Positions 1 through 64,000 of a stretch of 64,000 nucleotides of DNA are shown here, piece after piece (the first letter of the stretch is position 1; the number at the start of each line of letters is the position of its first letter). The stretch spans positions 736,001 to 800,000 of the forward strand of contig OY771587.1 of the NCBI GenBank assembly GCA_963674825.1. Direction: 5' to 3'. Made by a program: the position numbers and the translations under genes. The stretch is from Candidatus Cloacimonadales bacterium (GTDB lineage: Bacteria; Cloacimonadota; Cloacimonadia; Cloacimonadales; JAIOQZ01). The notes below the pieces were generated by a model that saw only the letters and a program-made list of their open reading frames with translations, had not been told where the DNA came from and ran no database searches.

Positions 1-1
1 C

Positions 2-2101
2 GACTATCGTCTCATGCCTACTCCTTATTCGCAAGGCAACGGCAATTTCCGCGACGTCAACCAGAACCGCCGCTGCGACCTCTGGTTCAATCCCGACGTC
101 CGCGACGGCAATATCGAGCACTTTTACAACCTCATCCAGCTTGACGGTTACAATCCGCTGGTCATCAAAGACGTACGCTTCAAAGCCCCGGAACAGAATG
201 GTCTTGAGGAAGTACTTCGTACTTACTTCGACAAGGATCACGTTCCCGCGCTGAAGAAATACATACAGAATCCTTTCACACCCGGTGAACTCATCCTCTT
301 CCTGCGGGAAGAAGGCTTTGAGATCAAGGGGGACAGCGAACAGCTCCTTGGCGATCTGATGAGCATATGCGAGAAAGATCACGATGCCGATTTCGGCGAA
401 GGCTACTGGATCGACCACTGGACTTACAATATCGATCTTCTGGAAAACTATCTGTCAATCTACCCAGAGCAAAAGCAAAACCTGCTCTTCGAAAAGAAAA
501 CGTTCACCTTCTACGACAGTCCACACCACGTGACACCACGTGACGACAAGTACGTGCTCTGGGATGGTAAGCCCATGCAGCTTAACAGCGTCGAGTTCGA
601 CGAAGAGCACAATGACCTGATCGAAAGTCGCACCAAAGACCGTCACCAAATGCATACAGCGCACGGAACCGGCGAAGTTTACCGCACCACGCTGTTCAAC
701 AAGATGCTGTGCCTCGTCGTCAACAAACTCGCCTCGCTTGATCCCAATGGCGTGGGTATCGAGATGGAATCAGACAAGCCGGACTGGTATGACGCACTCA
801 ATGGTATGCCTGCTCTCATCGGCTCCAGCCTGAATGAAACCCTGGAACTCAAGCGCTTGATCCTGTTCGCGCTCCAGAGCATCGAAGAAATCAACAGCCC
901 AGACCGCAATCTTTTGCTTTTTACCGAAATACACGCTTTCCTCGTTGCACTAGCCGAGCTTCTGGCAAAGGATCTTACTCCGTTCGCTTACTGGAATCAG
1001 GCAACAGCGCTCAAAGAGAACTATCGCGACGCGACCCGCATGGGAATCTCTGGCGAAGAGAAGCCTGTCTCGCTCAAAGCAGTGAAAACAACGCTGCAAA
1101 AGGGTCTGGAGCGCATTGAAGATGGCATCGCCCGAGCATGGAACGATGAGCAAAATGTCATCTCGACATACTTCATCAACCACGTAACCAGCTATGAACC
1201 GCTCTTCATCGAAAAGGACGTCCCCAAGAAGAACGCAAAAGGCCTCCTCTGCTTCCGCGCCACAGGCTTCAAGCAGACAGCGCTTCCGCTCTTCCTGGAG
1301 GGCCCGGTTCACTATCTGCGTTGCAGCACCGACCGCGATAAGTCCCGCGAACTGGTGCAGAACATCCGGCAAAGCGGCCTTTTCGACCAGAAGCTGGAGA
1401 TGTACAAAGTCAACGAAAAGCTGACGGATCAGCCCATGGAAATCGGGCGCGCCCGGACGTTCTCGCCCGGATGGTTCGAAAACGAATCCATCTGGCTGCA
1501 CATGGAGTACAAGTACATGCTGGAAATCCTTCGAAATGATCTCCACGACGAGTTCTTCCAGGATTTCAAGAACGTGTGTGTTCCTTTCATGAAGCCAGAA
1601 GTCTATGGCCGCAGCATCCTGGAGAACTCCTCCTTCATCGTCAGCAGCGCTAATCCCGATCCGTCCATTCACGGCAACGGATTTGTCGCGCGGCTTAGCG
1701 GAGCAACGGCGGAGTTCATCAACATTCTCATGTTCATGGTCATCGGCAAAAAGCCCTTTAGTCTGGATGAAAACGGCGAGCTCGAACTTCACCTGAACCC
1801 GGTCATTCCGCAGTGGCTCTTCACCGAAGAGGAGAAGACCCATCGCCTGTTCATCAACGGCGAATGGACGGATGTGAGATTCGAGAAGGACACCTTCAGC
1901 TTCATTTTCCTCGGCGAAACGCTGGTAACCTACCACAATCCGCAGCGGAAGGATACGTTCGGCAAAGTAAGTGTTGCGCCGGTGTCGTATTCCATTGAGG
2001 ACAAACAAGGTAACGTCGTGAAGACCGACCGCATCGTCGGTGAATTGGCGGAAAAAATACGTAAGAGAGACGTCGTGCGGATACGCATCGACCTCGCATA
2101 G
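2..2101 (+). CDS. Glycoside phosphorylase, GH161-like (beta-1,3-glucan phosphorylase; often annotated as cellobiose phosphorylase); 5' end lies outside the window
   Basis: Frame is open from the window edge (DYRLMPTPY...). Motifs YSQGNGNFRDVNQNRR, FGEGYWIDHWTYNIDL, WYDALNG, GWFENESIWLHMEYKY and GFVARLSG are typical of GH161/GH149/GH94-related phosphorylases. Confidence 0.7.
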   Translation, partial: DYRLMPTPYSQGNGNFRDVNQNRRCDLWFNPDVRDGNIEHFYNLIQLDGYNPLVIKDVRFKAPEQNGLEEVLRTYFDKDHVPALKKYIQNPFTPGELILFLREEGFEIKGDSEQLLGDLMSICEKDHDADFGEGYWIDHWTYNIDLLENYLSIYPEQKQNLLFEKKTFTFYDSPHHVTPRDDKYVLWDGKPMQLNSVEFDEEHNDLIESRTKDRHQMHTAHGTGEVYRTTLFNKMLCLVVNKLASLDPNGVGIEMESDKPDWYDALNGMPALIGSSLNETLELKRLILFALQSIEEINSPDRNLLLFTEIHAFLVALAELLAKDLTPFAYWNQATALKENYRDATRMGISGEEKPVSLKAVKTTLQKGLERIEDGIARAWNDEQNVISTYFINHVTSYEPLFIEKDVPKKNAKGLLCFRATGFKQTALPLFLEGPVHYLRCSTDRDKSRELVQNIRQSGLFDQKLEMYKVNEKLTDQPMEIGRARTFSPGWFENESIWLHMEYKYMLEILRNDLHDEFFQDFKNVCVPFMKPEVYGRSILENSSFIVSSANPDPSIHGNGFVARLSGATAEFINILMFMVIGKKPFSLDENGELELHLNPVIPQWLFTEEEKTHRLFINGEWTDVRFEKDTFSFIFLGETLVTYHNPQRKDTFGKVSVAPVSYSIEDKQGNVVKTDRIVGELAEKIRKRDVVRIRIDLA

Positions 2102-2204
2102 ATTCCCGTAAGAACCTTCCGCGGGAGTATTTCCCCGTTTATTGCCAGGGAGGTTCTTACCCCATTTTCTATCATCGTGTAGAAAGAACCCTCCACTTGC
2201 TGGC

Positions 2205-2243
2205 AAGGCTCAACTGGGAAACCGGCTGAGCCTTCCTGTTTTT
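2205..2243 (+). terminator. Probable intrinsic terminator after the phosphorylase
   Basis: AAGGCTCA..TGG-GAAA-CCG..TGAGCCTT hairpin followed by CCTGTTTTT. Confidence 0.5.
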
Positions 2244-2382
2244 ATTGCAATCCATTGTGATTGCCCCTACGGCTAATCGAAGAATTCTCCTGCATATCGC
2301 TTGACACGACGCAGACAATTCTTCACGATTTGTAATGCTATCGGATGATCTTGTATTACTTGATTATAGATTTGGAGGCATC

Positions 2383-3941
2383 ATGGTACGCTCTATTCGC
2401 TTATGGAAAATAGCTCTCTTTTCTCTTCTGTTTTTACCCATTCTTCTTGCTGCCGAAACCCAATACGAAATAACGCTGGTTGATTCCGTTATCATCCCAT
2501 ATTCTTATGAATATGTACAGGTTACACAGGATTCATTGCTTCGGTTCTGGGATTTGGAAATTGAAACCGAATCCATCACCGTTAACACATTACACTCGAT
2601 CGGCAAGGTAACCTTACAACACCGGAACAAGTGCTGTCCACACCCAATGAACATGGGTATGAAACTCCATTGTCGTATTATTCACAGTTCTACGAGAGTG
2701 AAGACCGTATCTGTGTTGGGTGCAATAATGACAGCCTGTTAACGCTTCATGTTTTTGAGAATGACGTATATCAATACGAGAGAGAGTATCAGCTTGAGTT
2801 TCAAATCGATGAATCCCAAAGAAGAGCCCAAACCTTATTGTGGGACACGAATACGTTTCTTATTGCCCTGGATCAAGCTGTAATACGCTGCAACCTCGAC
2901 GAAAATGTGGCTGATACCCTAATAACATTTGAAGACAACTGGCCAAATGAATGGTACACTGAACTATATCCCTTATCGAGTCAATATCTAATCATTTCAA
3001 GAAACATGTGCGATTGGTACTTGATGGATTCTAATCTGGAACTGCTGCAGGAAATCGATACAGAGGATGAGTTTGGATTCACTTTCTTCATTTATGATGG
3101 TGCCTATCCCGCTGAAGAAATTTCAGGGGGGTATCTCGTAAGTTTATATGATGGGGGATTTACTGAACACATGATCTTCATGCAGGTAGAAGATGAGATG
3201 CTTCATGTTGGGTATGGCATCGATTGTGAACTGGATTCTTATCGGCATCTTGCCTATCCTGTTGCTTTAAACGATTCGATTTTCTTTTTCACGGATTTAG
3301 GTGGGCCGTTTGTGGTTATTGGTGAATATACCGATGACGACATTGGATATTACGGAGGTGGTAATGCTATTTCATACGGTTGCACGGTGGCGAAAATGAA
3401 TTCCTACTTGGCGATTCTGCGTCAGATGGACGATCTGCATCGTGTCCGAATCTATGACGATACGTTCCCTGAGTACCATGAAGAAGAGTTCTCCGTACCG
3501 GCACCTCCGGATGCAGAATACTGGCCAAGCGAGTGGCACAATTATATTATTGAGCCATATATATTCTTTGAAAGAAAATATCACGCTTATTCGGGGGAAT
3601 TGACTCGTATTTATCAGTACAGTGTCGACACGTACGAACCAACTTCAAATCAGGACATACCTAAACCGGAATTAACACTTTCTTGTTATCCCAACCCGTT
3701 CAACCCGGAATTGACCGTTTCGTATTCAATTCCACAGGACGGAACTGTGGAGATTTCGGTTTATAACATAAAGGGTCAAAAAGTCAGAAGCATCCAAAGC
3801 GATTACCGGTATGCCGGTAATCACAATGTCGTTTGGGATGGCAGAAACGATTGCGGTCAATCCGCTTCGTCCGGCCTTTATTTCGTGAAAATATCGTATG
3901 GAAATTCAGAACTAATCAGGAAAGCGATTTTGATGAAATAG
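2383..3941 (+). pseudogene. Secreted protein with C-terminal FlgD-Ig/T9SS-type sorting domain, split by a 1-nt frameshift near 2590 (about 519 aa if repaired; may be a sequencing error)
   Basis: GGAGG RBS and ATG at 2383 give a signal peptide (MVRSIRLWKIALFSLLFLPILLAA). The 2631..3941 frame is open back to 2586 and ends in YPNPFNP...YNIKGQ...WDGRNDCGQSASSGLYFVKI. Adding one T at 2590-2591 joins the two frames. Confidence 0.7.
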
Positions 3942-3963
3942 CGATGAAATCATGATCTTCTGC

Positions 3964-4008
3964 GTCGTGCCTCGATACAATCCGACAAGTCGGGTCACTC
4001 AGCATGAC
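3964..4008. repeat. REP-like palindromic element (GTCATGCTGAGTG-type on the minus strand)
   Basis: GTCGTGC...ATCCGAC-AA-GTCGGGT...CACTCAGCATGAC nested inverted repeat in intergenic DNA. Confidence 0.4.
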
Positions 4009-4110
4009 ACGGGATGGATGTGCTCAGTGCTCCGGCAAATCATTCTTTTCCTTTGACAGTCAGCGGCATGCGATTTGACTTGCTTCATCAAAGGCAGCAA
4101 AGGAAAATCA

Positions 4111-5250
4111 ATGCATCATTATCAGGAATTTCAAACGTGGTTCGGGCAGGTCGCAGGTGGGATGGAATACCTCGCGGTCATGGAACTCGAGAAGCTCGGA
4201 GCCAGCGACATCCGCCAGCAGCAGCGCGGCGTCCTCTTCAGAGCAACCAAGGAACAGATGTACCGCATCGTTTACAACACGCGCCTCATGACCCGGATCC
4301 TCGGCACCATCACCACCTTCAGCTGCCATGATACCGACTACCTCTACAAGAAAGCCCTCACTATCGACTGGCGCGACTTCATAAAAGAAGGCCAGACCTT
4401 CATCATCCAGTATCACGTGGCCAACAGCAAGATCCAGCACTCTCATTTCGCGGCCCTGCGACTCAAGGACGCTATCGTCGATCAACTGCGAGAGCTCTAC
4501 CCGGAAAGGCCGTCAATCGACCATGACAATCCCGATGTCACCCTACATATAGCCATCCACAACAACCGCGCCGATATTGCCGTCGATTGCGCCGGATTTT
4601 CGCTGAACAAACGCTGGTATCGCAAGAAAAGCGTGGAAGCTCCCATGCGGGAGACGCTCGCTTCAGCAGTTGTGATGCTCTCGGGCTGGAATGGCGAAAC
4701 ACCGCTCCACGACCCATTCTGCGGCAGCGGAACCCTCCTCGCGGAGGCTTTGATGCAATACTGTAGGATCCCCGCGTCGTACCTGCACGACCAGTTCGGC
4801 TTCATGAACCTGCCGGACTACGATCCCGAAGTGTGGGAGAAAGTGCGAAACGGAGTACAGATTCGCGAATTACCGGAGGGCCTTATCAGCGGAAGCGATG
4901 TTGATCCGCGTTCCATCGAGGCCAGCCGCACCAACCTGGCGAACCTCCCCTATGGCGACCGTGTAGCACTCAAGCAGATCGATTTCCGTAATCTTCCGCC
5001 CAAGCCCCGCACGACCATCGTCGCAAATCCGCCCTACGGCGTACGCCTCAATCGCGTGGATACCGAACAGCTATACAAGGATTTCGGGAAGTATGTGCGC
5101 GAAAATTGCCCCGGTGGCACAATCTGCGCCTTCAGCTCGGATCAGGAACTACTCAAGTGCATGAACCTCCGACCCAGAACCAAAAAGCAGATCAACAACG
5201 GCGGTCTGGACGGCTGGTTCTACAAGATGCTGGTGTTTGACAGAGGATAG
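4111..5250 (+). CDS. THUMP-domain class I SAM-dependent RNA methyltransferase (RlmL/YpsC-like)
   Basis: N-terminal THUMP region, EAPMRETLA, DPFCGSGTLLAEA and ANPPYG motifs. ATG at 4111 follows AAGGAAA. Confidence 0.9.
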   Translation: MHHYQEFQTWFGQVAGGMEYLAVMELEKLGASDIRQQQRGVLFRATKEQMYRIVYNTRLMTRILGTITTFSCHDTDYLYKKALTIDWRDFIKEGQTFIIQYHVANSKIQHSHFAALRLKDAIVDQLRELYPERPSIDHDNPDVTLHIAIHNNRADIAVDCAGFSLNKRWYRKKSVEAPMRETLASAVVMLSGWNGETPLHDPFCGSGTLLAEALMQYCRIPASYLHDQFGFMNLPDYDPEVWEKVRNGVQIRELPEGLISGSDVDPRSIEASRTNLANLPYGDRVALKQIDFRNLPPKPRTTIVANPPYGVRLNRVDTEQLYKDFGKYVRENCPGGTICAFSSDQELLKCMNLRPRTKKQINNGGLDGWFYKMLVFDRG

Positions 5251-5262
5251 TTAATCCCGAAA

Positions 5263-6666
5263 TTACGTTCGGATTCGGAAGAATTTGTTCATCATGCTGC
5301 GCATCTGCATGAATCGCGATGAGAAAAGGATACTCAAGGTACGTTTCAGCGGCACGCTTCGCGGCTCTTGCACCCACTGAAGCGGGATCTCGGCAGTAAG
5401 ACGCAGGAGAGCCGTTATCGCGAAAAGCACCTGCTCGGGCTGAAGCGAGATGAAACCAATCTTTAATGCCGGCGGGAAAAAACTACCCGATAAAATCGTC
5501 GATACCATCATGCAAAGTCCAGCTACCGACCAATAGATCGCCGAATAGGTCTGCCGTTGCTCGGTGGGTGCGATCGATAACACGAAGTTGGTGTAGATAA
5601 TACCCACACCCGACCACATGAATCCCGACGATGCCGCCTCAATCCACAAGAGCCAGTAGCTGTCCGGTGTCACGAAGCACCATACCGCGGGGTTGATCGA
5701 GCCTAAAACGATGGCGATCTTCATGGCGGTTTTATTGCCGTAACGATCGATAAACCGGCCCCACCCGCGAATAAACAGCATCATCGAGATTGAGGAGATT
5801 GTTCCATACACCGTGATCTCGAAGGTGCTCATCCGAAGCTTTTCCAGCATGAACGGCTGCCAGAACGCGGAGCCGATCCCAAGCGCAAGCATCCACCAGG
5901 TAGTGAAATAGAGCAGCCGACGGAAATTGGCGTTCTTCAGCGGTTCGACGAGGATCACACGCAGCTTCCGGTGATCAGGTTCTTTTCCTCGGTCCGGCTG
6001 CCGATAGAGGTAGATCAGGCCCACCAACGAGATAAGCGCTCCCGCGACGATGACCATTGTGATGCCATATCTCTCATTCTGTGCTGTGAAAAAACCGGAG
6101 ACGCCCAGTTTTTGCATCAAGCCGAATTTCCACCCTTCGCGCGGTGTTACGAAGGCATCAACGAACAGGCTGGAGAGGAATCCCACGACCATCCCCACCA
6201 TGAGGTGCACCTGAGAACGGGTCGAGAAGAACCGGCCTCTCACCCGCCTCGGAAATAGATCGGACACCCATGCGATCCAGATATTTCCGCTCATGGACGC
6301 AAACGAGCACGACAGGAACATGATGGTCAGGAATACCCATATCGCCCAGCCGCGATCCATGAACAGAAGCGGTATTACGAGCAAAATCGGTAAGAAACGC
6401 GCCACCAGCGCAAGCAAAACGGAGGGCATCTTGTGGTGATGAAGGCGTCGCGAGACAACCACGCCGAAGATCTGGAAAGCTTGCGAAAACTGCGCGGCAG
6501 CCATCAAAAGTCCGAACTGAAACGGCGTTGCGCCCAGCATGATCGCGAATTTGGATATGAAGACGCTTCCGATGTACGCCAGAGCCGTATAGACCTGCGC
6601 AAACGATCCCTCTACCGTGGAAATCCGCATAATGGATTTCAAGTCATCTCGATTATCAAACTTCAT
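5263..6666 (-). CDS. MFS transporter
   Basis: About 12 hydrophobic segments and the motifs DLFPRRVRGRFF and WGRFIDRYG. ATG at 6666 has an upstream GAGGA. Confidence 0.85.
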   Translation of the reverse strand: MKFDNRDDLKSIMRISTVEGSFAQVYTALAYIGSVFISKFAIMLGATPFQFGLLMAAAQFSQAFQIFGVVVSRRLHHHKMPSVLLALVARFLPILLVIPLLFMDRGWAIWVFLTIMFLSCSFASMSGNIWIAWVSDLFPRRVRGRFFSTRSQVHLMVGMVVGFLSSLFVDAFVTPREGWKFGLMQKLGVSGFFTAQNERYGITMVIVAGALISLVGLIYLYRQPDRGKEPDHRKLRVILVEPLKNANFRRLLYFTTWWMLALGIGSAFWQPFMLEKLRMSTFEITVYGTISSISMMLFIRGWGRFIDRYGNKTAMKIAIVLGSINPAVWCFVTPDSYWLLWIEAASSGFMWSGVGIIYTNFVLSIAPTEQRQTYSAIYWSVAGLCMMVSTILSGSFFPPALKIGFISLQPEQVLFAITALLRLTAEIPLQWVQEPRSVPLKRTLSILFSSRFMQMRSMMNKFFRIRT

Positions 6667-6790
6667 CGCGTCCTCAGCTCCATTGATTTCCAGCCCAGCG
6701 GTTTGTAAAGAAAATTGGTCGCCTTGACAGGGGATTTTCTTTGACATCCGGTATCCTCCTATAGATCAATGTCAAGCAAAGGAGGCTGCC

Positions 6791-7192
6791 ATGATTCGAT
6801 ACACCGACGAGCTCTGCGATCCTACGCTGTTGATGTCGCTCTTTGAGACCACAGGCTGGAACGCGAAATATAAGCTCACCACCGAGGAGCTCCACCAGGC
6901 ATTCGAACAGAGCTGGTATCACACTTTCGCCTACGACGGCGAACGGCTTGTCGCGTCGGGACGCGTGATCTGCGACGGCGTTGTGCACGCACTAATCCTT
7001 GATGTAATCGTGCATCCCTCCTTGCAGACACAAGGCGTCGGACGCGAGATCATGCAGCGAATCATAGCCCACTGCAGGCACCAAAAAATCCGCGATATCC
7101 AGCTCTTTTCAGCGCGAGACAAAGCTGGATTCTACAATAAACTCGGCTTCCGCGAACGCCCATTGAACGCACCCGGGATGGAATATGCTTGA
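6791..7192 (+). CDS. GNAT family N-acetyltransferase
   Basis: ILDVIVHPSLQTQGVGREIM acetyl-CoA motif A and FYNKLGF. GGAGG RBS. Confidence 0.9.
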   Translation: MIRYTDELCDPTLLMSLFETTGWNAKYKLTTEELHQAFEQSWYHTFAYDGERLVASGRVICDGVVHALILDVIVHPSLQTQGVGREIMQRIIAHCRHQKIRDIQLFSARDKAGFYNKLGFRERPLNAPGMEYA

Positions 7193-7913
7193 ACTGGTCT
7201 TGCTGTTCATCGGTGTGATCCTGCTGTCAATGACCGTCCGCGCAACCTTCGGATTCGGCGATGCGCTCTTCAACATGCCGCTTCTGACGCTGCTTTTCGG
7301 GCTCAAAGTCGCTGCACCGCTCTCCGCGATGCTCTCCAGCACCATCACGGCGGCAATCCTGGCTACGCATTGGAGAAACGTCGATATCAAGAGCGCATGG
7401 CGGCTCATCGTCGCTTCGCTGCTCGGTATCCCGATTGGACTCTGGATGCTCAAGGGCATTCCCGAAGCCGTGATGCTGATCTTCCTGGCGCTAGTCTTGA
7501 TCGGAACAGCGCTTAATCGCTTCCTGCACCCGGACAAGCTGCACCTCAAATCCAATATGTGGGCTTTCCCCTTCGGCTTTGTCGCCGGTGTACTGGGCGG
7601 AGCCTACAACACCAACGGTCCTCCCATCGTGGTTTACGGGTCCATGCGACGCTGGGATGCCGCAACCTTCCGCGCGACAATACAGGGTTATACGTTTCCG
7701 GTGGGGCTGACCATTCTGGCGGGGCATTATTCGGCGGGACTCTGGACAAGACAGGTTGCAATGATGTACCTCACCGCGCTTCCGGTTGTTGCTGCGGCAT
7801 TTCTGATCGGTAATATCCTGCACGGACGCCTGCAAGGCAATCGTTTTCAAGTCGCACTACATATCATGCTGATGGTGATGGGCTTTGCACTGATCTTGAA
7901 GGCGTGTTTGTAG
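7185..7913 (+). CDS. Sulfite exporter TauE/SafE family membrane protein
   Basis: Motifs ATFGFGDAL and GVLGGAYNTNGPP with multiple TM helices. Overlaps the GNAT stop. Confidence 0.85.
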   Translation: MLELVLLFIGVILLSMTVRATFGFGDALFNMPLLTLLFGLKVAAPLSAMLSSTITAAILATHWRNVDIKSAWRLIVASLLGIPIGLWMLKGIPEAVMLIFLALVLIGTALNRFLHPDKLHLKSNMWAFPFGFVAGVLGGAYNTNGPPIVVYGSMRRWDAATFRATIQGYTFPVGLTILAGHYSAGLWTRQVAMMYLTALPVVAAAFLIGNILHGRLQGNRFQVALHIMLMVMGFALILKACL

Positions 7914-7920
7914 AAAGGAT

Positions 7921-7953
7921 TCTCCCCCCCATGACAAGGGGAATTAAGGGGGG
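7921..7953. repeat. C/G-run palindromic intergenic element between convergent genes
   Basis: TCTCCCCCCC-ATGACAA-GGGG-AATTAA-GGGGGG. Confidence 0.4.
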
Positions 7954-9231
7954 TTATTCAGCCGCGACAGGTTTCGGCAGCACTTTGTTGTAAAGGAAGT
8001 AAGCGCTGAGGATCACGGAGAAAGTGATCGCGGATACTGTTGCGATGGATGCTCCCACAATTCCAAAGCTCGAGATGAGCCAGATATCCAGACAGACATG
8101 CAGGATCGTGGTGACGATGCCTACAATCAGGTTGTACTTGATTTTGAGCTGGCTGGCGATGGTGTTGCCGATGGGTACGCGGAACGTTCCGCTGATGAAA
8201 TAACCAATAGAGAGAATGCGGAACGGGACCACTGCGTCCATATACTCTGGCCCAAACACATACCTGATGATCCAGGGCGCGAGCGTGATCAGGAAAACTA
8301 CGATCAGGATGTTGAGCATACCCAGATAGAGCTGAATCTTGTGAACCATCTTGCGCAGGTTCTGATCCTTGTTCTTGATGAGATACGGGAACACGAACAC
8401 CAGCATCGACTTGGGTATGAAGTTGATCGCGAAAGGTATTACTGTCGCAATCTTGTAGGTCGCGACCGTCTCAGGAGTAGTGATGATAAGCCCAATCAGG
8501 AAAGTGTCGATGAGAAAGAGAATCTGCGAAACGCTGTTGGTCAGCATTGCGGTTACGGAGTAGCTCAGAAAGCCACGTTTCTCCGGCTTGGTGAGGTTGA
8601 TTTTGCCATCAGGAAGCTTCATTTCGCGACGGAAAAGAATAAACGCGATCGTCGCCGAGATTATGAAAGAGAAGTAAATAAATAACGATGCACCTTCAAC
8701 GGAAAAGAGGATCGCGCCCGAGATCGCGAAGATGAGCATAAGCGATGAATTGGTGAGGTTCATATAGGCATAAGCACGATTCCAGAAGAGGCTGCGCAGA
8801 TATTGCAAACCCGCCTGAAAGAGATGGAACGCCAGCGGCAGGAACGCCATGATACGCAAGAGATGCGTCGAACCCTCTACGGGTAACTTCACAAAGTGAG
8901 TGAAGATCAGGATACCGAATCCCAATACAAGACCGAACCATATCTCGATCTTTATGCCGAAACGCAGGTAAGAAGAGCGCTTACCTGTCTCATCCGCACG
9001 GGTGCAGAATTGCATGATGCCCGATTCGATCCCCAGGCCACCGATGATATAGAGCATATTGATGATGTTGCGAGCATAGGAAAACTGGCCCATCTCAGTC
9101 TTGGACAGAATCCGCACCAGCACGAGTGAAATCGAGAATACAATGATATTGTGCAACACACTCGCGCCCACGATGTGGAACAGACCCCGCTTTGTCGATT
9201 TGATCAGGTCACCGATGATTTTTTGCTTCAA
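7954..9231 (-). CDS. Oligosaccharide flippase (Wzx/MATE-like polysaccharide exporter)
   Basis: LVRILSKTEMGQF, D..LIG, FGPEYMDAV and FGIVGASIAT motifs with about 12 TM helices. TTG start. Confidence 0.85.
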   Translation of the reverse strand: MKQKIIGDLIKSTKRGLFHIVGASVLHNIIVFSISLVLVRILSKTEMGQFSYARNIINMLYIIGGLGIESGIMQFCTRADETGKRSSYLRFGIKIEIWFGLVLGFGILIFTHFVKLPVEGSTHLLRIMAFLPLAFHLFQAGLQYLRSLFWNRAYAYMNLTNSSLMLIFAISGAILFSVEGASLFIYFSFIISATIAFILFRREMKLPDGKINLTKPEKRGFLSYSVTAMLTNSVSQILFLIDTFLIGLIITTPETVATYKIATVIPFAINFIPKSMLVFVFPYLIKNKDQNLRKMVHKIQLYLGMLNILIVVFLITLAPWIIRYVFGPEYMDAVVPFRILSIGYFISGTFRVPIGNTIASQLKIKYNLIVGIVTTILHVCLDIWLISSFGIVGASIATVSAITFSVILSAYFLYNKVLPKPVAAE

Positions 9232-9315
9232 CTATTATCCTCGCTCATTTACCATTCGGTTCGATCCAGCAACAAAGCCCTATTTCGGTCAAGAGATAGT
9301 TTGCCCGTAGGCTTG

Positions 9316-11697
9316 CTACTCCGTGCGCAGGTTCTCGATAAGGTTGGAGCGATTGAGCCGCAGCCAATGCAACAGCACAGCCATCAGGATAAGGATGAAG
9401 CTTACCAGCAAACCCACGATGAAATCGAGCACGGTGAGGCTTACCCGGCTGTTAAAGCCTTCCAGCCACCGCTGCAAGACGTATTGTGCCACAGGAATCG
9501 ATATCCCGAGAGCAATCCCGAGCAGTACGACATAGCTGCGCAGCAGGTATGTCACCGTATCCAATGGAGACGCGCCAAGGACCTTGCGAATGGCCATGTT
9601 CTTGGTTTGCTGACGCAACGTGTAGGCAGTCAGGCCGAATATCCCGATAAAGGTGAAAAGCATACCGAGTGTAGCCACGAAAACCATCAGGCGCATGAAG
9701 TTACGTTCGGGGTCGTACTGGTGCGTCACTTCCCAGTCGGTATCGAACATGCTCGCGAAGAATATATTCGCTTTGGCGTTCTGCTTGAAGATATCCCATA
9801 GCTGCATCCGTGCCTCGGCTTCGGCACCCGGTGCAAGCCGGAAGTGGAAATAAGACTCGATGAAGTTCATCTTCTTGTAAACCATCGGGCGGACAGGATT
9901 TTGCAGGCCTTCCCAATAGGAATCTCCTACCACACCGATAAGCGGACCGCTGAAGTAGAACATGTTTGGGGCATCCATACCGATTTCGATCATCGTGCCC
10001 AGTTCGATGCCATAATGCCCATATCGTTCCATGAATGCTTCATTGACCACCACGCCTGTCGAATCGCTTCCGTGCCATGTATCGCCCTCGATCACCGGTA
10101 TGTGGAACATATCGAAAAATTCGCCGCCCACCAGGCCAAAGGGACACATCCGGTCTTTCTTTGTTCCTTTCTCGCTATGTATAGTCAGGTACGATTCGTG
10201 GATTTGCTTTCCGGGGAAGAAATTCGAATGCGATGCCGATTCCACGCCAGGTATCTTACTCGCCTGCTCCAGGATTTCATCCTGGTAGCGTCCTGTATTG
10301 AGCAAATGGTGGAAACTGGTAATATTCTTGGCGTCGAAGCCCGGAAACTTGTTGTCCAGCAGATGAATCTGTCGAATCAACAGCATCGCGGTTATGATCA
10401 GCACCAGCGAGATGGTCAGTTGAAAAAGCATCGCGACTTTCCAATGTTGCGAAGAGCGCTTCTTGTAAAGGATCGCGCGTGCCACCATTGAGGGATAGAG
10501 AACGATGATCATGCCGGCGATGACCAGCCCTACGGCGATCACCCCAAGAACCTTCGTCCAGCCAATGTTCTCCAGCGTGTAGCCAGGGATGAATACATTC
10601 AGATACGGCAGAAGCAGATAGATGAGGAATCCGGCCACGAGTACCATCAAGATATAGAGAAAGAGATGCTCCAGCATGAATTGTCGCACGATATCTCCCG
10701 ATGCCGCACCCATGCTGCGGCGAATATCGATCTCCTTCTTGCGGCTCATAGCGCGCACGGTAAGAAGGATCATGCTGTTGGTAACCAGCACCATCAGGAT
10801 CGCCAGCGCGACGATGCCGTACTTGAGCAGTTCTTTTTTATCGAAGGTCTCGTATTGCTTCATGTAGGTCTCGTTATAATGGGTCTCGTCCAGCCTGATC
10901 GCCTCGAAAGTGACCTTCGTATTCTCATCCAGATCGGGGATACCGTCTCGATACTCCGCCAGGATATCCGCGGCGGTCTGCACCAGGATTTTGGGATCGG
11001 TACCGTCTTCCAGCTCCACATAGACCTGCGAGCGCGAATAGAATTCGCTCGGATCTTCCATCACTGTGCAGGAATCCGCGATAGCGTTATTGTAGTCCCA
11101 TGTAAAATAGTCGCCCTGGATATGCTGGTTGGGTGGAAAATCCTCGTAGACACCCGCGATGGTATAGCGATGGATCTGTTTACTTTGTACATTGAGCATC
11201 AGCCGCTCTCCGCAGGGGTCCGTGTCACCGAATATTTCCAGCGCACGCGATCTGGATACGAGCATGGACTTGCTATCTTCCAGGCAATTCTCCCGTGTGC
11301 CATAGACCATCTTGAGATCGAGCCATTCAGGAACGTTCTGAGAGACGAAATTGATGTTCTTGAGCGGAATACTCTCGTCGTCATGGGTAAACAGCAGGTT
11401 GAAATCGATCTGATCGACTGTATAGAAATTCTTGATCTGCGGCAGGCGATTCAGCATCACTTTGAAGACCTCGATGGACATCGAAGGAGAGCTCATATCG
11501 ATCTCGTTCTGCAACCGCATCTGTAATCGCCAGGTGTTCTTGTAGTTGGGGAAATGCTCATCCCAGGAAAGTTGGTACGTAACGTGGATCGTCAGCAGTA
11601 CGAACATGGCGATACCGATCACCATGCAGATCATCAGGATTGGGCTCAGAAGCGGCTCACTCAGCCACGTGCGAATCATTCGAGGGATTTTGTGCAT
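9316..11697 (-). CDS. ABC transporter permease, double MacB_PCD/FtsX type (paralogue 2)
   Basis: RKKEIDIRRSMGA and AIRKVLGA FtsX motifs with two periplasmic domains. ATG at 11697 follows GGAG. Confidence 0.85.
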   Translation of the reverse strand: MHKIPRMIRTWLSEPLLSPILMICMVIGIAMFVLLTIHVTYQLSWDEHFPNYKNTWRLQMRLQNEIDMSSPSMSIEVFKVMLNRLPQIKNFYTVDQIDFNLLFTHDDESIPLKNINFVSQNVPEWLDLKMVYGTRENCLEDSKSMLVSRSRALEIFGDTDPCGERLMLNVQSKQIHRYTIAGVYEDFPPNQHIQGDYFTWDYNNAIADSCTVMEDPSEFYSRSQVYVELEDGTDPKILVQTAADILAEYRDGIPDLDENTKVTFEAIRLDETHYNETYMKQYETFDKKELLKYGIVALAILMVLVTNSMILLTVRAMSRKKEIDIRRSMGAASGDIVRQFMLEHLFLYILMVLVAGFLIYLLLPYLNVFIPGYTLENIGWTKVLGVIAVGLVIAGMIIVLYPSMVARAILYKKRSSQHWKVAMLFQLTISLVLIITAMLLIRQIHLLDNKFPGFDAKNITSFHHLLNTGRYQDEILEQASKIPGVESASHSNFFPGKQIHESYLTIHSEKGTKKDRMCPFGLVGGEFFDMFHIPVIEGDTWHGSDSTGVVVNEAFMERYGHYGIELGTMIEIGMDAPNMFYFSGPLIGVVGDSYWEGLQNPVRPMVYKKMNFIESYFHFRLAPGAEAEARMQLWDIFKQNAKANIFFASMFDTDWEVTHQYDPERNFMRLMVFVATLGMLFTFIGIFGLTAYTLRQQTKNMAIRKVLGASPLDTVTYLLRSYVVLLGIALGISIPVAQYVLQRWLEGFNSRVSLTVLDFIVGLLVSFILILMAVLLHWLRLNRSNLIENLRTE

Positions 11698-11709
11698 TAT
11701 TGTCTCCAA

Positions 11710-14103
11710 TTATTCAGTTCGAAGATAGTCATTCAAGGTGGTGCGGTTCAGCTTTATCCAGTGGAATAACACCGCGAACAGGATCAGTGCGATACAGGCG
11801 ATGAGTCCCGCGACGAAATCGAATGCGGAAAGGCTCACGCCATTGCTGAAGCCCTGTAGCCATTTCCGCAGAAAATACACCGCGATCGGGATCGATATCC
11901 CAAACGCGATTCCAAGCAACATCAGGTAACTTCGCAGCAGTATCCAGAGCGTATCGAACGAGGTTGCACCGAGCACCTTGCGAATCGCCAGATTCTTCAT
12001 TTGACGGCGCAGCGTGAAGGCTGTGAGACCGTAGATCCCTACGAACGTAAAGAACATACCTAACCCCGCGATGAATACCGTCAATCTCATGAAATTCCGC
12101 TCCGGATCGTACTGGTGCGTCACTTCCCAATCCGTGTCGTACATTTCAGGATGAAAGATGCCTGTATATTTATTATCTTCAAGTATCTCCATGATCTTTT
12201 CTTGCGCTTCCGCCTCTCTGGACGGTGCGATCTTGAAGTGATAAAACACACTAATATCACTTCCTCGCTTATATACGATTGGGGCGGCCTGATATCGCAT
12301 ACCCCGCCAATAAGTGTCGTCCACCACCCCGATGATCGTTCCTTCGAAGGTCACGCCTTCGGGGTTGTCTTCGCCTATTTTCACATCCGTTCCCATGCCG
12401 ATGCCATGTTGGGCGTATCGTTCCATGAAATTCCGGTTCACGATGACACCCGTCGAATCGGAGCCTTCCCAAACCCGTCCTTGTATCAGCTCGATGTTGA
12501 AAACATCAAAAAAGTTAGGCTCGACCATCCCCAACCCGCATTGCCGGTAGTTTCCGAGGGATTTATCACCGTGGATGGTCAGTGGCTCCTGATAGTAGTA
12601 CATCACCGGCGTGAAATTCAGGTACGTTGAAGCTGTGGACTCCTCCACACCGGGGATCTTCATGATCCTGTCGATATCCTCCTGAGAAAGTACACGAGCA
12701 CCGGCCCCCAAGTACGAGGTAATTCCGGTCGCATCGAATCCAGGACTGCGATTGGTGAGGAAACTCACCTGACGGAACAGCAATATCGCGCTGATCATCA
12801 GAACCACCGAGATCACGAGTTGCACCAGCATGGCAAGTTTCCAGTAGTGCGTCGAACGACTTCCGAAGTGGATCATCCGCGCTACCAGCGCCGGGTAAAC
12901 GACGATGATCGATCCAGCCGCCAGAAGACCGAGCAGGGAGACTACGATCGCTTTTTGCCAGTTAATGTTTTCGATGGTAAAGCCGGGAATAATCAAATGC
13001 AGCCAGGGCAAAATGGCATGAATCAGGAACCCGGCCAGGACAATCATCAGAACGTAGATCCAGAGATGCTCCATCATGAACTGACGCAGAATATCGGCGC
13101 TGCCAGCGCCCATGCTCCTGCGAATATCGATCTCTTTTTTTCGACTCATAACACCCACTGTCAGCAGGATCATGCTGTTGGCCACGAGCACCATGAGGAT
13201 CGCCAGCGCCACCACGCCGTACTTCGTCATCTTTTTTCGGTCGAAACGCACATAGTCGAAGATATCATCCGTGTTGTCATCGTAATGAATTTCGTCCAGA
13301 CGCGTCACCCGGAAGGAGACCTTTTCGTCATCAGCAAGGTCTTCGATATTCTTGTGGTTCTCCTCGAAAAGCCGGTACGCCTCATCCACCAGAATCTGCG
13401 GGTCTGTTCCGTCTTCCAGAACGGCGTAGATCTGCGTAGTGTACCCGAAGGTCGTTGGGTTTTCCCATACTGAGGATGACCGATCGAGGTCGAATCGATT
13501 CATATAGCCGTAGGCTTCACCCTGCAAGTGCTGGTTTAGTGGCTGATCCTCGAAAACACCCGTAATGGTCACGCGTGGCACCAACTTCCCATCATCCCAA
13601 ACCAGGAGCTTCTCGCCGGTTGGATCAACATCGCCGAAGATTTCCAGCGACTTGGAATGGGAGATGATTATCGATGTTTCATCCGGGAAACAGTTGTCTC
13701 GCGTGCCATAGACCATCTTGAGGTCGAGCAGCTCGGGGAAATTTCTCGAACAGTAATTGATATTGTCGAATATGGCATTTCGATCGTTATAGATGAAGCT
13801 ATGTTCGATCAATACCGGAAGAATGACATACCATTCCTTGATCTGAGGCAACCTCCCCAGCATTGCCTTGAACATCTCGTTCGAGATCGTTGACGAACGC
13901 TCGATGTTGTTCGACTCACGGGTCATCTGGACGCGCCAGGTATTCTCGTAGTTCGGCAGGTGTTCATCCCAGGAAAGCTGGTATATAATATGGGTCGTCA
14001 GAAGCACAAACACCGTAATGCCGATAATCATGCACAGCATCAGGATCAAGCTCAATAACGGTTCGGACAGCCAGAATCGAAGAAACCTCGGTACTTTAAA
14101 CAA
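11710..14103 (-). CDS. ABC transporter permease, double MacB_PCD/FtsX type (paralogue 1)
   Basis: Same motifs as the neighbour. TTG at 14103 (MFKVPRFLRFWLSEP) aligns with the paralogue start (MHKIPRMIRTWLSEP) and has a GGAG RBS. Confidence 0.85.
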   Translation of the reverse strand: MFKVPRFLRFWLSEPLLSLILMLCMIIGITVFVLLTTHIIYQLSWDEHLPNYENTWRVQMTRESNNIERSSTISNEMFKAMLGRLPQIKEWYVILPVLIEHSFIYNDRNAIFDNINYCSRNFPELLDLKMVYGTRDNCFPDETSIIISHSKSLEIFGDVDPTGEKLLVWDDGKLVPRVTITGVFEDQPLNQHLQGEAYGYMNRFDLDRSSSVWENPTTFGYTTQIYAVLEDGTDPQILVDEAYRLFEENHKNIEDLADDEKVSFRVTRLDEIHYDDNTDDIFDYVRFDRKKMTKYGVVALAILMVLVANSMILLTVGVMSRKKEIDIRRSMGAGSADILRQFMMEHLWIYVLMIVLAGFLIHAILPWLHLIIPGFTIENINWQKAIVVSLLGLLAAGSIIVVYPALVARMIHFGSRSTHYWKLAMLVQLVISVVLMISAILLFRQVSFLTNRSPGFDATGITSYLGAGARVLSQEDIDRIMKIPGVEESTASTYLNFTPVMYYYQEPLTIHGDKSLGNYRQCGLGMVEPNFFDVFNIELIQGRVWEGSDSTGVIVNRNFMERYAQHGIGMGTDVKIGEDNPEGVTFEGTIIGVVDDTYWRGMRYQAAPIVYKRGSDISVFYHFKIAPSREAEAQEKIMEILEDNKYTGIFHPEMYDTDWEVTHQYDPERNFMRLTVFIAGLGMFFTFVGIYGLTAFTLRRQMKNLAIRKVLGATSFDTLWILLRSYLMLLGIAFGISIPIAVYFLRKWLQGFSNGVSLSAFDFVAGLIACIALILFAVLFHWIKLNRTTLNDYLRTE

Positions 14104-14137
14104 GCATAACTCCCACAAATTCAGTAAAAATCCCTTA

Positions 14138-14153
14138 TGCAACAATTGTGCCG
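14138..14153 (-). promoter_or_regulatory. sigma54 (-24/-12) promoter for the permease pair
   Basis: Minus strand CGGCACAATTGTTGCA matches GG-N10-GC, 35 nt upstream of the start codon. Confidence 0.7.
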
Positions 14154-14372
14154 GAATCGTTAAGAAAAGGCAAGCAGAAAGTCTGTTTGTTACATAGCAA
14201 ACGGTTACGCGCCAGTCGTTGGAAATACGCTTTGAACAGGAGCTGCTCGAATCGCGATGACCTCAGGCGTTATCGTTCGGTGGATGTTCGCATTCGAACA
14301 AGCGGAAAAACATAGACAAAATCGCATATCATTATTTTCTGCCGCAAGAATGATCCGTAAATCGGAGGAATC

Positions 14373-16472
14373 ATGCAGAGACAAGATTTTCTATACGAAA
14401 TCGGTGTGGAGGAAATACCCGCCGGATTCATCGACAAGGCAATGAAGAAGCTTGAGTCGTGGTTCAAGGAACAGCTCAAGCAGCATAAACTTTCATACGA
14501 AGCAATGCACCTCTATAGCACGCCACGCCGCTTCGCTATCCTGATCGAGCAGCTTCAGACCATGCAGGAAGACGAAGTCATGGAGCGTATCGGACCAGCC
14601 GAACGCATCGCTTACGACGCCGATGGCAACCTCTCCAAAGCAGGACAGGGCTTTCTGCGCGGTGCCGGCGCTACAGAGGACGACGTTTACATCAAAGAAA
14701 CCGACAAGGGCAGATACATCGGTATTCGCATCGAGAAGAAAGGGCAACCGGCAAAGGATATCCTTAAGGAAATCTGCACCGGAATCCTGCGGGAATTCAA
14801 CTTCCCAAAATCGATGCGCTGGAATACCCGCGAATTCACCTTCGCAAGACCGGTTCGCTGGTTACTGGCGCTTCTTGGTGAGGAAATCATCCCCATCCGC
14901 GAAACCGGCCTGAAGAGCGACCGCTATACCTGGGGTAATCGCTGGCAGAAACTGGAAAACCGGATCGAGATTGCATCGCCGTCCGAATACCTTCAAAAGC
15001 TCGAAGCCGTGAAGGTCATCCCGCAGCGGGAACGCCGTGAACAGATGATTCGCGAACAGCTCGCCAACCTCGAGAAGAGCGACAATCTGCATGTTATCAT
15101 GGATGAACGTCTGATCGAAATCTGCACCGACCTGGTGGAATCCCCGACGGCTGTTGCCGCTGAATTCGACGAACGTTTCCTTCGTTTGCCCGAAAAGATC
15201 ATCACCTCTACCCTCTCCGAGCACCAGAAATGCTTTGCGGCAGAGGACAAAGACGGCAAGCTGGTCAACAAGTTCATCTTCATCTCCAATGGTGATCCGA
15301 ACTACTCCGACCTGATCAAGCTGGGCAACGAGAAGGTTATTCGCCCAAGATTGAACGACGCCGAATTTTACTACGACGAAGATACCGCACAGCCGCTGGA
15401 GAGCTTCGTGCCGCGCCTCGAGGATGTTACATTCCAGGCGAAGCTCGGAACCCTTCTGGAAAAGACGGGACGCATCCGCAACCTGTGCGAATTCATAAGC
15501 AAGCAAGTCAGCCTCGATGCAGAAACCGCAACGAACGCCGACCGCGCAGCGCTGCTCTGCAAAACCGACCTGGTGACCACCATGCTCGGTGAGAAAGAGT
15601 TCACCAAGCTCCAGGGCTATATCGGCGGCAAATACGCCCTCCAGTGCGGCGAACCGCAAGATGTGGCGACCGCTATCGAAGAGCATTACCTTCCGCGCGG
15701 CCAGAACGACGGACTACCCACCACGATTCCCGGCGCACTCGTCGCTATCAGCGACAAGCTGGACACTGTATGTGGCATTATCGGCGTCGATATGATCCCC
15801 ACCGGATCGAACGACCCCTTCGCGCTCCGTCGCGCCGCCAACGGTATTGTGCTCATCATCGACCAGTTCGGATTCGAACTCAGCATCCTCGATCTCATCG
15901 ATCACAGTTTCCAACTGCTGGAAGAAAAGCTCGAGGAGAAGGATCACAACAAGAAAATCGTGCGCGATTTCTTCAAGCAACGGGTCGATTGGCTCCTCCA
16001 ACAGAAGAACATCGACTACGACGTAATCGCCAGCGTGATGCACATCGATTACAGCAACATCCCGGACCTCGTCCACCGTGCACAGGCACTGCAGGCTTTT
16101 AAAACGCGTGACGACTTCACCCGGCTGGTGCTTGGTTTCAAGCGCGTTTCCAACATCATCGAGGAAGCCGGCGAGCTGAAGCCGGTCAATCCCGAATTGC
16201 TGCAAGAGGCCGCAGAAAAAGCACTCTACGAAGGCTATGTTGCCCTTGAAAAGCGTATCGTCGAGTTGCTTCCCAAGAAAGACTACACTACATGTCTCGA
16301 TCTGCTGGTCGAATACGGCGCTGCCATCGACCGGTTCTTCGACGACGTGCTGGTCAACACCGAAGATATTCCAATAAGAAAAAATCGATACAGCCTGTTA
16401 TCCGGCATCAGGAAACTTTTCCTGCGTATTGCCGATATCGCCAAAATCGTTGTTGAAGGAGATCAATCATGA
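14373..16472 (+). CDS. glyS: Glycine--tRNA ligase beta subunit
   Basis: EIGVEEIPA, STPRR, FPKSMRW, FARPVRW, GNEKVIRPRLNDA, GSNDPFALRR and a C-terminal DALR-like region. Confidence 0.97.
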   Translation: MQRQDFLYEIGVEEIPAGFIDKAMKKLESWFKEQLKQHKLSYEAMHLYSTPRRFAILIEQLQTMQEDEVMERIGPAERIAYDADGNLSKAGQGFLRGAGATEDDVYIKETDKGRYIGIRIEKKGQPAKDILKEICTGILREFNFPKSMRWNTREFTFARPVRWLLALLGEEIIPIRETGLKSDRYTWGNRWQKLENRIEIASPSEYLQKLEAVKVIPQRERREQMIREQLANLEKSDNLHVIMDERLIEICTDLVESPTAVAAEFDERFLRLPEKIITSTLSEHQKCFAAEDKDGKLVNKFIFISNGDPNYSDLIKLGNEKVIRPRLNDAEFYYDEDTAQPLESFVPRLEDVTFQAKLGTLLEKTGRIRNLCEFISKQVSLDAETATNADRAALLCKTDLVTTMLGEKEFTKLQGYIGGKYALQCGEPQDVATAIEEHYLPRGQNDGLPTTIPGALVAISDKLDTVCGIIGVDMIPTGSNDPFALRRAANGIVLIIDQFGFELSILDLIDHSFQLLEEKLEEKDHNKKIVRDFFKQRVDWLLQQKNIDYDVIASVMHIDYSNIPDLVHRAQALQAFKTRDDFTRLVLGFKRVSNIIEEAGELKPVNPELLQEAAEKALYEGYVALEKRIVELLPKKDYTTCLDLLVEYGAAIDRFFDDVLVNTEDIPIRKNRYSLLSGIRKLFLRIADIAKIVVEGDQS

Positions 16473-17458
16473 ACATCGTTGAAACTCTGAGAGAAAAGGC
16501 GAAACAAAACGTTCGCACCGTCGTCCTTCCAGAAGCATACGACGATCGCACCCTCATCGCCTGCGCCGAAATCCAGCGTCTGGGACTGGCCAAGCCGCTC
16601 CTGCTGGGTGACCCGGAAACCGTTAAACAGCAAGCCGCGAAGCTCAACGTCGAGCTTGGCGATACACAGATCATCGACCCCGCTACCTACGAGAAGAACG
16701 CCGAATTCGCGGAGTTCCTCTACGATCGCCGTAAAAAACGCGGTATGACAATGGAAGTTGCCACCGAGACCGTAAAAGACGCCCTTTATTCCGGCGCGCT
16801 GATGGTCAAGTTCGGTGTCGCTCACTGCATGGTTGCCGGCGCTGCGAATACCACTGCGGACGTCCTGCGCGCCGCGCTACAGGTAGTCGGTGTCCAGGCC
16901 GGACTCAAGACCGTCTCCAGCTCGTTCATCATGGTCGTTCCAGACTACATGGGCGAAGACCGCATTTACCTCTTTGCAGACTGTGCCGTTGTCCCGAATC
17001 CGGATGCCGCGCAGCTTGCCGACATCGCCATGAGTACTGCAACCACTCGCAAGAAACTCATCGGCGACGATCCGAAAGTCGCGCTTCTTTCCTTCGCGAC
17101 CAAAGGCAGCGCTCAGCACGAGCTGGTGGACAAGGTTCTCGAAACCAGGTCCATCCTCGACGAACGCAAGGTCGATTTCGAATACGATGGCGAGCTCCAG
17201 CTCGACGCCGCGATCGTTCCAAAGATCGCCGAGAAGAAAGCTCCCGGCAGTAAAGTTGCCGGTAACGCCAACGTCCTGATTTTCCCCGACCTGCAAGCAG
17301 GAAACATTGGCTACAAGCTCGTTCAGCGCTTCGCCAAAGCTGAAGCGATCGGCCCGGTTATCCAGGGTCTCGCGGCACCGATCTGCGATCTTTCGCGCGG
17401 TTGTTCCGCGGAAGACATCGTCAACACGAGCGTGCTGGCATCGTTGATGTCCGTATAA
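16469..17458 (+). CDS. pta: Phosphate acetyltransferase
   Basis: FADCAVVPNP, ALLSFATKGSA, DGELQLDAA, FPDLQAGNIGYK and DLSRGCS motifs. Confidence 0.95.
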   Translation: MNIVETLREKAKQNVRTVVLPEAYDDRTLIACAEIQRLGLAKPLLLGDPETVKQQAAKLNVELGDTQIIDPATYEKNAEFAEFLYDRRKKRGMTMEVATETVKDALYSGALMVKFGVAHCMVAGAANTTADVLRAALQVVGVQAGLKTVSSSFIMVVPDYMGEDRIYLFADCAVVPNPDAAQLADIAMSTATTRKKLIGDDPKVALLSFATKGSAQHELVDKVLETRSILDERKVDFEYDGELQLDAAIVPKIAEKKAPGSKVAGNANVLIFPDLQAGNIGYKLVQRFAKAEAIGPVIQGLAAPICDLSRGCSAEDIVNTSVLASLMSV

Positions 17459-17476
17459 TCAATTCTTTTACACTAC

Positions 17477-17508
17477 AAAGGATCAGGTGAATGCCTGATC
17501 CTTTTTTT
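17477..17508 (+). terminator. Intrinsic terminator of glyS-pta
   Basis: AAAGGATCAGG-TGAATG-CCTGATCCTTTTTTT. Confidence 0.85.
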
Positions 17509-17715
17509 ATCCGCGACCCGACGAAATCGTCTTCTGAATGTCCCGAACGTAGCGAGGCTTTCAAAAGAAGAGATGCCAAGCAATGTAAGATTCGATTTAT
17601 CAGACTACGTCTGAAAATCACAGGGCTTGGCGCTCCAAGGAGAGGGGACCCAGTCGCTTGAAGATTCCAGGTATTGTTCAAAACCTACTTGGCGTCCGCG
17701 TAACCAGGTTAAGCT

Positions 17716-17742
17716 GCAGGGGGCAGACCACTGTGTCTGCCC
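17716..17742 (+). repeat. REP-like hairpin
   Basis: GCAG-G-GGGCAGAC-CACTGT-GTCTGCCC, resembling GTAG-family REP architecture (tetramer plus GC-rich stem). Confidence 0.5.
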
Positions 17743-17817
17743 TTCTCTTATAATATCATCTTCCGAATGTTGATTTTATGGGTTATTGATGATTGATGAG
17801 GAGGTAGGGAATTAGAG

Positions 17818-17846
17818 ATGCAGAGCTGGAGCTCTGCGCAACCAGG
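17818..17846. repeat. 29-bp REP-like element, copy 1
   Basis: ATGCAGAGCTGGAGCTCTGCGCAACCAGG; 23/29 identical to 21357..21385 with compensatory stem changes. Confidence 0.65.
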
Positions 17847-17961
17847 CGGAGAAAAGAAACGGAACCAGCGAGCCGGTTCCGCATTTGTTTCTATCTGTAG
17901 CCCTTGAATGAGAAAAGGCCTCTCTTGTTGCATTTACTCGTACTTGGTAACTCGTACCTTC

Positions 17962-19179
17962 TTACTCGTATCTGAGCGCGTCGATCGGGTTTAATCTCGA
18001 CGCCTTACGCGCCGGATACCATCCGAAGAACACGCCGACGAAGCCTGCAAACAGGAACGAGATTGTGATAATCTTCGGTTCAGCAACCGCCGGAAGCCCG
18101 GCGTAGTTGTTCAGGATGAAGATCAATCCGAAGGCCAGCAGGATACCTGTGATACCGCCGATCATGCTCAGCACAATCGATTCGGTGAGGAACTGCATCA
18201 TGACGTCCTTGCCGCGCGCACCTACCGAAAGCCGGATACCAATCTCACGAGTACGCTCGGTAACGGAGACCAGCATGATGTTCATGATACCGATACCGCC
18301 AACAATCAGCGATACGCCGGCAATCGCCGCCAGGAGCGCTGTCATTGTATCCGCGGTGGATGTCATCATATCGGTGAGTTCCGACTGGCTACGCACCCAG
18401 AAATCCGCGTTCTCGAGATCCGCCTGCTCGTGAGCCCTGAGCATCAATTGCTCCACTTCCGCGATAGCCTGATCCACAACTTCCGCCGAATTAGCGCTGA
18501 TGTAAATCTGATCCAGGCTGGTTCCACCTTTGAGGCGATACAGCGCTGTCGTGACCGGCATCAGGATGAGATCGTCCTGGTCATGCCCCATCTGGTTCTC
18601 ACCCTTTTCTTTGAGCGTACCGATCACCTTGAACGGCGTGTTTCTGATACGGATGCGCGATCCAACCGGATCGATTCCGCTATCGCCGTAAAGCTCCTCG
18701 ATGACCGTCTGACCAAGAAGGCAGACCTTCTTCTTGCTGGTAACATCGCGATCAGTGAACATCGTGCCGGTTTCGATTTCCCATTTTCGAATGTTGAGAT
18801 ATGGCGGCTCGACACCTTCGATCGAAGTATTGATATTATTACCGTTTGCGACCACCTGTGCCGAGGTTCGCACATTGGCGGAGATATCCGTAAAATTCTT
18901 GCCGTTTTCCTGAAGGAACTCCACATCGTCGAAGCTTAGTTCGTTCCTGTCGCTGGATGATACACCACGGAAGCGGAAACGGGCGTTACCAACTATAATC
19001 ATGTTGGTTCCCATCGACTGAATGTTTTGCTCGATCTGCTTCGAAGAACCGCGCCCCACACCGACCATCACAATCACCGAACACACGCCGATGATTATGC
19101 CCAGCGAGGTGAGGAACGAGCGCATCTTGTTCTTCATGATGCTCAAGAGGGAGACTTTGAGAATGTTAAGCCACTTCAT
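17962..19179 (-). CDS. MacB-like ABC transporter permease
   Basis: [36 protein letters not shown] and [18 protein letters not shown] motifs. Confidence 0.95.
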
Positions 19180-19915
19180 CGTCCACCTCCTTGAGTCGCT
19201 TCAATTCTTCGTTAGCATTCAAGCGCTTCGTAACTACTTCATCTTTGACGATGCGACCATCTAGAAGTACTACCTTACGCTTGGCATAGAGTGATATATC
19301 CGGCTCGTGGGTCACCAGAACGATGGTAATCCCTTGGTTGTTCAGCTCTTGAAAGAGTTTCATTACATCGACGGATGTTCGGGAGTCGAGGTTACCCGTC
19401 GGTTCGTCAGCTAGCAGAATCGCCGGTTCGTTGACCAGCGATCGCGCGATCGCGACACGCTGTTGCTGTCCGCCGGAAAGCTGGTTTGGTTCGTGATGCG
19501 CCCGTTCGGTGAGTCCAACCATGTCGAGGCACTCAAGTGCTTTCTTTTTTGCATTCTCGATACGATGCGAGCGATCATAAAGCAACGGCAGCTCCACATT
19601 CTCCAACGCGGTGGTACGTGCGAGCAGATTGAAGCTCTGGAATACGAATCCGATCTTCTGGTTGCGGATATCGGCGTACTGGTCCGGCTTCAGAGAACTC
19701 ACATCGGTATCGTCCAGCAGATAGGTACCGGAGGTCATTTCATCAAGACAGCCGATAATATTCATCAGCGTCGATTTCCCCGAACCGGACGCTCCCATGA
19801 TGGCTACAAATTCGCCTTCGTGAATACTCAGATCAACTCCGCGGAGCGCATGTACCTTCTGGGATCCAAGCATATAGTCCTTGGTCAGGTTCTTTATTTC
19901 GATTACCGGTTTCAT
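19166..19915 (-). CDS. ABC transporter ATP-binding protein (MacB/LolD type)
   Basis: Walker [10 protein letters not shown], signature LSGGQQQRV and Walker [13 protein letters not shown]. Confidence 0.95.
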
Positions 19916-19917
19916 TT

Positions 19918-21177
19918 TCAGTGTCTCCCAGGACCACGCATACTACCTCCGAAAAGGTTGTTGCTCTGCTTTGCACTGGTACTACTGGATGAACTCGACG
20001 AGGCCATCTTGGTTACAACCTGCATACCTTCTTTGAGATTCTTGCCGGTCACTTCGGTGAAAACACCGTCCGTGGATCCCGTCTTCACAAACATCATGTC
20101 AAGTTCACCATTCTCATTGACAAACCACAGCGTCGGGCGATCCTGAAAGTTTTTGCCTGATCGTGCTGAAGATGCGCCCTGCGGTCTCTGGCCTGATTGC
20201 GGTGCATTACCATCTTTCTGACGCTGACTGAATTTACGTTGCATTACCTGACGGATTACATCCATCGAAGGCTGGAAGCTGAGCGCTGTATTGGGTACAC
20301 GCAGGACATCTTTCTTCTGATCGATGATAAAATCGACTGTCGCTGTCATGCCTGGCATAAGGATCAAGTCGGGATTTGTTGCTGAAATCACGACGATGTA
20401 GTTTACCACATTGGAGACCGTTTCGGGTAGAAGTCGCACCTGTTTTACAGAACCCGAATACACACTGTCCGGGAAGGCATCCACGCTGAACGTTACTTCC
20501 TGGCCTTTCTTGATCTGACCGATATCGCTTTCATCGACGTATGCAAAGATTTCCATCTCGGTGAGGTCTTTTGCAATGGTGAAAAGTGTTGGCGTCGAAT
20601 AGCTTGCTGCAACTGTCTGACCTTCTTCGATGTCACGGTCGATCACAATGCCGTTGATTGGCGAGCGGATGACCGAGTAAAGGTCCAGGTTGTTGCGGTT
20701 CTGCATGTATTTTGTCTTTATGGATGAATATGAGGCATCGGCAGAAATATAGCTGATTCGCGAATCCTCCAGGTCGAATTCTGAGATTAATTCTTCCTCG
20801 AATAATTTCTTGTTGCTCTCGTATTCGAGCTTGGCTTTTAGCATTTTAGCTTCGGACGCCTTTAACTCCGCTCTTGACGACTCCATCGTTAGGTGGAGCT
20901 GAGTAGTATCCATTATTGCCAGAACCTGATCGACCTTTACGATATCGTTGTAATCAACCAGAACTTTGGAAACGGTTCCGGATATCTGCGTGCCGACTTC
21001 AACGGTCCCGGTCGTTTCGAGCGTTCCCGTACTACTTACCAGATTCTCGATATCACCGCGCGTTACTTCCCCGTAGGTTGTTTGGGACTCGGTTTCCGGC
21101 GATTCCTTGCGGACGAAATATAGCACTGCTGCTGCAATTACTGCAAGAATCACGATTGCTATCAGGATTTTTTTCAT
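19918..21177 (-). CDS. Efflux periplasmic adaptor subunit (MacA/HlyD-like)
   Basis: N-terminal anchor, [26 protein letters not shown] and LMPGMTA motifs. Confidence 0.92.
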
Positions 21178-21356
21178 GTGTGCTCCAGTCTATTTTGCTT
21201 TATACTCTAAGACACTCTGTACTGAAAATAACTGCGAAAACTCTGTTGGGAAATATTATTCCCGAAACATTCTGTAAAGACATTTCGAGACGAGAATGGC
21301 TACAACTTCCAGGATAACCTCTTGTGTCAATTCCATGTGCTTCCAAGAGGATGGTT

Positions 21357-21385
21357 ATGCAGACGAGGACGTCTGCGCACCCAGG
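21357..21385. repeat. 29-bp REP-like element, copy 2
   Basis: ATGCAGACGAGGACGTCTGCGCACCCAGG. Confidence 0.65.
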
Positions 21386-21394
21386 TGGAAGGAT

Positions 21395-21425
21395 AAAAAA
21401 AGCCCCGAGGCATTTGCATCGGGGC
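21395..21425 (-). terminator. Intrinsic terminator of clpX
   Basis: Minus strand GCCCCGA-N10-TCGGGGC followed by T7. Confidence 0.8.
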
Positions 21426-21445
21426 GTTGATTATCGTAGTGGGAA

Positions 21446-22684
<1,239 letters not shown>

Positions 22685-22709
22685 AATAAAACCTCTCTAA
22701 AAGGAACAC

Positions 22710-23303
22710 CTATTTCTTATCTGGTCTCTTCTCTTTTACATCGTCAATCAAGCCGTATTCTTTAGCTTCATTTGCGCGCATGAAGAAGTTTCTGTCGGTG
22801 TCCTTTTCGATCTTTTCAAGCGGTTGCCCGGTATGGAAAGCGAGCAGTTCGTTCATCCGCTTTTTTGTATAGAGAATTTCTTTCGTCTGAATCTCGATAT
22901 CGCTTGCCTGACCCTGCGCACCACCGAGGGGCTGGTGGATCATGACACGGCTATTGGGCAGCGCGTAGCGTTTGCCCTTTTCGCCTGCCGCTAGCAGAAA
23001 TGCCGCCATGCTGGCTGCCTGACCGAGTGCGATGGTGCTCACGGCCGGACGAATGAACTGCATGGTGTCATAGATCGCCATACCAGAGGTGATGATACCG
23101 CCGGGACTATTGATGTACATGTAGATATCCTTCTCGGGATTCTCGCCTTCAAGGTGAATCAACTGCGCAATAATCGTATTGGCCACGATGTCGTCAATGG
23201 GCGAACCGAGAAAGATGATACGGTCCTTGAGCAGGCGTGAATAGATATCATACGCCCGTTCGTTACGACCGCTCTGTTCTACGACTATCGGTACTAACGG
23301 CAT
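22710..23303 (-). CDS. clpP: ATP-dependent Clp protease proteolytic subunit
   Basis: [28 protein letters not shown] and MIHQP motifs. Confidence 0.98.
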
Positions 23304-23305
23304 GG

Positions 23306-24622
23306 TTACTCCTTGGTTTCTTCGGTAGCTTCCGCGTTCTCTTCCCTTTTCGGAACCGGCACGATCTTCGAGCTGTCTTTCACTGTCTGCATGATTTTCT
23401 TGCGAACGATCGCATCCCGGAAATCATCCGAGTCGATCTGCTTCTGATACCGCTCGCGGTATTCTTCCGGCTTCAGGTTCATGCTTTCAGCCAGCTCATC
23501 GATCATTGCTGATTTATCATCATCAGTAACGTCTATATCAAGCATCTGTTTCAGCTTATCAACGATATAATACTCGCGAACACTGCGCTCGGCAACCGGG
23601 ATGTATGCGGGAGCGATCTGCTCAACCGGCATGTTGTATTGTTTTGCCATCGATTCAGACATCTGATAGGCATAGTTTTCCACAAAACGCTTCGGAACGT
23701 CAAATTCGTTCGCTTTGATCAGCGCGGTGATGATCGCTTCTTCCTCAACCTGGCGATTCTCGCGATCGGCTTGGGTCTGGAGTTCCTTGCGGATGCTCTC
23801 TCGCATTGCGTCCATCGATTCGAAATCGGCGTCTTTCGCGAAGTCGTCGTTCAGCTCAGGCAGCACAAGCTGCTTCACCTGCTTCACGACGAAGCGGAAT
23901 TTATTGTTGGAATAGTGCGCGCGGACTTCGTCCTTCTCATCTTCGCGTTTGTCGAAGAGTTCGGCTTCACCCTGATCACCGGGCTTCATGCCGATAAGCT
24001 GTTCGTTGAGCGATTTGGAGAAGGGGTTCTTGCCCACTTCGATTTCACGCTCAACCGGCTTGACATCCTGGCCTTCAAGTTCGCCTTCTTCTTCGCCCTG
24101 GATGCTGGAATTGATATAAAGTTCGATATCGACGAACGAATTTTCGCCAACCGGTTCATCCACCGGCTCAACGTTTCCAACTTCGCGACGGGTCTTTTCG
24201 ATTGTCTCGTCAACCATCTCGTCGGTCACTTCCCGCGGATCGAATTCGATTTCCAAATTCTGGTACGTCATGTCGCCGAGTTCAGGCTTGATCTCATAAC
24301 GATACGTAGCCACGAACGGCTTATCGCGTTCCCATTCCCACTTGGTGGGTTCGGCTTCGGTGACGGGATGAATATCTTCTTTCTCAAGCGCTTCGATATA
24401 ATAATCTTTCAGCTTCTCGTTAATGAATTCGTCTTTTGCGCGATCGCCGTAAAGGTTCTCGACCATGGCCATCGGCGCTTTGCCCTTACGGAAACCCGGA
24501 ACAACCGCATACTTGCGGAACTGCCCAAGCATTTTCCGGTAATCCTGCATCGCTTCTTCAGCCGGAACCGTTACGGTCAGCTCATATTCGCAGGATGTGA
24601 TTGCTTTGATTTCTCTTTCCAA
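23306..24622 (-). CDS. tig: Trigger factor
   Basis: PGFRKGKAP ribosome-binding motif and [10 protein letters not shown]; canonical tig-clpP-clpX order. Confidence 0.95.
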
Positions 24623-24654
24623 TTTTATCTCCTGATTTTGTATAATTTAAATTC

Positions 24655-24741
24655 TGGTGCGAAAGAGGGGATTTGAACCCCTACGAGATCTCTCCCACTG
24701 GATTCTAAGTCCAGCGCGTCTGCCAATTCCGCCACTTTCGC
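24655..24741 (-). tRNA. tRNA-Leu (anticodon TAG), CCA encoded
   Basis: GCGAAAGTGGCGGAATTGGCAGACGCGCTGGACT-TAG-AATCCAG...GGTTCAAATCCCCTCTTTCGCACCA with a long variable arm; usual position upstream of tig. Confidence 0.96.
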
Positions 24742-24815
24742 AACCTATTGGTATTTTAATGGGTAAGCGAATTTCAGAACCGCTTTTATGTCAAGCGGAA
24801 TCCGTTCCCATAACG

Positions 24816-24842
24816 AAGAAAAGCGGCATGAGTGCCGCTTTT
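24816..24842 (-). terminator. Intrinsic terminator of the TPR gene
   Basis: AAAAGCGGCA-TGAG-TGCCGCTTTT. Confidence 0.8.
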
Positions 24843-24863
24843 CGTATATCTTTGAAGGCCTGC

Positions 24864-26012
24864 TTAATTCATCTTTTTGAGCATGTCTTCGTATTTCTTA
24901 GTCAGTTCCTTGTTACCAAGTTCCGTAGCAGCGCGGTACATGAGCTGAACCGGTTCTTTCTTGGTCGGCTGGAGTTCATGCCACTTGTTCGCGGCTTCGA
25001 TGACCTTTTCATACTGCTTGACGTTGTAATACTTATAGCTCAATGACATCAGATAATCAACGTTCTCGGGATCGATTTCAACCATCTTTTCAAGGAACTT
25101 GACGCTGTTGTCCGGCTCGTTGAAGTCCAGCGAGTAGTTGTATGCATATGGAAGAGCTTCGATGTTGGCGGGATCGATTTCCAGCACCTTCTTGAAGTTC
25201 GTGTAGGCTTTCTCGTGGTCTTTCAGGCTGACATAGCAGATCGCCATGTTCATGTAGTTGGCCACTGAATCTGGCTGAGCTTCTGCAAGTTCCTGGTAAA
25301 TATTGGCTGCTTCCTGGTATTTCTGAAGACTGAACAGGATCGATGCGGCTGTTTCTTTCCAATCGAGATGTTCCGGAGCCTTCTGTGCAGCGGTCAGCAT
25401 GTATTCGGCTGCTTTCTCCATGTTTTTCTGCTTGATCTCGACGTTGCCGAGAAGCAGGTATGCGTTCGCATATTCGGGATCGATTGCAAGAAGGCGATCG
25501 ATCGCGGCTTTGGTCTGATCCATCTCATCTTTCGTGAAATGACCCAGCGCAACGTTGTATATCTTGACGACGCAAGCGTAGAGCTTTGATTCGCTGACTT
25601 TCTTCACGTCGGCAAAGGTCATCTTGCGTACTTTTCCATTTTCGTCTTCAAATTTCAGATCGATATTTTCTTTCTCGATGTTGACCTTATCCTGGACCTT
25701 CTCAATCGCTGCAATACATGTGGAATAATATTCGTAAGCCTTTTCGTAGAGATCGACCTTCGTTCCGTCCGGTGAAGGGACCTTCTCGTAGAAGTACGTC
25801 TCACCAACAGCGTAAAGCGCTTCGATGTAATCTTCGTCTTCGGTATCCTTGACTTCTCCCAGATATTTCTGGTAGTACTCGAGGGCCTTGTCGTCCTTTC
25901 CCTGCGAGCTATACAGCTTGGCGCTGCGTAAATCTCTTGAACCGGCAAACAGTGCGCCGAATGCAAACAGCAGCAGTGTTGTCAGTACGATCAGATTCTT
26001 CTTTCGTAACAT
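24864..26012 (-). CDS. Exported tetratricopeptide repeat protein
   Basis: Signal peptide and repeated TPR motifs (LLAIDPEYANAYLLLG, VLEIDPAN, MVEIDPEN). Confidence 0.85.
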   Translation of the reverse strand: MLRKKNLIVLTTLLLFAFGALFAGSRDLRSAKLYSSQGKDDKALEYYQKYLGEVKDTEDEDYIEALYAVGETYFYEKVPSPDGTKVDLYEKAYEYYSTCIAAIEKVQDKVNIEKENIDLKFEDENGKVRKMTFADVKKVSESKLYACVVKIYNVALGHFTKDEMDQTKAAIDRLLAIDPEYANAYLLLGNVEIKQKNMEKAAEYMLTAAQKAPEHLDWKETAASILFSLQKYQEAANIYQELAEAQPDSVANYMNMAICYVSLKDHEKAYTNFKKVLEIDPANIEALPYAYNYSLDFNEPDNSVKFLEKMVEIDPENVDYLMSLSYKYYNVKQYEKVIEAANKWHELQPTKKEPVQLMYRAATELGNKELTKKYEDMLKKMN

Positions 26013-26177
26013 TGTAATCCTCCATCTATCGTGTCATAAACCTCAAGCTGAGAACTGCCGCAAGCCAATTGACCTGCGGCAATTCATAGATTATGATCTT
26101 TTTTAATACCGATTTTCGGTCAAGGACTTTTTCTGATCCGACCGCCCGGGAAATACCCGAAACTACCTGAAATAAAT

Positions 26178-27911
26178 TCAGTTACGAACTTCACAAGGCA
26201 TAAGAGCTTGTACCGGATCATCCTCAATCACATGGAGAAGCAGTTCCGCCTCATCGCGAGCATCTTCAGGAAGAATCATCCGGGCCAGATCCATGCGGGA
26301 AAGCGGTATGTTAAACTTATCCTTCAGGAGCTCTTCGAAGAGCGATCGTTTCTCAGGATAATAGACGGTTCCAAAGCCATCCGTTTCGGCCAATATGGAA
26401 GCCTTGACAATCGCGTCATGCAACGTACCGACTTCGTCGATCAAGCCAATATCCTTCGCCATTGCGCTAGTGTAAACCTTGCCTTGGGCAATCTCCTGCA
26501 CCTGGTCCATATCAATCTTGCGACCCTCGGAAACACGCTGTTTGAATTCGGTATATACGATCTGGATATGATCGCGCATCGAACCCTTGAACTCCGGCGT
26601 CATATCTTTCCAGGGATTGAACGGCTCGGCGAATTTTCCGCGACGGACACCATCAGTTTTTACACCGATCATATCGCCGGTATCCTTCAGAACGGGGATT
26701 ATGGCGATTACGCCGATCGATCCGGTGATCGTCGCCGGTTCCGCAAATACGTAGTCCGCCGGGCAGGCGATGTAGTATCCACCCGATGCCGCAACGCCCC
26801 CCATCGATACCACGACAGGTAGGCCGTCTTTCTTCAGATCGAGGATGCGGTTCCAGATTTTATCCGATTCAAGCGCGCTTCCGCCGGGGCTGTTTATGCG
26901 AAGCACCACCGCTTTTATAGTCGGGTCATCCTGGATCGCGTCGAATGCTTTATCGATCTTCTTGTTACTTAAAACCGTTTGGCCGAAGTGATCGGTTGAG
27001 TTCGTTATCATACCCTCTGCATAAACAACTGCAACATTTTTCAGGCTGGGCATACTGGGCTTGATATTGTAGCGCGAGAATTTGACCAGATGATCACGGT
27101 CGATATCGAGATCGGTCAGAAGGTCATCACGATACTTGAGCTCGTCAATGAGCTTATACTCAAGCGCTTTATCCGGTGTGATGAAGAAATTTTCCCGTCC
27201 TTCATAGAGCTGCTTCAGGCTGTCGTAATCGAGCCCTTCCCGACGCTCGGAAACCGCCTGGAGCTTGTATTCGTAGATACCGTCGATGATGCCTTCGAGG
27301 TTCTTACGCATGTAAGGCGACATTGAATCGCGAGAATAGGTCTCACCCGCGCCCTTGTAGTCACCCGCCTGGAACACCTCGAAGTGGATACCGATCTTGG
27401 AAAGCATCGTCTTGTAAAAGATATAGCTTCCACCAACACCCGTAAGAGTAAGCGCGGAGGAATTTGACGGCGGCATAAAGATTTTATCCGCATAGGATGC
27501 CAGATAGTAGTTACCGTCCGAAGCATTCTCCAGATAGGCATAGACCGGCTTGCCGCTTGCCTGGAACTGTTTAAGCGCATTACCGATTCGATCGCGAATA
27601 ACCATACTGGTGCTCATACCGTATGGTTCGAGCAGGATTCCCTTTATATGATCATCGGTCTCGGCCTGCTGAATCGCAGCAACGATATCATGGCACGAGG
27701 TGACATCCATGTTCGGCATAAAGGTGTCGTCGTATTCAAAATATTCCTGAATATTACCTGCTAATGGCAGCCATAGCCATGAATTTGATGTCACTTTTTT
27801 GGGGCTTGCATCCGGCATGACGGATGATATCCCAATCACAAGCAGAAAAAACATGAGGACCAGGACTCCGACCGAAGTCAGACATCCCAGTAAAAACCAT
27901 TTACCTTTCAT
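26178..27911 (-). CDS. sppA: Signal peptide peptidase SppA, 67K type
   Basis: YYLASYAD, GDYKGAGE, LRINSPGGS, VAASGGYYIA and TITGSIGV motifs. Confidence 0.93.
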   Translation of the reverse strand: MKGKWFLLGCLTSVGVLVLMFFLLVIGISSVMPDASPKKVTSNSWLWLPLAGNIQEYFEYDDTFMPNMDVTSCHDIVAAIQQAETDDHIKGILLEPYGMSTSMVIRDRIGNALKQFQASGKPVYAYLENASDGNYYLASYADKIFMPPSNSSALTLTGVGGSYIFYKTMLSKIGIHFEVFQAGDYKGAGETYSRDSMSPYMRKNLEGIIDGIYEYKLQAVSERREGLDYDSLKQLYEGRENFFITPDKALEYKLIDELKYRDDLLTDLDIDRDHLVKFSRYNIKPSMPSLKNVAVVYAEGMITNSTDHFGQTVLSNKKIDKAFDAIQDDPTIKAVVLRINSPGGSALESDKIWNRILDLKKDGLPVVVSMGGVAASGGYYIACPADYVFAEPATITGSIGVIAIIPVLKDTGDMIGVKTDGVRRGKFAEPFNPWKDMTPEFKGSMRDHIQIVYTEFKQRVSEGRKIDMDQVQEIAQGKVYTSAMAKDIGLIDEVGTLHDAIVKASILAETDGFGTVYYPEKRSLFEELLKDKFNIPLSRMDLARMILPEDARDEAELLLHVIEDDPVQALMPCEVRN

Positions 27912-28037
27912 CGCTTATCCTCCAATGTATCATTGATTGATTGCTTCTATTACTATGATGCTCCACCAACTATAAGTTCTTTCGACAGCTGTGGATTCAC
28001 AATATGTCACGCTGAAAATCAGTGAATCGAGGCCAGA

Positions 28038-29393
28038 TTACTCACCGTCCTGAAAAATATCAAGTTCTTTCAATTTTCGGGACAGATTACTCTGATGTAG
28101 CGAGAGGGCTTTGGCTGTATTTGAAATGTGATTATCGAATTTCTGGAGTTGCGTTGCAAGATATCGCGTCTCGAATTCCTTCTTCTTATCGTTGAACGGC
28201 TGTGTATCCTGCCAGAAGCTGGAATCGCATTCTGCCTTCTCGGAGCCTTCCACGGGAAGGATACTCGGAAGAATATGCTGCTCCTCGACCAGGATGTAGA
28301 TGCGCTCGATAAGGTTACGCAACTCGCGAACATTACCCGGAAAACGCCATGTTTTGAGCTCGTTGATGGTCGAGAGATCAAAATCTTTTTCTTGAACATT
28401 CAGTTCCTGTGCGAAAAAGTGCGAGAAATGCTTGATGAGTATCGGGATATCGCTAGCCCGTTCACGCAAGGGTGGACAAAAGACCGGTACAACGTTGAGC
28501 CGGTAAAAAAGGTCCTCGCGAAACAATCCTTCTTTCACCATCTGGCTGAGGTCCTTGTGCGTCGCTGCGATGATACGTGCGTCGATCTTGCGGGTGTTGG
28601 TGCTACCAACCCGCTCAAACTCGCCTTCCTGCATCACACGAAGAATCTTCGCCTGCGCCGAGAGTGACATATCGCCGATCTCGTCCAGAAAGATGGTTCC
28701 GCCATCAGCTTCTTCGAGCTTGCCGCGTTTTGTCTTGATCGCACCGGTAAACGCACCCTTTTCGTAGCCGAAGAGCTCACTTTCCACCAACTCCGTGGGG
28801 ATCGCTGCGGAATTGAACTTGATGAAAGGCTTGTCGGCACGCCGACTCTGGCTGTGGATCGCGTAAGCGACCAACTCCTTGCCCGTACCGCTCTCACCCT
28901 GGATGAGCACCTTGGAATTGCTGCCGGAGACCTTGCGGATGATCTCTTTCAGCTTCAGCATACCATCACTCTCACCCACCAACCGATAGCCTTCTTCCAA
29001 GCTGGATTTAAATCTGCGGTATTCGCGGTTGATGGAGCCGAACTCGAGAGCTTTCTTTACGGCCAGCTTGACCTTGGGAAGGCTGAGCGGTTTCTCGAGG
29101 AAATCGAATGCCCCGAGTTTGATGGCGCGTACCGCCTCGCTGATACCGCTGTGGCCAGATATCATGATCACTTCGATCGATTTGTCAAAATGGAGGACTT
29201 TCTCGAGCGTCTCCAGACCATTCAACCCATCCATCTGTACATCCAGCAGGATCACGTCCGGATCGAAATTCTCCAGCTTCCGGAGGCCTTCGATGCCATT
29301 TTCAGCAATCTCACAGGTGTAACCTTCGTCGTGCATAATGCTGCAAAGAGTGTTCCGAATGTTAGGTTCATCATCGATGATCAGAATGTTCAT
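28038..29393 (-). CDS. sigma54-dependent response regulator (NtrX/NtrC-like; REC-AAA+-HTH)
   Basis: Receiver domain (IDDE, LLDV), GESGTGKE, intact GAFTGA loop, FREDLFYRLNV, FPGNVREL and a Fis-type HTH. Confidence 0.95.
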   Translation of the reverse strand: MNILIIDDEPNIRNTLCSIMHDEGYTCEIAENGIEGLRKLENFDPDVILLDVQMDGLNGLETLEKVLHFDKSIEVIMISGHSGISEAVRAIKLGAFDFLEKPLSLPKVKLAVKKALEFGSINREYRRFKSSLEEGYRLVGESDGMLKLKEIIRKVSGSNSKVLIQGESGTGKELVAYAIHSQSRRADKPFIKFNSAAIPTELVESELFGYEKGAFTGAIKTKRGKLEEADGGTIFLDEIGDMSLSAQAKILRVMQEGEFERVGSTNTRKIDARIIAATHKDLSQMVKEGLFREDLFYRLNVVPVFCPPLRERASDIPILIKHFSHFFAQELNVQEKDFDLSTINELKTWRFPGNVRELRNLIERIYILVEEQHILPSILPVEGSEKAECDSSFWQDTQPFNDKKKEFETRYLATQLQKFDNHISNTAKALSLHQSNLSRKLKELDIFQDGE

Positions 29394-30543
29394 GATATTC
29401 CTCCATTATCAATTCAAATCGCGTCTCTTCGCCGGGTGTCGACTTGGCACGTATCACGCCATGATTGACCTCTGTGAGACGCTTGACCAGCGCCAGACCA
29501 AGTCCGGTTCCACGCTGCTTGCGTGTAAAATAGGGATCGAAGATGCGTGAGATATCCTCCTGCTTGATGCCCTTGCCATGATCGATAATCTCCAGCACCA
29601 GATAGCTGCGGCTGGAGAAAAGGTTGATGTCGATCACACCTTCCTGAGGTGAGGCGTCGATGGCATTTTGCAAAACGTTTGTAAAAATCTGGTAGAAGTG
29701 GGTTTTATCAAACCGTATTTGATGAACCCGAACCAGGTCGGTTTTGATCGTATAACTGTGCTGATAGGAACGAAGGATTTCATTGATCACCGTTGAGGGA
29801 TCGAATACTTCGGGCTGCGGTGTCGAGGCCTTGGCGAAAGTAGAGAATTCCTGCACAAGCTTGCGCAGGTTATTGACCTCCTGGGTGATGACGGATGAGG
29901 ATTCGGGAAATATCTCATAGAAACGGTCGCGATCAAGCTCGTACTTCTCCTCCATGCGCTGCACCGCGAGCTGGATTGGAGTAAGGGGATTCTTGATCTC
30001 ATGCGCCAGGATGCGCGACATCTCTTTCCAGATCATCTCTTTTTCCGCTTGCAAAAGCTTGCGCTGGGTGGTTTCGAGCTGTCGGCTCATGTCGTTGAAT
30101 GACTGTTTTAGCCGTCGCATCTCCTCGGTGCCGGACTCGGGAAGCCGGACATTATAGTCGCCTTCGCGGATCTTCTCCGTGGCACGCCGCATCTGTTGCA
30201 GAGGTCGCGTCAGATACATGAACACGAAGATGAAGATGGTGATTGATACTACCGCGATGACCAGCAGCACCAGCGAAAAATTGCGCCGCATATCGACCTG
30301 CACAGCGCGAATTCCGGCGATAGAGTCGTTCAGATGCGTAAAATACTGCTTGGCAGCCGTGCTGTCGGAGGCTGTCTCGAAGACCATGTTAGGAAAGAGA
30401 TTCCTTGAAGACATCTGGTGGAAGATGTCGTTCATTTTCTCCTGATTCGACTTGAAGAAGCCGTTGAATACCAGCAGACCGAGCAGGTAGAGAGCGATGA
30501 ATACCACGAAAACCGAAAAACGCAATCCAAGCCTAATTTTCAT
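29371..30543 (-). CDS. HAMP-domain sensor histidine kinase (NtrY-like)
   Basis: Two TM helices, HAMP domain, H-box LAHEIKNPLTPIQL, DHGKGI, FDPYFT and GTGLGL. Confidence 0.92.
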   Translation of the reverse strand: MKIRLGLRFSVFVVFIALYLLGLLVFNGFFKSNQEKMNDIFHQMSSRNLFPNMVFETASDSTAAKQYFTHLNDSIAGIRAVQVDMRRNFSLVLLVIAVVSITIFIFVFMYLTRPLQQMRRATEKIREGDYNVRLPESGTEEMRRLKQSFNDMSRQLETTQRKLLQAEKEMIWKEMSRILAHEIKNPLTPIQLAVQRMEEKYELDRDRFYEIFPESSSVITQEVNNLRKLVQEFSTFAKASTPQPEVFDPSTVINEILRSYQHSYTIKTDLVRVHQIRFDKTHFYQIFTNVLQNAIDASPQEGVIDINLFSSRSYLVLEIIDHGKGIKQEDISRIFDPYFTRKQRGTGLGLALVKRLTEVNHGVIRAKSTPGEETRFELIMEEYHEHSDHR

Positions 30544-31096
30544 CCGGATAACCCCACACGAATTTTCCCCGAGCTATCGGGCGTTTATGATGCCAGAGAT
30601 TCATCAGGTCGAATTCCTCGTCCGTGGATTCCAGGCGAAGCTTGGTCAGATAGCCGCTGACCACTACCTCGAATTCGTCTCCGGGATTATACTGCGGAGG
30701 CACTTCCCATTTGCAGTGAAAGCCACGTATTGCCTCCAACACCTGCTCGTGCGAATCGAGTGTAATCAGCTGATCATTTTCCTGGATGAATACAGTGTAG
30801 AAATGCAGGAGCGGATCGTATTTGACCCGGTGCGCATAATACATCTCGGCAACATTATAGCGATTATAACGTACCTGAATAAGAAACCACACCGTGATGG
30901 GTTTTCCGCAGCGGAAGAACTCTTCAAAATCGTTTTCGAAGGCGTTTTCGAGGTTTGCAGAGATCTCGATGCCAGTCTTGTCCTGTTGCAACGCAACTCC
31001 GTCAAACTCTGCGAAGTTGCCCTTATACGATGAGAAAAGCATCGATGTAAAGGTAACAACGCTTGTAATTACTTTCTTTCCGAACGCCCCGAACAT
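30533..31096 (-). CDS. DUF4390-like periplasmic protein
   Basis: G-x-P..F and V-x-YDPL..Y motifs; sits directly upstream of and overlaps the NtrY-like kinase, the usual DUF4390 context. Confidence 0.6.
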   Translation of the reverse strand: MFGAFGKKVITSVVTFTSMLFSSYKGNFAEFDGVALQQDKTGIEISANLENAFENDFEEFFRCGKPITVWFLIQVRYNRYNVAEMYYAHRVKYDPLLHFYTVFIQENDQLITLDSHEQVLEAIRGFHCKWEVPPQYNPGDEFEVVVSGYLTKLRLESTDEEFDLMNLWHHKRPIARGKFVWGYPDEN

Positions 31097-31190
31097 AGTG
31101 CCAACCCGTTGTTTATCACGTATAATATACCGTTATGTTTCTCACGCACGATTGCGTCTGGTTCTATTACGTCAAGATTTTATTGCTCTC

Positions 31191-31230
31191 AAAAAGGGGA
31201 TGACGGGTGCTCCAGGTCGAAACACCCGTC
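31191..31230 (-). terminator. Probable terminator of the PDZ gene
   Basis: Minus strand GACGGGTG..CACCCGTC hairpin followed by CCCCTTTTT. Confidence 0.55.
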
Positions 31231-31250
31231 CTGAGAAGAGAGTGGGAGGA

Positions 31251-32459
31251 TTAAAAACCAAGCCATGGTCCGATACTGAAGGTCAGACCATTATAGGAAG
31301 TGTTCGGTGAACCTTCCATATCAAAACTTTTATCCATCATCTTCGCTTGCCAGCCCGAATGCCAGGAGTAGCCAAGCATGTAACCCGCTTCAGCGCGAAG
31401 TCTGAGCCAGCTGAGGATCTTTATATAGGTCGCGACACGCGGATGGAAGATCATGTATTCCTTTTTCAGTTCGAGATGGTTGTTTCCGCTCATATCCATG
31501 CCATCGGCGATGTTTTCCCAATTAACATTTCCTGCATCCGCTGCGGTCTGGGTAATCTTGACCATGCTGGTACTCTTACCTACGGTAAAACCTACGGAAG
31601 TAGTAAGCCAACTCGCCAGGCGGAAGCGACGATCGAGGCTGACTCCCCAATAGTTCGTCCAGTAGCGAAGCCTTCGAGTGGTCATTACACCATCTTCGGT
31701 TACATGATTTTTCGAGCGACTGAGCTCCGGATACCAGAAGTAAGAACCGCCAAGGTAGAATTTTCCGCCTACATGGAAATTACCGTGGAATCCCTGCATG
31801 AGCAAGCCGCTGTCGTCCATATCACTGAACCCGAACTGATTCATGATGTGATTGAGGTCATCCATATCGGGCTGATAAAGCTCAGGTGTCCAGCCGAAGC
31901 CACCGTGGCCTGTTGACGCGGAGTCATCATTGTAGTCCTTCAGCGTGAAGTATTCTTCTTCGAATGAATTTCCCTTGCGGCCAAAGGTGAAATCGATGAC
32001 TTTTTCTTCGCCATCGCGGAAGATTGTCAGTTTGACCTCGTCACCAGGCGAGTAATCTTCCAGTGTTTTGAGGAATACCTTGTAATTGGTTATCTCGTTG
32101 TCGTCAATCTTCATCAGAATATCGTCGGCTTTGAGATTGTATTTATCAGCAGGCGTGTTGTAGGAAATGCGGTTGATCACGATACCGTAATCGCCCTTGT
32201 ACCCCAGTTCCCTGGCTCTGGTCAGGCTGAGGTCTGCCGAATAGATGCCCATGTACGCCTTCGAGCTCGAAACCCGTGTCTCTACCCGGACGCGAACATC
32301 GGAATCCCCCGATATATCTTTCATCTCGGCGCGAACGTCATCGATCTCCGCCTGAAGTTCCACCATCGTTTCCTGCAATTCCTGATCAGTTTCTTCCGAC
32401 TGCGCTATCAACCCCCAGATAGTCAGCAGCAAGACAAGCAACAATGTTATGCGTTTCAT
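31251..32459 (-). CDS. Exported PDZ-domain protein with probable C-terminal outer-membrane beta-barrel
   Basis: Signal peptide and coiled segment, then PDZ (AYMGI..TPADKYNLKADDILMKID..PGDEVKLTIFRDG), then amphipathic strands ending in FSIGPWLGF. Confidence 0.75.
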   Translation of the reverse strand: MKRITLLLVLLLTIWGLIAQSEETDQELQETMVELQAEIDDVRAEMKDISGDSDVRVRVETRVSSSKAYMGIYSADLSLTRARELGYKGDYGIVINRISYNTPADKYNLKADDILMKIDDNEITNYKVFLKTLEDYSPGDEVKLTIFRDGEEKVIDFTFGRKGNSFEEEYFTLKDYNDDSASTGHGGFGWTPELYQPDMDDLNHIMNQFGFSDMDDSGLLMQGFHGNFHVGGKFYLGGSYFWYPELSRSKNHVTEDGVMTTRRLRYWTNYWGVSLDRRFRLASWLTTSVGFTVGKSTSMVKITQTAADAGNVNWENIADGMDMSGNNHLELKKEYMIFHPRVATYIKILSWLRLRAEAGYMLGYSWHSGWQAKMMDKSFDMEGSPNTSYNGLTFSIGPWLGF

Positions 32460-32508
32460 GAATACCTCCTTTCCGTCGTAACTTTTTCCGCATTCGACTT
32501 CCTATATA

Positions 32509-32523
32509 ACAATACGCGTGCCA
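32509..32523 (-). promoter_or_regulatory. sigma54 promoter of the PDZ gene
   Basis: Minus strand TGGCACGCGTATTGT: perfect -24 element, with the -12 element as GT instead of GC. Confidence 0.6.
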
Positions 32524-32552
32524 ATCCCGCATGGTCGAAGCATCTGTCTGTT

Positions 32553-32565
32553 TATCAATAACTTA
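32553..32565. promoter_or_regulatory. IHF-type binding site
   Basis: TATCAATAACTTA is an exact match to WATCAANNNNTTR, just upstream of the sigma54 site. Confidence 0.55.
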
Positions 32566-32600
32566 CGGCATACGCATAATTGTAATTTGGCTTGTTTTTC

Positions 32601-32628
32601 TGATATAATCGCGGTACTCGTTATATCA
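32601..32628. promoter_or_regulatory. Candidate enhancer (UAS) palindrome
   Basis: TGATATAA-N12-TTATATCA perfect inverted repeat, about 80-105 bp upstream of the -24 element. Confidence 0.45.
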
Positions 32629-32696
32629 ATATCATATCTCCGCCTTCGCGCCGACCATAGCCGGCGCGATGACGAAATTCTGTGCGAATGTGTGAT

Positions 32697-33188
32697 TCAG
32701 AAAGGCTCGAACCGGTTCCGATTCCAATAATCCTTTTCAGCATCCGCTTCAATGGTGATAAGGTCGTCATAATGTTGCATCTCCCAATCGGCCAGAACTA
32801 CGAACAGCGATTTGAGTTCTGGAGTATCGACTTCTTTCGCGCACTTTTTGTAGTAGTCGAACGCTGTTTTCTCGAGAAGCACTCCTGTGGAAATCGCTGC
32901 GAAAAGCGTTTGATTCTGCGCAACACGTTCGATGATCTCATCGGTCATGATAGGGCTGCTCATCCCACCCTGCAAATCAAGCTTGCATAGCTGTTTATCG
33001 TTTGAGATGTCGTTGTAATACGTAAGAAGATAGTTATAGTGTCTCTCCTCTTCCGTAATACGTTGCTTGAAGAAATCCTGGACTGCGGAATCCTGGGTAT
33101 TCGCCAAAGCAGCTTCATAAAGCATTATACTTTCCAGCTCGCCTTTCATGCCATCCCTGAGCGCTTTCAGGTATTCATCTTTGAGCAT
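32697..33188 (-). CDS. Ferritin-like / rubrerythrin-family diiron protein
   Basis: Paired E..Y and ExxH motifs (GELESIMLY..EEERH; LEKTAFDYY..WEMQH). ATG at 33188 follows AGGAGGAG. Confidence 0.85.
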   Translation of the reverse strand: MLKDEYLKALRDGMKGELESIMLYEAALANTQDSAVQDFFKQRITEEERHYNYLLTYYNDISNDKQLCKLDLQGGMSSPIMTDEIIERVAQNQTLFAAISTGVLLEKTAFDYYKKCAKEVDTPELKSLFVVLADWEMQHYDDLITIEADAEKDYWNRNRFEPF

Positions 33189-33437
33189 GACTCCTCCTTT
33201 CGGTTTATACATATGTCATTTTAGACGATAATAAAAAAAGCGGTCAACGTCAAAAGAAAGATATTGACATAATTTTCTTACAGCCTAACCTTAAGGTGGA
33301 TGGAGAGATAGGGTGTTTCTACGCAAAAAAGAAAAAAGAATAAAAAAAAGCGTGACAAAAAAAGGTTCCATATCTATCTTATCATCAGAAGGGTCTAAAT
33401 AGCCTGAAATGTCCCAGGTTGTAATAAGGAGAGAGCC

Positions 33438-34046
33438 ATGAAACGAACGCTCCTGATGGTAGCTGCAATGGTTATGTTCACTCTTTCGGTGTTTGCCGTT
33501 ACCGTGAACTATAACGGCGTGCAATACGTTGCCGCAGTTACCGAACTGTACGATGTTAACGATAATGGTCTTTCCGATTTTTACGGCCGGACTCCCGATG
33601 GAGATATCCTCCTGTTCGAACAGCGCAGTACCCAGTCGACTGACTACGAATGGATTACTGAAGCGCATCTGGCGAACAATACGGAGCAGACCTCGGGATG
33701 CGAAAGCGGTTTTGTCGATCTGAAGCCGCCGCCACCTCCACCTCCACCACCACCGGACGTTGATGTTCTCCGTGCCGAAGGAACGACCGCATATCCGAAC
33801 CCGTTCAATCCTGGTACATACATCCGGTTCAATCTGAATCAGCCAGCCATGGTTAAGGTTACGATCTACAACCAACGCGGTCAGCTTGTTTCGGAACTGG
33901 TGGAAGATGCACTTGACGACGGATCGCATGAGTTCTACTGGAATGGCATGGATAACTCCGGCAAAGGCGTTGCCAGTGGAATTTACTTCTTCAGAGTCGC
34001 TTCCGGCAAAGAATCGATCACACGTAAGATCATGCTCCTCAAGTAA
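33438..34046 (+). CDS. Small secreted protein with poly-proline linker and FlgD-Ig/T9SS-type C-terminal domain
   Basis: Signal peptide, P10 run, then YPNPFNP..IYNQRGQLV..WNGMDNSGKGVASGIYF. Confidence 0.85.
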   Translation: MKRTLLMVAAMVMFTLSVFAVTVNYNGVQYVAAVTELYDVNDNGLSDFYGRTPDGDILLFEQRSTQSTDYEWITEAHLANNTEQTSGCESGFVDLKPPPPPPPPPPDVDVLRAEGTTAYPNPFNPGTYIRFNLNQPAMVKVTIYNQRGQLVSELVEDALDDGSHEFYWNGMDNSGKGVASGIYFFRVASGKESITRKIMLLK

Positions 34047-34062
34047 CAACCAATCAAGCTTT

Positions 34063-34095
34063 AGCCGCCTCTCCATACGGGGAGGCGGTTTTTTT
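34063..34095 (+). terminator. Intrinsic terminator
   Basis: AGCCGCCTCTCC-ATAC-GGGGAGGCGGTT followed by a T run. Confidence 0.85.
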
Positions 34096-34208
34096 ATCCT
34101 GATTCCTTCCATTCCGTACCGCATTGAGCAACGTTCGCTTTCGTTCATACCCTGTCCATCCGTGCACGGAAAACACGGCAAATACACGGTTTTAGGCACA
34201 TTTTCGAG

Positions 34209-34224
34209 TGGTATCTGTCTTGCA
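34209..34224 (+). promoter_or_regulatory. sigma54 promoter of the ankyrin-MBL gene
   Basis: TGGTATCTGTCTTGCA matches GG-N10-GC, 27 nt before the ATG. Confidence 0.6.
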
Positions 34225-34250
34225 TATATACTCCGCAACAAGGAGGAGAG

Positions 34251-36962
34251 ATGCAAAAGAGGTACTTGCTTATCGTACTGTTTGCCACCCTGACTCTGGG
34301 ACTGTTCGCGCTGTCCCTGCAGCAGGCTGTGGAAGAGGGGAACCAGAACTATATCGAAGCTTGCCTGAAGAGCCATCCGGACTCGCTGAATTTCAGTAAT
34401 GAAATCGGCGAAAACCTGCTGTTCAACGCAACAAGAGCCGGTCAAATCGAAACGTTCGACGCACTCATCGCGAAGGGACTCGATCTGCATTCGGTCAATC
34501 AGCTTGGACGATCGCTCATTGAAGCGGCTGCGGAGGGCGGTAGTATCCCGATGGTTGAGCACCTTCAGAAACAGGGTTTATCAATCGAACACCGGGATTT
34601 CCATCGTGGAACCGTCCTGCAAAGTGCTGTAAGTGGCGGAAATGTCGAGATGATACGCTACCTGATCGATCACGGAGCTGACATCCATCAAACCAACGAC
34701 CGCGGCTCTACACTTATCCATCTTGCCGCAGCATTCGAACAACCTGAAGCGCTGCGATACGTCCTTACTCTCGGGCTTAACATCGACGCCACGGATACCG
34801 CAAATGGATTTACGGCCATACACTGGGCCGCTTACAATAACTCCGTTGAGATGGCTCAAATTCTCCTCGAAAACGGTGCGAAGTACGATGTTCCCGATAC
34901 GCGCAATAACTGGATTCCATTGCAATGGGCTCTGGCGCGTAGAAGCCTCGATACAGCACGATTCTTCTTCGATAAAGGCGTCGATATCGAGCGCACGGAC
35001 GCCCTTGGAAACACGCTTCTGCACAATGTAGTTCAATCCGGCGACCTGGATATGATACGGCTCGTTGTGAACCAAGGCGCAGACCTGTCCACAGTCAACA
35101 ACCGCGGCGAAGGAATTCTCTTCTTCGCTGCGCAGAACGGCAATCTCGATATTGTGCAATTCTTCCTCGACAAAGGACTCGACATCAACATCCGCAGCAA
35201 CGCCAATTCGAGCATCATCTTCCCGGCAGCTTTCAGCGGAAACATGGAGACGATTCGCTTTCTGGTCGATGAAGGTTTGAGTCCAACCGAAAAAGACAAC
35301 GACAACAGCACACCGTTGCTGTGGGCTTGCCAGGGCGGACAGATCGAAGCTGCCGGTTTTTTCCTCGAAGCAGGCTGCAATATCAACGAAATGGATGAAT
35401 CGATTGAGCAGACTCCGCTGATGCTCTCCATTCGCAGCGGGAATCTTGACTTAGCGAAGATGCTCGTCGAGCACGGCGCTGACATCAACTTCCAGACTCC
35501 TGAAGAACGGAACACTGCCCTGCACTATTGCGTACAGTCAAACAGGCCTGAAATCATGGACTACCTGCTGCAACAGGGAGCAAATCCAGATATGATGAAT
35601 AGTGGTGGCCATAATGTCCTCGCTATGGCCTGTGCCTGGGGCAGAGCAAACATGGTAGCGATTCTGCTCGAACATGGCGCAGACGCCGGAAAGCCTGAAT
35701 GCCCAGAGGGTGGATTCTGCGTCGAAAATCCTGCTATCCCGCTCTTCTCTGCCGCGTGGGGCAACGCAGAAGTAGTCCGGCTGCTTCTTGCACATGGCGC
35801 GGACGTCAATCAACGAAACGAAGAGGGAAAAACAGCGCTGCATGCGTCGATGCGTGCCCGTGACAAAAACATCATCGACGCTTTAATTGATGGCGGAGCT
35901 GATATTAACGCCAGAGACAACATAGGCAACACACCGCTGATGTATGCCATGAACACAGCCGGAAATGTTAATTTCGATGCTCTCATGGAGCATCACCCCG
36001 ATGTAAATACCAGCAACACCGAAGGTCAGACTCCTGCGCATCAGGCTGCAATCTATGGCAACACGCATTGTCTGCAAGCGATAGTCGATCAAAAAGCCCG
36101 AATCAGCAAGAAAGACAGCGCAGGTCACACGCCAATGTACTACGCTCAGTACTACGGACATAAAAATCTTACCGACATGCTCCTGAATAACGGAGCAAAA
36201 AGCGTAAAATACAAGGATGACCGTACGATCGGCAATCAGGGCGAAGCAAAAATCTGGTACCTCGGCCACAGCGGATGGGCGGTCAAGACACAAAACAGTC
36301 TCCTAATCTTCGATTATTGGCGAGCGCAGGACGAGTTTGAAACACCCAGCCTCAGCAATGGTATGATCGACCCGGAAGAACTTCAGGCCGAAAATGTCTA
36401 TGTATTCTGCTCGCATAGCCACGCGGATCATTGGGATCCCATCATCTTCGAATGGAATCTTCCCACCGCCACCTATATCCTCGGACACAACCCGGCCGGT
36501 CAAGATGGCTTTCACTTCATGGAACCGCGTCAGACGCAGACTTTGGGTAATGTAGAAGTCACCACCATAGCCGCAACCGATTCCGGCGTAGGCTTCATGG
36601 TGCAGGTGGATGGCCTGACCATTTACCACGCCGGCGATCACGGCAACATGGATCCCGAACTCGATGGCCCATACGAGCAGGAGATTGATTATCTCTATGA
36701 TCGCGGATTCCGACCCGATATCGCCTTCCTGCCAATCAGCGGATGCAATTTCGGCAATGTCCGGCTTGTGAAAGAAGGTGTTTACTACTTCCTCGATAAG
36801 ATGAAACCAAGCGTATTGTTACCGATGCACGCCTATAACAACGAATACCGCTACCGGGAATTCGCCGATGAAGCTACAGAAAAAGGGTACACAACCGAAA
36901 TCCTTTGCGCAGAGCATCGCGGCGATCGATTTTCATTCCACAAGGACAACAGGTCACGTTAA
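34251..36962 (+). CDS. Exported ankyrin-repeat protein fused to a C-terminal MBL-fold metallohydrolase
   Basis: Signal peptide, more than 15 ankyrin repeats (G-TPLH/TALH..LL..GAD-N), then YLGHSGW, HSHADH, IYHAGDH and LLPMH. Confidence 0.88.
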   Translation: MQKRYLLIVLFATLTLGLFALSLQQAVEEGNQNYIEACLKSHPDSLNFSNEIGENLLFNATRAGQIETFDALIAKGLDLHSVNQLGRSLIEAAAEGGSIPMVEHLQKQGLSIEHRDFHRGTVLQSAVSGGNVEMIRYLIDHGADIHQTNDRGSTLIHLAAAFEQPEALRYVLTLGLNIDATDTANGFTAIHWAAYNNSVEMAQILLENGAKYDVPDTRNNWIPLQWALARRSLDTARFFFDKGVDIERTDALGNTLLHNVVQSGDLDMIRLVVNQGADLSTVNNRGEGILFFAAQNGNLDIVQFFLDKGLDINIRSNANSSIIFPAAFSGNMETIRFLVDEGLSPTEKDNDNSTPLLWACQGGQIEAAGFFLEAGCNINEMDESIEQTPLMLSIRSGNLDLAKMLVEHGADINFQTPEERNTALHYCVQSNRPEIMDYLLQQGANPDMMNSGGHNVLAMACAWGRANMVAILLEHGADAGKPECPEGGFCVENPAIPLFSAAWGNAEVVRLLLAHGADVNQRNEEGKTALHASMRARDKNIIDALIDGGADINARDNIGNTPLMYAMNTAGNVNFDALMEHHPDVNTSNTEGQTPAHQAAIYGNTHCLQAIVDQKARISKKDSAGHTPMYYAQYYGHKNLTDMLLNNGAKSVKYKDDRTIGNQGEAKIWYLGHSGWAVKTQNSLLIFDYWRAQDEFETPSLSNGMIDPEELQAENVYVFCSHSHADHWDPIIFEWNLPTATYILGHNPAGQDGFHFMEPRQTQTLGNVEVTTIAATDSGVGFMVQVDGLTIYHAGDHGNMDPELDGPYEQEIDYLYDRGFRPDIAFLPISGCNFGNVRLVKEGVYYFLDKMKPSVLLPMHAYNNEYRYREFADEATEKGYTTEILCAEHRGDRFSFHKDNRSR

Positions 36963-37197
36963 ACGAAGCACCCGGAGATTGGTGCCTGCGAATTTGCAGC
37001 AATGCATACCAGAAATCGCGGCACTCGATCTCCGGGTACGCTCCTCTTTCTATCCGCTATAGAACACCACTTTTTTCCCTTGACGAATTGAGCCCTACAT
37101 GGAATAAATTTAAGTTGAAAGATTGTGAACCTCGAAGAGCTATTAAAGCTAAGCAACACAACAGATTGCACTCTTCGAGACAAGGAGATATTCTGGC

Positions 37198-38103
37198 ATG
37201 AATCAACTGAAACGACTGGAAGAAATCACTGCGGTTGTTCGCGAACAGGGCAGAAAGAGACTTGCTGTAGCCTACGCGCAGGATCCAAACACCATCGAAT
37301 CGATCGGCATGGCGCTCAAAGAGGGCATCATCGACGCCTTCATGATTGGCGACAAAGACAAAATCATCGCAACCGCGCAAGAGAAGAACATCGACCCGGA
37401 TCAGTTCAACATCGTGCACGTGCCTGACGAAACCCAATCGGCTAAGGAAGCCGTGCGGATGGTTCGCGACGGCGAAGCCGACGTACTGATGAAAGGACTC
37501 GTCTCAACCGATAAATATCTCAAAGCGATCCTCGACAAGGAGAAGGGCCTGCTTCCACCGGGCAACGTCATGAGTCACGTCTGCATCGTGGATATCCCGG
37601 CCTATCGCAAGCTGATTTTTCTCGCCGACACAGCGGTGATCCCGTTCCCGACCCTGGATCAGAAGATCGCCATGCTGCAATATACCATCGCTACGGCGCA
37701 TAAATTTGGCGTCAAGCAACCCAAAGCCGCGCTCCTTACAGCCACGGAAAAGGTCAACCCCAAGTTTCAGGCGACCATCGACGCAAGTATTATCTGCAAG
37801 ATGGCCGACCGTGGACAGATCAAGGGTGCGATTGTGGATGGTCCACTCGACCTCTTCCTCGCATGCGACCCGAGCGCTGTAGAGATCAAAGGCGTCGATA
37901 CACCCATCGCGGGTGACGCCGATATCCTGATTTTCCCGACCATCGAGGCCTCGAACCTGTTCTACAAGGGTGTGATGCTCTTCGCAGGCGGTGAGCTTGC
38001 CGGCCTCATGCAGGGCACCACACATCCCGTGATCGTCACTTCCAGAAGCGAAAGCACCCTGTCGAAGTACTACTCGATCGCAGCAGGTTGCCTGACAGTG
38101 TGA
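37198..38103 (+). CDS. ptb: Phosphate butyryltransferase (Pta/Ptb family)
   Basis: ADVLMKGLVST, SHV, EKVNPK, VDGPL, AGDADILIFP and IVTSRS motifs. Confidence 0.85.
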   Translation: MNQLKRLEEITAVVREQGRKRLAVAYAQDPNTIESIGMALKEGIIDAFMIGDKDKIIATAQEKNIDPDQFNIVHVPDETQSAKEAVRMVRDGEADVLMKGLVSTDKYLKAILDKEKGLLPPGNVMSHVCIVDIPAYRKLIFLADTAVIPFPTLDQKIAMLQYTIATAHKFGVKQPKAALLTATEKVNPKFQATIDASIICKMADRGQIKGAIVDGPLDLFLACDPSAVEIKGVDTPIAGDADILIFPTIEASNLFYKGVMLFAGGELAGLMQGTTHPVIVTSRSESTLSKYYSIAAGCLTV

Positions 38104-38116
38104 CAAGGAGAAGCAA

Positions 38117-38566
38117 ATGAAAAAGATAGCCATCGGTTCCGATCACGCCGGTTTTCAGCTCAAGGAAGCTGTGAGAATCGCGCTTTCGGAAGAATATGAG
38201 ATGATCGATTATGGCACAGACAGCGAGAAATCGATCGACTACCCCGACTACGGTTTCGCGGTTGCGAACGCCGTCTCAGAGGGTGAATGCGAAGTCGGTA
38301 TCCTGGTCTGCGGATCGGGCATCGGCATGAGCATCGTCGCGAACAAGGTCAAAGGCATCCGGGCTGCGCTCTGCCATAACAAGGAATTCGCCCAGCTCTC
38401 CCGTATGCACAACAACGCCAACATCCTGGTGATGCCCGGTCGGTTTATCGCCGATTCGTACGGTGTCCAGATTGCTAAAACATGGTTGAACACTGAGTTC
38501 GAAGGCGATCGTCACCAGAAACGGCTTGATAAAATTTCCAACTACGAAAGCAAGAACACAAAATAA
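38117..38566 (+). CDS. rpiB: Ribose 5-phosphate isomerase B
   Basis: GSDHAG, DYPDY, CGSGIGMSIVANKVKGIRAA, HNNAN and FEGDRH motifs. Confidence 0.97.
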   Translation: MKKIAIGSDHAGFQLKEAVRIALSEEYEMIDYGTDSEKSIDYPDYGFAVANAVSEGECEVGILVCGSGIGMSIVANKVKGIRAALCHNKEFAQLSRMHNNANILVMPGRFIADSYGVQIAKTWLNTEFEGDRHQKRLDKISNYESKNTK

Positions 38567-38586
38567 AAACAAAGAGGTAAGCTATT

Positions 38587-39897
38587 ATGATGCACATCAA
38601 AAAACAGGATCCCGAAGTATTTGAAGCGATGTTTTCCGAGCTGAAACGCCAATCGGAAAATCTTGAGCTGATCGCATCCGAGAACTTCGTTTCTCCTGCG
38701 GTCCTCGAAGCTGCTGGATCGGTTCTGACCAATAAATACGCTGAAGGCTATCCCTACCGCTGGAGCAAGAAAACCGACCAGATCAACTACAAGCTCTATG
38801 GCCGTTACTACGGTGGTTGCGAGTATGTGGACGTGGTGGAACAGCTGGCGATCGAACGCGCGAAGGAACTCTTCGGCGCAGAGCACGCAAACGTACAGCC
38901 TCATTCCGGTTCTCAGGCCAATATGGCTGCTTATTTCTCGGTGATCAAACCGGGCGATACCATCCTCAGCCTCGAGCTTTCCCACGGCGGTCACCTGACC
39001 CACGGCCATCCGCTCAGCTTCTCCGGCGCTCTCTTTAATATCGTGCCTTACGGCGTCGATAAAGAGACTGAAGTCTTCGATTACGACGAGATTCGCAAGC
39101 TCGCACTCGAAGTGAAACCGCAGCTGATCCTGACTGGTGCCAGCGCTTACCCGCGCACCATCGATTTCAAGAAGTTCCGTGAGATCGCTGACGAAGTAGG
39201 CGCGAAATTCATGGTGGATATGGCGCACATCGCAGGGTTGGTCGCTGCAGGATTGCATCCAAGCCCAGTACCCTATGCCGACATCGTGACCACCACCACC
39301 CACAAGACCCTGCGCGGACCGCGTGCCGGACTCATCCTCTGTAAAGACGAGCTCGCCAAGGAAGTGGACAAGTGGGTATTCCCGGGATGCCAGGGCGGAC
39401 CGCTCATGCACATTATCGCAGCGAAAGCCGTCGCCTTCAAGGAAGCACTCTCGGATGATTTCAAGGCTTACCAGAAACAGATTATCGACAACGCGCAAGC
39501 ACTTTCGAAAGCCCTCATCGAACGCGGTTTCCGTCTTGTCGCTGGTGGCACGGACACACACCTGATGCTCATCGACCTCGGCACAGAAGAATCCGGCGGA
39601 CCTTCCGGCAAGAAGATGGAAGGCTCACTCGACAAGGGTGGAATCACCGCGAACAAGAACACCGTACCGTTCGATACCCGCGCACCGTTCGTCGCTTCCG
39701 GTATCCGTCTTGGGACCCCCGCGGTCACGACCAAGGGCCTCAAGGAAGCCGACATGGCGATCGTTGCAGAGTTCATCAAGAATATCTATGATAACCACGA
39801 TAACGATGAAAAACTGGAAGAGATCAAGAAGGAAGTTAGAGCTTTTAGCACGAAGTTCCCTCTGTATGCTGATCTGATCGCTGAATATCAGAACTGA
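38587..39897 (+). CDS. glyA: Serine hydroxymethyltransferase
   Basis: [37 protein letters not shown] and SGIRLGTP motifs. Confidence 0.98.
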
Positions 39898-39989
39898 AAT
39901 AGCACTCGAACCCTTTGATCTGCGTTTATACGAGGTTAACAGGGGAACGGTAATTGAGATTATAACCAAGATCATAAAGGAGCTTTTAT

Positions 39990-42900
39990 ATGAATTGGAG
40001 AATCTTGCTTCTCGCTTTGATCACGCTCTCGGCTGTCAGCCTGAGCGCGGACGTGATCATTAATGAGATCATGTATAACACCCCCGGTAACGACAACGAA
40101 TGGGTGGAACTTTACAACGATGGCGAAGCAGCTGTCGATCTGGAAGGCTGGTGGATGGTTGACGACGATGAGGCGCATACAGCGCTCGTCTTCCCGAGTG
40201 GCTATTCGATTGCTGTCGGTGAATATTTCACCGTTGCGATCAGCCATCACGAGCTTGCCGATCCATTCCCCTTCACACCAGATTTTGACTGGACCGATGT
40301 AAGCGACTGGAACCTCGGCAACGGTACGGATGAAGTCAACCTGTACGATCAGAACGATGTGCTTGTCGATCAGGTTATCTACGATGATGGCGATCCGTGG
40401 CCGACAGCGCCGGACGGAGAAGGTCCATCTCTCGAACTGATTGATCCCGAAATGGATAACTCCCTGGCAACAAGCTGGCAGGCGAGTTACGTCGATGGCG
40501 GAACCCCCGGAGAAGCTAACTCCCAAGCCGAAATGCCTATCTTGACGATTGAACCGTCTTTCTACGATTTTGAGACCGTGGAAGCCGGAGAAACCTACGA
40601 AGTCACGCTTACCCTTTACAACACGGGTACGCAGCAGCTCTCCCTCGAAGGCGTCGAATATCCTTCGGATGAGTTCGACCTCAACGAGCTGGATCGTAAT
40701 CTCGATTTACCGCAGACCATCGAAGCCGGTGAAAGTATAACTGCCGTCCTCAGCCTTGACCCGAACGATCCCGTTCGCGACTATGTATTCGAAGATGTGA
40801 TAACTTTCACGGGTAACTTCGAGACAGTAGAATTCGAAGTCAGCTACACCATCGTTACAGAATCGGTTGGTATCGTGATCAACGAGATCATGTACAACTC
40901 GCTCAGCTATGACAACGAGTGGGTCGAACTTTACAACGACAGCAACGACGCTGTGGATCTCGAAGGCTGGTACATGATCGACGACGACGAGACGCATACC
41001 GCGCTTGTATTCCCGGCAGGTACGACGATCGCTGCCGGCGAATATTTCACCATAGCGCTTTATCACGACCCTCAGGCAAGTGAGTTCCCATTCACACCTG
41101 ACTATGACGCTACAGAAATCATCGACTGGAACCTCAACAATACAACGGATACGATCAACCTCTACGGTCCCGACGACAATCTCGAAGATGTCGTGACCTA
41201 TGCTGATAGCGGTGAATGGCCGACCCTTCCGGATGGAAACGGCCCCTCGCTCGAGCTGATCGATCCCACCTACGACAACAACCTGGCTGCAAGCTGGCAG
41301 GCAAGCGCTGACGACGGTGGCTCACCCGGCGAAGAGAACAGCGGCGGCGGACAATTCATCGAAGTCTCGACCATCGCGGAACTGCGTGCACAGGAACAGG
41401 GTTCGAATATTTATCGTCTTACTGGCGAAGCAATCATCATCTTCCAGCAAGACTGGCGTGGCCAGAAATGGATTCAGGATGAGACTGGCGGCGTTCTTAT
41501 CGACGATAACTCTGGTATTGTCGCCACTGAATACAATCTTTGGGACGGTATGACCAACGTTACCGGAACCATCACCGAATACGGCGGACTGATCGAATTC
41601 CAGCCCACCGAAGATCCGGGCGCAGCAAGCTCGACGGGCAATGTTATCGTTCCCGAAGCCGTTACCCTCGCTCAGCTCACCAGTAACTTCGATGACTACG
41701 AATCCGAATTGATCCAGGTTATCGACCTCGAGTTTGCCGACACCGGCACATTCGCCAACGGTACCGTTTACAGCGTGACCGATCCGAGCGGAACATTCAA
41801 CTTCCGTACAACCTTCTACGATGCTGATTATATCGGATCCGAAATTCCGCAATCTGCCACCAACGTGACCTGTATCCCGAACTCACGTACCGACGGCGAC
41901 TACATCTCCGCTCGTTATCTGAGTGACTTCGGTTCGGAAGGTCCGGCTCTGACGGTATCTCCATCTTCGATCGCGTTCGGCGCGGTTCTGCTCAACGAAA
42001 CCGAGATGGAAAGCTTCAGTATGATCAATTCCGGTACTGAAGACGTCACGATCAGCTCGATCACGACCCAAAGCGCCATCTTCACCATCACAGCCGATGA
42101 AGAAGGCAACACGTTCACATTCCCAATCACCATCGAGCCCGGTAATGTCGAACTCGCTTATGTTTGGTTCACACCTGAAGAAGTGACAAACTACACAGAC
42201 CAGGTTACCATCGGCAGCAACATCGATGACGTTGTAGTCAACCTTTCCGGTAGTGGTAGCGCTGGCCTGGCAAATGTCGTGATCAACGAAATCATGTACA
42301 ATCCTTCGGGCGACCAGGGCGATGACGATTACTACGAATTCATCGAGCTCTATAACAACGAAGAATACGAAGTCGATCTCTCCGGCTGGAACTTCCCGGC
42401 TGGAATCGAATTCACCTTCGATAGCGGTGTAACCCTTGGCGCAGGTGCATATCTGATTATCGCTAAAGACCCCACCTCGATCGAAGAATACTGGAATATT
42501 ACCGGTGTTTACGGTCCGTATAGCGGTAACCTCGGAAACAGCGGTGAGTTGGTTCAGCTCGCGGACGCTGACGGCGCTATCGCAGACTACGTCGAATACC
42601 TCGATGTAGCGCCATGGCCCACAGGCCCCGATGGCAACGGCCCTTCTCTCGAATTGATCGATCCCACGTATGACAACAGCCTCGCGGAGAACTGGCAGGC
42701 AAGCTCTGATCTCGGTGGTACTCCTGGTGCAGTTAACAGTGATGGCGGACAGCTGATCGAAGTTGCCAACCTTGGCGAGCTTCGTCAGCAAGAAACTGGC
42801 TCGAACGTCTATGTAGTGACCGGTGAAATCATCCTCACCTATCAGCAGGAATATCGCTACCAGAAATACTTCCAGGACGACACGGGTGCGATCCTCATCG

Positions 42901-43646
42901 ACGACTTCAATGGCATCCTCGCAACCGCATACAATCTCTACGATGGTATCACCGGCCTGACCGGTACGATCACCGAATACGGCGGAATGCTTGAATTCCA
43001 GCCCACGCTGGACCCTGGCGCTGCCACCTCCACCGGCAACGAAATCACACCGCAGATGGTGACCCTCGCCGAATTCAACGCTGACTTCGATGAATACGAA
43101 GGCGAATTGATCACAATCGCCGGACTTTCTTTCACTGATACCGGTGTATTCGAAAACGGTACTGAATACGAAGTGACGGACAACAGCCGCGAGACCGCGA
43201 CCTTCCGCACAACGTTCTACGATGTCGATTACATCGGAACCGATATCCCGCTCGTGCCCAGAAACGTTACCTGTATTCCGAACTCTCGCACGGAAGGCAA
43301 CTACCTCACAGCACGTATGGAATCCGATTTCGGCGATGTCGGAAACAACGAAAATGATCTCCCCGCGAACCAGACCATCCTGGCTGGCAACTATCCGAAC
43401 CCGTTCAATCCTACTACTACCGTTCGTTTTGCCCTCAAGGATAAATCGAACGTGACCATCAAGGTCTATAACATCAAAGGTCAGTTGGTCAAGACACTGG
43501 TAGATGGTAAGATGAGCGCTGGAACGCACGAAGTTGTGTGGGAAGGGCAGGACAACCGCAACCGCTCCGTTGGTTCCGGTGTCTATATGTTCCGTATGGT
43601 TACACCAGAATACGAGAAGACCATCAAATCGCTGCTGCTGAAATAA
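39990..43646 (+). CDS. Large secreted/surface protein with three lamin-tail domains, two Ig-like (ASH-type) domains, two repeated OB-like modules and a FlgD-Ig/T9SS-type CTD
   Basis: Three copies of (I/V)INEIMYN..E(W/F)xELYN..GPSLELIDP..GG(T/S)PG, two copies of 'ELR..VTGE..QD.TG..LIDD..FRTTFYD', and a terminal GNYPNPFNP..YNIKGQLV. Confidence 0.85.
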   Translation: MNWRILLLALITLSAVSLSADVIINEIMYNTPGNDNEWVELYNDGEAAVDLEGWWMVDDDEAHTALVFPSGYSIAVGEYFTVAISHHELADPFPFTPDFDWTDVSDWNLGNGTDEVNLYDQNDVLVDQVIYDDGDPWPTAPDGEGPSLELIDPEMDNSLATSWQASYVDGGTPGEANSQAEMPILTIEPSFYDFETVEAGETYEVTLTLYNTGTQQLSLEGVEYPSDEFDLNELDRNLDLPQTIEAGESITAVLSLDPNDPVRDYVFEDVITFTGNFETVEFEVSYTIVTESVGIVINEIMYNSLSYDNEWVELYNDSNDAVDLEGWYMIDDDETHTALVFPAGTTIAAGEYFTIALYHDPQASEFPFTPDYDATEIIDWNLNNTTDTINLYGPDDNLEDVVTYADSGEWPTLPDGNGPSLELIDPTYDNNLAASWQASADDGGSPGEENSGGGQFIEVSTIAELRAQEQGSNIYRLTGEAIIIFQQDWRGQKWIQDETGGVLIDDNSGIVATEYNLWDGMTNVTGTITEYGGLIEFQPTEDPGAASSTGNVIVPEAVTLAQLTSNFDDYESELIQVIDLEFADTGTFANGTVYSVTDPSGTFNFRTTFYDADYIGSEIPQSATNVTCIPNSRTDGDYISARYLSDFGSEGPALTVSPSSIAFGAVLLNETEMESFSMINSGTEDVTISSITTQSAIFTITADEEGNTFTFPITIEPGNVELAYVWFTPEEVTNYTDQVTIGSNIDDVVVNLSGSGSAGLANVVINEIMYNPSGDQGDDDYYEFIELYNNEEYEVDLSGWNFPAGIEFTFDSGVTLGAGAYLIIAKDPTSIEEYWNITGVYGPYSGNLGNSGELVQLADADGAIADYVEYLDVAPWPTGPDGNGPSLELIDPTYDNSLAENWQASSDLGGTPGAVNSDGGQLIEVANLGELRQQETGSNVYVVTGEIILTYQQEYRYQKYFQDDTGAILIDDFNGILATAYNLYDGITGLTGTITEYGGMLEFQPTLDPGAATSTGNEITPQMVTLAEFNADFDEYEGELITIAGLSFTDTGVFENGTEYEVTDNSRETATFRTTFYDVDYIGTDIPLVPRNVTCIPNSRTEGNYLTARMESDFGDVGNNENDLPANQTILAGNYPNPFNPTTTVRFALKDKSNVTIKVYNIKGQLVKTLVDGKMSAGTHEVVWEGQDNRNRSVGSGVYMFRMVTPEYEKTIKSLLLK

Positions 43647-43666
43647 TCCACAGCGATCATCATATC

Positions 43667-43697
43667 AAACGCCCGTCCACTCGGATGGGCGTTTTTT
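43667..43697 (+). terminator. Intrinsic terminator
   Basis: AAACGCCCGTCC-ACTC-GGATGGGCGTTTTTT. Confidence 0.85.
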
Positions 43698-43784
43698 CAT
43701 GCCACATTTGCTTCTGGGATTCCATCAACAAATATTCATTGACACCGGGCACTGATACCGCATGCTTCAGAACAAGGAGCTTCA

Positions 43785-45839
43785 ATGGGACAAACAACGC
43801 GTAAATTTTTACAGGAAAAAGCAGCCATGATTCTAACGGCCAGCCTGGTGGTTCCCATCACCGTCTTTCTGGTAACAGGCTATCTCCTGCTGAGCACCAT
43901 CGTGAAACAAAAGGATATCACCAACCTGAGCAGCCTCGCTCAGAATGTGAAATTCCTGGAAAGCAAGCGCACAAACCAGTCGATGCAGAAGCAAATTACC
44001 ATCACCGACACACTGAACACGATGTTCGAGATGAAGATTGACGGTCAGTTCCTGAACTTCCTTACTCGCGAAAATCCCGATCTCGATTCTTACATCCTGC
44101 TAACGCCCAACCGTGTTATCGGCTCGGGAATTCAGCTTAGCAACGAGCAGCGTGAAAAGCTGCTGGAGATCAGCCATGAGCAAAAAGAGGGCGCCGGTTA
44201 CTACCTCGGGGGGGGCAAGCGCTACATCATGACCTATTCTGTGATCGACGAAGAGGATATCGATCCTACGATCCTGGTGCTTTACTGGAATTATACACTG
44301 CCCGAGAACCTTTATATCAACACGCTTAAAAACTTCCATACCATGCGTATCGACTGGGACCGCATCAAGACGGCTTCAACCGATAAATACGAGACCGAAC
44401 GGCGCTTGATCGACAGCATTATATCATCCTCGGACGGTATCTTCATCGAACAGCTCCCGGATAACATGCTTTCCGCGCACTTCTTCCTGAACGACATCTT
44501 CGGCAAGCCCATCGCGATTGTCACCATGCAAACCGAACGCTACTTCGTTCTGCAAATGAAGCGACTATTCTGGATCAGCGGTCTTTCGCTCTCCTTCCTC
44601 TCGATCATCTCCGCACTGCTACTTGCACGCAAAGCAGCTTCGTTCCTGATGAATCCGGTGGAAAAACTCAGTTACCAGATGAACCAGATCGCCAGCAACC
44701 CGGTTCGCTCCGATGAAATCCACGGCGAAGCATATTCGCAGCTCGACTTGCTGGTCTCATCGTTCAATGGAATCCTACGCTCGTTCAAAGAATACTACGG
44801 CTCCGTGAAAAAGTACGAGACGATCGTCACAAATATCAAAGAAGGTATCTTCTGGAGCGATAATCAAGGCTTCCTGGTGATCTCGAACAAAGCATTCGAC
44901 GATATCTTCAGCAGCATGGGACCGGTTGACAACCTTTGCCAGATCTGGGGTTGTAATCCGGAAGAATTCCACGATAAAATCTCGGAGTATGAAGACGGAA
45001 AAGAAATCGAAGTGGATGGTCGTTATTACCTGCTGTTCGTGAACGAATACAGGCAGGATGATCAGGCCAATTTCCTTGGGCTCATCTCGGAGATTACCCA
45101 GCAGAAAGAAGCGGAAATCGAACGGAAACGGCTCGAAATGCAGCTTCAGACCTCGAAGAAGCTCGCTGAAATCGGGCTACTTATCGAAGGAATCTCGCAC
45201 AATCTCAATTCTCCGCTGCATAATATACTGGCATACGTGCATTTCCTGCGTAGCGAATTCGGCGACCATAAAGACCTGATGAAGCTACAAGATAACGGCC
45301 AGCGCATGGCGGAAATCATTAAATCGCTGATGAACCGGATGTCGGAAGCGGTAGTGTTTTCCGCACGGGCAATCGAAATCAATGAGCTGGTACGGTTGGA
45401 ACTCGCTTTCTTCGAGCACAATCTCTATTTCAAGAACAACGTTCGGAAGGTTATCGAATTGCAGGACGACCTGCCGCAAATCATGGCGGTTTATAGCGAT
45501 ATAAGCCAAGCGCTCTCGAACTTGATCTCGAATGCTGTGGATGCGGTGAAGACCACACATGACAAGGTCGTAACAATTCAGACTTTCATGCGGGACAATA
45601 ATTTGGTAATTGCGGTTGAGGACACGGGTATCGGAATTGCACAGGAAGACCTGCCCACCATTTTTGAACCCTTCCAATCATCGAAGGAGCAAACCAATGG
45701 TGTGGGAAGAGGTGTCGGACTGGCGATATCGAGACAACTTTTAGAGAGCTATGACGCGGTGATCACAGTCAATAGCACGCCCAACGTGGGGAGTCGCTTC
45801 GAGATCGTTTTTCCGGAAGATCGCTTCGTTAAAGATTAG
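43785..45839 (+). CDS. Membrane sensor histidine kinase (periplasmic sensor, HAMP, PAS-like, HATPase)
   Basis: Two TM helices, H-box GISHNLNSPL, NLISNAVDA, EDTGIGI, IFEPF and GRGVGL. Confidence 0.9.
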   Translation: MGQTTRKFLQEKAAMILTASLVVPITVFLVTGYLLLSTIVKQKDITNLSSLAQNVKFLESKRTNQSMQKQITITDTLNTMFEMKIDGQFLNFLTRENPDLDSYILLTPNRVIGSGIQLSNEQREKLLEISHEQKEGAGYYLGGGKRYIMTYSVIDEEDIDPTILVLYWNYTLPENLYINTLKNFHTMRIDWDRIKTASTDKYETERRLIDSIISSSDGIFIEQLPDNMLSAHFFLNDIFGKPIAIVTMQTERYFVLQMKRLFWISGLSLSFLSIISALLLARKAASFLMNPVEKLSYQMNQIASNPVRSDEIHGEAYSQLDLLVSSFNGILRSFKEYYGSVKKYETIVTNIKEGIFWSDNQGFLVISNKAFDDIFSSMGPVDNLCQIWGCNPEEFHDKISEYEDGKEIEVDGRYYLLFVNEYRQDDQANFLGLISEITQQKEAEIERKRLEMQLQTSKKLAEIGLLIEGISHNLNSPLHNILAYVHFLRSEFGDHKDLMKLQDNGQRMAEIIKSLMNRMSEAVVFSARAIEINELVRLELAFFEHNLYFKNNVRKVIELQDDLPQIMAVYSDISQALSNLISNAVDAVKTTHDKVVTIQTFMRDNNLVIAVEDTGIGIAQEDLPTIFEPFQSSKEQTNGVGRGVGLAISRQLLESYDAVITVNSTPNVGSRFEIVFPEDRFVKD

Positions 45840-46651
45840 CCGCGCAAAGCCTCACGCATTTCGAACATCTTCACACACTGATCCAGCAGCGCTGGCATAT
45901 CCGCAAGTGGAATCATGCTGGAAGCATCGCTGAGCGCTTCGATAGGAGCGGGATGTGTTTCGATGAAGAGGCCATCAACAAATCCGGTAGCAAGCGCTGC
46001 ACGCGCCATCATGGGTGCAAACTCAGGCGTACCGCCTGAAGTATGATGCAGGGACGGCTTTTGCATGCTGTGAGTCACATCATATACCACCGGAAATCCC
46101 ATGCCGCTCATGATCGCGAAGCTGCGGAAATCCACCACAAGGTCGTGGTAGCCGAAACTGGTGCCGCGTTCGGTGATCAGCACGTTGTAGTTATTCTCTG
46201 CCGTAACCTTCTGAGCTGCGTTCCGTATATCTTCGGGTGCCATAAACTGACCCTTCTTGATGTTGACGATGCGTCCCGTGGTGGCAGCTTTGCGAATGAG
46301 CCCAGTCTGTCGGCTCAGAAACGCCGGAATCTGGAGGATGTCGGCAACTTCCGCTGCTTCATCTACTTCATCGGTTTCGTGGACATCGGTAAGGATAGGG
46401 AATCCGAATTCGTCTTTCAGCTTCTTCAGCAGATTGAGCCCTTCGTTCATGCCGGGGCCCTGGAATGACATGACAGAAGTCCGATTCGCTTTCATGTAGG
46501 ATGATTTGAAGATAAATGTGATATTGCGCTTGTCGGTTTCTTTCTTGAGAACTTCCGCGGTTTTATACATAATCTTTTCGTCTTCCACCACGCAAGGTCC
46601 CGCGATGAGAAAGAGCTTGTCCTTCGCTCGCAATTGTTGGTACAGGTCCAT
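45836..46651 (-). CDS. kdsA: 3-deoxy-8-phosphooctulonate synthase
   Basis: LIAGPCVVE, KANRTS, QIPAFLSRQT, NIKKGQF, TERGTSFGY and DVTHS motifs. Confidence 0.97.
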   Translation of the reverse strand: MDLYQQLRAKDKLFLIAGPCVVEDEKIMYKTAEVLKKETDKRNITFIFKSSYMKANRTSVMSFQGPGMNEGLNLLKKLKDEFGFPILTDVHETDEVDEAAEVADILQIPAFLSRQTGLIRKAATTGRIVNIKKGQFMAPEDIRNAAQKVTAENNYNVLITERGTSFGYHDLVVDFRSFAIMSGMGFPVVYDVTHSMQKPSLHHTSGGTPEFAPMMARAALATGFVDGLFIETHPAPIEALSDASSMIPLADMPALLDQCVKMFEMREALRG

Positions 46652-46779
46652 GTTTATCCACCTTTTCGTGCACTTTCAAACCGTTTTGAAGAAGCTGTGG
46701 GTCTTGTCCAGCGTTTTCTCGCGAAATCCCGTTCAATATTCTACAAGAAATATAATCGGTTCAATTTCAGAAGGTTATC

Positions 46780-47130
46780 TTATACAAGTCTGCGACGACG
46801 CTGTATGCGACGGTGAATACGGTAGTTATTGGCTACAACGAGCAGATAGAGGAAGTTGCTGAGTAGAAGAACACCGACGATTTCTTTTCGAGCCTGCGGA
46901 TAGTACCATACCATCAACGCAAGAATCGGGATCAGCAAAAGTTTCAGCGTCACAAGGCCGCGTTTGACGCCGAGTTTCCTCAAAAGGAATCGTGCGACGG
47001 GATTTCGTTCGCTGCGTGTGGATGTGTTACTCACTACCAGGAACGTTGAGTGGACGTCAAGGATGTTGAGTGCGATAAACACGAAGAGCAGCAACAGAAA
47101 GATGGGAAGCGAGAATATGAGTGCTTTCAA
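46780..47130 (-). CDS. DUF5658-like small membrane protein
   Basis: LNILDVHST..ERNPV motif with three hydrophobic segments. Confidence 0.55.
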   Translation of the reverse strand: MKALIFSLPIFLLLLFVFIALNILDVHSTFLVVSNTSTRSERNPVARFLLRKLGVKRGLVTLKLLLIPILALMVWYYPQARKEIVGVLLLSNFLYLLVVANNYRIHRRIQRRRRLV

Positions 47131-47363
47131 TTCTTCTTATCCTGATCGACGATTACTTCTTTGTCGGGATCGAGGTTGTCCCGACGTTGTCGCTTCGATT
47201 GCTCACGAAGCCGTTGCCGGGCATAAAACCACAGGACAAGCAACACCGGCAGCGTTATGTACCACAAGCGCATCAACAGGTAGAAAAGCCGGGCTCCAAG
47301 CCTGAAAATCAGAAGCAGAACCAGCACGGCAATAAGGATTCTTACGATGTTCTTCAACATCAA
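47127..47363 (-). CDS. Small hypothetical membrane protein
   Basis: Two hydrophobic helices and a charged tail; 4-nt overlaps with fliR and the next ORF; GGAGG RBS. Confidence 0.6.
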   Translation of the reverse strand: MMLKNIVRILIAVLVLLLIFRLGARLFYLLMRLWYITLPVLLVLWFYARQRLREQSKRQRRDNLDPDKEVIVDQDKKN

Positions 47364-48142
47364 CCTCCAGTAGCTCTGATGATTCCCATAATATCCTCTC
47401 GGAAAGCATCAAAAAGATGCAGAAATACGGATGCAAAATATCCCCAATAGAACGTCAGCATATAGAACCCAACCAGAATTCCAAGCGGCATCGCCACAAT
47501 CAGCACATGCATGTCGGGGTTCAGCTTCGATAGCAGACCGAGGATAACACGCTCGATCAGCAGCACTGCGAACACTGGCGCACCAATCTTGAGCCCGATA
47601 ACGAATATCTCAGATGTTATCCGTATCATTTGATTCAACAATGGCGCAGGGAATGTTACCTCTGTCAAGGGAATGATGTAGAAACTATCGAATAGCGCTT
47701 GAAAGAAGAAAAGATGACCGTTCACAGCAAACAGCAGCAGCACCGCGACAAAGTATTTCATCTGCCCCAACACCTGTACGTTGTCCTCGCTGGTGGGATC
47801 GACGAGCGTCATCATGGAAAGACTCATCATTCGGCCCATCATGAAACCGGCCAGATGCAGCCCTTCGAAGATTATCCGACTCGCCACACCAATTATTAGA
47901 CCAACCAATACCTCCTTCCCTGTGTAGAAAATAAGATAAAGGAAGGATACGGGAAGAACATCCGGGATGGGTACGACACTGGCGGTAATAAAAGCGAGAA
48001 ACATACTCAAAGCCATGCGGAAACGGAGATCAATCGACGGCGAAGACAGCAGCGGCATTGCGGTAAGCATCGAGCCGATGCGCACAAGGATGAGCAGAAA
48101 CTGCTCCAGCTCGGCGAGCGTGATTCCAAGATATTCGAACAT
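47360..48142 (-). CDS. fliR: Flagellar biosynthesis protein FliR
   Basis: KEVLVG, LVDP, NGHLFF and GLKIGAP motifs; follows fliQ. Confidence 0.92.
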   Translation of the reverse strand: MFEYLGITLAELEQFLLILVRIGSMLTAMPLLSSPSIDLRFRMALSMFLAFITASVVPIPDVLPVSFLYLIFYTGKEVLVGLIIGVASRIIFEGLHLAGFMMGRMMSLSMMTLVDPTSEDNVQVLGQMKYFVAVLLLFAVNGHLFFFQALFDSFYIIPLTEVTFPAPLLNQMIRITSEIFVIGLKIGAPVFAVLLIERVILGLLSKLNPDMHVLIVAMPLGILVGFYMLTFYWGYFASVFLHLFDAFREDIMGIIRATGG

Positions 48143-48411
48143 CAGCGATTCATCGTTTGCAGTATGTTAATGATGTAATTCATGTACTCCATGAAACGAT
48201 TGAGCATCCAGGGGATTGTGAAGAGCATGACCAGCAGCACCGCAGCGATCTTTGGAATAAAGGTCAGCGTCATCTCTCGAATCTGAGTAACCGTCTGGAA
48301 AATCGAGACTAATAAACCGACTACCAAGCCTGTTACCAGTACCGGCGCAGCGATAATCATCGTGAAATAGAGCGTCCGTGACGCGATTTCGATTACCAGT
48401 TCTTGTGTCAT
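48142..48411 (-). CDS. fliQ: Flagellar biosynthesis protein FliQ
   Basis: GLLVSIFQTVTQIREMTLTFIPKI motif. Confidence 0.95.
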   Translation of the reverse strand: MTQELVIEIASRTLYFTMIIAAPVLVTGLVVGLLVSIFQTVTQIREMTLTFIPKIAAVLLVMLFTIPWMLNRFMEYMNYIINILQTMNR

Positions 48412-48419
48412 ATCATGCC

Positions 48420-49163
48420 TCAATTGAAGCTAAGTACCAGTGACTGGATCACCAGGAACCATCCATCCACCATTACAAACAGTAGAATTTTGAATGGAGC
48501 CGAGATCAGCACCGGGGGAAGCATCATCATACCCATGGACATGAGAATACTCGCGATGATCATGTCGATCATCAGGAATGGAAGATATAGCAGGAATCCC
48601 ATCTGGAATGCAAGCCTCAGCTCACTGATGGCGAATGCGGGGACGATCACGTGCAACGGCAGGTCTTCAGCGCTATCCGGCTTCTCCATGTGAGCGTTGT
48701 TTACCATCAAAGCCAGGTCCTTCTCACGCGTCTGCTTCAGCATAAACGTGCGAAGCGGCTGAACGCCCTTCTGGAAGGCATCCTGATGGCTAAGTTCACC
48801 ACGGAGATAGGGTTGCAGCGCAGAATCGTTAATGTCCTTGAAAACCGGTGCCATGACGAAGAACGTTAGAAATAACGCCAGCGCAATCACGATCTGATTC
48901 GATGGCGCAGATTGTGTACCGACAGCCTTTCTGACCATTCCCAGCACCACCGCGATGCGTGTAAAGGAGGTCATCAGCATCAGGATCGATGGCGCAACCG
49001 AAAGGACGGTGATCAGCAGCAGGATTTGTAGCGAAACCGCCACTTCCTGTGGATCTTCGGTGGCTTCGACACCCAGTGTAACACGCGGAAGCGCTTGTGC
49101 CTGGAGCATCCCAGCGAAGATGATCAGCAATAAAATGATAATTGGGATTGCCTTGCGTTTCAT
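48420..49163 (-). CDS. fliP: Flagellar export pore protein FliP
   Basis: MTSFTRI, PAFAISEL, MGMMMLPP and PFKILLFVMVDGW motifs. Confidence 0.97.
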   Translation of the reverse strand: MKRKAIPIIILLLIIFAGMLQAQALPRVTLGVEATEDPQEVAVSLQILLLITVLSVAPSILMLMTSFTRIAVVLGMVRKAVGTQSAPSNQIVIALALFLTFFVMAPVFKDINDSALQPYLRGELSHQDAFQKGVQPLRTFMLKQTREKDLALMVNNAHMEKPDSAEDLPLHVIVPAFAISELRLAFQMGFLLYLPFLMIDMIIASILMSMGMMMLPPVLISAPFKILLFVMVDGWFLVIQSLVLSFN

Positions 49164-49606
49164 TACTTCTTTCCGAACTTTTGAATAATGTCGCGGAACT
49201 TCACGGGTTCCAGCTTGCGATTCGATTCATCTATTTTCGCGAGAATATCGGGATCGGTGACCTTGTCGATAACATCGACGCGTTCAGCCGTCATCGCGAG
49301 TATATAAACCGCATCCAGCGATTTCACGATCACAATCGAGTTCTTCGCGTTCAGCGGCGTAACTTCCAATATCTGGGTGGTGTCCTTCAATTGCGAAATA
49401 CGGCGTCCCTGCAACGTGAAGCGCTTGAGTATCCACAGGAATGCGAACAACAGCACAAAGACCACAGCAAGCCCGAAAATTAACGTCCCCAAGCTGCTCA
49501 TGGTACTCGGTCCGTTGTATGCACCATAATTGGTCGTCGGTGTGTCGCTCTGCCCCATCAGAAACGTTGCGACAAGCAGGAAGATCAGGGCAACGAGGCT
49601 CTTCAT
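49163..49606 (-). CDS. fliO: Flagellar biosynthesis protein FliO/FliZ
   Basis: Single TM helix and a beta domain (ILEVTPL..SIVIV); lies between fliN and fliP. Confidence 0.8.
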   Translation of the reverse strand: MKSLVALIFLLVATFLMGQSDTPTTNYGAYNGPSTMSSLGTLIFGLAVVFVLLFAFLWILKRFTLQGRRISQLKDTTQILEVTPLNAKNSIVIVKSLDAVYILAMTAERVDVIDKVTDPDILAKIDESNRKLEPVKFRDIIQKFGKK

Positions 49607-50568
49607 TATACCTGGCCGAGAGTTTTGATACGTTCCTTACGGGATACAAGGCTGACGATGCGAACGGCGTAATTTTCATCCGCGACCATCACCTCTCCGA
49701 TGGCGAATTTCTTTCCGTTCACAATCAGGTCAACGTAGTCACCAGCGGTTTTGTCCAGCTCGATAACCGAGCCCTGGCCAATCTCCAGTATCTCCTTTAT
49801 TTTCATCTCTTTTCGGCCAAGCTGAACCGTGATCGGCAGCACGATATCGTACAGAATATCAATGTTCACATTGCCCATTGGGCGATCTTCACGATCGTCA
49901 ACCTCGGCGAACTGCGCTCTGGATACGGCAGTAGGAGGCGCTTCGGGGCGTTCGGGCATTGCATTATATGATGATGCTCTCGATCCACCACCAGCTGATT
50001 TACTCGGAGCTGGAGCGCTTACAGCTGCTTCCTTGAAAAGGTTATCGATCGAAGTCTGCGCGAAATCGTCAAGAAATAGATCGAGGAAGAATTCCTTGTC
50101 GAGGATATCCATATGCATGCGCGACATGAGGTTGTCCTCGAGAAAGTCTTTCTGGATTTCCATATCGGTCAGCTCAACTTGCGTGACGGAGCCAGACAGC
50201 GATACATCCATACCGGATAGCTCGGAAGCAAGGCTTCCCAGCACCTGATTGAACATCTCCTGGATCGCGTCGTTGTGCTCTTCGGGGAAGTAGTCTACTT
50301 CTCCGTCACCCAGCATCATCAGGTCCGAAAGGATCGCTACAAGCTTTTTATCGAGCAGGAGCGATATCTGGAAATTCTGATCGCCGGAGAAATTTATGGT
50401 TAGCAACACACCGGGCAGTTCAAATTCCGATTCCACCTTCGCGAAATCGAATGCATCCGTTGTCAGCGGACTGATTTCCAGCGAATTGTTGGTGATGGTG
50501 GTAAGGACAGCTGCGGCGTTGGAGCTGAACAGGTTGATCAGTTGATTTACTTTTGTGGTATCACTCAT
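49606..50568 (-). CDS. fliN: Flagellar motor switch protein FliN/FliY (CheC-like N-terminus plus SpoA domain)
   Basis: DLMMLGDG, DAIQEMFNQ (D-x3-E-x2-N) and a C-terminal ITVQLGR..GSVIELDK..VNGKKFAIGEVMV. Confidence 0.88.
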   Translation of the reverse strand: MSDTTKVNQLINLFSSNAAAVLTTITNNSLEISPLTTDAFDFAKVESEFELPGVLLTINFSGDQNFQISLLLDKKLVAILSDLMMLGDGEVDYFPEEHNDAIQEMFNQVLGSLASELSGMDVSLSGSVTQVELTDMEIQKDFLEDNLMSRMHMDILDKEFFLDLFLDDFAQTSIDNLFKEAAVSAPAPSKSAGGGSRASSYNAMPERPEAPPTAVSRAQFAEVDDREDRPMGNVNIDILYDIVLPITVQLGRKEMKIKEILEIGQGSVIELDKTAGDYVDLIVNGKKFAIGEVMVADENYAVRIVSLVSRKERIKTLGQV

Positions 50569-51562
50569 GGATTACCTCTCCTTCTGAATCGATAAAGTTC
50601 CTGACCTGGAAAACATATCTGTTTCTACGTGTCTTGATTTCACCTGAAAACTTTGGATGCTGCGAGACTTTCGCAACGATCGGCGTCGTGATACGCTGAT
50701 CCAGCGAGATGATATTTCCCGGTTCCAGGTCCAGGAAATCCTCGACTGTAATTTCGGTCGAACCAAGATCGATATCCATTATCACATTGGTCTGTTCAAT
50801 GGTTCGTTTGAGCGATTCGTAGTCTTCTTCCGTCGTCTTCTTCTTCAGGAGCGCCATGTAGTTCTGGCTGAGCAGCTTCTTCAATAGCGGTTCCATCATG
50901 AAGTACGGGAAACAAAGCAATATGGTGAATTCGAAGTTTCTGACCGTCACCGGGAAATTGAGGACGATCATGGTTTCGCTCGAGGGCGCGATCGTCACAA
51001 GCTGTGGGTTGGTTTCGAATGTATCGATCTTCGGTTGCAGTTCATCAATCTGCTGCCAGGCTTCGCGGAAGTTATCCAGTATCTTTTCGGCAATATTGCG
51101 CATAACGCTGCGCTCGATTTCGGTGAGATCCTGGATGTCGGTACGTCTCGCGATTTGCATACCTGTTCCGCCAAAGAGGCGATCGATGATAAAGAAGGTC
51201 AGCTCCGGATCGATGTCCAGCAGAGCCTGTCCATCGAGCTTGTCGATGCTGAAGATGTACATGTTCGTGTAATCAGACGCGGACATGGTAAATTCGAGAT
51301 AGGTAACCTGGTCGATCACGGGGCTTTTAACATCAACCATGGTTCGAAGGGTGCTGGAGAGATACGGAGCAAGCAACCTGGCGAATATCTCGTGGATATT
51401 GCGCAGCGTCTTTATCTGGTCTTTCGATACGCGTTCCGGCCTTCGGAAGTCATAAAGACGCAGGTCTTTCTGCTTGTCCGGTTGACCAGCAACGCTCTTG
51501 TCCTCGCCAGTTTCCTGGGACAACAATGCATCGATTTCTTCTTGGGTGAGTAGCTTGCTCAT
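50561..51562 (-). CDS. fliM: Flagellar motor switch protein FliM
   Basis: LTQEEIDALL, YDFRRP, IDRLFGG and ETNPQ motifs. Confidence 0.96.
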   Translation of the reverse strand: MSKLLTQEEIDALLSQETGEDKSVAGQPDKQKDLRLYDFRRPERVSKDQIKTLRNIHEIFARLLAPYLSSTLRTMVDVKSPVIDQVTYLEFTMSASDYTNMYIFSIDKLDGQALLDIDPELTFFIIDRLFGGTGMQIARRTDIQDLTEIERSVMRNIAEKILDNFREAWQQIDELQPKIDTFETNPQLVTIAPSSETMIVLNFPVTVRNFEFTILLCFPYFMMEPLLKKLLSQNYMALLKKKTTEEDYESLKRTIEQTNVIMDIDLGSTEITVEDFLDLEPGNIISLDQRITTPIVAKVSQHPKFSGEIKTRRNRYVFQVRNFIDSEGEVIHE

Positions 51563-51571
51563 AATTTTCTC

Positions 51572-52063
51572 TTATGGGATGATGAACTGCGGGAAGAACA
51601 CGCGATTGATCTGCATCTCGGTGTCCTTGAGGAGTCCATTCATCAATTGCTTGATCTGTTCCTTCAGTTGATCTCTATAGTCCGGTCGGCTGAGATCGTT
51701 GATACTTGTGGAAGAGAGCAGCATGTTGATCGAGTCTAAAATCTCCGGTTGGCGGTTATCGATTTCAGCTGGAAGCGCTTCAAAAGACATATCGTATTCG
51801 AAGGTTATACTAAGCTGCAAAATCCTGCCATTTCCATCACTCGGATTGACCACAATGTTGGCAAAATCCGGATCCTGCAAGATGACATATTGCACTTCTT
51901 TTTCCTTCTTCGCTTTCTTCTTCGACTGCTCTTCGTCGTCATCACCGCCGCTATTATTGATCTTCGGCAGCACGAACAGCCACACCAGCAGGAACGACAG
52001 CACCAGCTGAAAGAAAACGATCCCTATAATTACGATAAGGTTGACCTTCCCTCTTTCATTCAT
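51572..52063 (-). CDS. fliL: Flagellar basal body-associated protein FliL
   Basis: N-terminal TM helix, IVVNP, and C-terminal VFFPQFII; lies between motB and fliM. Confidence 0.85.
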   Translation of the reverse strand: MNERGKVNLIVIIGIVFFQLVLSFLLVWLFVLPKINNSGGDDDEEQSKKKAKKEKEVQYVILQDPDFANIVVNPSDGNGRILQLSITFEYDMSFEALPAEIDNRQPEILDSINMLLSSTSINDLSRPDYRDQLKEQIKQLMNGLLKDTEMQINRVFFPQFIIP

Positions 52064-52091
52064 CAGAGTTCTCCATCTATGTCTCTATTTT

Positions 52092-52835
52092 TTATTCCAG
52101 TGAATCGAAATCGAGTAACTTGCCAGATACTTCATCGCGGAGATTCACGTAAATCTCGACACGTCGGTTCTGGCTTCTTCCTTCAGGCGTGTCGTTGGAA
52201 GCTATAGGACGAAATTCACCGAATCCGATCGCCTGGAATCTCTCCGGGGCGATACCTTGATCGATGAATTGCCGCACAATCGCCAGCGCTCTCGCAGACG
52301 AAAGCTCCCAGTTCGATGGGAAGCGAGCCGTGTGAATCGGAATATTGTCCGTGTGGCCTTCCACGCGGATCTCGAAGGGCACCATCGACAGCACTTTCGC
52401 GATCTGAGCCATCAGCTCGTTCGCTCCGGTTTTTACAAGGTCGGATCCCGATTCGAACAGCATTGGATTGGCAATGCTGAAGTGGATACGATCTTTGGAG
52501 CGTTCGTACTTCACATCTTCATGTGTTCCAGTTCGCTCGGTGATCTCCTCCAACTGCTGCAGAATCTTTTCCATCTCGTAGTCGAAATCGTGACGTTTTA
52601 TCTCATAATACGGCATCTGAGGCTTGAAGATGAGCCGGCCGCCATCTGCGGTCAGTACACCGAGCGCACCCTGTAGCGAGTTCATCGCCTGCTTGAACTT
52701 GCTCTCCTGAATACTGGAGAACGAGATCAGAAGCACGAAGAACGTCACAAGGAGCGTCATCATATCGCCGTATGTCGTCATGTAGGCGGGTGCGCCTACC
52801 GGAGGACAATCGGGACATTTCTGCTTCTTTGCCAT
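52092..52835 (-). CDS. motB: Flagellar stator protein MotB
   Basis: YMTTYGDMMTLLVTFFVLL and an OmpA-like domain (EGHTD, NWELSSARA, NRRVEI). Confidence 0.95.
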   Translation of the reverse strand: MAKKQKCPDCPPVGAPAYMTTYGDMMTLLVTFFVLLISFSSIQESKFKQAMNSLQGALGVLTADGGRLIFKPQMPYYEIKRHDFDYEMEKILQQLEEITERTGTHEDVKYERSKDRIHFSIANPMLFESGSDLVKTGANELMAQIAKVLSMVPFEIRVEGHTDNIPIHTARFPSNWELSSARALAIVRQFIDQGIAPERFQAIGFGEFRPIASNDTPEGRSQNRRVEIYVNLRDEVSGKLLDFDSLE

Positions 52836-52859
52836 GATGCCGCCTTTCAGCCGGACGCG

Positions 52860-53624
52860 CTATTGCTGCGAGCCTTTACGCATGTTCGGGCTGATGAAGG
52901 TTTCGAGTTTATCGCGAAGAACGCGAGGGTTATCTCCCGACTGGATCGAGAGAATGCCTACCAGGATCAGATTTTTCATAAGGGCTTCTTCTTTGGACCG
53001 AATCTCCAGCTTCGCAGCCATTGGCAATGCAATCGCGTTTGCGACCAACGATCCGTAGAACGTCGTGATAAGCGCGATAGCCATACCGGCACCGATATTG
53101 GATGGATCGTCCAGGGCTTGAAGCATCTGGATCAAGCCGACCAGCGTTCCGATCATACCGAAAGCCGGTGCGTAGAATCCGAGTTGATCGAATATGGCCT
53201 TGCCGCTTTTATGCCGCTCGGTCATGTATTCGATTTCGGTTCCCATCACGTTCTCAATGACTTCCACTTCGTTGCCATCCACCGCAAGCTGAATCGATTT
53301 CTGCATGAACTCGTCGTCGATTCCTTTCAGCTCTCTTTCCAGTGCCAGGATTCCCTCACGACGCGCTTTTTCTCCCAGATCGATCAGAATATCGATCTTG
53401 GAGACAACGTCGAGCTTGGGTGCAAAGAAACAGTTTCTAACAACTTTGCCGATCCCAAGGAAATCTTTCAGGGGGAAAGAAGCCATTGTTGCAGCGATCG
53501 CACCGCCGATAACAATCAGCACCGATCCGATATCGATGAATGCCGCAATCTGCCCCGATAAAATGATCGGAACAAACACGAGCAGCATTGCGAGAGCAAG
53601 ACCCGCCAGGGTTGCGATATCCAT
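52860..53624 (-). CDS. motA: Flagellar stator protein MotA/PomA
   Basis: ARREGILALE, APAFGMIGTLVGLI and ALITTFYG motifs. Confidence 0.95.
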   Translation of the reverse strand: MDIATLAGLALAMLLVFVPIILSGQIAAFIDIGSVLIVIGGAIAATMASFPLKDFLGIGKVVRNCFFAPKLDVVSKIDILIDLGEKARREGILALERELKGIDDEFMQKSIQLAVDGNEVEVIENVMGTEIEYMTERHKSGKAIFDQLGFYAPAFGMIGTLVGLIQMLQALDDPSNIGAGMAIALITTFYGSLVANAIALPMAAKLEIRSKEEALMKNLILVGILSIQSGDNPRVLRDKLETFISPNMRKGSQQ

Positions 53625-53660
53625 ACGTAATCCTTATGTATAACGGTTGTTTCGGGACAG

Positions 53661-53867
53661 TTATTTCCGGGACAACTGCTCCCAGTTACGTAATGCTTTA
53701 CTCTTGTAATTCACGATCGCCTCGATCACCTCTTCCGCCGATTCCCTGACAATAAGCTTTTTACCGGTAGTCAGCGTGATAATGGTGTCCGGTGTCGTTT
53801 CGATGAATTCCATCAAGTCCGCATTGACGTAAAACTCTTTACCGTTGATCTTGGTAAGCTTGACCAT
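53661..53867 (-). CDS. flbD: Flagellar FlbD-family protein (SwrD-like)
   Basis: LTKING..VN.DL.EFIETTPDTIITLTTG motif. Confidence 0.92.
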   Translation of the reverse strand: MVKLTKINGKEFYVNADLMEFIETTPDTIITLTTGKKLIVRESAEEVIEAIVNYKSKALRNWEQLSRK

Positions 53868-53886
53868 TCAAACTCCTCGTTTCGAC

Positions 53887-53915
53887 AATTTACGGATTAA
53901 AGTGATTCCAGTCAA
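53887..53915 (-). promoter_or_regulatory. sigma70-type promoter for flbD-motAB-fliLMNOPQR
   Basis: Minus strand TTGACT-N17-TAAATT, about 20 nt upstream of the flbD ATG. Confidence 0.65.
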
Positions 53916-54150
53916 TATTTATGCGATTTTTCGGGCAAAATGCCTTTGAGCCTTTCGCGACACAATCGAAAAACCGTTGTTGCACTGGAATTTCGCTGAT
54001 AGCAACACTTTTCAATCGCATTTTCGTACTCTGTTGCATCTGCACGAAGAAACGTCCTGCAAGGTGCCGGCGAAATTATAGCCGATTCCGCACGCTCTGG
54101 GCATTTCAAAGAACTTCAGGCCCTCTCGAACCTCAAGCTTTCACTCTATG

Positions 54151-54184
54151 AAGAAAAGGCGCGGGGGCGCATTAAAGCCCCCGC
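54151..54184 (-). terminator. Intrinsic terminator after flgE
   Basis: Minus strand GCGGGGGC-N8-GCCCCCGC followed by GCCTTTTCTT. Confidence 0.75.
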
Positions 54185-54194
54185 TATTTAGCTA

Positions 54195-56237
54195 TTATTG
54201 ACGCTTCATGTTCTGGATGATGGTTGTCAGGATCGTGTCAGCCGTCGAGATCGTTTTGGCATTTGCCTGGATCGCGCGCTGCGCAACGATCATGTTGGTG
54301 AATTCCTTGGTCAGATCGACGTTAGACGCTTCCAGATAACCAGCCTGAATCGAGCTGCTGGCGTTGTCACCACCCCAGTTGATGATCGGATTACCGGTCG
54401 ATGAGTTCTCGGAATAAAGGCTGTTACCTTCCTTCTTGAGACCACCCTGGTTGGTAAAGGTCGCGATCGCGATCTGAGCAAGAGCCTTGCTCTGATCGTT
54501 GGTATAGTAGCCGGTGATGACGCCGTTGTCATCGATGCTGATCGTGGCAAGCTGACCCAGTGTATAGCCGTCCTGTTCGATCGCGATGGTCGTGCTGGCG
54601 GAAGCAAACTGAGTGATTCCGTCAAACGCGCCGGATGTACCGGCGTTGAACTGAATGTTCACTTCCTGTGCGCCGGGAACGTTGAATGTAAGTGCGTCGC
54701 CAGAATCGTACAGGAATTCCTTGAGTGAGCCATCTTCGTTGAAAGAAACGGTTCCGGAGGTACCGGCAGTCGGGTTGATCTCGCCGTTATCGACTGTCAC
54801 ATCCCATGTCCAGAAGTTGCTGCCAGGAGAGTTGTCCTGCGTGAAGTTGACCACCAGATTGTGTTCTGCACCCTGGCTGTCATACACGGTGATCTCAGTA
54901 GAGTGGGTACCGTTTGCGCCATCGACTACTTCCGACATGGAGGGCATCGAAACGCTGGTTGCGTTGGTTCCATTCACAGCACTAAACGCGAGATCCAGTC
55001 CACCACCGGTAAGGCTGGTGATCGTTGAAGTCACGTCAGCACCTGTTTCATTGTTGGTAAATACGAGGTTTCCGTTTGACAGGGTGGCTGTTACGCCAGT
55101 CATATTTCCGTTTATGAAGTTAAGCAGATCGCCGACTGTTGTGCCGTCGGTTCCATATTCGAAGCTCAAGGAAATGGTTGTGCCGTCTGTATCGATAGCA
55201 TTGAAGGCAAGTGTCGTACCTGAACCCACGGTTGAGCCGTCGATACTCGCCAGATCGGTTGAAGAAGTGGCGTTGTCAGCACCGGTGTTGATGGTCCAGC
55301 CAGTGGTCGAGGTATGAACCTGCGCGGTGGCTTCAACGGTGTCGGGCGGAATCAGCGCGAAGGAGAAGTCGTTAGGACCGGCTTCATTCGCCGTGAAGCG
55401 GATGTAACCGTTGTCGTCGATAATTACGGTTGCGCCATCACTGGAACCGGAATTAAAGGCCGTGTTGATCGATGTGACCAAGTCCTGAAGCGATGTTCCG
55501 GTTGTGCCATATGTGAAATCGACAGTTATTGCGTTACCATCACGGTCGGTACCGGTAATCTGGATCACATCGCCGTTCTGGATACTCACACCGTCGATGT
55601 CGGCAAGGTTGATCGCGCTAAGATTTCCGGAGCCGTTGATCGCAACGCCATCGATTTCCAGCGCTACGTCGGCAAGCCACTGTTCCGTGGTTGCAGCGTC
55701 GCGGTTGAGGTTGCAGTAGAGATCGACATTTTCGGTCGCGTGGGCTGGGTCTTTTCTACCGAAAGGCAGAACGATGTTTTCGAGTGATGTCGAGGAATTG
55801 ATACTTCCATCCTCATCCGCCATACGGCCCTGGACGAAGTATGATCCGCCCTGAGCGATGATCATGCCGTTGCTGTCAACCTGGAATGCACCCGCACGGG
55901 TGTAGTAGCGTGAGCTACCGTCGCCTACAATGAAGAATCCGTCGCCATTGATGGCGAGGTCGGTGCTGATTCCGGTCGATTCAAGCGTACCGGCTGCGAA
56001 GTTGGTGTCGATACTCGAGATACGGGTACCAAGCCCGATCTGAACGGGGTTGACGCCACCGAAGTTTCCTGAAGAACCGCGTGCGTCGGAAAGGGTCTGA
56101 GAAAATGTATCCGCAAAGGTGATGCGGCCGGACTTGAATCCGGTAGTGTTCACGTTGGCAATATTGTTGGCGATTACGTCCATGTAAGCCTGCTGGCTTG
56201 TTACTCCGGAGACTCCGGAAAACAGGGATCTTAACAT
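54195..56237 (-). CDS. flgE: Flagellar hook protein FlgE (long, 680 aa)
   Basis: MLRSLFSGVSG..IANNIANVNTTGFK, DLAINGDGFF, YTRAGAF and LEASNVDLTKEFTNMIVAQR. Confidence 0.95.
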   Translation of the reverse strand: MLRSLFSGVSGVTSQQAYMDVIANNIANVNTTGFKSGRITFADTFSQTLSDARGSSGNFGGVNPVQIGLGTRISSIDTNFAAGTLESTGISTDLAINGDGFFIVGDGSSRYYTRAGAFQVDSNGMIIAQGGSYFVQGRMADEDGSINSSTSLENIVLPFGRKDPAHATENVDLYCNLNRDAATTEQWLADVALEIDGVAINGSGNLSAINLADIDGVSIQNGDVIQITGTDRDGNAITVDFTYGTTGTSLQDLVTSINTAFNSGSSDGATVIIDDNGYIRFTANEAGPNDFSFALIPPDTVEATAQVHTSTTGWTINTGADNATSSTDLASIDGSTVGSGTTLAFNAIDTDGTTISLSFEYGTDGTTVGDLLNFINGNMTGVTATLSNGNLVFTNNETGADVTSTITSLTGGGLDLAFSAVNGTNATSVSMPSMSEVVDGANGTHSTEITVYDSQGAEHNLVVNFTQDNSPGSNFWTWDVTVDNGEINPTAGTSGTVSFNEDGSLKEFLYDSGDALTFNVPGAQEVNIQFNAGTSGAFDGITQFASASTTIAIEQDGYTLGQLATISIDDNGVITGYYTNDQSKALAQIAIATFTNQGGLKKEGNSLYSENSSTGNPIINWGGDNASSSIQAGYLEASNVDLTKEFTNMIVAQRAIQANAKTISTADTILTTIIQNMKRQ

Positions 56238-56322
56238 AACACTCTCCTTGTGTTTTGCATTCGTTCAGCGCGTCGGTCGTTCGGCGCTGACACAAGGGCT
56301 TCCTCTATGAGGTCCAGCCCGG
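56238..56322 (-). promoter_or_regulatory. Candidate structured cis-regulatory RNA in the flgE leader
   Basis: Two-domain pairing on the mRNA strand, with CCTTGTGT pairing to ACACAAGG over the flgE Shine-Dalgarno. Confidence 0.5.
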
Positions 56323-56709
56323 TTACAACAGCATTGCGCTGTCTATGTTGGTAAATACGTTCGAACTTGCATCGTCCACTGCGGTGATGACGGTCCTGTT
56401 AGGGACGCTGACCACGTATGAGACGTTGTCCATGACGATCAGTGATTCTTTTCCACCCTTCTGGGCGATCGTGTCCAACGCGCCTTCGAGACGCGCGATG
56501 TCTTCAGGTTCCAGATTGATGTTCCTCTCCTGAAGCCGTGTTTGTGCGTGAGCCGAGAATTGGAGGTTCTGCGATCTCAGCTTGTCCTGGAGTATTTGTT
56601 CGAAGTGCGATTGACGGCGTTTTTGTTCGAGCGTTTGATTCTGCCGTACGCTATCGGACTGTACTCCCTGAATGCGGGGATCAATCTGCTGTGTTACTCG
56701 CTGCAACAT
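56323..56709 (-). CDS. TIGR02530-family flagellar operon protein
   Basis: LQFSAHAQTRLQERNI, KGGKESL, VSVPNRTVITA and NVFTNIDSA motifs; lies between flgD and flgE. Confidence 0.88.
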   Translation of the reverse strand: MLQRVTQQIDPRIQGVQSDSVRQNQTLEQKRRQSHFEQILQDKLRSQNLQFSAHAQTRLQERNINLEPEDIARLEGALDTIAQKGGKESLIVMDNVSYVVSVPNRTVITAVDDASSNVFTNIDSAMLL

Positions 56710-56719
56710 GATCCACTCC

Positions 56720-57427
56720 TTAGTGGTTAGAAGCGACCTCGGTCGGATCGACGATTGTGCCATCATCCATCGAATCGAGTATCGAGATAACGTCTCCCAG
56801 GTTGACTTCCTGACCGTTTATCAGGAAATAGGGCGATCCACCGATGTAGGTGACTCCCTGAATCATTCCGACGGTATAGGTGTAAGCGGTTACTGCGTCG
56901 CCATCCGAATTGAGCGCATCCACCTTGAAGGTGTAATGTCCGGAATCGACTGTCTGTCCGCTGTCATCCCTTCCGTCCCAGGTAAATGAATGTTCTCCTG
57001 CCTGCTGATAACCGGCATCGATCGTGCGAACAAGGTCTCCCGATTCGTCATAGACGTTGATGGTTACATTGGCTGCACCATAGGTCTCGTACGATAAATC
57101 GGTATTCTCACCGCTGTAGGTTACGCCATTACCATAGGCTTTAGCGCCCTTTCCGATCAGCGAAGTCATGAAAGAGTTGTTCAACGATTGATCCAGAAGC
57201 AGGCTGTTTTCCAGCGTCTCCTGGATGTTGTTCAATGTTTCGAGCGAGCTGTACTGGGCAAGCTGCGCGGCCATGGCCGTGTTGTCCATCGGTTCGAGCG
57301 GGTCCTGATATTGCAACTGGGTGACCAGCAGTTCCAGGAAGTCGTCTTTGTCCATTGAACCATTCGATACTGTTGTGTTCGTGTAGCTATCTGCCACTGA
57401 ACCCGATATTCCGACGATATCACTCAT
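56720..57427 (-). CDS. flgD: Flagellar hook capping protein FlgD
   Basis: KDDFLELLVTQLQYQDPLEPMDN..AQLAQYSSLE and a FlgD-Ig domain. Confidence 0.96.
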   Translation of the reverse strand: MSDIVGISGSVADSYTNTTVSNGSMDKDDFLELLVTQLQYQDPLEPMDNTAMAAQLAQYSSLETLNNIQETLENSLLLDQSLNNSFMTSLIGKGAKAYGNGVTYSGENTDLSYETYGAANVTINVYDESGDLVRTIDAGYQQAGEHSFTWDGRDDSGQTVDSGHYTFKVDALNSDGDAVTAYTYTVGMIQGVTYIGGSPYFLINGQEVNLGDVISILDSMDDGTIVDPTEVASNH

Positions 57428-57437
57428 AGTTTCCTCC

Positions 57438-60400
57438 TCAGGCTACATAATCGATTGTGTTGTAGCCAGTTTGTTTCGACATTCTGCCGGTTTTCGCCTG
57501 TGGTTTTTCGATCGCTGTTGCTGTTGTTTTTTGTTTTGCGAAATTCCGGGGGTGTTGTTCGTTTTTCCTGCGATGTTGTCTGTCATAATCGTACTCAATG
57601 TGTACGTCCTCATAACCGAGTCGGGTAAAGTGTTCCTGCAAACCCTTCAAGGTATCTTGCAGGTATTTCATTTTTTCACTGTCTTCCGCTACGAGCAATA
57701 CCTGAAGCTTGCCGTTTTCCGTCTCAAGAACTGTCTGGACTCGTCCGGTTTCCTCGCTCGAAATCTCGAATTTCGCCCAGTTCTTCACTTCGGTAACGCC
57801 TGACTGGAAGTCCTTCAGTTCCTGCATCGCCTTCATCAGAAATTCATTGGTGAAGGTTTGCGGCATAGGTTGATTTTGCGCCATCGTGGGGCGACTGATT
57901 GTTGGTTCCAGCGTCATGTTTTCATTGAGCTGGATTGCCGGCTGATTATCGTTCTGCGGTTTCGTAAAAGTCTGGTTATCCCTGGAGGGGAGCTCTTCCT
58001 GTCGTCCCTGGTCGCTCATTTCAGGCTCAGACTGCCGCTGTGGCTTCTCTATATCGATCGTCTCCTGCACCGGATTCTCCACCCGTTGCTCGTTTGTTTG
58101 CATAGGCTTCACCGACATTGGATCGATTGGAATGCTTGTTTTATTCTTCAATTCATTGGCCAGCACAGGATCGTGATGATCGCGCACGATGTTCTCCGAA
58201 ACCTGCTGCTTCGAGATCTGAGGATTCTCAGTTGCCACCTTCGGCTCGATGTGCGCTTCAATGCGAGGCTGATCGGTCGTCACCTTCGGTTCGATGTGAG
58301 ACTCCGTACGGGGCTGCTCGGTCGTCACCTTCGGCTCGATGTGTGCTTCAGTACGAGGCTGATCAGTTGCCACCTTCGGTTCGATGTGCGATTCAGAGCG
58401 AGGTTGCTCGGTCGTCACTTTCGGTTCGATATGCGCTTCAGTGCGAGGTTGCTCAGTTGCCACCTTCGGTTCGATGTGAGACTCTGTGCGAGGCTGATCG
58501 GTCGCCACCTTCGGCTCGATATGCGCTTCAGAGCGAGGCTGCTCAGTTGCCACCTTCGGCTCGATGTGTGCTTCAGTACGAGGCTGATCGGTTGCCACCT
58601 TCGGTTCGATGTGAGACTCCGTACGGGGCTGATCGGTCGTCACCTTCGGCTCGATGTGCGCTTCAGAGCGAGGTTGCTCGGTCGTCACCTTCGGCTCGAT
58701 ATGCGCTTCAGTGCGAGGCTGCTCAGTTGCCACCTTCGGTTCGATGTGTGCTTCAGTGCGAGGCTGCTCGGTCGTCACCTTCGGTTCGATGTGCGACTCT
58801 GTGCGAGGCTGCTCAGTTGTCACTTTCGGTTCTACGACCTTGCTTTCGACCTGCTGGCGATGCGTGTTCCAGTTACGGGCATTGGTTTGCAAACCCGGAA
58901 ACAATTCCGTTCGATCCTGCTGAGTGGTCGAACTCGTGGTTTGCTTTTCTTCGATCACGCGTGCCATTTCGAGAATCGCTTCTGCTTGTGAGGAATGCTT
59001 TCTTACAGACCTTAGCGCTTGAGAAGAGTTTTGAAAAATAATCTTAGAATCTACGGCCTGCGGCTCAGCTTTCGTATCGGTCACCGGCTGTTGCGGCGTA
59101 GAAGCAAACGTCTGAGGCTCAGCTTTTGTATTAGTCACCGGCTGTTGCGGCGTATGAACCATTGTCTGAGACTCAGATTTCGCATCGGTCACCGGTTGTT
59201 GTGGCGTTTGAGCAAACGTCTGAGGCTCAGCTTTTGTATTAGTCATCGGCTGTTGCGGCGTTTGAGCAAACGTCTGCGGCTCAGATTTCGCATCAGTCAC
59301 CGGCTGTTGCGGTGCAGAAGCAAACGTCTGCGGCTCAGCTTTTGTATTAGTCATCGGTTGTTGCAGCGTTTGAGCAAACGTCTGCGGCTCAGCCTTGGCA
59401 TCAGTTACCGGCTGTTGCGGTGCAGAAGCAAACGTCTGCGGCTCAGCTTTTGTATTAGTCATCGGTTGTTGCAGCGTTTGAGCAAACGTCTGAGGCTCAG
59501 ATTTCGCATTGGGCTTCGAGTAGATCGGCTTTGCAGACTCGAACTCGTGTTGAGCAAGCGGAACGACCTTGCTGGATGCCATCTGGTAAGGAGCTATCTT
59601 CGGCTTTACCTGGCTCTGAACGGTTTGTCCTGTCACACCCTCTTTTCGCTGAGGCGTAACGGTAACAGATTTCTCCCCCGCAACATGATTTACGGTAGTA
59701 GAATCCTTGAGTTTAACAGGTTGCTGAGGCTCCGGAGAAGCTTTCTCATGGCGATTAACGACCCTGTCATCAGGTTTCTCTGTAAATTTTGTCGCACCCG
59801 CATCAGCCTGTTCCTTGGGAGTTCCCACATAAGGAACAGCCTTTTCCAAGAGATTCGCCGCAGTGTCAACATCGTGCTCCACGGATTTCTGAAGATTAGT
59901 TCCGAACTTGTATTCATGCTTTGCAGGCGACGGTACTATCTTATCTTCGCGCTTTGCAGACTCCGTTATTGCCTTATCTTTGCGTTGAGATGACTCTATC
60001 GTCGCCTCGCCGTTAGGCTTTGGTGACTGTGTGTTACCCGTTTCAACGTGTTCGGGAAACACCGTCACAACTCCTTCTTTACGCAGATCAAGATCAAATT
60101 TCGAGGTTGTTGGAATCAAAACAGACATGAAGTCTTGTGTTTGTTCCGGGTATTCTTTTCCGCAACGGGAGTCATGCTCGTGCCGAATTTTTCCATGACA
60201 GCCAGAACACTGGTCCGGCTTTCGGAAACTGAATCGGATGTATGCTCAATTGCCTGCTTCAGGGATGCAGCCTGATCAAGTTGTACAATTTTAGCTTTTG
60301 CACCGAGCTCTGTGGTTGTATGTCCTGTAACCGTACTCGCCTTACTGGAAATATTTTTCCCAGAGGACAGGTTCGCAATAATATTGAAGAATCGGGTGCT

Positions 60401-60481
60401 CCTCGAACTCGTCTTCTTTGCTGACTTCGAGTTCGATTTCAGCAATACTGACTGAAGCTCCGTGATCCCAGAATGTTTCAT
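57438..60481 (-). CDS. fliK: Flagellar hook-length control protein FliK, very long and repeat-rich; apparent 1-nt frameshift near 60149 joins ORFs 60116..60481 and 57438..60128
   Basis: Lies between the MotE-like gene and flgD. Low-complexity P/Q/T/E body with a C-terminal FliK-like fold (ETGRVQTVL..LQVLL..LQEHFTRLG) and a terminal IDYVA. Confidence 0.7.
58227..58832 (-). repeat. 45-bp tandem repeat, 13 full copies plus a partial (EPKV(T/A)T(E/D)QPR(T/S)E(S/A)HI)
   Basis: Directly visible in DNA and protein; full units span 58248..58832. Confidence 0.97.
59058..59501 (-). repeat. 54-bp tandem repeat, 8 full copies plus a partial ((A/S)EPQTFA(Q/S)xxQQP(M/V)T(N/D)xK)
   Basis: Directly visible; full units span 59070..59501. 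Confidence 0.97.
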
Positions 60482-61188
60482 TGTGACTCCGACATCTTCC
60501 TGATAATCATCGTTGCGCGCGAATTAGGAAGAACTTCCATGACCTTGGCACGCTTGCGTTCACTCATCAGCTTGAGAATGCTGATGATCTTTTCGTCCGG
60601 CAGCGACAGCATTTTTTCCACTGCGCTTTCCGGATCCATCGCTTCAAAAGTATCGGCGAGCATTTTCAGCTTCTTCGCTGTTTCCTGCTCGGTCTTCTCG
60701 TCAGCTGCTTTCTGATTGCTGCTACGAATCAGGGAAATATTTTCCTCAAGATCCTTGATCTGCTGGTTTAGCTGAACAATTGTGTTGTCCCGGGAGCGAA
60801 TATCGCTTTGCTGCCTGTTGATACGCCGGATATAGCGTTGCTGACTCTCAGCCAGAGTATCCACCTGCGCAATGAGATCTTGCAGCGTCGAATCGATCTG
60901 TGCTGGCGAGTAATCGTGGATCTTGCCGTCTGAATAGATGTGAATTAACCGCTTGCGCAGCTTCATCAGATTATTATATTCTTCCAGTGGCTGTGGCGTA
61001 CCGTCGAGTGTGGCGATTGACGTATCGACGATGGTCGAATCGGCCACTTCGCCAGCGACAAGCGTGGAATCGGCTGCCGTCATATCACCCGAACTCAGAA
61101 TCTTGTCCTTCAAGAGAAAGAACAGAATTCCGTTGATCAGAATGAACGATATGAGGAAAACTCCCACGTAGACCAGTATATCTTTCAT
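60478..61188 (-). CDS. MotE/YlxF-like flagellar protein (TM, coiled coil, MgtE-N-like C-terminus)
   Basis: LADTFEAMDPESAV..IL..M.ERKRAKVMEVL motif; lies between fliJ and fliK. Confidence 0.75.
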   Translation of the reverse strand: MKDILVYVGVFLISFILINGILFFLLKDKILSSGDMTAADSTLVAGEVADSTIVDTSIATLDGTPQPLEEYNNLMKLRKRLIHIYSDGKIHDYSPAQIDSTLQDLIAQVDTLAESQQRYIRRINRQQSDIRSRDNTIVQLNQQIKDLEENISLIRSSNQKAADEKTEQETAKKLKMLADTFEAMDPESAVEKMLSLPDEKIISILKLMSERKRAKVMEVLPNSRATMIIRKMSESQ

Positions 61189-61640
61189 CAGTTCTCCCAG
61201 TTACTTTCTTTCGGCTTCTGTGCAGCTATCTCATCCAGGAAGTCCTGCTCTTCTTTCTTAACCTCTTTGCGGTATTCTTCGAAGCGCGACTCCCTGAGCT
61301 TTTCGATGGTCTTTTTTTCCTGCGTTTTCTTCAAAAGCCGTTCCCGAGCCTCGCTCTCCTTGCACTGAAGCGAGCTAACCTTCTGACGGGTCCCTTCCCA
61401 CTCGTGCTTCAGGCAGGTTACATAGTCGCGATGCAGCATGAATTGCGCGGAGGTCGTTTTTTTCCGGTTCATCTTCTTCTGCTCATCCATCTCATTCAAG
61501 AGACGTTTCTCCGCCTGATCCTTTTCCTTCTCTGCTTCGAGCAGATCTGTCTGAATCATATAGAGATCGCGCTGAAGGAGCTTCTCCTCAGTCTCTTTGA
61601 CTTCCATTACTTTTTGCAGTGAGAACTCGAACTTTTTCAT
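61188..61640 (-). CDS. fliJ: Flagellar export protein FliJ
   Basis: MKKFEFSLQKVM, EKKTIEKLRE and EQDFLDE motifs in a coiled coil. Confidence 0.9.
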   Translation of the reverse strand: MKKFEFSLQKVMEVKETEEKLLQRDLYMIQTDLLEAEKEKDQAEKRLLNEMDEQKKMNRKKTTSAQFMLHRDYVTCLKHEWEGTRQKVSSLQCKESEARERLLKKTQEKKTIEKLRESRFEEYRKEVKKEEQDFLDEIAAQKPKESNWEN

Positions 61641-61691
61641 GCTTTCACCCGGTAATTTTTTCCTCTAAAAACCATGTTCGAACAGATAAAA

Positions 61692-61708
61692 CGCAATCGC
61701 TATGCCAA
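61692..61708 (-). promoter_or_regulatory. sigma54 promoter of the fliJ-flgE operon
   Basis: Minus strand TTGGCATAGCGATTGCG matches GG-N10-GC, about 50 nt upstream of fliJ. Confidence 0.75.
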
Positions 61709-61812
61709 ACGGATGGGAAGAGGATTCAGTCATCAGTTATAAGTTACGAGTTACCAGTAAAGAGTCAGAGAGAGAGGAACGCGCCTATGCAGGTAAGATC
61801 GGAATCAACAAT

Positions 61813-61828
61813 AATGAACACGTTCATT
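61813..61828. promoter_or_regulatory. Palindromic operator (TetR operator or sigma54 enhancer)
   Basis: AATGAAC-AC-GTTCATT, just upstream of the tetR -35 TTGACA (61835-61840). Confidence 0.6.
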
Positions 61829-61886
61829 TTTATCTTGACAATCTACCCACCTACTGCGACACTATGACACAGATGGAGGAACAGCC

Positions 61887-62507
61887 ATGCAGAAACGGAA
61901 ACCGGAAATTGAATCAAAGATCGTCGAGACCGCTCGGAGAGCCTTTCTGAAAGAGGGCTACGACAAGGTCACGCTCAGGGGTATCGCACGGGAAGCCGGC
62001 ATCACTGTGGGGAATCTCTACCACTATTTCAAGAGTAAAGACGATCTCTATATGACTATCTTTCTCGAGTTCAACCGCAAGCGTCTTGAGTGGATTTTCT
62101 GCCGGATCGAACAGGGAAGTACACCACTGGAGGAGCTCCAACTATATGGCAGAGCTCAGATGGAATACACCCGCGAACATCCTGATGAATTCCGCTTTGC
62201 AATGCACTACGATCACCAGGGAATCAACGAAGAAGCGATCTCGGAAGAGGTCATGCAAGCCTTCGACAAGCAGAAAAAGCCATACATAGAGCGATTCCGC
62301 GATATCTTCGATCGTGGCAAAAAGGATGGGTCGATCCGCGGTGATTTCGAGACCGGGATGCTGATCCAGTGGGTGAGTATGACACTCAGATTGATCCTTA
62401 ACGAAGTAGTGATCCTGGGCTATTTCAACGACTCGTTCTACCATCGTTATGTCGATTTTCTTCTCGATGCAATACAAACACACGGGCAGGGTAAGGAGGT
62501 ACTATGA
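61887..62507 (+). CDS. TetR/AcrR family transcriptional regulator
   Basis: FLKEGYDKVTLRGIAREAGITVGNLYHYFKSKDDLY helix-turn-helix. Confidence 0.95.
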   Translation: MQKRKPEIESKIVETARRAFLKEGYDKVTLRGIAREAGITVGNLYHYFKSKDDLYMTIFLEFNRKRLEWIFCRIEQGSTPLEELQLYGRAQMEYTREHPDEFRFAMHYDHQGINEEAISEEVMQAFDKQKKPYIERFRDIFDRGKKDGSIRGDFETGMLIQWVSMTLRLILNEVVILGYFNDSFYHRYVDFLLDAIQTHGQGKEVL

Positions 62508-63601
62508 AGTATGCTATTTTATTATTGGTAGGGGTATTAGCTATGACACTTAACGCACAGAATCTGCTGAACGGACCAGAGGGACTTACATGGGACAGCG
62601 CTCATCAACGCTATTTGACGGCCAATTACAGCGACAACAACGTCATCGCCATCGATTTTCAGGGTAACCAAAGCGTATTCGTACAGGGAACGAATCAACC
62701 ACTGGGTGTTCTCGCATACGATGGCGTACTTTACGTTACAGGGAATAATCCTCCCACGCTGTACGCCTTCGATCTGGAAACCGCCGAAAACCTGTTCAGC
62801 GTAGGGATCGATAACTGCCTCGCATTAGCTGAACTCTGTACAGACGAAATCGGTTTCCTTTACATCGCGGATCAGGGCGGCAAGGTGCATCGCTTCAACC
62901 TCGACACACAAGAGAGCGAAATATGGCTCGAAAGCGGCTTACCGGGCAGTCCACAGGGGGTGGTCTTCGATCGCGAGAATCAGCGTGTAGTAGTCGCCGG
63001 CTACGGCAGCAGTTCGCCAATCAAGGCTTACAGTATCGAAGATCAGACGGCAACGACCCTGATCTCCTCAACTCCCGGTCAGTTCATCCAGATGAACATG
63101 ACCGCGAACGGCAAGATTTACCTGTGCTCCTGGAATGGCAATCGCGTATTCTGGTTCCAACCGGGAGTTGTTGACGAACTGCAAGTGCTATCGCAGGCAG
63201 TGACTCGTCCGAGTGGAATATACGCCAATGTTTCGACGAATATGATCGCTGTGATGTCATTTGAGAGCAGCCAGATCTATTATTTTCCACTCAGTTTCGA
63301 ATCCGGTGAAAACACAGCGCCGGTGCTCGAGCAAAGGCTTCGGGTATCACCCAATCCCTTCAATCCAGAAACCAGGATTTATTACCAGATCGAGCAGTCA
63401 GGAAACGCTGAACTGGCTATCTACAATGCCAGAGGACAGCGTGTACAGATCCTGGTCGATCGGCATCATGACGCTGGCGAACATGATGTCGTATGGGATG
63501 GGAGGGATTCTCTAGGAAACAAGGTGGCATCGGGTGTTTATATGGCGGTACTGCGGAGTGCCGGCAAGGAATCAAATCAAAAGATGCTACTCATGAAATA
63601 A
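62504..63601 (+). CDS. Secreted beta-propeller (SMP-30/NHL-like) protein with FlgD-Ig/T9SS-type CTD
   Basis: Signal peptide and repeated P-x-G blades (GPEGL, QPLGV, SPQGV, RPSGI), then SPNPFNP..IYNARGQ..WDGRD..ASGVY. Confidence 0.85.
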   Translation: MKYAILLLVGVLAMTLNAQNLLNGPEGLTWDSAHQRYLTANYSDNNVIAIDFQGNQSVFVQGTNQPLGVLAYDGVLYVTGNNPPTLYAFDLETAENLFSVGIDNCLALAELCTDEIGFLYIADQGGKVHRFNLDTQESEIWLESGLPGSPQGVVFDRENQRVVVAGYGSSSPIKAYSIEDQTATTLISSTPGQFIQMNMTANGKIYLCSWNGNRVFWFQPGVVDELQVLSQAVTRPSGIYANVSTNMIAVMSFESSQIYYFPLSFESGENTAPVLEQRLRVSPNPFNPETRIYYQIEQSGNAELAIYNARGQRVQILVDRHHDAGEHDVVWDGRDSLGNKVASGVYMAVLRSAGKESNQKMLLMK

Positions 63602-63641
63602 GCAAGTAATCCTCTCTCTCGCGCATTGACTCTATCTGCGC

Positions 63642-63671
63642 AAAACCAGGCTCCAAGGAGCCTGGTTTTTT
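63642..63671 (+). terminator. Intrinsic terminator
   Basis: AAAACCAGGCTCC-AA-GGAGCCTGGTTTTTT. Confidence 0.85.
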
Positions 63672-63685
63672 ACATTCAGATATCA

Positions 63686-64000
63686 TTTCGTTTTGACTTC
63701 GTCAAAGCCGATAATCCGCTAACATGAATTCGCTACGCGGAATCTAACGCTCCACTTACGCAATTTCGCTTCGCGAAAGGCTTACGTTCGATGTTTTCGT
63801 TTTGACTTCGTCAAAGCCGATAATCCGCTAACATGAATTCGCTACGCGAACTCACAACGCTCATGTTTTCGTTTCTGCTATGCAGAAGCCGAAAATCACA
63901 TCGTTCGACCATTTCGTTTTTTGCTGCGCAAAAGCCGACTATCCACTAACATGACTTCTCTTCGCGAAGTCACATCGTTCGACCATTTCGTTTTTGCTGC
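63686..64000. repeat. Modular palindromic repeat array (REP/BIME-like), truncated by the window end
   Basis: An exact 54-bp repeat at 63686..63739 and 63795..63848, five variants of the hairpin module TTTCG-stem-loop-stem-CCGA (the fifth truncated), and a 26-bp repeat at 63896 and 63970. Confidence 0.85.

Follow-up and report, generated by a model that had tools for sequence, protein, structure and literature searches.

An RNA of two hairpins, absent from Rfam, lies in the leader of the flagellar hook gene flgE directly behind the gene for the orphan flagellar protein TIGR02530, and it is kept or lost together with this neighbouring protein. It is very likely that the RNA and the protein act as a pair, whatever the sign of the effect. 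One such locus is present in the window, by which we mean the whole 64,000-nt stretch of Candidatus Cloacimonadales DNA analysed here; no second copy of the RNA was found in this genome, where the flgF-flgG gap is ~11 nt.

The hook operon and the two hairpins of the flgE leader

The minus-strand operon runs in the order fliK-like gene, flgD, TIGR02530 gene, flgE, flbD, motA, motB, fliL and onward to fliR, with which it ends (Table 1). Genes flhB, flgFG, flgBC and csrA occupy four other places of the genome, outside the hook operon. The first-pass annotation had recognised a TIGR02530 gene between flgD and flgE, and both the family score and the neighbours bear this out. FlgE is unusually long and stands beside a FliK-like protein of 896 aa in which two long tandem repeat blocks, of ~19-aa and ~15-aa units, were recognised by eye; a long hook may be specified here.

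Table 1. Features of the hook locus, in positions of the window
Feature	Position	Strand	Remarks
fliR	47360-48142		end of the operon
flgE	54195-56237	minus	flagellar hook protein, 680 aa; putative regulated gene
flgE leader gap	56238-56322	minus	85 nt, between TIGR02530 gene and flgE
Small hairpin	56238-56254	minus	AACAC/GUGUU
ACACAAGGAG	56244-56253	minus	target of the anti-SD (56253-56246); overlaps flgE SD AGGAG (56248-56244)
HP2	56265-56290	minus	7-bp covarying stem; 12-nt loop CGAA-CGAC-CGAC (56283-56272) with three GA spaced 4 nt
Anti-SD CCUUGUGU	56290-56297	minus	linker and last bases of the HP1 3' strand; forms an alternative pairing, with conservation confined to Cloacimonadota
HP1	56296-56320	minus	5-bp stem, 3x1 internal loop GGA/A, CCUC/GAGG stem; the part of the motif found universally
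HP1 5' strand	56309-56320	minus	GGCUGGA-CCUC
TIGR02530 gene	56323-56709	minus	128 aa; HMM score 99 bits against a cut-off of 83.2
Codons of F36-E-Q-I-L40	56590-56604	minus	FxxxL motif; F in 134/134
flgD	56720-57427	minus	hook cap; same operon, upstream; F30xxxL34 present
fliK-like gene	57438-60128	minus	896 aa

The leader gap folds at -29.6 kcal/mol (z -2.88), an energy that is equalled by 2 of 200 shuffled sequences. Hairpin 1 (HP1) forms exactly as it had been written earlier, GGGCU-GGA-CCUC-AUA-GAGG-A-AGCCC, with pair probabilities of 0.98-1.0, and the inner stem UCAGCGC/GCGCUGA of the second domain is likewise confirmed (0.85-1.0). The most conserved part of the element, the 12-nt GA-repeat loop of hairpin 2 (HP2), had been overlooked. 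Scanning of the gap revealed neither a promoter-like (sigma-70) nor a terminator-like site, in agreement with the earlier remark that the gap lacks a U-tract and is no terminator. The proposed cmscan search against Rfam 15 placed no family on the element at E 10, and none at E 5 in eight other loci. Inspection led us to reject a kink-turn in HP1, given the 3x1 shape of its internal loop and the covarying Y-R pair. The 5' strand of HP1 also resembles the 3' end of the organism's own 16S rRNA, GCGGCUGGAUCACCUCC; judged from this post hoc likeness, HP1 might mimic the duplex of Shine-Dalgarno sequence (SD) and anti-SD beside helix 45.

The structure is conserved far beyond the Cloacimonadota, where TIGR02530 occurs in 19 of 177 genomes. 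A search of GTDB that started from the protein gave 535 confirmed TIGR02530 loci, the best 80 of which were used; among these best 80 are Cloacimonadota, Geobacter and relatives, Bacillota, Armatimonadota, Fibrobacterota, Actinomycetota, Calditrichota, FCPU426 and Bacteroidota. Hairpins were counted in 89 loci (101 minus 10 duplicates and 2 unparsed). Behind the TIGR02530 gene, HP1 is present in 87 of them, one of which (L055) was mis-paired by the script, in about nine phyla and at a rate of 8% in shuffled sequences; at stricter settings the figures are 82 of 89 and 1.2%. HP2 was recognised in 66 of the 89, and the two HP1-negative and the two unparsed loci were all matched by the RNA model.

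The first-pass annotation had proposed looking for covariation in such gaps across phyla, and it was found. In an alignment of 51 sequences, which were picked for having both hairpins at typical length and thereby favour the structure, 91.8% of cells are paired and 13 of 16 pairs show two-sided change, as high as in none of 500 shuffles; controls with the alignment slid gave 40-52% paired. Within Cloacimonadota (n=16) the corresponding values are 92.7% and 11 of 16 pairs. Among 87 distinct model hits the consensus of HP1 is RGGC-Y / GGA / CC(UC) loop (GA)GG / R / R-GCCY, in which the Y-R pair appears as U-A, U-G, C-G, A-U, G-C and often C-A, while the G-G of the internal loop is invariant and its A is found in 92%. 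In the same hits HP2 is a stem of free sequence closing a YGAN-YGAY-NGAN loop. Such invariant loop bases on variable stems resemble a ligand-binding site, suggesting that the RNA may be recognised by a partner.

A plasmid search gave no match, and the sole match of a phage search was one unannotated scaffold (L021, MT835480), a phage-filed record with a bacterial-type TIGR02530-RNA-flgE locus that is probably chromosomal DNA.

Co-occurrence of the RNA with the TIGR02530 protein

A comparison of the presence of the RNA with that of the protein, which had been suggested as a check on the proposed switch, separates the two kinds of operon in Bacilli. Among 151 Bacilli genomes, 113 carry flgD and 72 of those carry TIGR02530. 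A genome-wide search placed the RNA beside TIGR02530 in 68 of the 72, and in the other four it was found with filters off (E 2e-7 to 2.6e-3), giving 72/72. At the flgD loci without TIGR02530 the RNA was found in 0 of 41 (best E 0.91), in stretches that included the start of a flgE-type gene and several of which have flgD-flgE gaps of 80-172 nt; two weak matches in protein-negative genomes are off-locus. Overall, 70 of the 151 genomes, about half, contain the RNA at E 0.01. On a tree of 78 FlgE N-termini (from 36 of the 41 negative loci and from 42 of 43 positive ones), which is built on few columns and whose bootstrap had not settled, the RNA/protein label changes about 10 times, at least five of them on well-supported branches.

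In a filtered search the Desulfobacterota, the phylum of Geobacter, repeat the pattern: 66 of 101 genomes have flgD, six of these have the protein, and the RNA accompanies it in 6/6 and stands at the flagellar locus in 0/60 of the others, two of which gave weak matches inside unrelated sequence. The association is also visible from the RNA side. A pattern scan of metagenomes for the RNA returned at least 119 stretches, and of the 80 examined 70 form the stems and 10 do not. TIGR02530 lies within 450 nt upstream in 59 of the 70, and a FlgE/FlgG-type start follows in 65 (58 by script, 7 by eye); the remaining ones are cut off (two) or differ (three).

The element keeps a close distance to the gene behind it, with a median of 29 nt from the end of HP2 to the start codon (96 loci). 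HP1 starts at most 15 nt from the TIGR02530 stop in 72 of the 96 loci, and the distance reaches 202 nt. In one Bacilli clade (L213, L214, L219, L220, L225, L226), in whose genomes csrA was not found, HP1 overlaps the end of the TIGR02530 frame and the stop codon lies in the apical loop; the single internal TAG in the family match of L220 (G248) is this stop within HP1 and not the mark of a broken gene.

Copies of the RNA also occur away from the TIGR02530 gene. Genome G182 has one copy after the TIGR02530 gene with flbD behind it (L074) and a second before a relocated flgE (L119), while a further flgE paralogue (L124) is without the element though the genome carries the protein. In G435 the element precedes each of two tandem flgE paralogues (L236), in G184 (L118), L279 and L330 it occupies the flgF-flgG gap, and in L332 it stands before a gene assigned by position as fliK-like. 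Every whole genome with such a detached copy also has the TIGR02530 protein. Since detached copies precede a relocated flgE, a flgE paralogue and flgG, the RNA seems to travel with rod and hook genes, and the protein would act on it in trans. In L274 and L309 the RNA separates flgD from flgE and no TIGR02530 gene lies between them; these contigs are too short for a verdict. The full two-hairpin motif was also seen 3' of a Ser/Gln-rich gene ending in YLQQSS (L283:451-492; L335:451-490 / L237, G357), with no rod or hook gene behind it and, in L335/L237, with a terminator-like hairpin following; these copies are possibly decoys or a 3' use of the site.

The ribosome-binding site and the TIGR02530 protein

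The first-pass annotation held that the RNA buries the flgE SD in an outer stem, CCUUGUGU/ACACAAGG. The two strands are indeed complementary, the inner stem starting on the U with which this one ends, but burial as the default state did not stand: the probability of the stem is at most 0.014 in four local folding windows and reaches ~0.55 in just one, of 301 nt. The SD is not buried by default: the minimum-energy fold displays it in the loop of a small hairpin (Table 1), and the best structure with the outer stem costs 3.0 kcal/mol more. The same SD-displaying hairpin is present in three close relatives.

Opening of HP1 changes the prediction. With the 5' strand of HP1 held open, the anti-SD helix of the window forms with P 0.58. 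Across 19 Cloacimonadota loci the median probability of SD-antiSD pairing is 0.01 in the free RNA (above 0.5 in 0/19) and 0.92 with HP1 opened (16/19), and the opened state exceeds 0.5 in 2 of 33 Bacilli and 3 of 44 other-phyla loci. The paired sequences are CCUUGUGU/ACACAAGG in some Cloacimonadota and CCUCC/GGAGG in others; comparison across the phylum shows that the anti-SD is not limited to a single family. In the 19 loci, which are kin, each SD pairs better with its own anti-SD than with permuted ones (-9.98 vs -8.34 kcal/mol, p 0.0006), a signal not seen in Bacilli (p 0.71, 33 loci) or other phyla (p 0.31, 44 loci). The outer stem thus corresponds to a predicted OFF state of this lineage, brought about when HP1 opens, and folding predicts that in Cloacimonadota the free RNA is ON and the HP1-opened RNA is OFF. 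What remains of the proposed SD-occluding RNA is a conserved structure in which occlusion is conditional, specific to Cloacimonadota and not part of the conserved core.

The TIGR02530 protein is modelled with a pLDDT of 85.8 as a loose N-terminus, a helix at residues 23-45 and a helix-helix-three-strand domain, which corresponds to a layout of polar N-terminal tail, FxxxL helix and RelE/BECR-like domain at about residues 46-120. The top 16 rows of a wide structural search, all of which are of the RelE/ParE type by their titles, aligned 62-72 residues at rmsd 2.7-3.8 and Z 4.6-6.1, the warning level being Z 8. The resemblance to RelE-like folds, first read from FSAHAQTRLQERNI, which is present in the protein, thus finds agreement in the predicted fold at a modest Z, but the DUF4258 profile matches at E 0.059 only and no Foldseek match reached E 0.001. 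Searches by sequence against solved structures returned 0 matches at E 10, and an atlas search returned the TIGR02530 family alone.

Ser52, His54, Arg58, Thr109, Thr120 and Asp123 are invariant in all of 134 sequences, which were selected by similarity to the query, and Arg62 is conserved in 95%. The predicted core is like that of the BECR proteins (RelE/ParE and the colicin-like type including DUF4258), and among the invariant residues are His and Arg in the first helix and a Thr in the final core strand. Colicin-like BECR ribonucleases are described, in the text of a preprint that mentions neither flagellar proteins nor PF12611 (10.64898/2026.08.28.747851), as keeping a His and, close to it, basic residues in their first helix, and His54 and Arg58 would fit such a pocket. 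In contrast to BECR nucleases, the protein is flanked by flgD and flgE with no antitoxin or immunity gene beside it, keeps a fixed flagellar context and carries an N-terminal FxxxL tail.

Within this tail Phe36 is invariant, the residue at +4 is hydrophobic and FxxxL is found in 121 of the 134 sequences. The Phe lies at a median position of 35 (5-95%: 29-42), after a polar proline-rich linker, and 122 of 134 proteins have a small hydrophobic residue in positions 2-6. Early flagellar export substrates carry a hydrophobic N-terminus and an FxxxL-type gate motif ~30 or more residues in, according to PMC8983047. The TIGR02530 protein has both the N-terminal residue and the FxxxL placement of such a substrate, and its motif is a candidate export tag; the helix could instead simply pack on the domain. 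Phage G gp136 (L103:5846-6193) is called TIGR02530 in its report (10.1101/2024.12.16.628780); it gave no HMM match at E 1 and has only the H-x-x-x-R start in common, and no copy of the RNA was found in the surrounding 13.5 kb.

Proposed mechanism, rival readings and significance

Three outcomes that can be computed had been named beforehand as speaking against the switch, and none of them was seen: the leader is conserved across phyla, the RNA is not equally present in operons lacking TIGR02530, and the predicted fold is, at a modest Z, not unrelated to RNA-acting ones. We see about an even chance that the TIGR02530 protein is a repressor which recognises the leader, lowers the output of FlgE and is drained by export while the rod and hook are being built. 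The protein, suggested as the ligand by its RelE/BECR-like model and the invariant His54/Arg58, would bind the flgE leader and open or cut HP1, leaving less FlgE. In Cloacimonadota the opened HP1 would free the anti-SD to pair with the flgE SD, as folding predicts; elsewhere the bound protein may act sterically or by cleavage. The protein may itself leave through the gate among the early substrates, with FxxxL as its tag. With the gate open in rod/hook mode, the repressor would then leave the cell and FlgE could be made, until the specificity switch ended this. The stronger form of this proposal, in which a domesticated toxin-fold ribonuclease serves as a secreted checkpoint, cutting or opening rod and hook leader RNA and itself being exported, so that synthesis proceeds only in the early gate mode, is tentative and we hold it to be rather unlikely.

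The effect might also have the opposite sign, which we judge possible but somewhat improbable: the protein would stabilise HP1 and keep the SD free, or cut the operon mRNA so that hairpin-protected flgE message accumulates, yielding FlgE in excess over FlgD and FliK. Co-occurrence and covariation apply equally to such an activator, and since the anti-SD competes with HP1, a ligand that stabilises HP1 gives ON. A hook needs ~120 copies of FlgE (PMC4032328). At two loci of the genus Geobacter (L256, L258), one raw unstranded RNA run (289 and 1619 reads) has a depth of ~3-6 over flgD against 9-52 over the element and most of flgE, but this run is shallow, upstream genes are as deep as flgE and reads were not seen to end at the element; three contig runs attest presence only. 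Against the activator, the free RNA is already predicted to be ON, leaving it little to do, and if exported it would drop just when FlgE is needed.

That the RNA works without the protein, by ribosome-coupled refolding, as a sensor of a small molecule or with another factor, is quite unlikely. Because the TIGR02530 gene and the RNA adjoin, they could be lost by a single deletion, and co-occurrence would then reflect linkage. The short distance from the stop codon to HP1 in most loci, and the overlap in one Bacilli clade, would let a terminating ribosome open HP1, and in L274 and L309 no TIGR02530 gene stands beside the RNA. However, the RNA is missing from all 41 protein-negative flagellated Bacilli despite ample gaps in several and at least five separate changes, its detached copies in whole genomes all belong to protein-bearing genomes, and the stop-to-HP1 distance can be long.

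It is highly unlikely that the RNA is an address label by which the protein holds rod and hook mRNAs at the export gate, so that translation is coupled to export while output changes little. The targets are early export substrates (flgE, flgG and the one fliK-like gene), the FxxxL of the protein is like a gate motif, and the copies 3' of a gene in L283 and L335 have no downstream target; the conserved spacing to the start codon and the anti-SD are left unexplained by this reading. Least probable of these is that the GGA of HP1 is a CsrA site through which CsrA-FliW controls flgE as it does flagellin: the loop bases are nearly invariant, csrA adjoins a fliW-like gene in this genome and the hairpin loop with the SD, ACAAGGAGAGU, looks like a CsrA site, but the GGA sits in an internal loop in YGGAC context and not in an apical ANGGA loop, and csrA does not explain the RNA pattern because it is present in 33 of 41 RNA-negative flagellated Bacilli and has no match in 9 of 72 RNA-positive ones, eight of one clade.

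We return to the RNA as candidate target of the TIGR02530 protein and to its place among known systems. In the FliW-CsrA system a protein acting on an mRNA leader sets the level of flagellin and is linked to export. The candidate pair is alike in that a leader-acting protein would set the level of an abundant flagellar building block, and differs in its hook and rod targets instead of the filament, in another protein fold and in an RNA that does not track csrA. FlgM, LcrQ/YscM and ExsE are small regulators removed by type III export as a checkpoint, mainly at the level of transcription; the present candidate, in contrast, has its own predicted RNA-acting domain and a dedicated RNA site. Leaders of ribosomal-protein operons are small and covarying, with a purine-rich internal loop, and are bound by a protein of the same operon, whereas the partner here is not known to be built into the finished structure, and its site follows the gene of the regulator itself. 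Type III toxin-antitoxin loci carry tandem RNA repeats upstream of the nuclease gene; here there is one RNA copy, downstream of the gene. Taken together, the element would be a protein-bound cis-regulatory leader, with a real chance of being a new kind of secretion-coupled checkpoint.

Structured cis-elements before flagellar genes, ending near the SD, have been described as Termite-flg (RF01729) and flg-Rhizobiales (RF01736) in PMC2864571. Our element is like them in these two respects, but Termite-flg matches 0 of 5 motif-bearing genomes at E 1, and the sequences printed there are longer, come from narrow taxa and are without YGGACC and the GA-repeat loop. In the literature searched, which excludes subscription papers, TIGR02530 appears in the phage G paper only and PF12611 in no paper. 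A description of the two-hairpin RNA was not found in this literature; flagellar terms are absent from the main text of PMC8632094 and PMC11109978 and from the readable supplements of PMC8632094 and PMC6429828, and the supplements of PMC11109978 and PMC5737381, which lay outside this coverage, could hold the motif.

None of 14 control genomes, E. coli and B. subtilis among them, yielded the protein, and this may explain why the family has been overlooked and such a checkpoint missed. If true, the checkpoint would be a second and earlier secretion-coupled one beside FlgM, acting on mRNA in many phyla. A directly testable function is proposed for the widespread family TIGR02530. For the control of hook synthesis the analysis points to a site on the RNA and a protein that may be its partner, as well as to residues that could be catalytic and a putative tag for export. 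The finding bears on how one operon yields ~120 hook subunits against few cap and ruler subunits, and on how hook synthesis stops, outside the model organisms.
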